Assembly: GCA_014905635.1 (NCBI GenBank)
Contig: JABVCE010000021.1
Location: 558,001-622,000, forward strand
Direction: 5' to 3'
DNA from: Scenedesmus sp. PABB004
Lineage: Eukaryota
DNA: 64,000 nucleotides
Every line of letters begins with the position of its first letter. The first letter of the stretch is position 1. Position numbers and translations under genes: made by a program. Positions 1-64,000 of this stretch are shown here, one piece after another. The notes below the pieces were generated by a model, which ran no database searches, was not told the origin of the DNA, and saw only the letters and a list, made by a program, of their open reading frames with translations.

Positions 1-3000
1 GGGTCGGCGCCGGCGGCCGCGGACAAGTCGGCCAGCCGCCCCGCCGCCCACAGCACTGCCGCGGCCTCCGTCTCCGGCGCCGCCTGCTGGGCTGCCGGGC
101 GCGCGTCGCGCGGCAAAAGCGACAGGTACCAGCGTGACGCGCCCTGGCGCAGCATCACGCGGCCGCGCGCGTGCTCGGCGAGCCCGCGCCCGCCCGCGGC
201 GGCGCACGGCCCGACCAGCAGCGCCGCGGCGGCCGCCATGTTGGCGGGGCTCAGCAGCGCCGCGGAGACGAACACCGCGGCGACCATGTTGCGCGCCTCG
301 GACAGGGCCGGCGTGTCGGCCAGCTCGCGCGCCCTGCGCGCGCGGCGGCGGCGGCGCGGCGCGTTGGCAGCGGGGCGCGGCGCGGCGCGCGGCGGGGCGT
401 CCCTCGGTGCCGCGCGCCGCGCCGCGCCGCGCACCTGTCCTCGGTGGGCGTGAGGCTGACGTCAGGGTTGCACAGCGCAGCCATGAGCCGCACCACCAGG
501 CCGGCCACCACCTGGCACTCGGGCTGCTCCTGCGACCTGCGGCGCGGCGCGCGCCCGCGCGCGCGTCGGCCGGGCGCGGGCCGGCGAGCCGCAGAGCGAC
601 AGGCCGCGCCGCCCCGCGGAGCGACAGGCCGCGCTGCCCCGCAGAGCGACAGGCCGCGCCGCCCCGCGGAGGGAGAGGCCGCGCCGCGGCGGCGTCGCGC
701 GCGCGCACTTGGCGGCGAGCTTGTGGAGGTACGAGGCCAGCACGCTCGCCACCCTGGCCTCCATCAGCGCGGCCTTGAACGCCGGGCGCGCCGCGAGCGG
801 CAGCATCACCTCCACGACACGCTGCCCGTCGGCGAGCGGGGGCGCGGCGGCGGCGGCGGCCTCCCTGTGGCGCGCCAGCGCGGCGGCGCCCTGCCCCTGC
901 GCGGCCATCTGGGCGAGGTCGGCGTTGAGCTGCATGGCCGCCCTGGTGGCCGCATTCATGACCGCCCGCAGCTCGTCCACCAGCTGCGGCGGCACAAGGT
1001 GCACGCGCGCGCGCGAGCCAGCGACAGCGGCGGCGGCAGAGCGCTGGGCAGTCGCGGGGCCCGGGGGCGCCGGCACGCAGCGCGGCGCGGCGCGGCGCGC
1101 CGCGGCGGCCGTCGCGCGCACCAGGGGCGCCAGAAATGGTGCCATGCCGCCGCCCAGGCCGCCGGCGCGCACGCACAGCCGCACGAGCGCGCCGCGCACG
1201 AGCAGCCCCTCGGCGGCCGCGCCAAACGCGACGAGGCGCTTCAGCGGGCCCATGGCCTGCTCCAGGCTCGCCGCGATACGCGCGCGCAGCGCGATGTGGC
1301 TCGGACGCCCAAACGCGGCGGCTGCGGGCGCGGCGGCGCGCCGAGAGGGGACGGCGAAGGGGGCGGGCGCGGCGTCAGCGCCGGGGCGGCCGCCGGCGGC
1401 GTCCGGGCGAGCCGGGCGCGCCCCTCCCCCCGCGCTCCCCGCCCGCGCACGCGCGCGCACCTGGGCGGGGCCTGCCGGCGGCGGCCGCCGCGTCCGCTGC
1501 GGCCGCGGCGGCCTGGCTCGCGCCGGTGGGCGGCCACTCCGGGGGGCACACGTCGCCGAGGGCGAGCAGCGCGGCCAGCAGCTGGCGCGGGCCCTGCCGC
1601 GTCGCCGGCGCGGGCGGCGCGTCGCGCTCGTGCCTGGCCCGCGCGGCCGCCTCGGCCGCCGCGACCGCGCACAGCGCGGGGCTGGGGCTCGGCCACTCCC
1701 CGAGGATCGCGCCGACGCAGTCGGGCCACCAGCTGGCGCGCTCCCAGCAGCGCAGGCATGCCGCCAGCGACTGCCGCGCCGAGAGCAGCAGGTGGTGCGC
1801 GCGCCCGCCGCCGCCGCGCGCGACGGCGGCCGCGGCGGCGGCCGCCGCGCGCGCCACGCGGCTGGCGTCGTGCGGGCCGGTCGCCGCGGCCGCCAGCGCG
1901 GCCAGCTGCGCCGCCACCTCAGGGCTGGCGATCGTGGCGGCGAGGCCCTCGTGCGTGGTCACGACGGCGGTGTACGCGCCTGCGGGCGCCGCGTGCCGAG
2001 CGCAGCGCGCGCGCGCGCGAGGGCCAGCGTGAGCGGCGGCGGGCGGGTGCGCCGCCGGCGCCGCCGGCGGCGGGAGCTGCTGGCCGCAGCGCTGGCAGCT
2101 GGCAGCGCCAGGCGGGCCCCCGACTCACAGATGATCGCGTCCAGCAGCCCGCAGCCGGACAGCTCCGCCGCGCCGCGCTCCTCAAGCCGCAGCAGCAGCT
2201 CCGCGGCGGCCGCGCTCGCGGCCGCCAGCAGCGACGCCGCGGCGCCGCGGCCGCGCAGGCGGTCGAGGTCGTCCTGCGGCGCGGGCGCAGGCGCAGGGGC
2301 GGCGGCGCGCGTCAGGCGTGCGACGGCGCCGCCGCCGGCCGGCGGCCGCGCCGCCGCGCCGCCGCGCGGCCGCACCTGCGCGTCGCCGGCGCGCAGGCCC
2401 CAGAGCAGGTCGCTGCCGCTGGCCTCGAGCGCGCACACGCCGGCGCGCAGCGCGCGCTCGAGCGCCTCCAGCGCCCCGCCCTCGGCCGCCTCCCGCAGCA
2501 CGCCCTGCGCCTCCAGCCCGTCCTGCCAGCCGGTCGGGGCCTCGGTGCCCGCGGCCGCCGCAGCCGCCGCCACGGCGCTGCCCCAGGGCACGGAGGGGCC
2601 GGCCGGCCCGAGCGAGCCGTTGGGGTTGAGCGCGACGCCGGGGTTGAGCGGCGTCTTCAGCGCCGCGCGCTCCGACGGCCGGTCGGCCGCCGCCGCGACG
2701 ACCTGGCACAGCTCGCCGCTCGGCCCGTGCAGCAGCAGGGCCAGCAGCTGCAGGCAGCCCAGCGCGGCGCCGAGGCGGTGCGCGTCTCCGACCAGGGCGA
2801 CCGCGGCCGCGGGGGCCACGTCCTTGCCCCACGGCGGCGGCCCGCCCGCCACGCCTGCCGCGCCGCGCTGCCACGCGTCGCTGGCGTCGCCGGGCGGCGG
2901 CGCCGCCGCCAGCTGCGGCAGCAGCTGCCCCAGCTGGCGCAGCAGGCAGGCGACGCTGCCGCCGCCGCCGCCGTCGCCGGCCTTCCAGCAGTGCCCGAGC

Positions 3001-5460
3001 TGGCGCCCCACCGTGGCGAGGCCGCGCAGCTGCAGCAGCGTGTCGCGCTGCCGCTCCGCCGCGGCGCCCGCGGCGCCCAGCTCCGCCGCGCAGCCGACGC
3101 CGTGCGGCGCGCCCGCGGCGGCGGCGTCGGCCGCCGCCGCGGGGCTGACGGGGAAGGCCGCCGCCCCGGCGGCCGCGCCCAGCCGGTCCTGCACGCGCAG
3201 CTCGTCCGCCACCGCGCCCAGCAGCGCGTCGGCGAGCGGCAGCCAGTGCGCCACGACGTCTGGGTGGGGCTCGCTCAGCACCGCCAGCAGCAGGTCGGGC
3301 GCGAACAGCGACGCGCACTGCAGCGGCGGCGGCAGCTTGGGGCCGCTGGACTCGTCCAGCTCCAGGCCGGCCTGCACGGCGCGGCAGTGGCGGCGGGCAG
3401 CTGCATTCGAAAGCGGGGCCGGCCCGCCCGCGCAGCAGCACGGCGGTGACCGGCAGCGGCGGCGCACCAGCTCGTCGTCGTCGTCGTCCGCGCCGCCCGC
3501 GGCGGCCGCCAGCACGCGGCCGCGCTGCGACAGCAGGCCCAGCAGGCCTTGCAGCGCGGCGGGGCTGGACGCGAGCGCGCACACCGCCGCCTGGCGCCCG
3601 GCCTCGCTGGCGAAGCAGGCCTGCGACCGGCGGCGCGGCAGGCGGGGTCAGGGTCAAGGGGGGTCCGTGGGTGTGCGGCGAGCTGGCACGGTGGCGCGGC
3701 TTGGGTGAGTACCCCCCCACCCCATCCCCACCTGCACCAGCGTCTGCACGCCCTCGGCCAGCTTGGCGCCGCCGCTGGTGCTGCCCCAGCCGCCCCCAGC
3801 CGCCGGCACGCCCGCCGCTGCGAGCTCGCCGACCGCCTGCGCCAGCAGCAGCAGCTTCTGCAGCCCCGCAGACAGCTCTGCGGCCGCGCCGGCGCCGACG
3901 CCGCCTGCGGGCCCGGCGGGCACCTGCGCCAGCTGCGCGCGCAGCTGCGGCCGCCCCAGCAGCGCGTCTGCGGGGGCGGCAAGGTCCAGCTCCCCGCCGT
4001 CCAGCGACAGCGCTGTGCGCGGGCTGACCGCCGCCGCCAGCAGCGCCAGCCCCGGTGCCGCCGCGCGCAGGAAGCACCAGCCGCCGGGGCTGCTCGCCAG
4101 CTCGGACAAGAGCACCTGCAGCGAGGCCAGCAGGTCGGCCTGCGCGGCGCCCAGCGCCGCCAGCTCCTCCGCCGGCGAGCCCCCCTGCGGCGCCGGCTGC
4201 GCCGCCTGCGCCGCGAGCCGGCTGGCGTGCACGCCCGCCATGTTGAGCAGCGCTGCGAGTAGCTCCAGCACCTGGCAGCTCAGCAGCAGCTGCAGCACGC
4301 ACGCGTCCGCTGCGCGCTGCCCGCTGGCGCTGCCGTGCGACGGCGCGCCGGGCTGGCCCGTCGGCGGCGGCTGCAGCGTCAGGCCCGCCATGCTTGCCAG
4401 CGCGGCGGAGGCGTCGCGCAGTCGCTGCGCAAACGCCGCCGGCGCGAGCTGCAGCGGGCTGACGCTGCCGTCGAGCAGCTCCCCCACGGACGACTGCAGC
4501 GCCGCCACGCACTCCCAGGCCTTCATGCGCCGGAGCACGACCTGAGCGGGGCGCCGCGGCGGCGGCGCGTGAGCTGCGGCGGATGCGGCACACCTAGGCG
4601 CAGCGCGGCGCGCCAGCGCGCGTATCCAGCCCCGCCACGCCCAGCGCACCGTGCAGCTCGCCGCGTCGTCCTGCCGCATCGGCAGCGCCGCCAGCGCGAC
4701 GATGCCGCTGTAGAGGTCCACCGCCCCCTGCCGCCGCCTGGCCAGCTCGCGCAACGCCGCGGGCGCCGCCGCCGCGGCGGCGGCCGCCCGGCCGCCAGCA
4801 CCGTCCCGACTCCGGGACTCGCCCGCCCCCGAGGGGCGGCGCTCGCGGCTGCGCTCCCGGCTGCGCTCGCGGCCGTTAGCGCGGCTGCGCTCGCGGCTGC
4901 GCTCGCGGCGGCGCTCGCGGCTGCGCTCCCGGCTGCGCGCGCGGCTGCCCTCGCGGCTGCGCGCCCGGTCCGCCCCCAGGCGTCGCGAGCCGTCGCCGCT
5001 GCCGCTGCCGTGCCCGTTGCTGCCGCCGCGCTCGTCACCCCGGCCCTGCGAGCCCCTGCCCTGCGCCGCCGCCCGGTCCTCGCTGGACCGCGGCGCGGCG
5101 CCGTCGCCGTTGGCCGTGCGCTGCGCGCCGGGCTGCGCCGCGGCCTGCTCCACCTCCTCCTCCTGCCTGTCCTCCACCTGCTGTGCCTGCTCCTCCTCTG
5201 CCTGTGCCTGCTCCTCCTCCTCCTCCTCCTCCTCCTCCTCTTCTTGCGAATAAAAAAAGAACCCCTCGTCGTCCTGCGCGCCCAGCTCCTCGTCGGCGTC
5301 CAGCTGCAGCACCTCGGGGCCCTCGTCGTCCGACGCGGGCCTGGCGGCCGGCTGCTCGCTGTCGTGCTGCTGCGCGTCGCCGTTGGCGGCGGCCGCCCCT
5401 GGCTGCTGCCCGTTGCAGGGGCCGCCCTCGCCGTCAACGTCCATCCGCTCGCCGTCTGGC

Positions 5461-5538
<78 letters not shown>

Positions 5539-5540
5539 TC

Positions 5541-5588
<48 letters not shown>

Positions 5589-7861
5589 ATCCTGCTGTGC
5601 CTCCGGCTGCTGCTTCGCCTGCGGCTGCTCCTGCTGCGACTGCTCCGACGGCGGCGGCGGCGGTGGCGGCGGCAGTGCCTGCTGCTCGGCGGCCGCGTGC
5701 GGCTGCTCCGCCTGCTGCGACGCGGCGCCCTGCTGCGGCGCGCCGCCGCGCCGGTCGCGCTCGCTGGCGTCGCTGCGGTGGCGCTGCAGGCGCTCAGGCG
5801 AGCGCGGCCGGTCGCTGCCGCCGCTGTCATTCCGGCCTCGCTGCGCCCGCTCTGGCGAGCGCGGCCGACCGCTGCCGCTGTCGCGGCGCCCCGGCTGCGG
5901 GCGCTCTGGTGAGCGCCGCCGGCCGCTGCCGCTGCTGCTGTCGCGCCGCCCCGGTCGAGCTCGCGCACGGGGCCGGGGCGCTCGCGCTGCTGCTTCGCCC
6001 AGTCGCGCGCCGCCGCGAGCTCCTGCGCCTGCTGCTGCCGCCGCCCGTGCTGCTGCGGCGGCACGGCCACGTGGCCGGCCAGCAGCGTGGCGCACGCCAG
6101 CGCGGGGCAGCTCGTGAGCAGCAGCTCCAGCAGGCCAAGGGCGTAACGCGCGATGAGCGGCGGCGTGCCGGGGATGCAGAGCACGCCTGCGAGGCGCGCA
6201 CGCGCAACGCGCTCAGCCACGAGCGGGCGCGGGCCCAGCGCCCTCCTCTGCCCCCGCCCCCTCCCCCTCCGCCGCCGCCGCCGCACCTCGCACCGCCGCC
6301 ACGCCGGCGAGCTGGTCGCGGTCGTCCACCACGCTGAGCAGCTGCGCCGCGGTCGCGCCGCACGTGGCCAGCAGCACCGCCGCGCCCAGGCCCGCCACGC
6401 CAACCTCAACGTCGTACCGCGCGTGCGTCCTGCAAGCACGCGGCCGCGGGCCGCGTCGGGGCGCTGCGCGCGCTGCCGCCGGGCCGCGCCGCCGCCGCGC
6501 CGCGCTGCCGCCGCGCCGCGCGCGGCCGCCGCGCGCTACGCCACCGCTCACCGGTCCGACGCGAGCATGCTGCTCCAGCTGGCGGCCAGGTCGAGCGCGT
6601 CGGCCTGGACGTCGGCCCACACCTTGGCGCTGCGCCCGCTGCCCGCGTCCGCGGCGGCGATCAGCGACTGCAGCGCGCCGGGCCGCCCTGCGCGGCGGCG
6701 GCGGCAGCGGCGGGCGCGCGAGCGGGCGGGCGCGCGAGCGGGCGCGTGAGCGAGGCCCGCTGGCCCGGCGGGGCTCCCGGGCGGCCGCGCAGCCGCACGC
6801 CCAGCGCAGCGCTCCGCGCCCGCGGCGCTCACCGCGCAGCGCGACGAGCACCGCCTCGACGAGCTCCACGACGCCGTCCAGGCAGCCCGCCGGCGGCCGG
6901 GCCTGCATTCGGCTGTGGCTGAGCCGCACCTGGGTCCAGTAGCCCGCCGCGGCGGCGAGCGCGTTCACAAACGCCGCCGGCAGCTGCGCCAGCGGCAGCA
7001 GCGGGCGCGGGTGCAGTGCGAGCGACGGCGGCGCCGCGGCGGCGCCGCCGCCGTCAGCACGAGGCAGCGACAGCGGCGGGTTGGCCGGCGGCAGGGCGCC
7101 TCCGAGCCGCTGCTCCGCCGCCACCTGCGCGGCGCGCCCGGGGACGCCAGGGGTGAGCACCGGCGGCGGTGGCGGCTCGGCGCGGCGCGGCGCGGCGCGG
7201 CGCGGCACGCGCGGGGGGCCGCGCACCCGCATCGCCTGCGGCGCGGCCGCGAGCACGGTGCCGTGCAGGGTGACGTTGATGGCCTTGAACTTGCCGTGCA
7301 GCAGGACGTGGTCAGTCACCAGCACCTGACACGCCGCGGCGGCGGCGGCGGGTGGGCGAGCCGCACGGCTGGCGGCCGCGCACGCGCGCCGCGCCGCGTG
7401 GCGCGCGGCCCCGCTGCCCCCGCACACCTCTGCCGCCTCGACGTGGTGCTGCTGCCCGTCCCAGGCCGCGAGCGGCGCGAAGCGCGCCGCGCTCGGCAGC
7501 AGCGCGTCGCGCGCCCACGCGCGCAGCATCTGCGGCTGGCCCGGCTCCGCAGCGCGGCCATGGGTGACCGTGAGCGCCGTGATCTGCACCAGCGACGGGA
7601 ACTTGACCTGCACGCAGCACACGTGCGGCGCGGGCGGGCGGCGGCGCGCAACGCTCGTCGTCAACGCGCCACGCAACGCACCGGCCGGCAGTGCGTGCTG
7701 GGAGTGCCGGCCGCCCGGGGGCCTCCCACCTCGAGCACGTGGTCGCCGTAGGCGGGCTGCTCGCTGGCGGCGGCCCAGAGCGGGCCCTCGGGCGGCAGCC
7801 GCGCGAGCGCGCTGCTCGCTGCTGGGTCGGCGCCGCCGGCGGCGGCGGCGCGCGCCGCCAT
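1..7861 (-). CDS. VIR: Virilizer/VIRMA-like m6A methyltransferase complex subunit (multi-exon, runs off the left edge)
   Basis: The spliced N-terminus PLWAAASEQPAYGDHVLE|VKFPSLVQITALTV...VEAAE|VLVTDHVLLHGKFKAINVTLHGT resembles the virilizer N-terminal domain (DEV.F...ITA...VVTNHLVVRG.Y..L...YG). Long helical Leu/Ala-rich exons follow. ATG at 7861. One apparent frameshift near 5950. Confidence 0.65.
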
Positions 7862-8317
7862 GCCGGGCAGCGCTCCTCAGCAGGCCGTCATGGCCCACGA
7901 CCCAGAGGCCGGCGCCGGCGCGCCCCGCGGGCGCATGCGGGGCGGTCTGGCCTGCTGCTGCTGATGGCGTGCGGCGAGCTGCTCCGCGCCTGGCGGGCCG
8001 CGGGCGCGTCAGGGACGAGTAGCCCGACAGGCACGAGTGGTGCAGGGACGAGTGCGCTACGGCGTGTAGCGGGCAGCGGAGGCAGGCGAGCGCGCCTTTA
8101 AGGGCGCCAAGCCCCGCGTGACGCCCGGCTCTTGCGCCGCTGCCGTGCGCAGTGCAGCCCTCAGAGCGATCCCCAACTGCTCTGCGCTACGGCAGCATCA
8201 GTTGCACGCGGGGTGGCAGCGGCGGCAGCAGCAGCGGCGGCGTCAGCACCGCCGCCGCGCGCCTGCTCCCGGAGCGCGGGCGGCCGTCGAGCCCGGTCCA
8301 TCCGGCTACCCCCGCGC

Positions 8318-9925
8318 ATGGCGGCGCCGGGGGCGGCCGGCGGCGCCGGCGCGGCCGCGGCAGGCGCGGCGTCGTTCGCGTGGCGCCCCGCCGCGCAGCC
8401 AGACATCGTGCGCGCGGCGCAAAAGGTGCGGGAGTCGAGGAGTCGAGGAGGGGCTGAGGGGGGGGGGGGGCGGGCAGCAGCGCACGCACGCGGCGCAGCC
8501 GCGCGCGCGGCGCGCGCCCACACGCCGCCGCTGCCGCTGCGCCGCTGCTGCCCGGCGCCGCAGGACGACCTGTACCTGCAGCAGAGCGTGGAGGCGGCGC
8601 ACGACGCCGTGATGCGCCTGCTCGGCGCCGTGCCCGCGCTGCAGCACGCGCGGTGCGGGGCGCCGCGCGGCGGCGCGCCGGCGGCGCGCCGACGCCGCAG
8701 CGCCGCGCTCGCGCGCGCCGACGGCGGCCCGCCCCCGCGCACGCGCGCGCGCGCGCAGGTCCTGCAAGCTGCTCGCCACGTTTGCCTACTACGCCCTCAC
8801 CACCGGCGCGGGGCTGCAGACGCTGGGCGAGGAGTACTGCGACGTCGTGCAGCTCAGCGCGGCGGGCGGCCGCGGCGCGGAGCGGCTCTACGGCCTCCCC
8901 CCGGCGCGCACGCGCGTCGCGCTCGTGCTGCTGCAGTCGCTCGGCCCCGCGCTGCTGGACCGGCTCGCAGCGAGCCTCGACCGCGCGGCCGCGGGCGTCG
9001 GGCTGGCGCCCGACGACGACGGCGAGCAGCCCGGCGGCGTTGACGGCGGCGGCGGCACCGCCTGGGGCGGCGGCGACAGCAGCGGCGAGGGGGTCGAGCT
9101 CGGGGCCGCGCAGCCGGACGGCGGCGGCGAGGACGAGCCGGAGAGCCTGGAGGCCTTTTACAACCGGCAGTCGCAGCAGCCGCAGCAGCAGTCGCAGTCG
9201 CGGCAGGCGCCGGGCCCGGCGCAGCGCCCGCAGCACCCGCCGCCCGCCGCGGGCGGCCCCGGCGGCGCAGCCGAGCGCGTCGCGGCGGCGGCCGCCGCGG
9301 CGACCGCGGCGGCGGCACGCCGCTGGGCGCGCGCGCGCGCGCCGCGCTCGCGCCGCGCTGGCCGTCGCTCAAGGGCTGGCTGCTGTTTGCGGGGCGCGTG
9401 CACCTCGCCGCGTTCTACCTGCGCGGCACCTACTACGAGTGGTCCAAGCGCCTCGCCGGCGTGACCTACAGCTCCGTCTCGGCCAGCAGGGAGCAGCGCG
9501 CGTCGTACCGCGTGCTCGGCTGGCTGCTCGCCGCGCAGCTCGCGATCAGCGCGGCGCAGCACGCGGCGCCGCAGCTCGCGGCGCTGCGCGGCGGCGGCGG
9601 CGCGCTCGGCGGCGCGCTCGGCGGCGGTGGCGGCGCGGGCCCGCCGCGGCACGCGGTGCTGCTGCCGGAGGACGGCGAGGGCGACGAGGGCGCCGGCGGG
9701 ACGGAGCTGCAGCGGCAGCCAGCGTGCGGCGGCGGCGGCGGGGCCGGCGGGCGGCAGTGCCCGCTGTGCCTCGGGGCGCGCAGCCACCCGACGGTCACGC
9801 CGTGCGGGCACGTGTTCTGCTGGGCCTGCATCGCGCAGTGGGTGTTGGAGAAGCCGGAGTGCCCGCTCTGCCGCACGGGCGTGGCGTCGTCGCAGCTGGT
9901 GTGCGCGTACCACTCCGATCTCTAG
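8318..9925 (+). CDS. PEX10: Peroxin PEX10 (Pex2/Pex12 N-terminal domain plus C3HC4 RING)
   Basis: [51 protein letters not shown] and the RING CPLC...[24 protein letters not shown]. Two GT-AG introns. Apparent frameshift in a (GC)n run at 9327-9342. Confidence 0.93.
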
Positions 9926-10054
9926 GCGTTGCGGGGGCTCTGCGCCACGGTGTGCACTAGGCAGGGGTTGGCGGGCGGCGCTGAGACACGCGCCGCGGTC
10001 GCGGCCGCGGCGCTCGGCGCGGCCGCCGCGCCGGGACGCGGGCGACGGCGCCGG

Positions 10055-11698
10055 TCACAGGATGCTCCAGAGCTGCGCGAGCGACGCGCCGTCCTTGGGC
10101 GGCTCGATGGCCAGCCCCAGCTCCGCGCTCAGCACGGGCTCGCGCTCCTCGTCGCAGCGCCCGCCGTCCTCAAAGTAGGCCGCCCACGCGTCCGGCGGCG
10201 TCTCGCGCTCGTCCACCTCCGGCTCCTCCGCCCTGCGCGCGCAGGGGCACGCGCCGCGGCGGTGAACTGAATCCAGCCCAACCGCGGCGGCCGCCGGGCC
10301 GGGCCGCGCGCGCGCGTGGCGCGCTCACTCGGGCACGGCCGGCGGCTGCGGCGCGGCCGCGCCGGCGTCGTACTCGACGCCGAACTGCGGGCAGCTGGTG
10401 TAGGCCGTGAGCAGGCTGGCGGCCTCCTTGTGCACGTAGTCCAGCGTCTCCCGCGGGTCGACCCGGAAGCCGAGCACGTACCCGCCCGCCGCCGCGGTCG
10501 TCTCGACGACGAGCGCGGGCCCAAACTTGCTGTCGGCGACGCGCACGCCCTTGATCTGCGTGGCGCAGAGCGCTCGGCGCGAGGCGCCGCACGCGGCATG
10601 CGCGCCCGCGCCCCGCGCCGCCGCCCCGCTGAGCCGGCAGCAGCACCCCCGCGCGGGCAGCCGCGTGCCTGCGCGTACGGCATGCTGACGTTGAACGCGT
10701 CCGACAGGCTGCTGTGCCACACGAGCCGCACCGAGGTGATGACGAGCGTGCCGAGGCTGCCCGTCTCGCTCGCGAGGTTCCACACGCCATTGACGCGGCT
10801 GTACGCCGTCTCGCGCGGCAGCAGGCGCAGCTCCTTGCCCACCAGCAGTGCGCCTGCCGGCGCGCGCGCGCGCGGGGCGCGCGTCGGCGCCGGCGCGCGA
10901 CACCGCCGCGCGGCGCGTGCGCGCGCGGTGCGCGCACGCACCGCGCAGTCGCAGCTCGCGGTACGGCCGGCTCGCGTCGTACGCGGCGATGACCGCCTGC
11001 AGCGCGTCGGGTAGGCTGGGGTGCCCGTCGGCCAGGGCGGTGAAGATGAACTCGAAGCGCTGCGCCCGCAGCCGCGTGAGCAGGTAGACGGCGGAGCAGC
11101 TGCCTGCGCGGCGACCGCGTGGCGGGCGCGCGGCGGGCGCGCATGGCGGGTGCGCACGTCGGCCAGGCGCGGGTGCCAGCTGCTGGACCACTGACCCGCC
11201 GCCCCGCCCGCCGCCGCCGCCGGCCTCCTGGCCGACCTTTGAGCCGCGAGCTGGCGGGCTTGACGGTGCAGCTGGTGATGGTGTTGAGGCCGATCGAGAT
11301 GTTGGTGCGCGGCGCGCGGCCGCTCACCCACGTCGCGCGGAGGTTGGTCAGCGTGAGCCGCCCGCCGTCGCCGTTGTTGCCCTTGGTGTCCTCCACCGCG
11401 TCCTGGCGGCGCGGGCGGGCGGACGCCGCGCCGCTGGGTGGCGCCGCGCCGGCGGCAGCAGGCAGCGCGCTGATGGCAGCGCGCCGCGGTCGCCGCCGGT
11501 CAACGGCCGCCGCCGCGGGCGACTGCCGTGGCGCCGCTGCCGCGGCGCGCTCACGAAGGTCTCCAGCACCTCCTCGCCGCGCCGGCAGGCCAGCTGGGCG
11601 GCCGGCGCATCGAACCGGATCTCGCGGTCCGCGCACCACGCGTCGTCGCCGCGCCGGCCGAACAGCACCTTCGCCAGGCCCGGCGAGGGCGGCTCCAT
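10055..11698 (-). CDS. BBS5: Bardet-Biedl syndrome 5 protein (BBSome subunit)
   Basis: DREIRFD, VEDTKGNNGDGGRLTLTNLR, RFEFIFT, VNGVWNLASETGSLGTL, DSKFGPALVVET..GGYVLGFRVDP and C-terminal AAYF...ELGLAIE...LWSIL*. Five introns. Confidence 0.93.
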
Positions 11699-12019
11699 GC
11701 GCGTCGGTCCGTTCGGCCGGCAACTGCGTGGGAAGCTGCCGACTCAGCTGCGCGCGTGCCTCCGCTGGGGGCCACTCAGCGGGCAGCAGCGCGCGGGCTG
11801 CGCCCCGTCAGTCGCGGCGGCGGCGCAGCGCCGGGGCACAGCGAGACGTCCAGGCTCCATCCCCCACAAGGCGCGGCCCCGACTGCATCCGCCACGGCCA
11901 GCCCCGGCAGCTGTCGCGCTTCGCTCGCGGCGCTCGGCACCGGTTGAACAGCGGGCGCACCCCACTGCGCGCGGGCGGCGCGCCAGCCCGGGCGCGCGCA
12001 CGCGCCAGCTGCGGGAGCG

Positions 12020-14932
12020 ATGCCCAAGCGCAAGCTGGTGCTCGCGGTGAAGACGTGGGGCTCCGACGAGGCCAGTTTCGCGTGGCAGTATCTCAAGGGG
12101 CACGTCCTGCAGGCGAGGCGCGCCCCGCCCGCGCCCGGGCCCCGCCCACGCGCGCCGGCGCGCGGAGGGCTTCCGGCACGGGCGCGGGAGCTGGGCGCGC
12201 CGCGCGCGACGCCGCGCGCCGCCGCCGCCGCTGCTGCGGGCGCGCGCCGCGCCGCGCAGGGCAAGGATGGGGGCGTGTGGAACGACGAGCTGGTGGTCGT
12301 GCACGTCGGCAAGGCCAAGGACAAGGACAAGGAGCGCTGGGACCAGGGCGGCGCGGTGATCGCGCCGCTCGCGACCGCGCTCGCGCCGTACAAGCACGAC
12401 GTGTTCGACCTCGAGGTGCGGCGCCGCCGCCCGGGGACGGCAGCTGCGGCGAGCCCAGCGGCGCCCAGCGACAGCGGCGGCAGGCGGCGGCCGCGGGAGC
12501 AGCTGCCGCGATGCCGCAGCTGCCGCGATGCCGGCGCGATGCCGGCCCGCTGCCGCCGCCCCCGCGCGCAGGGCGACCCCGGGCCGCTGCTGGTTGACAT
12601 TGCCAACAAGGAGCAGGCAGACATCATCGTGCTGGGTGCGCGGCGGGGGCGGGGCAGGGCGGCGGGCCGCGGCGGCGGCGCAGCCGCTCGCAGGGCGGTG
12701 GCAGCGTAGCGGGCGGGCTCCGGCCCCCGCCGACGGCGCGCGCACGCCGCGCCCCTGAGCGCGCGCAGCGACGCGGGGGCGCAACGCGATGAAGGTGGCG
12801 GTACTGGGGAGCATGACGGAGTACGTCATGCAGCGCGCCGGCTGCGCGTGCCTCGTGGTCAAGCCCCAGGTCGGCGCGGGCGACACGTACCGCATGAAGA
12901 GCGCCGCGCAGCCGGCCGGCAACGCCGCGGCCGCGGCCGCGGTGAGCATCGATCGGCGCGCGCCCGGGCGCGGCGCCGCTGCCCCGGCGCGCCGCTCACG
13001 CCCCGCGCCGCCCGCCGGCCCCGCGCCGCGCCGCCCACGCGCCGCCCACGCGCCGCGCCGCTCACCGCGCCGCCACGCCGCTGCACCGCAGCTGCACTCG
13101 GTGCCGAGCATGCCGCCGCGTGCGCAGAGCCCCGGTTCGAGCCCCATGTACCGCATGGGCAGCCTGCCGGGCGCGACGCCGTTCAACCGCCGCGTCGCGA
13201 TCGCGTACGACACCACCGCGGCGGGGCGCTTCCTGCTGCGCTGGGCCGCCGACACGGTGCTGGAGCCGGCGGACAACGTCTTTGTCGTGCGCGCCGTGCC
13301 CAAGATGCGCAAGCCGGGGACGTCGTTCGCGGACCGCAGCAGCGTGCAGCGCCTCGCGGGCGACGCGCTCGTGGGGCTGCCGCACGTGACGACGTTCAAC
13401 CTGCAGGTCCGCGCGCCGCTTGCTCAGGGCGCCGCGCCCGCGCTCGTGCGCTCACGCCGCGCGCGCCGTCGCCGCGCTCACGCCGCCGCCGCGCGCGACG
13501 TGCCCCCGCGCGCGCACGCGCAGCGCCAGCAGGGCAACGCGCGCAAGGCGGTGCTCAACTTTGTGGCCAAGGAGAGCGTGGACCTGCTCATCATCGGCCT
13601 CTACAAGGGCGGCAGCCGGCGCAAGGGCCTCGGCCTGCGCGGCAACGCGGTCGCGGTCGCCAACAGGCGCGGCGCGGCGGCGCGGGGGAGAGGGCCGGAC
13701 CGGGGCCGGCGCGGCGGCGCGTGTGGCGCGCGCGCGCTGGGCGGCGGCGCGGCGCTGAGCGCGCCGCGCGGCGCCCGGCCGGCCGGCTTGCCACCCGCAG
13801 GAGCGCGTGCCCCTGCCTCGTCGTGCCGATGGGCGACGCCGCGCTCGCTGCGTGCGTCAAGGCGGCCGACCTGGAGCTCGCGGCGGCCGAGGAGGCGGAG
13901 CTCGCCAGCGGCAGCGAGTCCGACTCAGACGACGACGAGCTGGTCGGCACGCCCACGGGTGCGCGGCCGCCGCAAGCGGCCACGCGCACGGGCGGGCGGG
14001 CGGGTGGCCGCGCACGCGGGGCGGCCCCGGCGGCGCGGCGCCGCGCGGCACGGCCGCGTCGCGGCTGGGCCTGACGCGCGCCCTCGCGGCGCGGCGCCCC
14101 GTCCGCGCGCGCAGGCGCGGCGGGCGGCGCCTTTGCCGGCGACGGCGAGGACGGCACGCCGCCGGGCGCGTCGCCGCCGCCGGGCGAGGCCGTCGCGGGC
14201 AGCCCTGGCGAGCCGGGCGGGCTGTACGGCTTTGCGCGCGGCGGCAGCGCGGCAGCGATGAAGCAGATCCGCGCGCCGCTGGAAGCCTTCTTCAAGCGCC
14301 GCGGCGCCGCCGGCGGCACGCCCAGCCCCAGCGACGGCGGCGCCTGCCCCAGCCCGGGCGCCGGCGACGCGCGCCGCGCGGCGCTGCTCGCGGCGCTGCA
14401 GCACGGCGGCAGCGGCGGCGGCGCGCCGCCGCTCGCGCCGGGGCGATACGTGGTCGAGGTGGACGCGCACGGCACGGTGCGCAGCGTCAGGCCCGGCGGC
14501 GACGCGCGGCCGCACCACCACGGCCACGCCGGCGCGGGCGCCGAGGCGAGCCCCGTGCGCGCGAGCGACCCGGGCGTCTCCGCGGGCGGCGGCGACGGCG
14601 GCGACGGCGGCGCGTCGCTCGTCTTCCCCGCGCCCAGCGGCGGCAGCGGCGTCGGCAGCCCGCGCAAGCTGGCGGGCGCCGGCGCAGGCGCGGCGGGCGG
14701 CCCCGCGCCGCCCGGCGCCGCGGCGGCCAGCCCCGGCGCGGCGCCTGTGGACGCGCTGGAGCCCGAGGCGTCGCTGGAGGGCGGCCTGGCGGAGCGCGCC
14801 GGCAGCGCCGGCGCCGGCGCGGCTGCAGGCGCAGCCGTCGTCGCGGAGCTGCAGCGCGCGCTGGCGGAGCGCGACGCCGAGGTCGCGGCGCTGCGCGCGG
14901 CGCTGGAGCAGCAGCGGCTGCAGGGCGCGTGA
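12020..14932 (+). CDS. Tandem universal stress protein (USP) domain protein with a low-complexity/coiled-coil tail
   Basis: USP1: RKLVLAV...GDPGPLLVDIANKEQADIIVL..TRGRNAMKVAVLGSMTEYVMQRAGCACLVVK. USP2: RRVAIAYD...GNARKAVLNFVAKESVDLLIIG...LRGNAVAVANRSACPCLVVP. About seven introns. Tail ELQRALAERDAEVAALRAALEQQ. Confidence 0.8.
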
Positions 14933-15304
14933 TGGGGCCGAGGGGGGCGGTGTTTGCGCCGCTGCAACCCGTGCGTGGGCCCGGACGCGTCCCCGCCGTG
15001 CGGCGGCGGCGCGCGCAGCGGCGCCGGCGCGGCAGCCCGGCACGGCCGCCCGCCCCGCCTGCAGCGACACAGTGATCGCGGCAGCGGTGTTCCGGGCGCC
15101 CAGGCATCAAAAGGGCGCCTGCAGCCGGCAGGGCGGTCATTAACATGCCCGCCCAGGTCCCTGCCGGCGCGGGCGCGCGATTGCCAGGGTCCGGCCGCCC
15201 GATTGGGGCCCCCACACTTTCCGGGCAGGGACGCCCCGTGCCGCGCCGTCGCATCCCCCCGACACATCCCTGCCGACGCCTGCTGCGGCAGCAGGGCGGC
15301 AGCA

Positions 15305-17658
15305 ATGGCGCACCTGCTCAAGGGCGGCGCCCCTGGCGTGCTGAGCGGCAGCACGCGCCAGGGCGCGCGCGTGGCGGGGCTGGCGCCCAAGCACGCGGCC
15401 GGGCGCGCCCGGCGGGCGCTCCGCTGCTCGGCGATGGCGCCCAGCAGCTTCATGGGCGCGCGCCTCGTCCGCGCCGCGCCCGTGGCGGTGGGGCCGCGCC
15501 GTGGCGGCGCCCGGGGCAAGGGCCTGGTCGTGCGCGCCATGTTTGAGCGCTTCACGGAGAAGGCCATCAAGGTGCGCCCCCCGCGCCGGGGCGCCGGGGC
15601 GCCCCGCCAGCGCCGCCCGGGGCTGGCCAGGGCGACGCCCCAGCGATCGGGGCGTGGTGGCGGCCCGCCCGGTGCCCACGGCGGGCGTTTTCCGGGGCGC
15701 GCGATCGGTGGCCCAGGGCTGCCGCGCCCCGCGCGCCCCCTGCGCGCCGCGGGGCGCCCCCCGGCGGCGCATGGCCGCGCTCCGCGCATGGCCGCGCGAG
15801 GCGGGGCGATGCGGGCGCCGTGCGCGGCGGCGACGCTACCACGGCCGGGCTGAGGCCGCGCCGCCGCTGCCGCCGCCGCCGCCGCGGCGCCCGCGCAGGT
15901 CGTCATGCTGGCGCAGGAGGAGGCGCGCCGGCTGGGCCACAACTTCGGTGCGTCGCCGCGCGGCCCGCGCGAGCGGCGGGAGGGCGCGGCGGGAGGGCCA
16001 GCGGGCGCACGAGCGTTGGCGCCGCCGCTGCCGCGCGCGCACAGCAGCGGCGTCGGCGGCGGTCGCGGCAGCAGCGCGCAGCAGCGGCAGGAGTCCAGGG
16101 CGCCCCTGCCGCGCCGGCGGTCGCGCGGCCGGCGGCGCATGCGCGCGCGGCCCCCTCCATGCGCGCGGCCGCGGCCCGACGCCGCCGCCGGCCGCCCGTC
16201 CCGCGCGCGCCCCCCCTCCCCCTCCCCCTGCCCCGCAGTCGGCACGGAGCAGATCCTGCTGGGCCTGATCGGCGAGTCGACGGGCATCGCGGCCAAGGTG
16301 CTCAAGTCGATGGGCGTCAACCTCAAGGACGCGCGCGTCGAGGTGGAGAAGATCATCGGCCGCGGCAGCGGCTTTGTGGCCGTTGAGATTCCCTTCACCC
16401 CGCGCGCGAAGCGCGTGCTCGAGCTCTCGCTCGAGGAGGCGCGCCAGCTGGGTGCGTGCGGCGGCGCGGCGGCGCGGCGCGGCGCGGCTGCGGCGCGGCG
16501 GCGGTCGACGCGCGCGGCGCGGCGGCGGCGCGCGCGCGGCCGGCTGACGTTTGAACGACCCGCGCTGACCGCCCCGCCCGCCAGGCCACAACTACATCGG
16601 CACCGAGCACATCCTGCTCGGCCTGCTGCGCGAGGGCGAGGGCGTCGCGGCGCGCGTGCTGGAGACGCTCGGCGCCGACCCGTCCAAGATCCGCACGCAG
16701 GCGCGCGGCGCGGCGCGGCGCGGGCGACTGGCGCAAGAAACGAACGCCGCCCGCCGCCGCGCGCCGCCGCGCCCGCGCCGACGCCCCGCGCCCGCCGCCG
16801 CCACTGCCGCCGTGCGCCCCGCAGGTCATCCGCATGGTCGGCGAGAGCCAGGAGGCGGTCGGCGCGGGCGTCGGCGGCGGCAGCGCGGGCAGCAACAAGA
16901 TGCCCACGCTGGAGGAGTACGGCACCAACCTCACCCGCCAGGCCGAGGAGGTGCGCGGGCGGGGCACACATCAGCGGCGCGCCGCAGCGCGCGGGGCCCT
17001 GCGGCGCGCCGCCGGGGGGCGGCCTCGCGCCGCGCCGTGCGGGCTCAGGCTCTGCCCCCCCCCCCCTCTCCTCGCACAGGGCAAGCTGGACCCCGTGGTC
17101 GGGCGCAAGAAGGAGATTGAGCGCGTCATCCAGATCCTCGGCCGCCGCACCAAGAACAACCCCTGCCTCATCGGCGAGCCCGGTGCGCAGCGGCGGCGGC
17201 GTGTGTGGGGCGCGCGGGGCGCTGCGCGCGGCGCGCAGCGGGGCGGCGCTGCGCGCGGCGGCGCTGTGTGCAGCGCGGCGGCGCGCGGCGCGGCGGCGGG
17301 GCGGCGGCCGACCCGCCGCCCGCGCGCGCGCGCGCAGGCGTGGGCAAGACGGCCGTGGCGGAGGGCCTCGCGCAGAAGATCGCGACCGGCGACGTGCCGG
17401 AGACGATCGAGGGCAAGCAGGTGCGCCCCCACGCCGCGCCGCGCCCCGCTCCCCGCAGCTCCTCCCCCGCGCCTCGTCTCCCCCCTCTCCCTCTCCCCCC
17501 TCTCCCTCTTCCCCCTCGCGTCCCCTCTCCCGCCTCGCACATGCCCGCCCACACCTGCCCGCACACACCCACACACCGCCACCCGCCCACCCGCCCACCC
17601 GCCCGCCCGCCCACCCGCCCCCCGCCAGGTCATCACGCTCGACATGGGCCTGCTCGTC

Positions 17659-17697
<39 letters not shown>

Positions 17698-20600
17698 AAG
17701 AAGCTCATGGATGAGATCAAGCAGAACGACGAGATCATCCTGGTGGGTGTGGGGTTAGGGCAATGGGGAGGCAGCGGGGGAGGCAGTGGGGGAGGAGGCG
17801 GAGAGACGGGGGCGGCAGAGGGACGGGGGCGGCGCGCGGGCACGCGAGAACGGGGGCGTCGGGAGATGGGAGCGGGCGCCGCGGGCGCGGCGGGAGCCGT
17901 CTGTCTCGCAGCGGGCGCCGCGCGCGCTGGGGCGGCGCGGGGGAGGGGCGGGCGGGCGCCTGGGAGGGCCGCGGCTGCGGTGCGCTGCTGCTGCTCCCCC
18001 GCAGCGCGCGCCCACGCCCCTCCCCGCCCCGTGCGCGCTCGCGCTGCGCGCTCGCGCTGCGCGCCCCGCCAGATGATTGACGAGGTGCACACCCTCATCG
18101 GCGCGGGCGCGGCCGAGGGCGCGATCGACGCCGCCAACATCCTCAAGCCCGCGCTCGCGCGCGGCGAGCTGCAGGCGCGCGCAGCGCCGCCGCCGCGCAC
18201 GCCGCCTGCCCCCGCGCGCGCACCTGGCGCTCGCCCTGCCCGCGCCGACCGCTGCTTACTCACCCGCCTGCCCCCCCCCCCACCACCACCACCGCCACCA
18301 ACGCAGTGCATCGGCGCGACCACGCTGGACGAGTACCGCAAGCACATTGAGAAGGACCCCGCGCTCGAGCGGTGCGGCGCGCGCCAGCCCGCCTCACCCC
18401 ACCCACACCCAGCCCACGCGCGCCGCTCCCGCGCCGGCGCCCGCGCCGCTGTCGCGCCGACCCCCACGCGCTCATCCCCCGTGCCGCGCCCGCGCCCGCG
18501 CCCCGCGCCCGCGCCCCGCCCCGCGCCCGCGCGCGCGCAGTCGCTTCCAGCCCGTGACGGTGCCTGAGCCGTCGATCGAGGAGACGTACGAGATCCTGCA
18601 GGCACGGCGGCTGAGGGGCTGGCTGGGAGGGGCTGGCTGTGAGAGGGGCTGGCTGGGAGGGGCTGGGAAGGGTGGGCGGAGCGCGGCGCGGCGCAGCGCG
18701 CCGTCGCCCACGTCGACTGACGCGCGCCGCGCCGCGCCCGCCCCGTCTGCCCTGCCCCTCTGCCCCGCCGGCCGCCCCACCTCCCGCGCCACGCAGGGCC
18801 TGCGCGAGCGCTACGAGGCGCACCACAAGCTGCGCTACACCGACGAGGCGCTCATGGCGGCGGCCAAGTACAGCAGCCAGTACATCAGCGACCGCTTCCT
18901 CCCCGACAAGGTGCGCGGCTGGGGGGGGGGGCTGGGCGTGTGGGGCTGGGCATGTGGGCGGGGGCGGGGCGTGGTTTGGGTGGGTGGGGGTGAGGGTGTG
19001 TGGGGGCGGCGGCAGGGCCCGGCAGGGGCTGGCGGCAGGGGCGGCAGCGGGCAGCAGGCGGCAGCGGCCACCGCGACGGCCGCAGCAGCAGCGAGCCCCT
19101 GCGCGCTGACTCTGCCCCGCTCCCTCTGCCCCCCTCTGCCCCCCTCTGCCCCCCTCTGCCCCCCTCTGCCCCCCCCCCCCCCCCCAGGCGATCGACCTGA
19201 TCGACGAGGCGGGGTCGCGCGTGCGCCTGCGGCACATCCAGCTGCCCGAGGAGGCGCGCGAGCTCGACAAGGAGCTCAAGCAGGCAAGCGCCGCAGCACG
19301 CAGCACGAGCACGCAGCACGCAGCGCGGCGCGCGGGCGGTTGGGGGCCCCGGGGACAGGCTGTTTGGGGTGGTGCGGGCTGACGTGCGGGGCTGGCCGCG
19401 CGGCCCGCGGGGAGCAGCGCGGCGCCACGCCCGCAGCCGCCGCGCCCGCGCCCGCCGCGCGCTCACCCGGCCGCCTCCCCCCTCCCCGCCGCGCCTGCGC
19501 ACCTGCTGCACCCTGCGCCTGCGCGCGACCGTCCGCAGGTGACCAAGGACAAGGACGCGGCGGTGCGCGGGCAGGACTTTGAGAAGGCGGGGCAGCTGCG
19601 CGACCGCGAGATGGAGCTCAAGGCCAAGATCAGCGCCATCATCGCGGGCGCCAAGGAGCAGGGCAAGGCCGAGGCGGAGAGCGTCGAGGGCGGCGGCCCG
19701 CAGGCGCGCGCGCGCGCGGGGGCGGCGGGGCGCGCGGCGCGCGGCGGCGGGGCTCGGCCGGCGCGCGCGCGCCCGCCCCCTCCTCTCCCTCCCTCTCTTT
19801 CCCGCCACACGCGCTCTCTCTCTCACACACACACGCTCACACACCCCACACGCGTCCCTCCCCCCGCCCCGCCGCGCAGGTGAACGAGCAGGACATTGCC
19901 AACATCGTCGCGCAGTGGACGGGCATCCCGATCGAGAAGGTCAGCGCCGACGAGACGGAGCGGCTCATCAAGATGGAGGAGGTGCTGCACGGCCGCGTCA
20001 TCGGCCAGGTGCGTGCGCGGCGTGGGTGTGTGCGCGTGGGCGTGTGCGCGTGTGGGTGTGGGTGTGGGTGTGGGTGTGGGTGTGGGTGGTGGGCAGGGGG
20101 GAGCGTGGGCGCCGGCGTGGGCGCCAGCGCGGGCGCCGGCGGGCGGCAGGCCGCGGCCCCGCGCGGCGCGCGCGCTCACGCCCCGCCCCGTGCCTGCACG
20201 CCGCCGCCGCGCAGGAGGAGGCGGTGTCGGCGATCAGCCGCGCCATCCGCCGCGCGCGCGTGGGGCTGAAGAACCCCAACCGCCCCATCGCGAGCTTCAT
20301 CTTTGCCGGCCCCACCGGTGCGGCGCGGCGGCTGCTCTGACGCGGCAGCAGCGCGCGGCTGCGGCGCGCGGCGCCGGCAGGGCGCAGCGGCAGCAGCGCG
20401 CGGCGGCAGCGCGCGGCGGCAGCAGCGCGCGGCAGCAGCGCGCGGCGGCAGCGCGCGGCGGCAGCGCGCGGCGGCAGGCCCTCGCGCACGACCCCTCGCC
20501 CCCGCCGCCGCCGCCCGACTGCCTCTGCGCCCCGCCCCCGCCTGCCGCCGCCGCCGCCGCGTCGCGCCGCGGCTCAGGCGTGGGCAAGAGCGAGCTGGCC

Positions 20601-20969
20601 AAGACGCTGGCGAGCTACTACTTTGGGAGCGAGGACGCCATGGTGCGCGCCGCGGCGCCGCAGCCCTGCCCTCACAGCGCGCGCACAGCGCGCACAGCAC
20701 GCGGCGCAGCACGCACAGCGCGTCGCGCCGCGCCGCGCCCCGCGCACCCCTCCAAACCCGCGCCCGACCAACCCCTGCGCCCCCGCTCCGCCCCCAGGTG
20801 CGGCTGGACATGAGCGAGTTCATGGAGCGCCACACCGTGTCCAAGCTCATCGGCTCCCCGCCCGGTGCGCACGCACGCCCTGCCGCGCCGCGCCTGCCGC
20901 GCCTGCCGCGCCTGCTGCACGCGGCACGCCGTGCCGCGCACGCTGCCGTGCCCGCGCTCACCCGCCCGC

Positions 20970-21023
<54 letters not shown>

Positions 21024-22611
21024 AGGCTACGTGGGGTACCAGGAGGGCGGGCAGCTGACCGAGGCGGTGCGGCGGCGGCCGTACACGGTCGTGCTGTTTG
21101 ATGAGATCGAGAAGGCCCACCCTGACGTCTTCAACATGATGCTCCAGGTGCGGGGGACGGCCTGCACACCCGCGCCGCTAGGCATAGATGGCAGCGGCCG
21201 CAGAAGCGCGGCAACAGGGGGCGGGGCTGGGCTCGCGGCGCGGCGGCGCCCGCTGCGCCCGCCGCGCCCTCCCTCGCTCCCTCCCCGAGCGCCGCCGCCC
21301 GCTCACGCCCCCGCCCCGCCGCCCACCCCGCACACCCGCCCAGATCCTGGAGGACGGCCGCCTGACCGACAGCAAGGGCCGCACGGTCGACTTTAAGAAC
21401 ACGCTCATCATCATGACCAGCAACGTCGGCGCGAGCGTCATCGAGAAGGGCGGCCGCAGCTTCGGCTTCTTCCTGCGCCCCGACGACGAGGAGGCCGAGC
21501 AGGTGACGCGCGGGGGGTGGCGGGCGGGCTGGCCGGCGCCACGCGAGCTGCGTGGGCAGGCTGCGGGCGCGAGCGGGCGCGGCTGCGTGCGCGGCCGCCT
21601 GACTCGAGACACCCACTCGCCCACGCCCACACCCATGCTCGCACGCACACCCGCACCCACGCACCCACACACCACACACTCACACCCGCACCCGCACCCA
21701 CACACCACACACTCACACCCGCACCCGCACCCACACACCACACACTTACACCCACACACACACTCGCACCCGCACCCGCACCCGCACCCGCACCCCCCCC
21801 CCCCCGCTCCCCCGCAGGACATGAGCTACAGCCGCATCAAGTCGCTCGTGAACGAGGAGCTCAAGAGCTACTTCAGGCCCGAGTTCCTCAACCGCCTCGA
21901 CGAGATCATCGTCTTCCGCCAGCTCACCAAGAAGGAGGTCAAGCAGGTGCGCCGCGCGTGGGGGCGTGTGCGCGCGTGTGTTGCGCGTGAGCGCGCGCGT
22001 GCGTGTGTGTGCCGAGCGCGCGGCGGCACGCGCGCGCTGCCCACGCGCTCGCGCGCTCGCGCGCCGCGCGTCCGCGTGCGCGCAGATTGCGGACATCATG
22101 CTCCGCGACGTCTTCAAGCGCGGCGAGGAGAAGGGGCTGAAGATCGAGGTGACCGAGAAGTTCAAGGACAGGTGCGTGCTGTGTGAGCGTGTGAGCGTGT
22201 GTGTGTGTGGGGGGGGGGCTGGCAGAGCGGCGCGGCGCCACGCGACGCCGCCGCACGCGCGCTCTCTCTCTCGCTCTCTCTCTCCCTCCCTCCCTCTCTC
22301 TCTGTCTCTCCCTCTCCCCCTCCCTCTCTCTCTCTCTCTTTGCTGCCTTCTCACTCGCTCTCACACCCCCACCCCCCACCCAACAAAGGCTCGTCGACGA
22401 GGGCTTCAACCCCGCGTACGGCGCGCGGCCGCTGCGGCGCGCGATCATGCGGCTCATCGAGGACTGCCTCGCGGAGCGCATCCTCATGGGCGACATCAAG
22501 GAGGGCGACGTCGTCATCATGGACGTGGAACCCGACGGCGCGATCGCGGTGCTCGCGGGCGACAAGAAGATGCGGCAAGTCATGGACGCCACGCCCGCGG
22601 GCATCTCCTAG
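15305..22611 (+). CDS. CLPC: Chloroplast ClpC/Hsp93 AAA+ chaperone; 23 exons
   Basis: Transit peptide, then [12 protein letters not shown]. Clp-N repeats, NBD1 (GEPGVGKT, IDEVH), UVR region ([15 protein letters not shown]) and NBD2 ([38 protein letters not shown]). All 22 introns splice in frame (17 GT-AG, 5 GC-AG). Confidence 0.98.
19122..19185 (+). repeat. Intronic (CCCCTCTGCC)x5 followed by a poly-C run before the acceptor
   Basis: Read directly in ClpC intron 18911-19187. Confidence 0.9.
20973..21023 (+). repeat. 51-nt poly-C tract abutting an acceptor AG
   Basis: Read directly in ClpC intron 20865-21025. Confidence 0.9.
21645..21805 (+). repeat. Intronic CA-rich (CACACC/CACCCG) compound repeat
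   Basis: Lies in ClpC intron 21503-21817. A complementary (GGGTGT)n occurs at about 20049-20088 and (CT)n at about 22262-22340. Confidence 0.8.
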
Positions 22612-23066
22612 GCGCGCCGCGCAGCGCGCGGCCGCGGAGGAGGCGCAAGGAGGAGGAGCGAGGCGGGGGAGCAAGGCGGAGGAGGAGCAAGGAGGAGGAG
22701 GGCGGCGCGCCGGCGCGCCGGGGCCGAGGGGCGGGGACGGCGCCGGCGGCGGCGGGCATGGTGGTGGCGGTGCGGCGCGCGCGGGTAGCGAGCAGCAGGG
22801 CGGGCGACGGGGGCAGCGGCGCCGCGCCGGCGCGCCGGGCTCATTGGGCCGGCGCGGCCGCGCGCGCCGGCGCCGCGGGAGGGGGGCGGGGGAGTTGGCG
22901 GCGCGGCGCGGCGCGCGCGGGGGGGCCCCCGGCTGTAGCAATAGCAGGGCTGACGTCAGGCTGCACGTACACACACGCTTTGCCTGGGCGATTCGGGGGC
23001 GCCCGCGCGGCACGCCCGCCCGCAGCCGCCTCTCGCTGCTGCTGCGCGGACTGCGGCGGCGCGGGA

Positions 23067-23071
23067 TGTAA
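23067..23071 (+). terminator. Putative TGTAA polyadenylation signal for ClpC
   Basis: TGTAA is the known chlorophycean poly(A) signal. It lies about 455 nt after the ClpC stop. Confidence 0.5.
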
Positions 23072-23223
23072 CTCTCTCATTTCACCCCGCCGCCACAGCA
23101 GCCAAACGACCGCCGCGCGGGCGCACGCCCAAGCCGCCGTCCGGCCGTGCCCGCCGCGTGCCCCGCGCGTTCGCTGCCGCCCAGCTGCCGCGGCAGCTGC
23201 AGCGCAGCCGTGTGTGTGGCTCA

Positions 23224-25850
23224 TCAGGCGGGCGCCGTCGTGGCGGCGAGGGCGTTGTTGATCTCGCCCAGCACGTTGACGCGGCGCCCGCCAAACGCCT
23301 TTGACAGCGCGGCCTCGGCCCCGCCTTGACGCGCCGCGTGCGGTCCACGACCTCGGCCAGCTGCGCGCGGCGGCGGCGCGTGGGCCGCGCGCGGCGCGGC
23401 GCGGCGCGGCGGGCGCCTGCAAGCCCCGGCGCGGCGCGGCGCGGCGCACCTTGGGCTGCAGGCCGACGAGCGTCGCGCGCGCCTCCTGCTTGCGCGCCTG
23501 CGTCTCGGCCGCGGCCGCGAGCATCTTTGCCTCCTGCCCCGCCTTGCGCTGCAGGCTGCTCTGCAGCCGCTCCATGTACCTGCCGGCGGCGGCGCCGGCG
23601 GCGCAGCGTGGCGCGCATCGGCGCGGCGCCGCACGCGACCAGAGCCGCCGCGGCCCGCTGCTGCGTCGCCCCAGCCCCGCACGGCTCGCCGGGCCGCCCT
23701 GCGCCGGGCGCGCCCCGCCGCTCGCCCGCCCCCCGCCGCCGGCGCGCCGCACCGCGCGGAGCTCGAAATCATGAGCAGCTGGCGCAGCCGCTCGTCCGTG
23801 AGGCCGGCGAGCACGCGGCTCACGCCCGCCAGCAGCGCGTCGACGTCGCGCGCGTCGGTGCCCGCCACGAGCGGCGGCGCGAGCGCGCGCAGCAGGTCGC
23901 CGCTCGCGCTCGCGGCGCCCAGCCCCGCCCGCCGGCTGAGCAGGAAGGCCCGGAGCTCCTGCAGGTCGTCCAGCAGCTGGCTGCGGTACTCAGCGTCGCG
24001 CTGCAGCCGCTCCGCCGCCGCGTCGCCGCCGGCGCCGTCGCCGGCGCCCGCTCCCGCGTCCGTGTCGCCGCCGCCGCCCGCGTCGCCGCCCGCGTCGCCG
24101 CCCGCGTCGCCGCCCGAGCCCCAGTCGATGGCGGGCGCGGCGGCGGCGCTGGCGCTCTCGCCCGCGCCCTCCACGTCGATGCCGGTGAGATCGATGTCCC
24201 AGTCCAGGCTGGGCCCGGCACCCGGCGCCGCGGGCGCCGCGCCGGCGTCGCCCGCCTCCACCTCCAGGCCGCCGAGGTCCCAGCTGATGCCGCCGCCGGC
24301 GGCGTCGCCGCCGCCGCCGGCCGCCGCGGCGTCGCCCAGGTCCCAGCTGATGCCGCCGCCGCCGCCGTCGCCGGCGCCGCTGCCCCAGTCGACGCCGCCG
24401 CCGGCCGCGGGCTCGCCCCAGTCGATGCCGCCGCCCCGCCGCCGGGCCGCTGCGTTGTTCGCGGCCGCCGCCGCCGCGTCGTCGCCGGGCTCGTGCCGCG
24501 CGGTGCGGCCCTCGCGCACCTCCAGCAGCACGGGCAGCACGTCCGGCAGCGCCTGCTGCGCACCCGCGGCCGACGCCGGGGGGGCCTTGCCCGCGTCGGG
24601 GCCGTGGGCGTAGGCGGTGAACGCTCGATAGTACTCCACCGCCCGCCCCAGCTCCTCGCAGCGCAGGTCGGCGACGAGCCCACCAAACAGGCCCGGCAGC
24701 TGGCTCCCGAGCGCGCGCAGCTCGGCGCCGACGCTCGCGCCGGCGATGCCCAGGCGCTCGCACTCCTGCGCGGCGCGGCGCGGCGCGGCGCGCGGCGTCG
24801 CCGCGGGCGCGCCAGGCGCGGCACGCGGCGGCGCGCGGCGGCGCGCGGCGGCGTGCGCGCCTTTTTGTAGTTTGCGGCGCAGGCCGACGCGCTGCGAGTG
24901 TACTCGGCGTGCCGCCGGTCGGCGTCCGCCATCTGCTGCCCGCACTTGGCCATCTGCGATGCGCGCGCGCGCGCGGGCGGGGCGGCGGCGGCGGGGTAGG
25001 ACAGCGGCGGGCGGCGCGCCGCGTGGGGCGCCCGCCTGCGCACGGCACGTGGCGCCAGCCGCGCACGTGGGCTGGCGGCCGGCTGCCACAGCGCCTACCT
25101 GCTTGCGCATGTAGGGAATCTCATAGTCCACGTTGGTCACCAGCGTGGCCGCCGCCTCGCCCACAAACACGCCTGCGCGGTGCCACGGCGAGCGCGCCGC
25201 GTCGGGCGGGGCGAGGGAGGGGTGCGCCCCGCCCGCCGGCGCGCGCGCCGCGCGCGTGCCGCCGCGCACCGCCGGCCTCGTAGGCCTTGACGATCTTGTC
25301 CCACACGCCCGCCTGGCCGCCGAGGCCGCCAAACAGCGTGCGCTCGCCGCTCTCCGCGAGCTTGTCGCGCACGGCGAGCGCGCTGCGGCGGCGGCGGCCG
25401 GGGCGGGGCGCGGACGGTCGGCGGGGCGCTGCCGTCTGCCTGCTGGCCGGCCCGGCAGGCAACGCGCAGCGCAGCGCAGCGCAGCGCACCGGAAGTAGTC
25501 GAGCGGCGCCTCTGCGCCGCCCGGCAGGCCCGCGAGCAGCCCCGCCGGCAGCTCCTTGGCCGCCTCGGCCGCCTTGGCCTGGATCGCCTGCAGCCGCTTG
25601 TGCCAGTCGGCGGGCAGCTTCTGGCGCGCCACCTGCGGCGGCGGCGCGAGGCGGCGGCGGGGTGGCGCGCCGGCTTGCGGCGGCGCACGCTGCGGCAGCG
25701 CGAGCGCGGCGCACGCTGCGGCGGCCGGCCGGGCCGCACCAGCCACTCCGCGAGCTTCTGGTAGTTGATGTCGATCGGAAGCTCCGCGTCGGCGTTGGGG
25801 CGGTCATAGCCCTCGCCCGTCTTGCGCGCCACCTGCGGCGGCGCCGCCAT
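23224..25850 (-). CDS. CDK5RAP3: CDK5RAP3/C53 (UFMylation-linked ER-phagy receptor)
   Basis: ELPIDINYQKLAEWL|VARQKLPADWHKRL, VFVGEAAATLVTNVDYEIP, central IDWG/ISWD repeats, EYRSQLLDDLQELRAFL and C-terminal LSKAFGGRRVNVLGEIN. Seven introns. Confidence 0.93.
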
Positions 25851-26268
25851 CGCGGCGGACCGCCGGGCGCCGCACGGCCTGGAGCGGCCGCCCCGAGCGG
25901 CCGCTGCCGGCGAGGCACGGAGGCACGGAGGTGCGGAAGCGCTGGGAGGCCGCTGCGACCGCGCCCGGGCGCTGGAGCGGCCGCGCGGCAGCGGTTGGCG
26001 TGCTCGACAGCGGCGGCCGCGGCGGCCTGCGCGGGCGCGGCGAGCGGAGCAGTGGCTGGCGGTGCGAGCGAGCGTGGTGGAGGCCAGAACGTCGCGAGCT
26101 GAGCAGGCACAAAGCCCTGCGCCGCCGCGACGCCGCGGTCTGAGCGTCCACGCGGCGCAGGCGGCAACCCCCGCATGCACACCCCCTCCACACAACCGCC
26201 AGATGCGCGTCACGCACGGCCGGACCCAGGCAATGCGCGCCAGGGGCTGAGCGCTGCTTGCTGTTGGC

Positions 26269-27103
26269 ATGGGCGACGCGCTCGCGGACGCCGCAGCGGC
26301 GGCGCTGAAGGACTGCCCGCGCTACGCCCTGTTCGACGCGTCGGGCGAGCTGCTGGCGAGCAACTACCAGGTGCGGCGGCGGCAGCGGCGGCGGCAGCGG
26401 CAACAGCGGCGGCGCCCGCGCAGCGGCCGACCTGGGGCCCGCGCCGCCGCCGCAGCCATCGCCGGCCGAGCTCGCGGCGCTGGCCAAGCTGCTGGACGAC
26501 CGGGACGCGGCCATCAAGGGCGGCATGGCCATCGACGGCACGCGCTACGAGGTGGGCGCCGCGCGGCCGTGCAGCGGCGCCGCAGCGGCAGCGGCGGCAG
26601 CGGCGGGCGGCGGCGGCAGCGGCAGCGGCGGCAGCAGCAGGCGGCGGCGGCAGCGGCGGCAGCGGCGGCAGCGGCAGCAGCAGCTCGTCCGGCTCGGGCA
26701 GCTTCAGCGGCGGCGGCGCCGTGCCTGGTGCGCGCGCCGTGCGAGCCGTGCGGCGCCGCGCCGTGTGTGGCGCAGGTGCACCGGTTCCACCCGCCGCTGG
26801 CGTACGGCCGCTCGATGGGCTGCGCGCCCGAGAGCAGCGTGGGCGCCGCGCTGTGCCGCGTGGAACCGGGGCGCACGGGGCGGCCCTGCTTTGGGGCCAT
26901 CACCTACGCGTGAGCGCGCCACCGCGGCAGCTGGCGGGCGGCAGCTGGCCGCGGCGGCGGCGCCCGGGGCGCCCAGCGCCCTGCGCCGCGCGCCTGACGC
27001 GCTGCCGCCCGCCCGCCCGCCCTCCCGCAGCATGCCCAACCTGTCGGCGCGGATGGTCCCGATCCTGCAGCAGCTCTGCGAGCAGCAGCTCAGAGCGCAG
27101 TGA
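26269..27103 (+). CDS. Divergent profilin-like protein (about 135 aa, 4 exons)
   Basis: YALFDASGELLASNYQ|PSPAELAALAKLLDDRDAAIKGGMAIDGTRYE|VHRFHPPLAYGRS...FGAITYA|MPNLSARMVPILQQLCEQQL*. The A.S.F..S..E and G..I.G.KY spacing is profilin-like. Confidence 0.6.
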
Positions 27104-27645
27104 GCGCGCCGGGCGGCGGTCGGCGGCTGCAGCAGCAGCGGCAACACAATTCGGGCCGGCGGGGGGTCGGTGGGGTCAGCCACCGCTGACCGGGGGAGGG
27201 GTCTGGCCGGGCCTGGCGCGGCGGCTTCAAATGTTCCCTCTTTCTGCACGCGCGCTGGTAAGGCGCCGCCTGCTGCTGGTGCTGACGTGCTGGTGCTGCA
27301 AGGTGTGTGCCAGCTCGCGCTGCGAGATGGCAGGCAGCTCCCCAGTGCGCGGGCGCGCGGCGGCGCTGCAGGCGTATTGCCACATTGGGACCCATGTGGG
27401 CGCGGCCAGGTCAGCATCAATTTACCAGACCATCCACGCCAGCTCGCGCCGATCGCCGGGAGCTGTGCCGCGGGCAGCGCCGGCGTGGCTGCGGGCGCAG
27501 GCGGGGCTGGCGGGCGAAAGGTTTTTGGGCGCTCGTTGAGCGCTCATGGCGCCGCGCCCCGGCCCCCCGCCCCACTCCCGTGCTGCGCCACTGCTCCCGA
27601 GCACCCCTAGCAGCACCCCGACCCGACCCGACCCAGCACCGCGCC

Positions 27646-28696
27646 ATGGCGACCTGCTGCGAGGCCCATGCGGTCGACCCCATCCCCCGCACGGCCTCCG
27701 CGGCCGTGAACCTGGCCCACCTGAACGAGTGCTGCAAGAAGCACGACGACGAGGACACCTCGGGTGCGCCAGCGCCCTGGGCGCGCCGGCGCAGGCTCGG
27801 GCTAAGCGCTTAGCCCCGGTCGCTCCGGGGCCGTGCATTGCGCCTTTTTCGCACGCCCGAGCGCCTGCGATCCGCCTGACGTTGCCTGCCTCGCCGCCCG
27901 GCCCCGCCGCGCTCGCCCCGCGCTCGCAGGCATCAGCCACCCCCACGCGGCCTTCATGGAGCGCGCCATCTACCTGAGCCGCGTGGCCGGCCTGGAGAAG
28001 CGCACCGGTGCGGCCCGGCGCGCGCCGGCGGGCTGGGGGCGGCCCTGGCGGGCGCTGGCGGGCTCGGGCCAGCCGGCCCGCTCCTCGCGCCGGGCGCGCC
28101 TGCCGCGCCGCGGCGAGCACCTCGTCAGCTGGCCCTGACCCGCCCGCGCTCCCTCGCGCGCAGGCGGCTGCTTCGGCGCCGTGGTGGTCAAGAACGGCAA
28201 GATCGTGGGCGAGGGCTACAACAACGTGATCAGCCACAACGACCCCACCTGGTGCGCGCCAGCCGCCGTGCTCCCCGCGCCGCCGCCGAAGACGCCGCGC
28301 CGGCCCCCGCCGCGCCGCCGCCGCCGCCGCGCCGCGCTGCGCCAACGCCCACGCGCTGCGCTGCGCGCCGCGCGCAGGCACGGCGAGGTCGGCGCGATCC
28401 GCGACGCGAGCGCGCGCCTCGGCACGCCGCACCTGCGCGGCTGCGTGCTCTACACGAGCAGCGAGCCCTGCCCCATGTGCATGGGCGCCGTGTACTGGGC
28501 GCGCATCGACAAGGTCTTCTACGCGACGACGGCCAAGGACGTCAAGGAGCACGGCCGCTTCGAGGACGAGGACTTTTACCAGGAGTTTGCCAAGCCCCCC
28601 GCCGACCGCAACATCCCGGCCATCGAGTTCATGCGCGACGAGGCGGTCAAGGTCTGGGAGGAGTTTGGCCAGCTCCCCGACCGCTGCCACTACTGA
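27646..28696 (+). CDS. Guanine/guanosine deaminase (cytidine-deaminase fold, GuaD/GSDA type)
   Basis: GGCFGAVVVKNGKIVGEGYNNV..NDPTW|HGEVGAIR, LYTSSEPCPMCMGAVYWARI, F.D..FY.E and a terminal Tyr. Zn motifs HxE and PCxxC. Three GT-AG introns. Confidence 0.9.
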
Positions 28697-29057
28697 GCCG
28701 CCCGCGGCAGGCCGCCGCCGCCGCGCGCGCGCGCGCGCGCCCCGCACGCCGCGCCGGCGCCAGCGCCGGTGCTGCGCGGGGCGCGGGGGCGCGCCGCGGG
28801 GCGGGGACGGGACGGGCGGACGCGGGGCGGGGCGGGGCGGGGCGCGCGCGGCCGGCGACTTTGCCGCCGCGCGCGCCGCGCCCGTCGCCGCCGCACGCGC
28901 GCCGAGCGCCGCGCGCGCGTCGTGTGCTCTGCTGGGCACGGGGCTGGCGCCGCGCGCTGGTCGGTGGGCGCGCGGGAGCGCGTGTACGCTGCGTGCTTGC
29001 TTGGTTGTACCAACAGCCCCTCTCTCGAGATGTGGTGGTTGTGTTTTGATCTGCACA

Positions 29058-29423
29058 GGCGGTGCGACGGCCGCCGGCTCACTGCGTTTTCGGGGGCATC
29101 CGTGGTGCGACTGCCACGCAGCACACCGGTCGTTTAGGTCGGGGCTTCACTCCGTGGCGCGCGCGCGCGCGCGCGCGGCACGCGGCAGGCTTAGGCAGCA
29201 GTGGCGGCGCTCCGCTCCGCGCCCCCTTTGCCGCGGCCGGAGCGTTCGACCCCAGAACTGCGGGGGGCGTCCGCAGGACGAGCGAGCACTGCTGAGCGCT
29301 GAGAAATGAACCGGGTGCGACTGCCCGGATCCGGGTGCGACTGCCCGAGCGAGCGTGCGGGTGCGACTGCCTGGCACATATAAGCAGCGGGTGCGACTGC
29401 CCGCAGTGGGTGCGACAGCCCAC
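29058..29423 (+). repeat. Array of seven stem-loops sharing the core GG-TGCGACNG-CC
   Basis: Copies at 29058, 29101, 29311, 29332, 29355, 29387 and 29406. Each has self-complementary flanks and is separated from the next by a unique spacer. Confidence 0.85.
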
Positions 29424-29831
29424 GCCTCCTCCTCCAACCAAACCCCATTGCATGCATTCCCTTTTCCCTTCAGTGAGACAGGCCCGCGGGGCGCTGCGCG
29501 CGCCGTGTCTTCTTGACGGCGCGCGCCGCCGCCCCGCGCGGCGACGCGGCCGCGGAGTGCGCGCGGCGGGCCGCGGGCGAGAGCCCCGCCCGCCGGCGCC
29601 GCACGTGCATGCGCAGGGACACACGCCCGCCGGCCGCGCAGCGCCGCCGCCGCCGCCGCGTGTGAAGCGGTGGCGGCGGCGGGCGCCGCGCGGCGCGGCG
29701 GGCAGGCGGGCGGTTGACAGCACCGCCGCCCGCCGCGGGCTGGCCGACAGCACCGCCGCCCGCACCTCACCACACCCCCAAACACACACGCGCGCGAGCG
29801 GAAGTGCGTTGCTCGTGATACCACACCCGCG

Positions 29832-29836
29832 TGTAA
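29832..29836 (+). terminator. Possible TGTAA poly(A) signal
   Basis: First TGTAA I see downstream of the deaminase stop. A TGTAC variant near 29006 is an alternative. Confidence 0.3.
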
Positions 29837-30464
29837 ACATGAACTTCAAAGCGCGGACCGAGCGGCGTCAGTGCGGCGCAGCGAGCGAGCTGTCAGCTGA
29901 GCTGAGGGCGGGCTGCAGCCGCGGCGGTAGGCAGCAAGGCGCACGCGCACGCCGCGGCAGGCAGGCGCGCTGCGGCGCTGGCTCTCGCGCTCGCCGGGCA
30001 CGCGGGGCATGTGTTGGGAGTTGCACAGCGGCGGCGGCGGCGGCTGCTCGCCCCACCCGGGCGCGAGGTGCGTGGCGCCGTCGCTGCGGGAGCGGCACAC
30101 GGCGATTGCCCGATTGCCCGCAAACACGCGACCAAGCGACACACGCGACGCGGCGCCGACAGACAACACACACCTCCGCCGCGGCCCCACCACCATCCGC
30201 CGTTGATTGATTGGACAAGCGCCGCCGTCGATCTGATTGATTAATCTGGTTGATTGGGGGAGCCCGGCCGGGAGGACCACGCGGTCCCGCCACACGAGGG
30301 CGCAAAAAGGCAAGTGCACTTCTGCCGCACGCCCCAGTTCCGCCGCCGCCAGTACGAGAGGAGTAGTAGTTGACCAGCGGGCCGCGCGGCGCGCGACACG
30401 CAGCGCACAGCGCCCGCCGCCGCCTTGCCGCGCGCGCGCGCGTCGCGCGCCGACGCCGGCGCGC

Positions 30465-34787
<4,323 letters not shown>

Positions 34788-34886
34788 TCAGATGGCCCGC
34801 ACGTGGCCGTTTGGCGTCGACCGCCCGCGCCGCGCCGCCCCGACCTGCTCAGAGCCCGTGGCCGCGCTCCTCGACCGCGTGTGACC

Positions 34887-37224
34887 ATGGCCGCCCTCAC
34901 GCAGCACAGTAGGGTTGTGCTGCCGCAGCAGGCGGCCTGCCCGCGGCTGGCGGCCGCCGCGGGCTGCCGGCGGCCGCGCAACGGGCGCGTGGCGGTCCCG
35001 GTCGTGGCGGAGGCCCGCGCCAGCGCGGCCTGGGGCGCGCCGCGCGCGCTGCGGCCGCTGCGCGCGTCCCGGCGAGGCAGCGTGGCCGTGGCAGCCGCCG
35101 CGGCCTACCCGTTCAAGAAGAAGGACGCCCGCCTGGTGCTGGAGGACGGCTCGGTGTGGCCGGGCACGGCGTTCGGGGCCACGGGGACCGAGGTGGGGGA
35201 GGTGGTCTTCAACACCTCCATCACCGGCTACCAGGAGATCATGACCGACCCCAGCTACAAGGGCCAGTTCGTGTGCTTCACCCACCCCCACATCGGCAAC
35301 GTGGGCATCAACGACGGTGCGCCGGCGCCCAGCGCGCGCGCGGCGGCGGCGGCGGCGGCAGCCGGCGGCGGCGGCCGGCGGCGGCAGCGGCGGCAGCAGC
35401 AGCGGCAGCAGCAGCGCCAGCAGCAGCGCCAGCAGCTGCGGCGGCAGCTGCGGCGGCAGCACACGCACGCGCCGCCTCGCGCCGGCCCGCCGCCCCCGCC
35501 GACCCGCGCGCGCCCGCCCCGGTGGCCGCGCCAGACGACGAGGAGAGCGGCGCGTGCCACCTGGGCGGCATCATCGTGCGCGACCTGTCGATCGTGGTGT
35601 CCAACTACCGCAGCGTGATGTCGATCGAGGACTACTGCAAGAAGCACGGCGTGATGGGCATCGCCAACCTCGACACGCGCGCGCTCACAAAGGTGCTGCG
35701 CGAGACGGGCTGCCTCAACGGCGTCATCACCACCGGTGCGCGACCGGCTCGCCCCGCTGGCAGCTGCGGCGGCAGCGACGGGGCCGGCGGCGCGGGCGGC
35801 GGCGGGAGCAGGAGCCGGCGGCCCGCGGGCGCCGCGCGGCCGGCGGCTGAGCGCTGCCGCCGCGCTTTGCTCGCGCGGGTCTGCGCGCGCAGACGCGTCG
35901 AAGAGCACTGAGGAGCTGGTGGCGATGACCAAGAACTGGACCATCGTGGGCAAGGACCTGCTGAGCGTGGTGTCCTGCAAGGAGCCGTACGAGTGGCGCG
36001 ACTCGACGCTCTCCGAGTGGGAGTTCAGCGACGGCGCCAAGGCGACGGCGGGCGGCAAGCGCTTCAAGGCGCGGCGCCCGCGGCGGCGAGCGCGCGGCGC
36101 GGGCGGCGCGCGGGCTGGCTGCTGGGGTGGCAGCAAGCGGCAGCGGCGGCACACGCGCGCCCTCACGCCCGCCCCGCGCCCGCCCGCCCGCCCGGCCACA
36201 CCCACACCCGCCCACGCCCGCGCACGGCGTCCCTCCTGCCACGGCAGGTCGTCGCGTATGACTTTGGCATCAAGCTCAACATCCTGCGCCGCCTCGCGTC
36301 GTTCGGGTGCGACGTTACGGTCGTGCCCGCGACCTACCCCGCTGACAAGGTGCTCGCGATGAACCCCGACGGCGTCTTCTTCAGCAACGGCCCGGTGCGT
36401 GCGTGCGTGGGAGGGAGAGGGCCCCGGCCGCGCGCGCGGCGCGTGTTTGCCTGCGTGTGTGTGTGTGGGGGGGGGGGGTGTTATTCAGCAACGGCCCGGT
36501 GCGTGGGAGGGCGGCGGCCGCGCATCGAGGGACGGGGCGGGCGAGGCAGGGGAGGGGAGAGGGTGGAGGGACGGGCAGGCGAGAGGGGCAGGGGGCCCGC
36601 GGCGGCGCTGAGCGCGCCGCGTGCGTGCCGCGTTCGCCCCCGCAGGGCGACCCGTCGGCTGCGCCGTACGCTGTCGAGAACGCCAAGGCCATCCTGGGCA
36701 AGAAGCCGGTCTTTGGCATCTGCATGGGCCACCAAATCCTGGGCCAGGCCTTTGGCGGCAAGACCTTCAAGCTCAAGTTTGGCCACCACGGCGGCAACCA
36801 CCCGATCCGCTACAACCCCACCGGTGCGCGCCCCGCGCGCCCCGCGAGCGCCCTGCACGCTCCGCCTCCACCCTGCTGCCCCCCGGCCCCACGCCCACCC
36901 ACCCACCCACCCACACCCACACCCCACCCACCCACCCACCTCACACCCACCCACCCACGCACCCGCGCGCGCGCAGGGCGCGTGGAGATCAGCGCGCAGA
37001 ACCACAACTTTGCGGTCGACCCCGCGAGCCTGCCCGAGGGCGTGGAGGTGACGCACATCAACCTCAACGACGGCACCTGCGCGGGCATGGTCTGGCCCGC
37101 GGCCAAGGCGATGACGATCCAGTACCACCCCGAGGCCAGCCCCGGCCCGCACGACGCGGACGTGTGCTTCGAGCAGTTTGTCGACATGATGCGCGCAGAG
37201 GTCGGCAGCGCCGTCGCGGCGTGA
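34887..37224 (+). CDS. carA: Carbamoyl-phosphate synthase small (glutaminase) subunit, plastid-targeted
   Basis: [61 protein letters not shown] (catalytic Cys), FGHHGGNHP and [12 protein letters not shown]. Five introns. Confidence 0.97.
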
Positions 37225-37725
37225 GCGCGCCGCGCGACACGAGGGCGGCGGCGGCGCCGCCGCGGCGCGCGGCGCGCGGCGCGCGGCGCGGGCCGGGCAG
37301 CCGAGAGGGCTGCGCCGGCGCCGCGCGGGCCACAGGGCGGCTGGTTGGCCGGCCGTCGGGGAGGCGCGCAAACCCCCGCTCAGCACTTGGGGAGGCGGCG
37401 CGCCCGCAGGCGCTGTGTACAATGGCGGGCCGCAGGAGCAGGGGGCGCGGGCGTGGGCGGGCTGGCGCGACCGCGGCCGGGGGGGGGGGGGGGCGCGTGA
37501 AACGATTACTCGTTGGTTGGGTTGGGCCGCGCGCGAGGCGCGCGCCCCGCAGCAGCACCGCCGCCGCCGGTCACCCGGGTCGCTCGCTCAGCCACCGCCG
37601 CAGCAAAAGAGAGGGGGCAGTGCAGCAAACGCGATGGCACGACAACAACAAAAAAACGGGCGCTTGCACCGGCCAGCGGCCCCTCGCTCAGTCTGCCTGT
37701 CGTCGACGCGCCCACCGGCCGCCGC

Positions 37726-38512
37726 TCACGCCGCCAGCAGCCGCCGGCCGCCGGGCTTTGCCGCCAGAGCCACCTTGCCCGCCGCAGGCGCCGGCTGCGC
37801 CTTGGCCGCAGTTGTGGTTGCCGGCTGCGCCTTGGCCGCCGCCGCGGGCGCCGGCTGCGCCTCGGCCGCCGCCGCGGGCGCCACCGGCTGTGCCTTGGCC
37901 GCCGCCGCGGGCGCCGATTGCTGCACGTCAGCGGCCGCCGCGGGCGCCGGCTGCGCCTTGGCCGGCTTGCCGCTGGGCGCCGGCGCCGCGACGATGCCGA
38001 CGGTCTTTGCCCACAGCGCCGCGTCGCGCTTGCCCAGCTCGTACATGCCTAGAATGCTTGTGTCGTCGGCGGGGCTCAGCGCCCAGTCGTTCCATTGCTC
38101 TGGCGGGCCAGCGCGGCGCGGCGGGGTGAGCTGCGCTGCGCGCGCCGCGCGCGCTGCGCAGCCGCCCGGCGCGGCGCCGCCGGCGCTCACGTTGGCTGAA
38201 TGGCATGTGGTTGAACACGCCGGGCGCGATGTCCACGCCCTTCTCCGCCGCCAGCGCCAGCAGCGCGGGGTCGACCTTGCCGTCGCCGCCGGTCGGCGTG
38301 ATCGCTGGCGGCGGCGCGGCGCCGCCGTCGGCCGCCGCGGCGCCGTCGCCCGACGCGGCGTCGCCCATGCGGCCGAGGAGGGAGAGCACCGAGCCGATGC
38401 CGCGCGGCATGGGCCACGAAGGGTTGCGGCTCGACACGCGGATGCAGACCTTGACGCCCGGCGGGCAGGGTTGGGCGAGCGTGTAGCCGCCGTCAAACGC
38501 CGGCATGCCCCT

Positions 38513-38545
<33 letters not shown>

Positions 38546-39557
38546 CGGGGCTGGGCCCGGCCCGGCCCGCGTGGCGCCCGCGCGGCCGCGGCGCGGGCCC
38601 CGCGGCGCGCGCGCGCCCGCCGCCAGCGCCGGCGCCGCGTGTGAGCTGCTGCTGCTGCCGTGCCTGAAGTTCAGCGTGAAGATGGGCGCGCTCCAGAGCG
38701 GGATGAAGCTGCTCACCGCCGCCGCGTTGACGAGGTCGTCCTGCGACGAAAAGTCGGCCACCAGCAGCGGCGACGACGCGCCCAGCGGCGAGCCGGTGCT
38801 GCGGCGCGCGGGCAATGTGGGCGCGGCGCGGCGCGCGCGCGGGCGAATTCGGTGCGCCGCTGCGGCGCGTGCGCTGGCGGCGCGCGCGCTGGCAGCGCGT
38901 CAGCGGCAGCGCGCGGCGCGGTGCATCTGCAGGACGCGCTCACCTGATCGAGATGAAGCCCCTGTCCTTGCAGCGCTGGTACGCGTCCGGCGGCAGGTGC
39001 GTGCGCAGCGTCTCGCGCAGGTGGCGGTCCAGGGAGCCCGAGCACGCGCGCTCCGCGCGGCACGCGTGCGCGAGGTGCAGCCCCGCGCGCAGGATCTGCG
39101 GCGGCGCGAGGCCGCTGCAGTGACTGGTCGTCACGAGCGCGCCCGACGACGCGCCCGCAATCTTGACGTGCGGCGTGATGACGCCCTGCTCCCGCAGCAC
39201 CTCAACCACGCCTGCGGCCGGCGCGGCGGGCGCGGCGGCTCAGGGAGGGCCTCACCGCCTGCAGCGGGCGCGACAGCTTCCTGCTGCTCGGCGGCTGCCA
39301 GCCCGCCGCCGGTCAGCGCGGCGGGTGCAGCTCGGCGGCTGCCAGCCCGCCGCCGGTCGGCGGCGGGCGCAGCTCGGCGGCTGCGCAGCCCGCCGCCGGC
39401 TGGCGCAGCTCGGCGGCCCGCCGCCGGCCGGCGCGCAGGACCACTTGCGCGTACCTGCGTAGTAGAAGATCAGGAAGCCTGCGCCCGCGAAGCTCAGACC
39501 CACGCTCCCTGGCTCCAGCCCCGCCAGCGAAGAAGTCAGCGTGGCGTTGAGCACCAT
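37726..39557 (-). CDS. Patatin-like phospholipase/lipase 1
   Basis: LSFAGAGFLIFYYAG, GASSG nucleophile elbow, SSFIP and FDGG. C-terminal AKAQPAPAAA repeats. Four introns. Confidence 0.9.
39285..39432. repeat. Intronic ~40-nt minisatellite (GCTCGGCGGCTGC..CAGCCCGCCGCCGG, ~4 copies)
   Basis: Read directly in the first intron of patatin 1. Confidence 0.75.
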
Positions 39558-40563
39558 TGCACGGCGCAGCGGCGGCCGCCGCGGGCGAGGCTGGCGGGCG
39601 AGGCTGCCCCCGCGCTGCGCTGCGTGAGTTGAGGACAATTGCTGGTGCTCCCTGGCGGCCGAGCGGAGGCTGCGGGTGCCGTGGGCGCGCGACGCGGGCC
39701 CGCGATGCGCGCACGCCCGTCTCGCGCCGCCCGATGCACGGGCTGGCGAGCGAGCGCGCGCCCGTGGCAGCACGTACGGGTAAGGCGAAGCTGCTAGAGT
39801 GGCCGCACGGCGCGCGGAGGCATGGTCACTCGCGGGCGCGCAGCCAGGCAGTCGCGCGGGCTGACACCACACGCGAACCACCACCACGGCGTCCGGACTG
39901 CCCCGGCAGCCGCCACGAGCCTGCTTACTACCTCCAGCTGCCTGCACCAGCCTGGCGCCGCCGCCCAAGCAGCAGCGGCGCGCGGCCAGCCCCCTCGGCA
40001 GCAGCACGCGCAGGCGACCACGCACTCTTCCCAAGCACAAAGGAGATTCGTACTTCGGCTAACAAACAATGGGATGCACGAGTCAGAGTCAGTCGGTCAC
40101 AGTCGCACGCACGGCGGCGCGAACCGAGCAGTCGTGGCGCGTGGGTCGCGTCGTGGCGTCAGCGAAGAAGCGCCCGAGTCCTGCGCAGTCCCATACGGCG
40201 GCCCGCGGCCATGGCAGGCGCAGCGCGCGGGCCGCCGCAAACGTTCACGCAGTCAGCAACACAGGCGGGTCCAGCAACGCGGTCGGCGACGCGCTCCGCC
40301 CACGCGGCCGGAGCGCGGCCCGCCGCCGCACAGTCCGCGGCCGCAAATGCTGGCGGCACGCGCCAATAAAGCGCACAGCGACAACACACAGTCCTGCTGA
40401 CCTGCTGGAGTCTTCGGCACACCGATGGGTGTGCTGGGACGCGGCAGCATGGCGCCGCCGCTGCAATAGCAGCCCCGCCCGGGCCCCACCCGACTCTTCT
40501 CATCACAGCCAGCCGCAGCGTGCACTGCCTGCGCAGCTCCCCCGCACACACACGACGGACGCC

Positions 40564-41988
40564 TCACCCCGCCCTGGGCGCCTCCCCCGCCGGCGCAGGC
40601 GGGGGCACCCAGCCGCGCTCCGCCGCCGCGGCGCGGCGCCGCGCCGCCGCGGCCGCCGCGAGGCCCGTGGCGCGCGCCCACGCGGCGCCGTCGGCGCGGC
40701 CGAGCGCCTCGAGGTGCGCGTTGACCGCCGCGTCGCCGGGCAGCACCACGAGCATCGCCCAGTCGTCCGTGGAGAGGCCGGTGTCGGTCCAGATGCCCGG
40801 CGCGACGTCGACGCCGTGCGCCGCCGCGAGGCGCAGCGCGGTCACGTTGACGCCCCGCGCCGGCGCGGCGTCCAGGTGCGCCGGCGCCGCGGCCGCGTGC
40901 CGCGGCGCGCGGTGCCCGCCGAGCGACGACGCGGCGCCCAGCACGCGCACCCAGGCGCCGAACGAGCGCGGGAAGACCCACGGCGGGTTGCCGGACGCGA
41001 CGCGCACGCACAGCAGGCCAGCGCCGGCGCGCCGCGGCGCGGCGCCCGCGCCCGCGGTCTTGGTCGTGGCGGCGCCGGGCGGGCAGGGCTGGGCGTCGCT
41101 GAAGTAGCCGTCGTAGGCCGGCGCGCCGCGGAAGGTCGCGGTGGTGTTGCGGCCGGACCAGTAGGGAATGTAGCTGCTCGCCGCCGCGGCCGACAGCAGG
41201 TCGGCGTCAGAGGTGAAGCGCGAGACGAGCAGCCCCGGCGTCGCGCGGCCGGGCGGCTGCGGGAACCTGCGCGGCGCCGCGGCGCGGACGGGGGTGGGCG
41301 CGCGCGCCGCCGCGGCCCGGCGCGGGCGGCGCGGCGCCCGCGCACCGGCCGGTCGAGACGGAGAACCAGACGCGCCCGCTGCAGCGCTTGTAGGCGCCCG
41401 GCGGCAGGAACCGCGCGAGCGCGGGGCGCAGCGCGTCGTCGAGCGTGAGCTGGCAGTTGCGGTGCGCGCGGCAGTGCTCGCTGACCTCGGCCAGCACGCG
41501 CGGCAGCAGGCCCGGCACGCCCGCGCAGTGCGCGAGCGCGAGCAGCGACCCCGACGACGCGCCCGCGACGCGCGTCGCGTCGGTGATCACGCCCAGCTGG
41601 CGCAGCACGCTGTACACGCCTGCGGCGCCGCGGCGGCGCGGGGTGGCGTCGCCGTCAGCGCGCCGCCCTGGCAGTCCCCCCCCCCCCTCGTCGCTCGGAG
41701 GTGCCTCCGAGGGCGGCACACCCCGAGCGCCCGCTGCTGCTCGGGGCAGCGGGCTGGCGGTGACCCGGCCCCCGCTGCGCTGCCTCGCTGCGCTGGGGCC
41801 GCCCGCGCCGCACCGAGCATGTAGGACATGAGGAAGCCGGCGATGCTGAAGCTGAAGACCAGAGAATTGCTCTCAAACGCCGCCACCAGCGCGGCGCCGC
41901 CGGCGACGCCCGCGGTGCTGCCGTTGACGGCCGCGATCGCGGTCGAGGCCATTCCCGGACCCAGGGCCACCGCCGCCATCAGGCCCAT
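40564..41988 (-). CDS. Patatin-like phospholipase/lipase 2 (tandem paralogue)
   Basis: FSFSIAGFLMSYMLG|VYSVL, GASSG, SSYIP, YDGY and QPCPPG. The Cys pattern and intron positions match patatin 1. Start uncertain. Confidence 0.85.
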
Positions 41989-42431
41989 GCGGGCGCTGGA
42001 CGGCGGGGCGCCGGGCAGGCCGCGCTGCTGGCGTGGCCCCGTGCGCGCCGGCACCGCGCAGCCGCGCAGCTGGCTTCCGACGCTGCCGAAACGCGCGGGG
42101 CGAGCGAACGCGATGGCGGCGAGACGGCGCGCCTGGCTGGATCGCGCGTGGGTGCCAGGTCGGCGCTCGGCCTCTGCTGCGGCGCGTGTGGGCAAACGCG
42201 CCGCGTGCGAGAGAGCGCGATGAGCGCCGGAGGCGGCGGAGGATGCATGGGACCAGCGGCAGAGAAAACGCTCTCCAGGTCACCAGCAAAACGGCCGTTT
42301 CGGTACCACGGCGCGGCTGCCCACCGCCGCCGCTCGCCCCGCACGACGCCGGTCGGCTGAGCCAGCAAGAGATTACCCGCACACACACAGGGTCACCCTC
42401 ACACGCGGCGCCGCACATCGCTCGCCTGGCG

Positions 42432-45400
42432 TCACCGCAGCGCCGGCGACCGCAGCTCAGAAGAAGGCTGCGCAGCGGCCTTTGCGGCTGAAGGCTGCGC
42501 TGCCTCGGTCGCCTCGGCCGCCGCCGGCTGCTGCTGCTTGGGCTGCCACTGCTGCTGCTGCTTGGGCTGCCACTGCTGCCGCGGCGCGCCGCGCGGCTGC
42601 GACGCGGCGCCGCCCTCGCGGCCGCCGCCTCGGCCGCCCCGCCGCCCGGCGCCGCGCCCTGCGCCAGCCGGGCGCGCCTCGCCGCCGGCCGGCGCCGCGC
42701 CCTCGGCGGCGCCGCCTGGTGCTGCACGACTGCCGCCACGGCCGCCGCCGCGCCCGACGCCGCGCCCGCCGCCGCGGCCGCCGCCACGGCCGCCGCCGCG
42801 CCGCGGCTCGCCCTCCCCGCCAGCAGCTGCGCCCGCCGCCCCTGCCTGCTGCTGCAGCAGCTGCTGCTGCTGCTGCTGCTGCTGCCTGGGGCCGCTGGCG
42901 TCAGGCGCGCCGCCCTCGTCGGCGGCCTCGCCGCCGGCCGCGGCCCGCGCCCGGCCGCGCGCGGCGCCGCCCGCCCGGTGGCGGCGGCGGCGCCGCGCCG
43001 CTCCGCCGCGGCGCGCTGCGCCGCCGCCTCGGCCTCGGCCTGCTGCTGCTGCCGCTGCAGCGCCTCGTCGCTCTGAATCTCCGACAGCGACCGCACCGTG
43101 GGCTGCTCCCGCACGTACCACCGGCTGGGCGCGGGCGGGCTGCTGCCGGCGGCGGCAAGGAAGCTGCCGGCGCCGCCGCTGGCCTTGAGGCTGCGGGCCA
43201 GCCCCGGCGAGCTGCCAAACACGGCCGCGCCGGGGCTGCTTCCGAGCAGCCCCGCCGCGGCGGCGGCCGGGCCGGCGCTGCCGGGCGAGGCGCCGCCGGG
43301 CGCGGGGCCCGCGCCGGCGCCCGCGAGCGCGCGCGTCAGGCCGCCCGCGGCGCGCATCTGCTGCACGGCGGGCGACGCCGCGGCCGCGGCGGCGGCCTTC
43401 TCTCGCTGGTACGCCGCCCAGCCTGTGGTCGCGCGCACCTGCTCCTGCTCCGCCTGGATGTGCAGCAGCGACACGGCGCCGCTCGCGGGCGGGCTGCTGC
43501 CGGCGACGCCGCCCCACGCCGGGCCCGCGCCCGCGGCGGGGCTGCCGCCACCCGCCGCGCCGGCCTTGGGCCGCGACCGCGCCGCGGCCAGCGGGCTGGG
43601 CGCCTTGGCAATGAATTCAGAGAGGGAGAGCTTGACGCCGCCGCTGCCGGCGCCGCCGCCCGCCGGCGCCGCCTGGTGCAGCGCCGCCGGGGCGGCCGCG
43701 CCCGCCGGCGGCCCGGCGGGCGGCAGCGCCGCCGCGGCGCGCGCGGGGCCCCCGGCCGCCGCGGCGCCCCTGTCTGCGCTGTCGCCGCCGCCGCCGCCGC
43801 CGGCCACCGTGAAGCCGATGCGGGGCTTGGGACCAGGCGGGGGCGTCGCCAGGCTGCCGCCGCCACCGCTGCTGCCGGCGCTGCTGCCAGCTGCAGCAGG
43901 GCCGCCGGCGGCGCTGGCCGGCCGCGGGCTGGCCTGGGCGGCCGCGCCCGCCGGCGCTGGCCGGCCCTCCAGCAGCTGCCGCAGCGACGGCAGCGCCTCG
44001 CCCGCCGACGCCTGCCGCAGTGCCGCGCCGCCCCATGCGGGACCCTTGGGCGCCTTGCCGTCCGCGGCGGGCGGCAGCGGCGGCGGCGGCGGCGGCGCCG
44101 GCCGGTCAAGCTCGCCGGTCAGGAACATTGACAGCCCGCCCTTGCGCTGCGCCTGCTGCTTCCGGGCCGACTTGCCGCCGCCGGGCGCCGGCGGGGGCGT
44201 CACGGCATCGCCCTCCGGTGCCTCGGCCGCCGCACCGCCGCTGCCGCCGGCGGCGCCGTCGCCCGCAGGCGCGGGCGGCGCCGCCCCCGTCGCCGCTGCT
44301 GCGGCGGCGCTCGCCGCCTCCGCCGCCGCCCGGTGCAGCGCCGCACCGGGCGAGCGGCCCGCCGACGACGACGCCAGCGGCGACGCGCCGAGCGGGCCCA
44401 GGCCGCTGCTGCCGCCGCGCCAGCTGCCGCTCGCGGCCGCGTCGCCGTCGCCGGGCGCGAGGTAGAGCTTCTGCGCGACCGCCTGCGCGCGCGCCAGCAG
44501 CGCCATCACGTCCTCCAGGCTCGCGCTGCCCGCCGCAATCTGGCCCAGCGCGTCGCAGAGCGTGCCCTTAAGGCTCAGCTTGGCCTGCTGCTGCGGGTCG
44601 AGCAGCGCGCCGGCCGCCTGCCGCGCCTCCAGGCCCTCGACCTGCTGCAGCTTCTTCAGCAGGTTGCGCTGCAGCCGCGCCGCCGCCTCGCGCAGCCCCG
44701 CCGCGCGGCCGCCGTCGGCACTGAAGCTGGCGCCGCCCGCGGCGGCCGGCTGCGGCTCGCCGTGCGCCCAGCTGCCCTGCGTCGCCGCCAGCGCGCCGCG
44801 CGCGGCGGCGAGCTGCGCCGCGTGGCCGCCGCCGCCGCCCGCGCCGGCCCACGCGCCAGGCGCGGGGCTCTGCGCCGCGGCGGGGAAGCTGGTGGGCCGC
44901 CGGCCGCGCTGCAGGCGGCGGTAGAGGTGCGCCGCCGCCGCTGGGGGCGCCCGCGGCGCCGCCTGCTGCGCTGCCGCGGACGCATCGGCAGCGGCGGGCT
45001 CCGGCTCCGGCGGCAGGCCCTGATCCCGCAGGTACCGCCGCCGCACCGCCGCGCGCGCCGCCGCGGCCGCCGCGGCGCGCTCCTCGTCCTCCCCCTCCAC
45101 GTACTGCCCGCCAGGAATGACGACGTCAAAGCCCAGCGCCTCGCGGCGAATGACGTAGCGCCCGGTGCCGCCGCCGACGCCATCGGCGGCGCCCGCGGCC
45201 TGCTGCTGCTGCTGCTGCGCCCCCGCCGCCGCCTGCCGGTCCTCGGCCGCGGCGGGCGCCGGCGGCGGCACGCCGAGCGCGAGCCGCGCAAACAGGCCCT
45301 CCAGCTCGGCCAGCAGGTGGCGCGGCAGCGCCTCAAACGCGTGCCGCGCCTCAGCAATCACCATGTCCAGGTTGCGCACCGCCACGGCCTGGCAGTAGGC

Positions 45401-48400
45401 CTTGAGCAGCGCCGCGCCTGCGGCGAAAGAAGAGCGGCGCGCCGCGGCGGCGGCAGCACGTCGGCGGGCGGCGGGGCGGCGGGCAGGGACGGCAGGCGCA
45501 GAGGCGCGCGGCGGCGGGGCGCGCGCCCGGGCCGCCCGCCCGCTGCGCACCGGCGACATCGGCGTACTCCAGCAGGGCCGGCGCGGTGCGCGGCTCCACC
45601 AGCTGCAGCGCGACCACGCGCTCGCACAGCGCGTGCAGCGGCTGCACGGCGCCGCCGCCGTCGGCGTCGCCCCGCCGGTGGGCGGTGCAGCTGCCGCCGC
45701 CGCTGCTGCTCCGCCGCGCCGGGCGGCCGCCGGCGGCTGCGTCTGCGGCCGCGGTGAACTCCTCGTCCGAGCCCTCGTCTGGCTCGCCGCTCGCCTCGTC
45801 GCTGCCCTGCGACGGCAGCGCCGCCGCGCCGCGTGCGCTGGCGCCGGCGCCGGTGTCGAGCGCCAGCAGCGCCTCGGCTGATGCTGCCACGGCGCCGCGC
45901 GGCAACGCGGGCGCCGCCCAGCTCTGCAGCGCCAGGCTGTGCTTCTCGCCGACAGCCACCTGCGTGACGTGCCGCGGCCCGGCCACGCGCACGGGCGCCA
46001 CCGGCGCCGTGGGGCCCACCCAGGCCGCCAGCATCGCCCGCAGCGCCGCCGCGCTGCCGCTGTCGCGGCCGTCCTTGGGCGCTGCGCTGCCGGCGTAGCT
46101 GAAGCTACCGCCGCCGCCGGCGCCGGCGGCCGCGGCGGGCGCAGCGGCGCCCTCCGCGGCCGCGGCGGCGTCGGCAGCGGCGCCGCCGGCCGGCGCCGCC
46201 GCGCCGGCGGCCGCGGGCGCCTCGGGCTGCCGCGGCTGCTGCTCGCCATGTTCCGCGCCGCCGCCCGGCGGGCCGGGCCGCGCCGTGCGGCGCGTCTTGC
46301 CGTCGCGGCTCTCCCACATGTACACGCGACCGTCCTCGGTGACCACGGCGGTGCGGTTCTTGCCAGCCGATAGCGCCACCGCGACGGCGCCCGCGAGCGG
46401 GCCGGCGACCTCGAGCGCGCGCGGCGCGGGCGCGGGCGAGGGCCACGCGAGCACCGCGCCGGCGCGCGTGAGGCACGACGTGTGCGCCGCGCCGGCGGCG
46501 ACCGCGACCGCAAACGGCCGCGACACCTCGGTCTGGCCGTGGTGGAACAGCAGCTGCTCGCTGCCCACGGCGTCGGCCGGCGCGCCCGCGCCGCCGCCGC
46601 CGCCGCCGGCGCCGGCGCCGGCGCTGGCGCCGCCGGCTCGTCGGCCTGCTGCGGCGCCGCGCGCGCGGTGTCGCGGCCGCCCGCGAGCAGCACCTTGCGG
46701 GGCGTGACCGCCTTGTGGCCAAAGGTATAGACCTCGCCGTCGGCGGTGAGCACGACTGCGGGCGCACGCACGCGCGGGGCGGCGGGCGCGGCGGTCAGGT
46801 CAGGGCGGAGGCGCCGGGCGGCCCGCCCGCCGCCCGCCGCGGCCCACGGCGCCGCACGCCGCGCGGCGCGCACCCGTGTGGTGCTTCGCGGCCGCGACGC
46901 CGACAAGGCGCCGCCCGCGCAGCGCTTCGACCAGGCGGGGGCTGGGGTTGCAGGCGCTGTCGCTCGTGCCGTAGCCGAGCTGCCCGGCGGCGTTGCCGCC
47001 CCACGTGAACACCTCGCCGCCGTCGGTCACCGCCGCCGAGTGCTTGTTCGCGGCAGCGAGCGCGACGACGCACTGCCGCGGCGGCAGGCCCGCGACCCTG
47101 CCGGCGGCGGCGGCGGCGGGGCGCAGTCGGCGTGGCCCGGCCTCAGGGGGGGGGGCAGGGCGGCGCCCGGGGTGCGCCGCGCGGCGCTGCCCGCCGTGGG
47201 CTGGCTCACTTGCGCGGCGTGGGCTGCGTGTCAACCGCCGGGTACCCCAGGCGGCCGTCCTTGTTGGACCCCCACGAAAACACCTCGCCCGCGCTCGTCG
47301 CCACGAGCGTGTGGTGCTTGGCCGCCGCGACAAACACCACCGCGCGCTTGCCGAGCCCCGCGACCGCGCGGGGCAGGATCTGGCGGCGCCGGCGGCGACG
47401 GCGGCGGGGTCGGCGGCCGGCGGCCGCGCGCGCGGCGCGGCACGGCGCGGCGCGGCGCGGCGCGGCGCGCGCTGCCCAGCGCGCTCGCCCGCCCACCCCG
47501 CCCCGGACCTGCGCGCTGGAGCCTCCATGCAGCTGAAGGTCGCCGTGACCGAGCCGGCCGCCGCGGCCAAAGCCCCAGGTCAGCAGCCGCCCGTCCTCCG
47601 TCACGGCCGCCGAGTGAAACTTGGCCGCCGCGAGCGCCACCACGCGCACGGCCGCGGGCGGCGCCGCTGCCGCGCCGGCGCCGCCGCCGCTGCTGCTGCT
47701 GCGCGCCGCCGCCGCGGCCTCGTCCGGCTGCGGCAGCTCCACGCGCGCGGGCGACAGGATCAGCTGCACCGAGCCCGTGCCGAGCGTGAGGTTCGCCCCG
47801 TTGCCCCAGCTGTAAAGGGAGGTGAACCCGACCAGCCCGCCGCCGTCCCCAGCCGCGGCCGCGCCCGCCGCGGCTGACGGCGCCGCCGCGGCGAGGCGCA
47901 GCTGCTCGCGCAGCTCGCGCGACACGAGGTCAAGCGGCAGCCGGCCCTGCGGCGCGCGGGCGGCGGAGCGGGGGGCCGTGAGCAAGCCAGGCGGCGCGCG
48001 CCCGCGGCGCCGCCGCTGGGGGCGGGGTCCGTCGCGCCGCCTCGCCGCACCTTGTGGTCGGCCACCTCCAGCGACAGCGCCGCGCCGCGCGCCAGCAGCA
48101 GCGCCGCGGCGCCCCAACTGCCCTGGTACAGCGCCTTGTGCAGCGGCGTCCTGCGCGCGCGGCGGCGGCGGCGACAGTCGGAGGCCGCGCGCGGCGCGGC
48201 GCGGCGCGGCGCGGCGCGGCGCGGCAGCAGACTCACCAGCCGGACTCGCCGTCCTGGAGGTTGGGGTCTGCACCGGCGTCCAACAGCTGCTCAATGGCGT
48301 CCAGCGAGTTGCGCCACACCTGCGCGCCGCGGCGGCGGACGCTCGGCCAGGCGGGCGCGGGCGCGGCGGCGCCGCGCGCGGATGCCGCGGCGCGGGGCGC

Positions 48401-48669
48401 AGATGCCCGCCGCTGCCGCTCGGGCGCTGCTGCCGCGCGCGCCCGCCACGCCGCGCACCGCCGAGTGCAGCGCGTAGCCCTCGAACGCCGTGGGCCTGGC
48501 CATGGCAGGCGTGGGGCGCGGGCGGTGGGCGCATGCGGGCGGCGGCGACCGGCCGCGGGGCGCCCCGCCGCGCGGCGCACCGGTTGGCCGCGGCGCCCCC
48601 CAGCTTGCGCAGCGCCTGCTCCAGCTGCGCCGGGCCCGCCGCCAGCGCGGCGGCGATCAGGTCGGCCAT
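42432..48669 (-). CDS. Ankyrin-repeat plus RCC1-repeat protein (IBTK-like)
   Basis: QDGESGW|TPLHKALYQG (ANK). RCC1 repeats LYSWGNGANLTLG, LTWGFGRGGRLGHG, FSWGSNKDGRLG and FTWGGNAAGQLG. A BACK-like LHALCE...LKAYCQAVAVRNLD, then RNLLKKLQQVEGLE and RKGGLSMFLTGELD. Two apparent frameshifts; the 3' end is inferred. Confidence 0.85.
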
Positions 48670-49171
48670 CGCCCGCCCTGCCTGGCCTCACGCGCCGCGC
48701 GCTTGCGCCGCCATGTTCCGCTGCCGCGCTGCTCGGCGCCGCCGCAGCTGCTGCCGGGCACCGCCTGCCGGCTGCGGGCGCAGCTCTGTTGCCTGAACCA
48801 GCGAGAGAGGCGAGGCCCGCCAGTTAGCAGCGTCAGAACGCGGCACATGCCCCCGAGTGCAAGCCGAAGCACCTCAGGCGCCCGGCCCTGCTCCATCGCA
48901 CTGAACCAGCTTGGTGAAATCCGTCGCGCCCGCGACCGCTGCTCATCGGCCAGTGTCGGCGCAGACCAGCACACCCGCGCCCGCCAGGCGAGCCGATTGA
49001 TCGCCGCGCCGTGCGGAGGGCTGCGGGAGCTCGTCCTGCGACAGCCGCGCCGGGCGGCCGCCGCGCCTGCGCCGCCGGCGCAGCGGGCGCGGCGAGCGAG
49101 CAGCGGCGCGCTCCGGCGCGCCGGCGCGCGGGCGCAGGCGGCCGCCTGCAGCCCCGGCGCGCGGCGGGCGC

Positions 49172-50774
49172 ATGACGGAGCACCCGCTGGGCGGCGCCGG
49201 CGGCGGCCGGCCCGCCGCCAACGGCGGCCACGCGCCGCGCGGCGCCGGCTGGCCGCGCGGCGGCGGCCCGCCGCACGCGGCGGCGGCCTGGGCGGAGGCG
49301 GCCGAGGCGGCGGCGCGCCGCGCGCCGCGCCGGCTCGCGGCCGGGCTGCTCGGCCTGCTGTGCGCCGCGCTCGCGCTCGCGCACCCGGGCGCGCGGTACC
49401 ACGCCGGCGAGGCGCTGCGCGGCGCGCTCGGGCTGCGGCCGAGCCACGACGACGCGCCGACGTTCCGGCTCAGCCGCAGCAAGGGCCTGTGCCGGCTCGA
49501 GTACACGGTACGCACGTACGACGGCGCCAACGCGCCCGCGTGCGATCCCCGGCTGTGCGCGGGGCGGCACAAGCTGCGCCTGCTGCGCGACCTCCCGCAC
49601 GTGCGCCGCTGGTCGGCGTTTGACGAGAGCCAGTACAAGGCGATGTTCAACACAGTCTCGGGCTGGCTCCAGGCGCGTGGGGGGCGCCGCAGCGGCGGCG
49701 GGCTGCAGGCGGCGGCGCGGGGCTGCTGCGACGCAGGCGGCGCCGGGCGCAGGCGGCGCCGAGCGCGGCGCGCGCTCACCGGCCGGCCCGCCGCCCGCCG
49801 CCCGCTGCGCGCCGCGCGCGGCCGCCGCGCGCAGCCGTCGCAGGTCGCGTACGTCAAGGCGTTCACCGCGTTCCAGCACAGCCTGGGGCTCTACGGCGCG
49901 GTCGGCGAGGTCGGCGTGCACCACGGCAAGTTTCTCATGCCCATCGTCGGCCACGCGCTGCAGGGCGAGCCCGCCGTCGCGGCGGACCTGTTTGAGCAGC
50001 AGGACTCCAACCTCGACGGCTCCGGTGCGGGGCGCGCGAGCGCGCACGGGCGGCGGCGGGCGGCGGCAGCGCGCACGGGCGGCGGCGGGCGTGGGGGGTG
50101 GCTCTCGCGCACGCGCCGACTGCAGGCTGCGCCCCGCCGCCGCGCAGGGCGGGGCAGCAAGTCGTACCTCCTGCACAACCTCGAGGCCGCGGGCATCCCC
50201 GAGCGCAGCCTCACGCTCCTCGGCGGCAACAGCCTCACGCTGCGCGCGGCCAACTTCACCGCGCGCGGCCTGCCCGCGTTCCGGCTCGTGAGCGTGGACG
50301 GCGGGCACACGCTCGAGATCACGCTGCATGACATGATGCTCGCGAGCTGCCTCGTGCGCGACGGCGGGCTCGTGGTGCTGGACGACTTCCCAAACCCCGT
50401 GTGGGTGGGCGTCGCGGAGGCGCTCATGCACTTCACGCACGCGCAGGACAGGCGCGACGCGCGGCGCCGCGCGTCGCGGGGCGGGGCGCCGCCGCGCCCC
50501 TCGCGCACCCCTCGCGCGCGCGTGCCGCCGCCCCGCGCCCGTCCATGGCACCACCGCCAACCGGCCCCCTGTGGTCCCGCGCGTGACGCCGTCACGCAGG
50601 CTGGTGCCGTTCATGCACGGCTACAACAAGGTCTGGTTTGCGACGCGCTCCCACGTGGCCGCGTACGCCGACTTCATCGCGTCGCGGCCCGACGTCTTCA
50701 CGTGCACCAAGCACCACGAGTCGCGCCGCGCGATCGCGGGGCACACGCTGTGCTACACCGGGCCCATGCAGTGA
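49172..50774 (+). CDS. Class I SAM-dependent methyltransferase (Methyltransf_24-like) with an N-terminal membrane anchor
   Basis: Hydrophobic LAAGLLGLLCAALALA after basic residues. GEVGVHHGK, ADLFE, VSVDGGH and GGLVVLDDFPNPVW.GV. Three introns (two GC-AG). Confidence 0.8.
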
Positions 50775-51180
50775 ACGCGGCGGGGGGGGGGCAAGGAACG
50801 GGCAACGCGCCGGCGCCCCTGCGACCCCGCCGCGTGACGAGCGCCGCGCCGCGGGCCCCAACCCCGCCGCGCCGCCTCGCCGCCGCTGCCACCTCCGGGC
50901 TGGGCCCAGCGTCGGCAGAGCGCTCCCGCGAGCCAGGCGCCCCAGATTCCCTGCTCCTCCGCGCCGCTGCACACAGCTGCCGTGCGCCGCACGCACGACC
51001 GCCGCTGCTCGCCAGGGGCCGCCAGCGCTCTCGCCTTGCGCAGCTCCGCGTCACGTGACGCGCCAGGAGGCCGGAACTCGCGCGCAGCGGCTGCGGCGCG
51101 GCGCGGCGCGCGGCCGGGCCCGCTCCGTCCGCACAGCGGCCCGCGTGGGGCTCCAGGCACCGCGTGGAGCTCGTGGCGCC

Positions 51181-52232
51181 ATGTTTCCGGTGCGCGTCAC
51201 CGACGACACGGCGCGCCGCGGCTCCTGGCGGCCTCAGCGCTCGCGCATGCGCCACTGCTGCTGCCGCAGGCGCAGCAGGCTCGGGGGGAGCAGTTCAAGG
51301 AGCTGGCCGACATGCCCAGCCAGGTCCGGCCTGCAGCTGAGCCGGCGGGCGCGGCGCGCATGCCTGCCCGCCGGGCGGCCCGCCGCTGGCGCGCAGTGCG
51401 GCGGCTCCCGCTGCTGCTTCACCCCTCGCGCGCTCCCCGCCGCCAGGGCACGCGCGAGGTGGAGGGCCTCGCGTTCAAGATGGCCAGCAACCTGGGCAAG
51501 CTCAAACGCAAGGTTGACCTGCTCGGCACCGCAAAGGACACCGTGCAGCACCGGTGCGGGCGCGGCGCGCGCCCGCGCGGCGGCACGGCGCAGCGGCCGC
51601 GCCGCACGGCCGTGACGCGCGCCGCGTGCCGCAGGGAGGAGCTGGGCGCGCTGAACCGCTCCATCCAGGCGGCCGCCAAGGCGATCAAGGCGCAGCTCGA
51701 GGCGCTCAGCCGCGAGCGCGCCGCGCTGCCGGAGCCGCAGCAGGCGAAGCTGCGCAAGCTCGTGCAGGACTTTGCCGCCACGCTGCAGGACTACAAGGCC
51801 GCGCAGAAGGTCGCCGCCGAGCGCGAGGCGCTGTACCTGCCGCGCACGCCGCCGGCGGCGCCCGCACGCGGCGGCGGCGGCGGCGGCAGCGCCGCGGCGG
51901 CGGCGGCCGGCGGCAGCGAGGCCGACGTCGAGAGCCAGGCGCTGCTCGCGGAGCGCGCGCAGCTGGAGAGCGCCGCGCTCGACGGCAACATCGCGTACCA
52001 GGAGGCGCTCATCGAGGAGCGGGACCAGGGCATTGCGGGTGCGGCGCGCGCCGCGCGCAGCGCACGGCGCCGCGCGCCGCACGCCGCTCGTGCCCACCGC
52101 CACCCTCACCCGCCGCGCCGCCGCGGCCGCAGAGATTCAGCGCCAGATCGGCGAGGTCAACGAGATGTTCCAGGACCTGGCCGTGCTCATACACGACCAG
52201 GGCCAGCAGCTCACCACGATCGACACGCAGGC

Positions 52233-52285
<53 letters not shown>

Positions 52286-52544
52286 CTCGGCGGCGGCCTC
52301 GGCGGCGGCGTGTGGGGACACGCGCGCGAGGGCCGCGCAAGGGCGACGAGCGCGCCCACGCTGCCGCCCCTGCCGCCGCCGCCGCCGCCGCCAGATTGCG
52401 TCGACCACAGAGCGCACGCGCGAGGGCCACCGCCAGCTGGTCAAGGCGGAGCGCAGCCAGCGCGCCGCGCGGAACAAGTGCCTCATGCTCTGGCTGGTCT
52501 CGGGCCTGGTGCTCGCGGTCATCCTCATCGTGCTCTTCGCGTGA
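51181..52544 (+). CDS. Qa-SNARE syntaxin of the SYP2/Vam3/Pep12 type
   Basis: LLGTAKDT, KLRKLVQDF...QKVAAERE, LIEERDQGI.EIQRQIGEVNEMFQDLAVLIHDQG and a C-terminal TM segment. Five introns. Confidence 0.9.
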
Positions 52545-52590
52545 GGCCGGGCTTGCGGCCCGGGACCCGCCCGCGCGGGCGGGCTGTGGC

Positions 52591-53256
52591 CCGCCAGGCT
52601 GCTCCGCCGCGCGGGCACGCGTGTACTGTACAGCAGCGGGCGCGCAGCGTGCGTGGCGTACGAGGGAGCGTGCGTGCATGCGTCGTGCACGGCAGTCCGG
52701 CCAGGGCGCGGGAGCGCCGCCCCCGACGACGCCGGCCGCGGGTCTTCGGGGGGGGGGGGGGCGTTTGAAAAGCGCGACTCGGGGCTTGCGGCGCCGCCGC
52801 CGCCCACGCCGCCGCCGCCAGGCTGCTCCGCCGCGCGGGCACGCGTGTACTGTACAGCAGCGGGCGCGCAGCGTGCGTGGCGTACGAGGGAGCGTGCGTG
52901 CATGCGTCGTGCACGGCAGTCCGGCCAGGGCGCGGGAGCGCCGCCCCCGGACGACGCCGGCCGCGGGTCTTCGGGGGGGGGGGGGGGCGTTTGAAAAGCG
53001 CGACTCGGGGCTTGCGGCGCCGCCGCCGCCCACGCCGCCGCCGCCAGGCTGCTCCGCCGCGCGGGCACGCGTGTACTGTACAGCAGCGGGCGCGCAGCGT
53101 GCGTGGCGTACGAGGGAGCGTGCGTGCATGCGTCGTGCACGGCAGTCCGGCCAGGGCGCGGGAGCGCCGCCCCCGGACGACGCCGGCCGCGGGTCTTCGG
53201 GGGGGCGTTTGAAAAGCGCGACTCGGGGCTTGCGGCGCCGCCGCCGCCCACGCCGC
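52591..53256. repeat. Three tandem copies of a ~225-bp unit
   Basis: Units start at 52591, 52815 and 53041 (periods 224 and 226). They are near-identical apart from poly-G length and one extra G. Confidence 0.95.
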
Positions 53257-53434
53257 GATCGCAGCCCTCCCGCACACTCCCCGCGCCGCACAGCGCGCCA
53301 GCGAGCCCGCCACCAGGAGCCGCAGGAGCCCGCCGCCGGCGCTGCCGCCGTCGGTTGCGCGCGCGCTCAGCCCTGCCTCGCGCCCAAGCCGCGCCCCGCC
53401 TCCGGAGGAAGAGCCTCGCGCCCCACTCGCGTCC

Positions 53435-56400
53435 ATGTCCGCCCTCCTGGCCTCCGGTGAGCGCCCGCCGCGCAGCGCCCGGCCTGGCCGGGCACAGCCA
53501 TGCAGGCAGCGCGCTTGCGCGGCCGGGGGCGCCCCGGGGCGCACCAGCGGGCGCGCCGGCGTCGCCTGAGCATTGCTGCGCGGCCGTTGCGCGCGGCAGG
53601 CCGCGTGGACGCGGACGCGTCGGTCGACCAGGAGCGCTTCGCGGCGCTCATGGAGCCCAAGAGCGCCTCGCGGGGTGCGCGGCGCGATCGGCCGCGCCGC
53701 CGCGGCCCCGCGCGCGCGCGCCCGCGGCCGCCGCCGCTGCTGCGCGCCCGCGCCAGCAACCGGCGCCGCGCTCTCGCCCGCCGCCCACGCGCCGCAGGCG
53801 CCCGGCCGTTCCTCAACCTCCCGGACGCGGCCGTCCGCGGCGGCGGCCCCGACGCCGACGGCGCGACCGTGCAGCCCGGCGGCCTCGACCGGCCGCTGAA
53901 CGCCTACGCGCCGCCGCCGGGCGCGGCGCTCACGCCCGACGCGGGCGGCCCGACGCCGCCGATCACCGCGCGCGCGAGCCTCAGCGCGAGCCAGAGCCTC
54001 GACTACCGCAGGCGCGGCGCGCCGCCGCGGCGGCACTGAAGCGCTCGGCACGCCGCTCTCCCCTCCCCTCCTGCCGCCGCCGCTCCACCCCCGCCCCACC
54101 CACACAAACACCCCCGCCGCCTCCCGCTGTGCAGCAAGCAGCTCGCGCTGCTGGGGCCGCTGCGGCCGCAGCCGACCAAGATCTGGAAGCGCAAGTTTGT
54201 GAAGGTCATGGTCGTCGGCGACAGCGGCCTCGGCAAGACCACGCTCATCAGCGCGCTGCTCAGCAAGCCCGGGGAGCAGCTGCAGGCGCGGCGGCCGCGC
54301 GGCACGGCGGCGTGGGGCTGCAACGGGCCGGCGGCGGCTGCGCGGCGGTGGCGGGCTGCGGGCCGCGGCCCGAGCCGCCGCCCCGCCGCGCCGCACGGCG
54401 GCCCGCAGGTGCACGACGGTACCAACACGCCGCTGGGTCAGTTCCTGAAGGACCCCGACTCCCTCGTCACGCGCGTGACGTGGAAGGACGAGCAGGACAA
54501 GGCGCGCCCCGCGCCCGCGCCCCCGCCCGCCCGCGCCCGCGGCGGCGGCCTGGGGCGCGCCGCGCGGCGCGCCCCGCAGCGGCGCGCGACGCCCGGCCGA
54601 GGCCGCCGCCCGCGCCCCCCCGCTGCGCAGGTGGTGTGGGTGTTCCGCGTGCAGGACACGCCCGGCTATGGCGACGAGCAGGACATCAGCAAGCACATCG
54701 GGCTCATCGTGGGCCACATCAACGCGCAGAACCGCAAGTGGCTCGGCATGGAGAGCGCGCGCGACCGGTGCGGGGCGGGGCGGGCCTTCCGTACGCGGCG
54801 CGCGTCGCCCGTGCGCCGCCCACCCACACGCACACTCACACGTCCAAACGCGCCGCCGCCCCTGCCGCCACTCCCCACCCACCCATCCACCCACCCACCC
54901 ACACACACCCAACCACCCGCAGCTGCATCGACCTCATCGACGTCGAGGACCCCCGCGTCGACGTCTGCCTCTACTGCCTCCCGCCCCACCGCCTGCGCCA
55001 GAACGACGTGCGGTGCGTGAGCGCTCGTCGTCGAACCCTGCGCCGCGCGCCGCCGCCGCCGCTGCCGCGCGCCGCCGCGGTGCGCCGCCGCCGCCGCGAG
55101 GCACGGTCGTGCCTCAACGCGCGCGCCCGTGCTCGCCGCCGCCTTGGCACATCAGGTACATGGCTGAGCTGTCGCGGCACGTGCCGATCATCCCGGTGAT
55201 CATGAAGGCCGACACGATGACCATCCACGAGGCCACGCGCTTCAGGCAGGAGGTCGTCAACCGCCTGCAAAACCCCGGTGCGCGGAGCCCCGGAGCCGTC
55301 AAGCCGCCGCGGGCGGGGCGCTGCCGCGCGAGGCGGACATCTTCCTACGCCGCAGGCCGTGCCCTGCGCCACTCACGCCCCCGCCCGCGCTGCGCCCTCC
55401 GCCGCCGCCGCCGCCGCGTCGCGCGCGCAGCGCTGTCTGGCGTGCGCGGCAAGATCGAGACGTTCACGTTCAGCCCCGGCACGATGGAGCGCGCGGGCCT
55501 GCCCGCGAGCGCGGCGATGAGCATCCCGCCGTTTGTGGTCATCGCGTCAAACGACATCAACCAGGCCGCGCTGCAGGTCGGCCGGCCGGCCGCGCCGCGC
55601 AGCCCTCCGCGCCGCGCGCCGCGCCGCGCCGCGCCGCGCCGCGCCGCGCCGCGCCCGTTGCCGCCGCGTCGTTGAATGTGCGCCGCCGCGCGGCCGCAGG
55701 ACGACCCGCCGACGTACTGGCCGGAGCGCAGCTACAAGTGGGGCACCGCCGAGGCGTTCAACCCCGACCACAGCGACCTGCTCTTCCTGCGGTGCGGGGC
55801 GCGGGGCTCAGGGCTCAGCGGGGCGCGCCAGGGCTCAGCGCGGCTCGGCGGCGCCCGCGCGTCCGGGCGCGGGCCCGCCGCCGGCCGACCGCCGCGCGCG
55901 CCTCCGACCCCCGCACGTGCCGCCGAACGCCGCCGCGCAGCTCGCTGCTGATGGCCGAGGCGCTGGAGGAGGTGTCGGTGGACAAGCGCGCGCGCTACGA
56001 GGAGTGGCGCGCGGCGCACCTGTCGACGCCGCTGTTCTCGGGCCTGCGCCGCCGGCTGACGCGCTTTGCGCTCGCCACCGTCGCGCCGGCGGCGCTCTTC
56101 GTGTTTGCCGCCCAGCACGGCTTTGACCGCGCGCGCATGCTCGACGCCGCGCGCGACGCGGGCACGCGGGTGCGCGCCGCGCGAGCTGCCCGCGTGAGCA
56201 CTCGCGCGAGAGCCGCCCGCCGCCGCGCAGCCGACCACCGCCCGGCGGCGCCCCCCGCCGCAGGCCAAGGACCACGTGCTGCGCAAGGCCCGGCGCGGCA
56301 GCGCCAAGGCGGCGCCCGCGCCCGCGCCGCGCGCGCCGCCCGTGCCGCTCGGCGGCGAGACCGCCGCCGCCGCGGCGCTGCGCGAGGCCGAGGCGGCCAT

Positions 56401-56506
56401 CCTCGCGGCCGAGGCGGCGCAGGCGGCGGCGCTGGAGGAGCTGCAGCGCAGCCGCGCCGCGGCGGTCGTGCCGGCGCCGCCGCCCAAGAAGAAGGGCTGG
56501 TTCTGA
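53435..56506 (+). CDS. Algal septin GTPase; 12 exons
   Basis: KVMVVGDSGLGKTT (G1), QDTPGYGD (G3), DPRVDVCLYCLPPHRL, IIPVIMKAD (G4) and ERSYKWG...HSD (septin unique element). Exon 1 MSALLAS is followed by a GTGAGC donor at 53457. Confidence 0.92.
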
Positions 56507-57011
56507 TGGTGAGAGCGAGGCACGCGCGCGGCCGCCCGGCGAGTCCGCTGCGGTGGCGGGCGCGCCCCCGGCGCGCGGCGCTGCTGGGAAGCAGCGGCCG
56601 GGCGCGGGGCGCGGGGCTGGCGAGAATAACTCGGCGGCGATGCATTTCGTTCTTCGCTGTGTGTCTAGGTGTTTAGCTGGCAGATATCATCGATGCGGCG
56701 GCAGGCAGAGGCGAGACAGGCAGAGCGTTGCGTGCGCGAGAGCGCGGGGCGGCGGCGGCGCGGGCAGACCCAGGGCGCGCGCGAGTGGCGGCGGTGTAGG
56801 CCAGCGCACGACGGCGGCTCGGCAGGGCGCGGGGGCGGCGGCCGAGGGCTGGCTGGGGCGTGTGACCCCACGGTCGTTGCGCGTCGGTCACGTAATCGAC
56901 GGCGCACCCTGCCGCGCTCCCGCCCGCTCGAGCCCCAAGCCCCTCCCGCCCGCCCGCCCGGCCGCCGAGCCTCGCCCTGCCCCCGCCCCTCCCTCGCGCC
57001 GCCCGTCCCCG

Positions 57012-60000
57012 CTACTGCCACTTGGCCTTGAGCTGCGTGCGCGCGCTGCTGACCGCGGCGACCCACGTCCCGACGGCGAGCGCGGACAGCGCGACGACGA
57101 GCAGCCCGTAGCTGAAGTCGGGGGCGAGGCTGTCAAAGTGCGCCGCGGGCGTGAGGCGCGTGAAGAACAGGTCGGCGCCCCACGCAAACACGAGGCTCGT
57201 CGACTCGAGCACCGTCGGCGCCGCGAGCACGCCGCGCAGGTTGACCACCTGCGCCCGCGGCACGGGCGCGCGTGCGCGGGCGGGGGCGGGGGCGGGGTCA
57301 GCCTCGGCGTTGGCGGCTCGTGGCCGTCGGCCGGCCGTCGCTGCGGCTGCGGCGCGGCGCCCTGCGGCCTCGTCCCCCCACAGCCAGAGCCCTCTGGGGC
57401 GACCACGTGCCTGCTTGTCCTGGGTGGCGTAGGCGAGGGTCGAGAAGATGACCAGCTCGCTGTACGGCAGCAGGCGCTCCTCCGCCTCGGCGGGCGTCGG
57501 CTTGGGCGTCAGCGGGCGGCGGGGGTCGAGGTAGCGCTTGTCCAGCGCGTACAGCTGCGCGCCAGCAGTGGGCGGGGCGGGGAGCGGGCAGACGGCGGGG
57601 GTTAGAAAACACGATAACAACGGTGTGATTATGAACGACAAATGACGAGCTTTGAACGCTGGCGCGCGCGCGCGCGAGGCGGCGGCGGAGGGCGTCGCGC
57701 GGCGCGCGCGCGCCTGGTCGCTGGTCGTCGTGACGAGGAGCTGCTTGGTCGTGATGCCCTGCTTGCTCTGCGTGACGCCCAGCCCCGCGACGCCGTGCTG
57801 CATGAAGAACGACTGGCTCAGCACCTCGAGCGGCGGCGGGGCGTAGCTGGAGAGCGTCGCCGCGCGCCGCCCGCCGCCGAGCAGGATGGCGGGCAGGGAG
57901 AGGTTGTGGTGCGACGCCTCGTAGAGCTCAACCACGGTCGCCTGCGCGGTTGAGGGTGCAGGGCCGAGGGTTCAGAGGAGGGCTCAGGGGGTTGACGGCG
58001 CGGCGGCGCGCGCGCGCGGCGCGGCGGCGCGGGGGGCACAGGCAGCGCGGCGAGCGCGCGCGCCTGCTGGCGCAGCGAGGCGAGGTCGCGCAGGGTGTAC
58101 ACAAACCAGTTGCCCGACGCGACCGCGTGCACCGGCCCCGCCGCGCCGGCGTGGACCGCGGCGTGCAGCACGCTGCCCGTCACGGTGTCGAGCAGCGTCA
58201 CCGACACGCCGCGCGCCTCGCGCGACGCGCCGCCGCCGCCGGCGCCGCTCGGTGTCGCCGTGGCGATGAGGAGGAGGTTAGGGTTCAGGTAGTTGTACTT
58301 CAGGCTGCGGTCGCCGAGCACCTGCCGGCACGCGGGCGGGCGCGGCGCGGCGGGCCGGCGGCGCGCGCAGGAGCTCAGGGGCGCGGCGGACGCGCACGGC
58401 GCGGGCGCGCGCGCGCGCGGGTGGAGGCGCGCCGCGCGGCGCGGGCGTGGGCGGACCTTGACGTAGGAGTGCACGGGCTCGGCGGGGTCCTTGGCCGCCA
58501 TCGCGAGCAGCGACCCCGGCAGCACCGCCTGCCACGCCGGCACGACCGGCACCGCGCCGCCGCTCGCGGCGGCGGCGCCCGGGGCGACGCGATAGCCGCG
58601 CAGGACGGTGGCCTCGCGCTCCGGCGCCGACAGCCAGAAAAAGGTGCTCGCCGCGGCCGCCGCGAGCTGCGCCCGCACCGCCGGCGTGTCGGGCGTGAGC
58701 CGCACGGTCGGCAGGCGCGGCTCGTCGTCGCCGCCGCCGCCGGGCGGCGCATCGACCAGCAGCAGCGCGTACTGGTCCGCCGCGCCGTCGTGCACCGGCT
58801 GCGGGAGCGGCACGACCTGCGGCGCCGGCGCCGGCGCCGGCGGGCGTGAGCTGCGCGTGGACGGCGCACGCCGCCGCCGGCGGCTCCCTCCCAGGATCCC
58901 TCCTGCGGCCCCAGCGCGCACCTTGTCCACGGCGTACGGCAGCGTCGCGTCCTCCAGCGTCTCGCCCGTGTGGGCGTTGGCCAGCAGCAGCGCCGCGACG
59001 CCGGCGGGGCCGGGCGTCACAACGGCGAGCTGCGGCGCGTGGGTGAGGTCGTGGAACCGGCGCCACAGGCGCAGGTGCTGCAGCGGCGCCGCCGGGGCGG
59101 CGCCGCCGCCCGCGGCCGCCGCCGCGGCCGCCGCGGCCGCCGCGGCGGGCGCGTTTGACGCCCACAGCACGCGGCCGTCGCCGCTGTGCAGCGCGAAGAG
59201 CTTGCCCGGCGCCGTGAGCAGTAGGATGGCCTTGCGGAAGCCGTTGGTGTCGCGGAAGGGCAGCGTGTTGTCGCTGCGGCGAGTGCAGCGGGCGCGGCGC
59301 GGCGGGCGGTCGGCTGCCGTGCCCGCGGCGCGCCCGCACGGCAGCTGCGCCGCCGCCGCCCGGCACCCGCGCGCCTGCGCGCGCGCGCCCACCTGAGCGC
59401 CTGCCGCAGCGCGACGTGCTCCTCCCTCTCCTCCGGCGTGCTCATCTTGAATTGCACGAGCGCACCGAGCACCTGCAGCCGCGCCCACTGGCGCAGCTTC
59501 GCGCGGTCGCTCAGCAGGCCGCGCAGGCCGGGCTTGGCCGCGCCGGCGCCGCCGGCGGCCGCCGCGGCGGCGGGGAGGTCCACCATCAGGCTGCCGCAGC
59601 CCGCGGCGAGCGCCTCCTCGCGCGTCCACGCGACGGCGCCGCCAGACACGAGGCTCAGCTGGTCGTCCGACCACAGCAGCGCGAGCCGGGAGTCCGCGAG
59701 CGCCGCCGCCTCGCCGTCGGCGGCCGCCGGCGCGGCCCAGGCCGCGACCACGCGCGGCGGCGGGCCCGCGACGGGGTAGGCCGGCGGCGGCACGGCGACG
59801 CTGCGGGTCTCCAGCACCTTACTGGTCGCGGCGTCAACGAGCTGCAGCTCCACCGCGGCGCCGTCGGCGCTGGCGGCCGCGAGCGCGAGCGCGTCGCCGT
59901 CGCTCGGCACCGCCGCGGCGCCCGCAAACCACGCGACGCGCACGGCCGCGCCGCCCGCGCCCACGCGCAGCAGCGCGACGCCCGCGGGCGACCCGAGCGT

Positions 60001-61146
60001 GAAGCGGCCCGCCCCGGCGGGCGCGAGGCGCAGCGCCGCGGCGGCGCCGGCGCCGAGCTCCGGGCACAGGCTCGCCAGGGGCGCGCAGGCGACGCCGCTG
60101 TCCGCGCCCGCCACCGCCACGCCGCAGAGCTGCCGGCCGTCCTGGGTCAGCATCGCGGCGGCGTCGCCGCTCACGGCCGCGGCGCCGCCGAGGGCGGCCG
60201 CCGCGGTGAGCGCGGCGCTGCCCTCGGGCACGCCGTCGTCGGCGGCGAAGCGCGCCACGTGCACGGCGGCCGACCCGGGTGTCGACGCGACCACGCTCAC
60301 CGCGCCGCCCTGCGGCACCAGCAGCAGCGCGGGCGCCTCGCCGGCGACGCCCTCCAGGTCCGCCGACCAGAGCTCGTCGCCCCTGGCCGCGGACAGCAGC
60401 TGCGGGCGTGCGTGCACGCGCGGGGGGGGGGGGGGAGGGGGGGGGGGGGCAGCGCGACCGTCGGCGGCTGTGGGGCCCGTCCCGCCGGCGACGGCTCCGT
60501 GTCGCGCGCGCCGCGCAGCGCGCCGCCGCGGGCGCCGCCGCTGCGCGCGACGCACCTTGACCTTGCCGCCCGCGGCCACCGCCACCGCGGGGCCGCTGCC
60601 GAGCTCCACGACCGCGATGTCGGGCGCCGCGCCCACTGCCGGCGCGCCCTCAAACGCCTGCGCCTCCCACCTGCGCGCGGCCGGCCGCGGCGGCGGTGAG
60701 CGAGCGGCCGCGATGGGCCGCAGCCGCGGGTCGCAGCCGGCCGGGCGCCGCGCACGCGGCCGTGTGCCGCGTGGCCCGCACCTGAAGCCGCCCCCGGTCG
60801 CGTCCCACGCGCGCACGACCTTGCCGCCGCGGCTCGCCGCCAGCACGAGCGCCGGCTTGGCCAGCAGCGCGGCCTTGGCCAGGCGGTCCGCCTCGCCGTG
60901 CTTGTGCCGCCACGCGACGCCGCCGCCGCCCGCCTGCAGCGACGCAAGCAGGCCCTGCCCGCCGCTCGTCAGGAACAGCCGCTCCTTGCCGGGCAAGAAG
61001 CCCACCCAGGACGGCGCGCCCACGCCCTGCTTGTACCAGTCGTAGGTGCCCGCCTGGTCCTCGTACATCGCCGCCGCGGGCGCCGCAAGCGCTGCGAGCA
61101 GCAGCAGCGCGGCCGCGCCGCCGCCGCCGCGCCGCGCGAAGCCCAT
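57012..61146 (-). CDS. EMC1: ER membrane protein complex subunit 1
   Basis: Signal peptide then MYEDQAGTYDW. DTNGFRKAIL, VHSYVK|VLGDRSLKYNYLNPNLL, GVTQSKQGITTKQLL, LESTSLVFAWGADLF, FDSL and a C-terminal TM ending LKAKWQ*. Eight introns. Confidence 0.95.
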
Positions 61147-61480
61147 GGCGCGCCGCTGGGTGCGTGGGCTGCGCGTGCGTGGCGAGGGATCAGGCGGTCA
61201 TCGGGCGAGCGGTGGCGCGCCCGCTGAGAGCGTGGGGAGGGAGTGCGCCGGGGGCGTGATGATCACTGCTCTCCTGCCCTCCTGCGCGCCGCGAGAGAGG
61301 CGCGACCGGTCTGGTGTGGCGAAGCGTGGCGTGGCGGTCGTCCCCCCGGCGCAGGGCTTGGTCAGGCGTTGCAGGGCTCAGCGCCGCGGCGGCGCAAGCG
61401 GCCGGCGTTGTGTGCGTGCGCGAGCCCCCGCTCCACGCGCCGCCACTTCCCCTCCGCCCCGGTGAGATCGCGCCGTGACC

Positions 61481-61599
61481 ATGAGCTGCGGCGTAGACGA
61501 GGACGACCTGCCCGGGCTGGCGGCGCCGGCGCACGGCTGCGGCAGCAGCGGCTGCGGCAGCGGCGGCTGCGCCGGCCAGGACGGCGCGGCGGCGGCGGC

Positions 61600-61643
<44 letters not shown>

Positions 61644-63274
61644 GCAGCTTCGGCAGCTGGGTGCGGCGGCAGCAGGCGCCCGAGCCGCCGCCGCCGCCGC
61701 CCAGCGACGCCGCTGCGCCGCCGGCGCCGGGCCTCGGGCCGTGCCGCAAGTGCAAGCAGCGCCCCGCGGCCGTGCTCATCCGGCAGGCGGAGCCCTTCTG
61801 CCCCGCCTGCCTCGAGGCGGGCGTGGCCAACAAGGCGCGGCTGGCGACCAAGGGCGCGGGGCTGGTGGCGCCGGGGGACCACGTCGCGGTCGCCCTGAGC
61901 GGCGGCGCGGCCTCGCTCGCGCTGCTGGCGTCGCTCCTGGGCATGCGCAGCGCGGAGGCCCGCCCGGCGCGCCCCGAGAAAGGCCGCGTGCCGTTTGCGC
62001 TCAGCCTGCTGCATGTCGACTCGAGCGCCGCGGCGGGCGACGCGGCCGCCGAGGCGGGCGCGGCGCTCGCGCGGCTGCGCGCCGCCGTCGCCGCGGCGGG
62101 CTGCCGCGAGCCGCTGCTGGTGGTGCAGCTGCAGGACGCGTTTGCAAGCGACGCGGAGCTCGGCGACGCGCTCGCGGCGCAGGCGCTCGCGGCGCGGCTC
62201 GCGGACGCGCGGCTGCAGGAGCAGGGGCAGCACGCGCAGGAGCAGGGCCAGGGCCCAGAGCAGCAGCAGCAGCCGCAGGCGCAGGGGCAGCCGCAGGGCC
62301 AGCAGCAGCCAGGCGCCGCCACGGCGCAGCCAGCGGGCTCTGACCCCAGGCTCGCGCGGCTGCACGCTCTGCTGGCCGCGGTGGCCGACCCCACGGGCCG
62401 CGAGGACGTCGCCGCGCACCTGCAGGACGCGCTGCTGCGCCGCGCGGCGGCCGCGGTCGGCGCGGGCCGGCTGCTGCGCGGCGACTGCGCGAGCCGCGTC
62501 GCGGCGCGGGTCATCGCGGACGCCGCCAAGGGCCGGGGCTTCTCGCTGCCCGCCGACATCCAGGCGCTCGACGCGCGGCACAGCGGCGGGCCGGTCGTGG
62601 CCTACCCGCTGCGCGACGTCACGCGCGGCGAGGCGGTCGCGCTGTGCGCGCACCGCGGCCTCGCCTGGGCGGAGCGCGACGGCGCGGCCGCGGCCGCGGC
62701 GCCCGCGCGCGGCGCCGGCGGCCGGGGGAGCGGCGGCAGTGTCAACGCGCTCGCGGCGCGCTTCGTGGAGGACATGCAGCGCGGCCTGCCCGCGTCGGTG
62801 TACACCGTCCTGCGCACCGCGGCGCACCTGCAGGCGTTTGACTTCAACCTCCCCGACGCCGTCCCCGCGGCCGCGGCGCACGCGGCGCGCGCGGCCGCGC
62901 GGCGCGGCGGCGGCGGCGGCAGCGAGCAGCCGGAGCAGGCCGCGGCCGCGGCGGCGCCGCGGCGCCCGCGCGGCGGCGGCGCGTGGCGGCTCTGCGGCGT
63001 GTGCGCCGCGCCGCTGCCGGACGGCGAGCCCGCGCCGTGCGCGGCGGCCGACGCGCGCGCGCTCGCGCAGCGCCGCGCGCTGGCGGGCCTCGGCGGCGAG
63101 CACGCGGCCGCGCTGTGCTACAGCTGCAACCGCCAGGTGCTGCAGCGCCTCGCGCCGGGCGACGGTGGCGGCGGCGGGCTGGCTGCGCTGCGCGCGCTGC
63201 TGCCGCCGGGCACACTGCTGGACGACGACGACGAAGACGACAGCGGCGGCGGCGCAGATGACGGCGCGCGTTGA
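61481..63274 (+). CDS. CTU2: Cytoplasmic tRNA 2-thiolation protein 2 (intronless)
   Basis: CRKC...FCPAC, VALSGGAAS, LRGDCASRVAARVIADAAKGRGFSL, YPLRD, SVNALAARFVEDMQ...SVYTVLRTAAHL, CGVC and LCYSC. Confidence 0.92.
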
Positions 63275-63579
63275 AAAAAAACCTGTGCCGAGCTACCACG
63301 ACCACGCCTTTGGCGGCCACTCCCGGGACGCGGCTGGCACGCACCGCGCCCACGCAGCGGCGAACGCAGTGCCAGCAGCAGCGACGCCACCCAGCACGCC
63401 CGCTCGCTCCGCGGACGCGCTCGCAACATGCTGCTGGCGCGTCGTGTGGGCGTGCCGGCCCGGGCGCAGCCGTCGGCCGCGCGGAGCTGGTGCGTGGACG
63501 CACGTCGAATGCGTGCCATGGCGCGCCCCGCCCGGCGCTACAGGCGCCGCAACGCCGCAACGCCACGTCCGATCGACAC

Positions 63580-64000
63580 ATGCGCCCGCCACGCCCTCGC
63601 AGGACGCCGCCCGCGCGCCAGCTCGTCGTGCTGAGAGCGAAAGGCGCGATGCCCGCTGCCGCCGCTGCCGCTGCTGCGGGCCGCGGCCCACGCCGCGCCC
63701 CGCCGCCCTCCCCGCAGGCGCCAACGGCGGTCGCCGCCGCAGCGCCTCGGCGAGCCGCAGTCCCGACGCCGACGAGCCCCCGCCGCCGGCGGTGCAGCTC
63801 GCGAACGCGGCGGCGGACCGCGCGGGCGCGGCCGACGCCACGCCGCCGCCGCCGCCGCCGGCGGTGCAGCTCGCCGACGCGGCGGCCGAGCAGCAGGCGC
63901 CCGGCGGCGGCGCAGGCCCCCCGCGCGCGCCGGCGGCGACCGGGGGCGCCGGCGCCGCGTCCACACCGGCAGACGTGGTGATCGGCGGCATCGCCTCCGC
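63580..64000 (+). CDS. Partial gene of unknown function, possibly with a transit peptide
   Basis: MRPPRPRRTPPARQLVVLRAK, a putative GC-AG intron 63644-63717, then GANGGRRRSASASRSPDADEPPPPAVQLAN... open to the window end. Confidence 0.4.

Follow-up and report, generated by a model that had tools for sequence, protein, structure and literature searches.

Why should seven small hairpins with one and the same loop, set on stems of differing sequence, stand in a row behind a guanine deaminase gene of a green alga? The question is raised by a stretch of 64,000 nucleotides of Scenedesmus sp. PABB004 (contig JABVCE010000021.1, positions 558,001 to 622,000), here called the window, with positions counted from its first letter. 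For this alga a genome of 39.8 Mb with 78.5% GC and 1.31% repeats is reported (PMC12571836). The hairpins were first described in an initial annotation made from the sequence alone, the claims of which are taken up below where results bear on them.

Genomic setting

The window has a GC content of about 77–83% throughout, and the introns of its genes are of the GT..AG type. Homology places ClpC at 15.4–22.6 kb on the + strand, CDK5RAP3 at 23.2–25.8 kb on the − strand and carA, the small chain of carbamoyl-phosphate synthase, at 34.9–37.2 kb on the + strand; the first exon of carA is identical at 143 of 143 residues to an NCBI protein of Scenedesmus sp. PABB004. The hairpins themselves are flanked by a deaminase of the cytidine-deaminase fold, the last exon of which occupies 28377–28696 on the + strand and ends in a TGA at 28694–28696, and by glutamate dehydrogenase (GDH), the last exon of which lies on the − strand at 30465–30596 (stop codon at 30465–30467) and covers positions 202–241 of the 241 in the Pfam ELFV_dehydrog profile.

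The upstream gene had been called a purine deaminase. Its last exon aligns best with the guanine deaminase of Bacillus subtilis, including the GuaD-specific C-terminal part (PDB 1TIY/1WKQ, E ~1e-21), and matches TadA structures at only E ~1e-9, so the earlier name was correct and the enzyme can be specified as a GuaD-type guanine deaminase. The closest named sequence is that of Chromochloris zofingiensis, with 85% identity, and the intron at 28251–28376 is spliced out in an RNA contig of a relative. The zinc-site motif at 28379–28387 reads HGE, the usual GuaD/TadA form being HAE. The idea of a tRNA deaminase, under which the loop letters UGCGA would recall the edited UACGA anticodon loop, was dropped because the enzyme is GuaD-like rather than TadA-like.

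The deaminase stop on the + strand and the GDH stop on the − strand are 1768 nt apart, and the hairpin array lies in this gap. Codon periodicity is absent between the two stops, the GC phase range being at most 0.27 against 0.38–0.62 in windows of the flanking exons. The array sits in non-coding DNA 3' of the guanine deaminase and opposite GDH. Its first hairpin starts 362 nt past the deaminase stop, close to the 360 nt or so originally estimated, and its last lies 1042 nt beyond the GDH stop.

Seven hairpins with one loop

The initial annotation listed seven hairpins in a single orientation, and all seven are present where it placed them, on the + strand. They are given here with their scores in a covariance model built from the seven copies and with the probability P that each forms in a model + transcript. 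The first two are hp1, GGCGG-TGCGACGG-CCGCC at 29058–29075 (5-bp stem, 27.2 bits, P = 0.98), and hp2, CGTGG-TGCGACTG-CCACG at 29101–29118 (5 bp, 26.2 bits). A (GC)n microsatellite at 29157–29177 separates them from the other five. Of these, hp3, CCGGG-TGCGACTG-CCCGG at 29311–29328 (5 bp, 30.9 bits, P = 0.97), is followed by its tandem duplicate hp4, CGGG-TGCGACTG-CCCG at 29332–29347 (4 bp, P = 0.86), with a period of 20 nt. The stem of hp5, GTGCGGG-TGCGACTG-CCTGGCAC at 29355–29377 (24.0 bits), consists of two uninterrupted base pairs and a bulged extension, 7 bp overall with the bulge and one G-U on the + strand; its folding energy is −11.5 kcal/mol as + RNA and −6.6 as − RNA. The last two are hp6, GCGGG-TGCGACTG-CCCGC at 29387–29404 (5 bp, 31.2 bits, P = 0.94), and its 19-nt tandem duplicate hp7, GTGGG-TGCGACAG-CCCAC at 29406–29423 (P = 0.99). 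Apart from hp5, uninterrupted Watson-Crick pairing beside the loop extends to 5 bp in five copies and to 4 bp in one.

Each unit can thus be described as five Watson-Crick pairs with a possible U-G closing pair, giving a loop UGCGACNG, or a hexaloop GCGACN if the U-G closes. The spacer motif CATATAAG, at 29377–29384, and the downstream TGTAA, at 29832–29836, were likewise found as first described. TGTAA is the chlorophyte poly(A) signal and might serve a + transcript here; the pentamer is hardly enriched in the window (five occurrences against 2.8 expected), so that its presence is weak evidence.

The combination of loop and stem is what sets the array apart. The exact 12-mer GGTGCGACNGCC occurs seven times in the window, always on the + strand and always between 29061 and 29420, against an expectation of 0.31, and no shuffle out of 100 reached seven. 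The bare loop 8-mer TGCGACNG, by contrast, shows no enrichment over the window (22 sites, seven of them in the array, where 20.6 would be expected), and a stem of at least 4 bp accompanies just one of the 15 sites elsewhere. Stems of at least 5 bp are found at 7.3% of the 1316 GG-N8-CC sites in the window, from which the binomial probability of at least five in seven is 3.8e-5. When the window was scanned without bias for clusters of hairpins that have a loop in common, the array ranked first. The scan also picked up, by its identical hairpin loops at fixed spacing, a repeat of about 226 nt that is present three times at 52680–53240.

Covariation and the origin of the copies

A 12-nt core is constant in all seven copies and the three outer stem pairs vary yet stay paired. 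For example, hp7 differs from hp6 by a C-to-T change in the 5' arm that is offset by a G-to-A change in the 3' arm, a compensated replacement of C-G by U-A. In the alignment of the copies, which are seven paralogues at one locus and include two pairs of recent tandem duplicates, 95.2% of cells are paired, against 75.0% in shuffles, and seven cells are altered on both sides, against 2.4 expected; neither value was reached in 500 shuffles. Sliding the partner columns as a control left 31–64% paired. The initial annotation had maintained that the outer stem letters change while pairing is kept, and had named equal pairing in shuffled controls as one observation that would count against the array; the claim is borne out and the controls do not reproduce it. 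The changes are also unevenly placed: of the 18 columns of the hairpin, seven hold all of them, at least 14, and 11 hold none (P = 1.8e-6 if rates were uniform, for columns that were picked post hoc). The structure is constrained in both its loop sequence and its pairing.

As an alternative, a short palindromic unit might have been spread by local tandem duplication, its stems being kept or re-made by template switching as a by-product at the DNA level with no function in RNA. Template switching during replication is reported to create and maintain hairpins (10.1101/2021.04.15.439925). Microsatellites abound across the array region, and TRF finds two plain two-copy tandem repeats there and no others, with period 20 at 29315–29359 (hp3 and hp4) and period 19 at 29384–29421 (hp6 and hp7). 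The unique spacers of the initial annotation are a property of the remaining copies. Start-to-start spacings are 43, 210, 20, 26, 30 and 19 nt, and hp1, hp2 and hp5 are out of register with any period; in place of the regular period and uniform divergence of a simple tandem repeat or minisatellite, the array has irregular spacings, an invariant core and diverged flanks. The by-product reading leaves it unexplained that 11 core positions are the same in all seven copies when adjoining stem positions and spacers have diverged past alignment.

Real tandem repeats of the core provide a comparison. We scanned public collections for two core 12-mers 5–35 nt apart, which retrieved at least 118 metagenome, three viral and at least 120 prokaryote loci. 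The multi-copy matches inspected were regular tandem repeats of period 12–18 nt with identical 'stems', and among the 241 matching loci listed one had two distinct stems, none had three or more and none was array-like, which again speaks against the by-product reading. Algal nuclear genomes are scarce in or absent from these collections, and the scan therefore says little about relatives. We consider an origin of the array as a DNA-level by-product unlikely.

Compensatory change bears equally on the suggestion that the units are read as duplex DNA by a sequence-specific protein, for example as a polar roadblock or terminator between genes that converge. The common orientation of the seven sites between two such genes would suit that role, for which arrays of terminator sites offer a comparison, but duplex recognition gives no reason for compensatory changes in the variable flanks, and we think this reading very improbable.

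Searches for a family and for further copies

The array had originally been said to match no recognised element. An Rfam search agrees: no match to any family was obtained at gathering thresholds in the whole window, and Rfam 15 searched over 28000–31000 at E-values of up to 1 gave only a weak SNORA77 outside the array, with 20.2 bits against a threshold of 42. At 49046–49129 ARAGORN calls an 84-nt tRNA-Gly(GCC), but Rfam finds none there at its gathering score; the call is a probable false positive of GC-rich DNA. Within the literature on UGCGAC stem-loops and on green-alga UTR stem-loops we found no element with the motif of the array.

When the covariance model was run unfiltered over the whole window, all seven copies were among the nine best matches. 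The top match outside the array, at 33527–33548 on the − strand (19.2 bits), is a real splice donor of GDH, CAG|GTGCGG, a resemblance discussed below. By covariance model, 12-mer count and self-BLAST, no second copy of the core or of the array flanks was found in the 64-kb window; self-BLAST of 28950–29900 against the window returned GC-rich low-complexity matches only.

These results weigh on the initial proposal of a transposon, under which the array would be a remnant or a subterminal repeat block of a non-autonomous element. A short cluster of repeats in the same orientation, lying within pockets of lower GC (52–72% against ~79%), does have that look. Yet no terminal inverted repeats bound the array (28960–29500 yields only (CG)n matches), the second copy is missing from the 64 kb, the genome is reported to have 1.31% repeats (PMC12571836), and subterminal repeats would have no reason to keep covarying stems. 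We judge the transposon proposal improbable. In an RNA run containing transcripts of relatives, the deaminase messages diverge immediately past the stop (loose end at 28694), so that no orthologous 3' UTR was obtained.

Strand, folding and transcription

Which strand would carry the element? The stems are symmetric and equally Watson-Crick on either strand. Strand-specific wobble pairs in the variable stems number one for + (in hp5) and one for − (a U-G in hp4), so that wobble does not decide the matter. As isolated units, all seven hairpins are stabler as + RNA than as − RNA, by 0.8–4.9 kcal/mol, since a sixth pair can be formed there between U1 and G8 of the loop; the + advantage therefore comes mostly from these same conserved loop letters. 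In longer context, five of the seven form in a model + transcript spanning 28697–29860, with P of at least 0.86 and loops open, against two of seven in a model − transcript (30464–28990). The hairpin hp2 is in the local-fold centroid and is not predicted in the long-context + fold. Centroid folds keep hairpins only on +, the − centroid being nearly unstructured. Overall folding energy is no better than that of shuffles (z = 0.24), as expected for short local hairpins in GC-rich RNA, and the support from folding is therefore local only. On these models folding favours the + strand, that is, the 3' UTR of the deaminase.

If the element worked instead on the − strand, as part of an antisense RNA or of a long 3' UTR of GDH, its loop would be CNGUCGCA, a sequence complementary to that of the donor consensus. 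The symmetry of the stems and the U-G gained by hp4 on − would allow it, and there is some sign of it in keto skew, the + strand being C+A-rich (negative skew), and hence G+T-rich on −, at about 29380–29470 and 29710–29830, like the two UTR starts examined; this strand marker is noisy, was calibrated on those two UTR starts and is a weak hint at best. The array itself, however, lies in a stretch of positive keto skew that continues from the deaminase stop, the distance to be spanned from GDH (1042 nt to hp7) is much longer than the 362 nt from the deaminase to hp1, and every unit is weaker on −, with so few of them forming in context. A − strand element seems improbable to us.

Transcription of the array is hinted at by a 151-nt contig from an oligo-dT RNA-seq run, which matches 29224–29374, a segment containing hp3, save for one base of a G run; the contig comes from a metagenome library that carries no strand information and in which DNA carry-over is possible. 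Two DNA runs match 28911–29210 and 28960–29122 and, having no cover over 29255–29485, are uninformative on copy number. The interpretation of the array as 3'-UTR RNA, one of those offered in the initial annotation, fits, for the + strand, both the predicted folds and this one contig.

Comparison with known hairpin systems

Several described systems consist of small hairpins with a fixed loop in an mRNA. The 3' UTR of MAT2A contains six hairpins (hp1–hp6) with a fixed loop read by METTL16 (PMC7927073). As in our array, several 3'-UTR hairpins of a metabolic-enzyme mRNA carry the same loop on non-identical stems, and there one protein reads them and so sets the fate of the mRNA. The loop differs: MAT2A has UACAGAGAA with a defined loop-transition structure, and the array has UGCGACNG on a plain 5-bp stem, the METTL16 motif being absent from all seven array loops. 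The settings differ too, a vertebrate lineage in the one case and a green alga in the other, for which a reader is only hypothetical.

The 3' UTR of transferrin receptor-1 bears five iron-responsive elements (IREs) through which a binding protein governs mRNA stability; it resembles the locus studied here as an array of small fixed-loop stem-loops in a 3' UTR. In an IRE the apical loop, CAGUGN, has 6 nt, and the stem contains a bulged C. The array loops have 8 nt (or 6), read UGCGACNG on + and CNGUCGCA on −, different from the IRE sequence on either strand, and gave no Rfam IRE match.

T-arm-like hairpins of mRNAs, with the motif GUUCNANNC and a 7-nt loop, are described as substrates of tRNA-modifying enzymes. 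They share with the array a 5-bp stem closed by G-C and a loop in which U comes first and C, a purine and A occupy positions 3–5. The corresponding array sequence, GUGCGACNGC, mismatches the motif at letters 3 and 9, with G instead of U as its third letter, and its loop has 8 rather than 7 nt. Finally, the Smaug/Vts1 recognition element is a CNGGN loop on a stem, and the − strand loop CNGUCGCA has U, not G, as its fourth letter.

Having the defining motif of neither the MAT2A hairpins, the IRE nor the T-loop-like hairpins, the array is therefore better seen as a variant of that kind than as a member of a known family. Judged by analogy of layout, its closest analogues would be the METTL16-read hairpins of MAT2A and the IRE array of the transferrin receptor.

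Resemblance to splice donors

A different likeness comes from the alga itself. The fixed core of every copy starts with GGTGCG, on the same strand as the upstream gene, and its first six conserved letters equal the consensus of the alga's 5' splice sites. With exon ends fixed by homology, to the alga's own or near-identical proteins for carA and the deaminase and to a conserved homologue for ClpC, the sequence G|GTGCG was found at 22 donors of ClpC, carA, the deaminase and GDH. Omitted from this set are introns with other donors, one of them in carA (AAG|GCGCGG), the last one of GDH and, judging by the ends of the alignments, about seven in ClpC. Donors are unusually uniform, as can be seen at 15571, 20008, 21147, 35316 and 36823 on + and at 33543 on −. 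A minority apparently start with GC, for example the carA donor AAG|GCGCGG at 36069 and that of the last GDH intron. Sites of the AGGTGCG type are enriched in the window (19 against 7.6 expected; none of 100 shuffles reached 19).

Some further features of the window may be added. Within a ClpC intron, 21652–21794 on the − strand is a run of GGTGCG hexamers ((CGCACC)n on +), an antisense microsatellite of the donor hexamer, and a homopolymer of more than 30 C at about 20984–21018 immediately precedes a ClpC exon with its start near 21019. In the intergenic region of the array, at 29716–29768, there are two copies of a direct repeat of 23 nt, GACAGCACCGCCGCCCGC..., with 30 nt from one to the other; on its − strand the repeat holds a donor-like site, AGGTGCGGGCG.

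The hairpins could accordingly be masked copies of a splice donor, with the core G|GUGCG binding U1 snRNP or another donor-recognising factor, or could be alternative donors. Splicing-type recognition would then be coupled to 3'-end formation, nuclear retention or decay of the message of the deaminase, with the stems setting how accessible the donor is. Besides the shared consensus, this is encouraged by the two donors of the deaminase gene itself, both of which lie in 4-bp hairpins with the layout of the array, CCGG-TGCGGC-CCGG for the donor at 28007 (28003–28020) and CTGG-TGCGCG-CCAG for that at 28251 (28247–28264); outside this gene, two of 20 donors have such a hairpin. Stems of at least 4 bp occur at four of the 22 donors against five of 133 other GGTGCG sites (Fisher P = 0.024, in a comparison made post hoc). 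The idea that the alga's donors generally lie in such hairpins was rejected, those four being all of the 22 and none of the 15 in ClpC having one, a scarcity that also detracts from the donor-copy reading.

Against that reading stands, first, the hexamer itself, which is common and not enriched in the window (162 against 167 expected), so that the donor match is only a lead; we estimate the chance of meeting GGTGCG in a random conserved 12-mer at about 2%, and several other known motifs were compared as well. Secondly, the hairpins differ from donors. All seven have A at +6, which none of the 22 donors has, the conserved ACNGCC tail of their core falls outside the donor consensus, the G at donor position +1 forms a pair of the stem, and they are embedded in stems within a 3' UTR. 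Thirdly, the RNA contig, from coverage so shallow that donor use could easily have been missed, runs colinear and unspliced through hp3 and hp4, with no joint listed in the array. As a 3' splice site for such donors we considered the CAG at 29471, which alone among those downstream is pyrimidine-rich; real acceptors are C/G-rich and this one is rich in T, so that it gives no support. On balance a role as masked or alternative donors, together with the coupling that it entails, appears to us rather unlikely.

A more specific version takes its cue from the recurrence of one layout, present at each of the two real donors of the deaminase gene and in seven copies in its 3' UTR. The hairpin might then be a gene-specific tag displaying a donor look-alike, GGUGCGAC, through which one reader would tie splicing to 3'-end fate; this reader would be U1 snRNP or else a protein or helicase dedicated to binding the hairpin. 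We regard this version as decidedly unlikely.

A candidate multivalent platform

The reading that we prefer, with a probability of about 0.4, is that the array serves, on the + strand and within the 3' UTR of the guanine deaminase, as a multivalent stem-loop platform for a loop-specific reader. The array would be transcribed within the deaminase mRNA, and we infer both a trans-acting reader and an effect of its binding. The short stem of each unit would hold out the invariant loop UGCGACNG, which otherwise might be buried in competing pairs in a transcriptome of ~79% GC, and the seven copies would together offer a multivalent surface to a reader that recognises the loop on its stem. That reader may be an RNA-binding or RNA-modifying protein, or an snRNP, and would set the fate of the message through its stability, 3'-end formation, export or translation. 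The initial annotation had also envisaged metabolite binding, a suggestion left without support by units that each consist of a 5–6 bp stem and a 6–8 nt loop.

To our knowledge, the elements that control the nuclear mRNAs of green algae after transcription have hardly been charted. An array whose copies covary offers a clean experimental handle on them, since mutations of loop and stems, and compensating ones, can be made in a reporter, and the hairpins can serve as bait for their reader. If the link to the donor consensus were true, the array would join recognition of the splicing type to the function of a 3' UTR, in an alga that has industrial uses. Were the hairpin a gene-specific tag, the splicing of a nitrogen-salvage message would be tied to its 3'-end fate, a form of control that we do not know to have been described in green algae. 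More generally, the array raises a question for extremely GC-rich genomes, such as this one with its reported 78.5% GC (PMC12571836): short single-stranded motifs that serve for recognition may there need dedicated hairpins in order to stay open.
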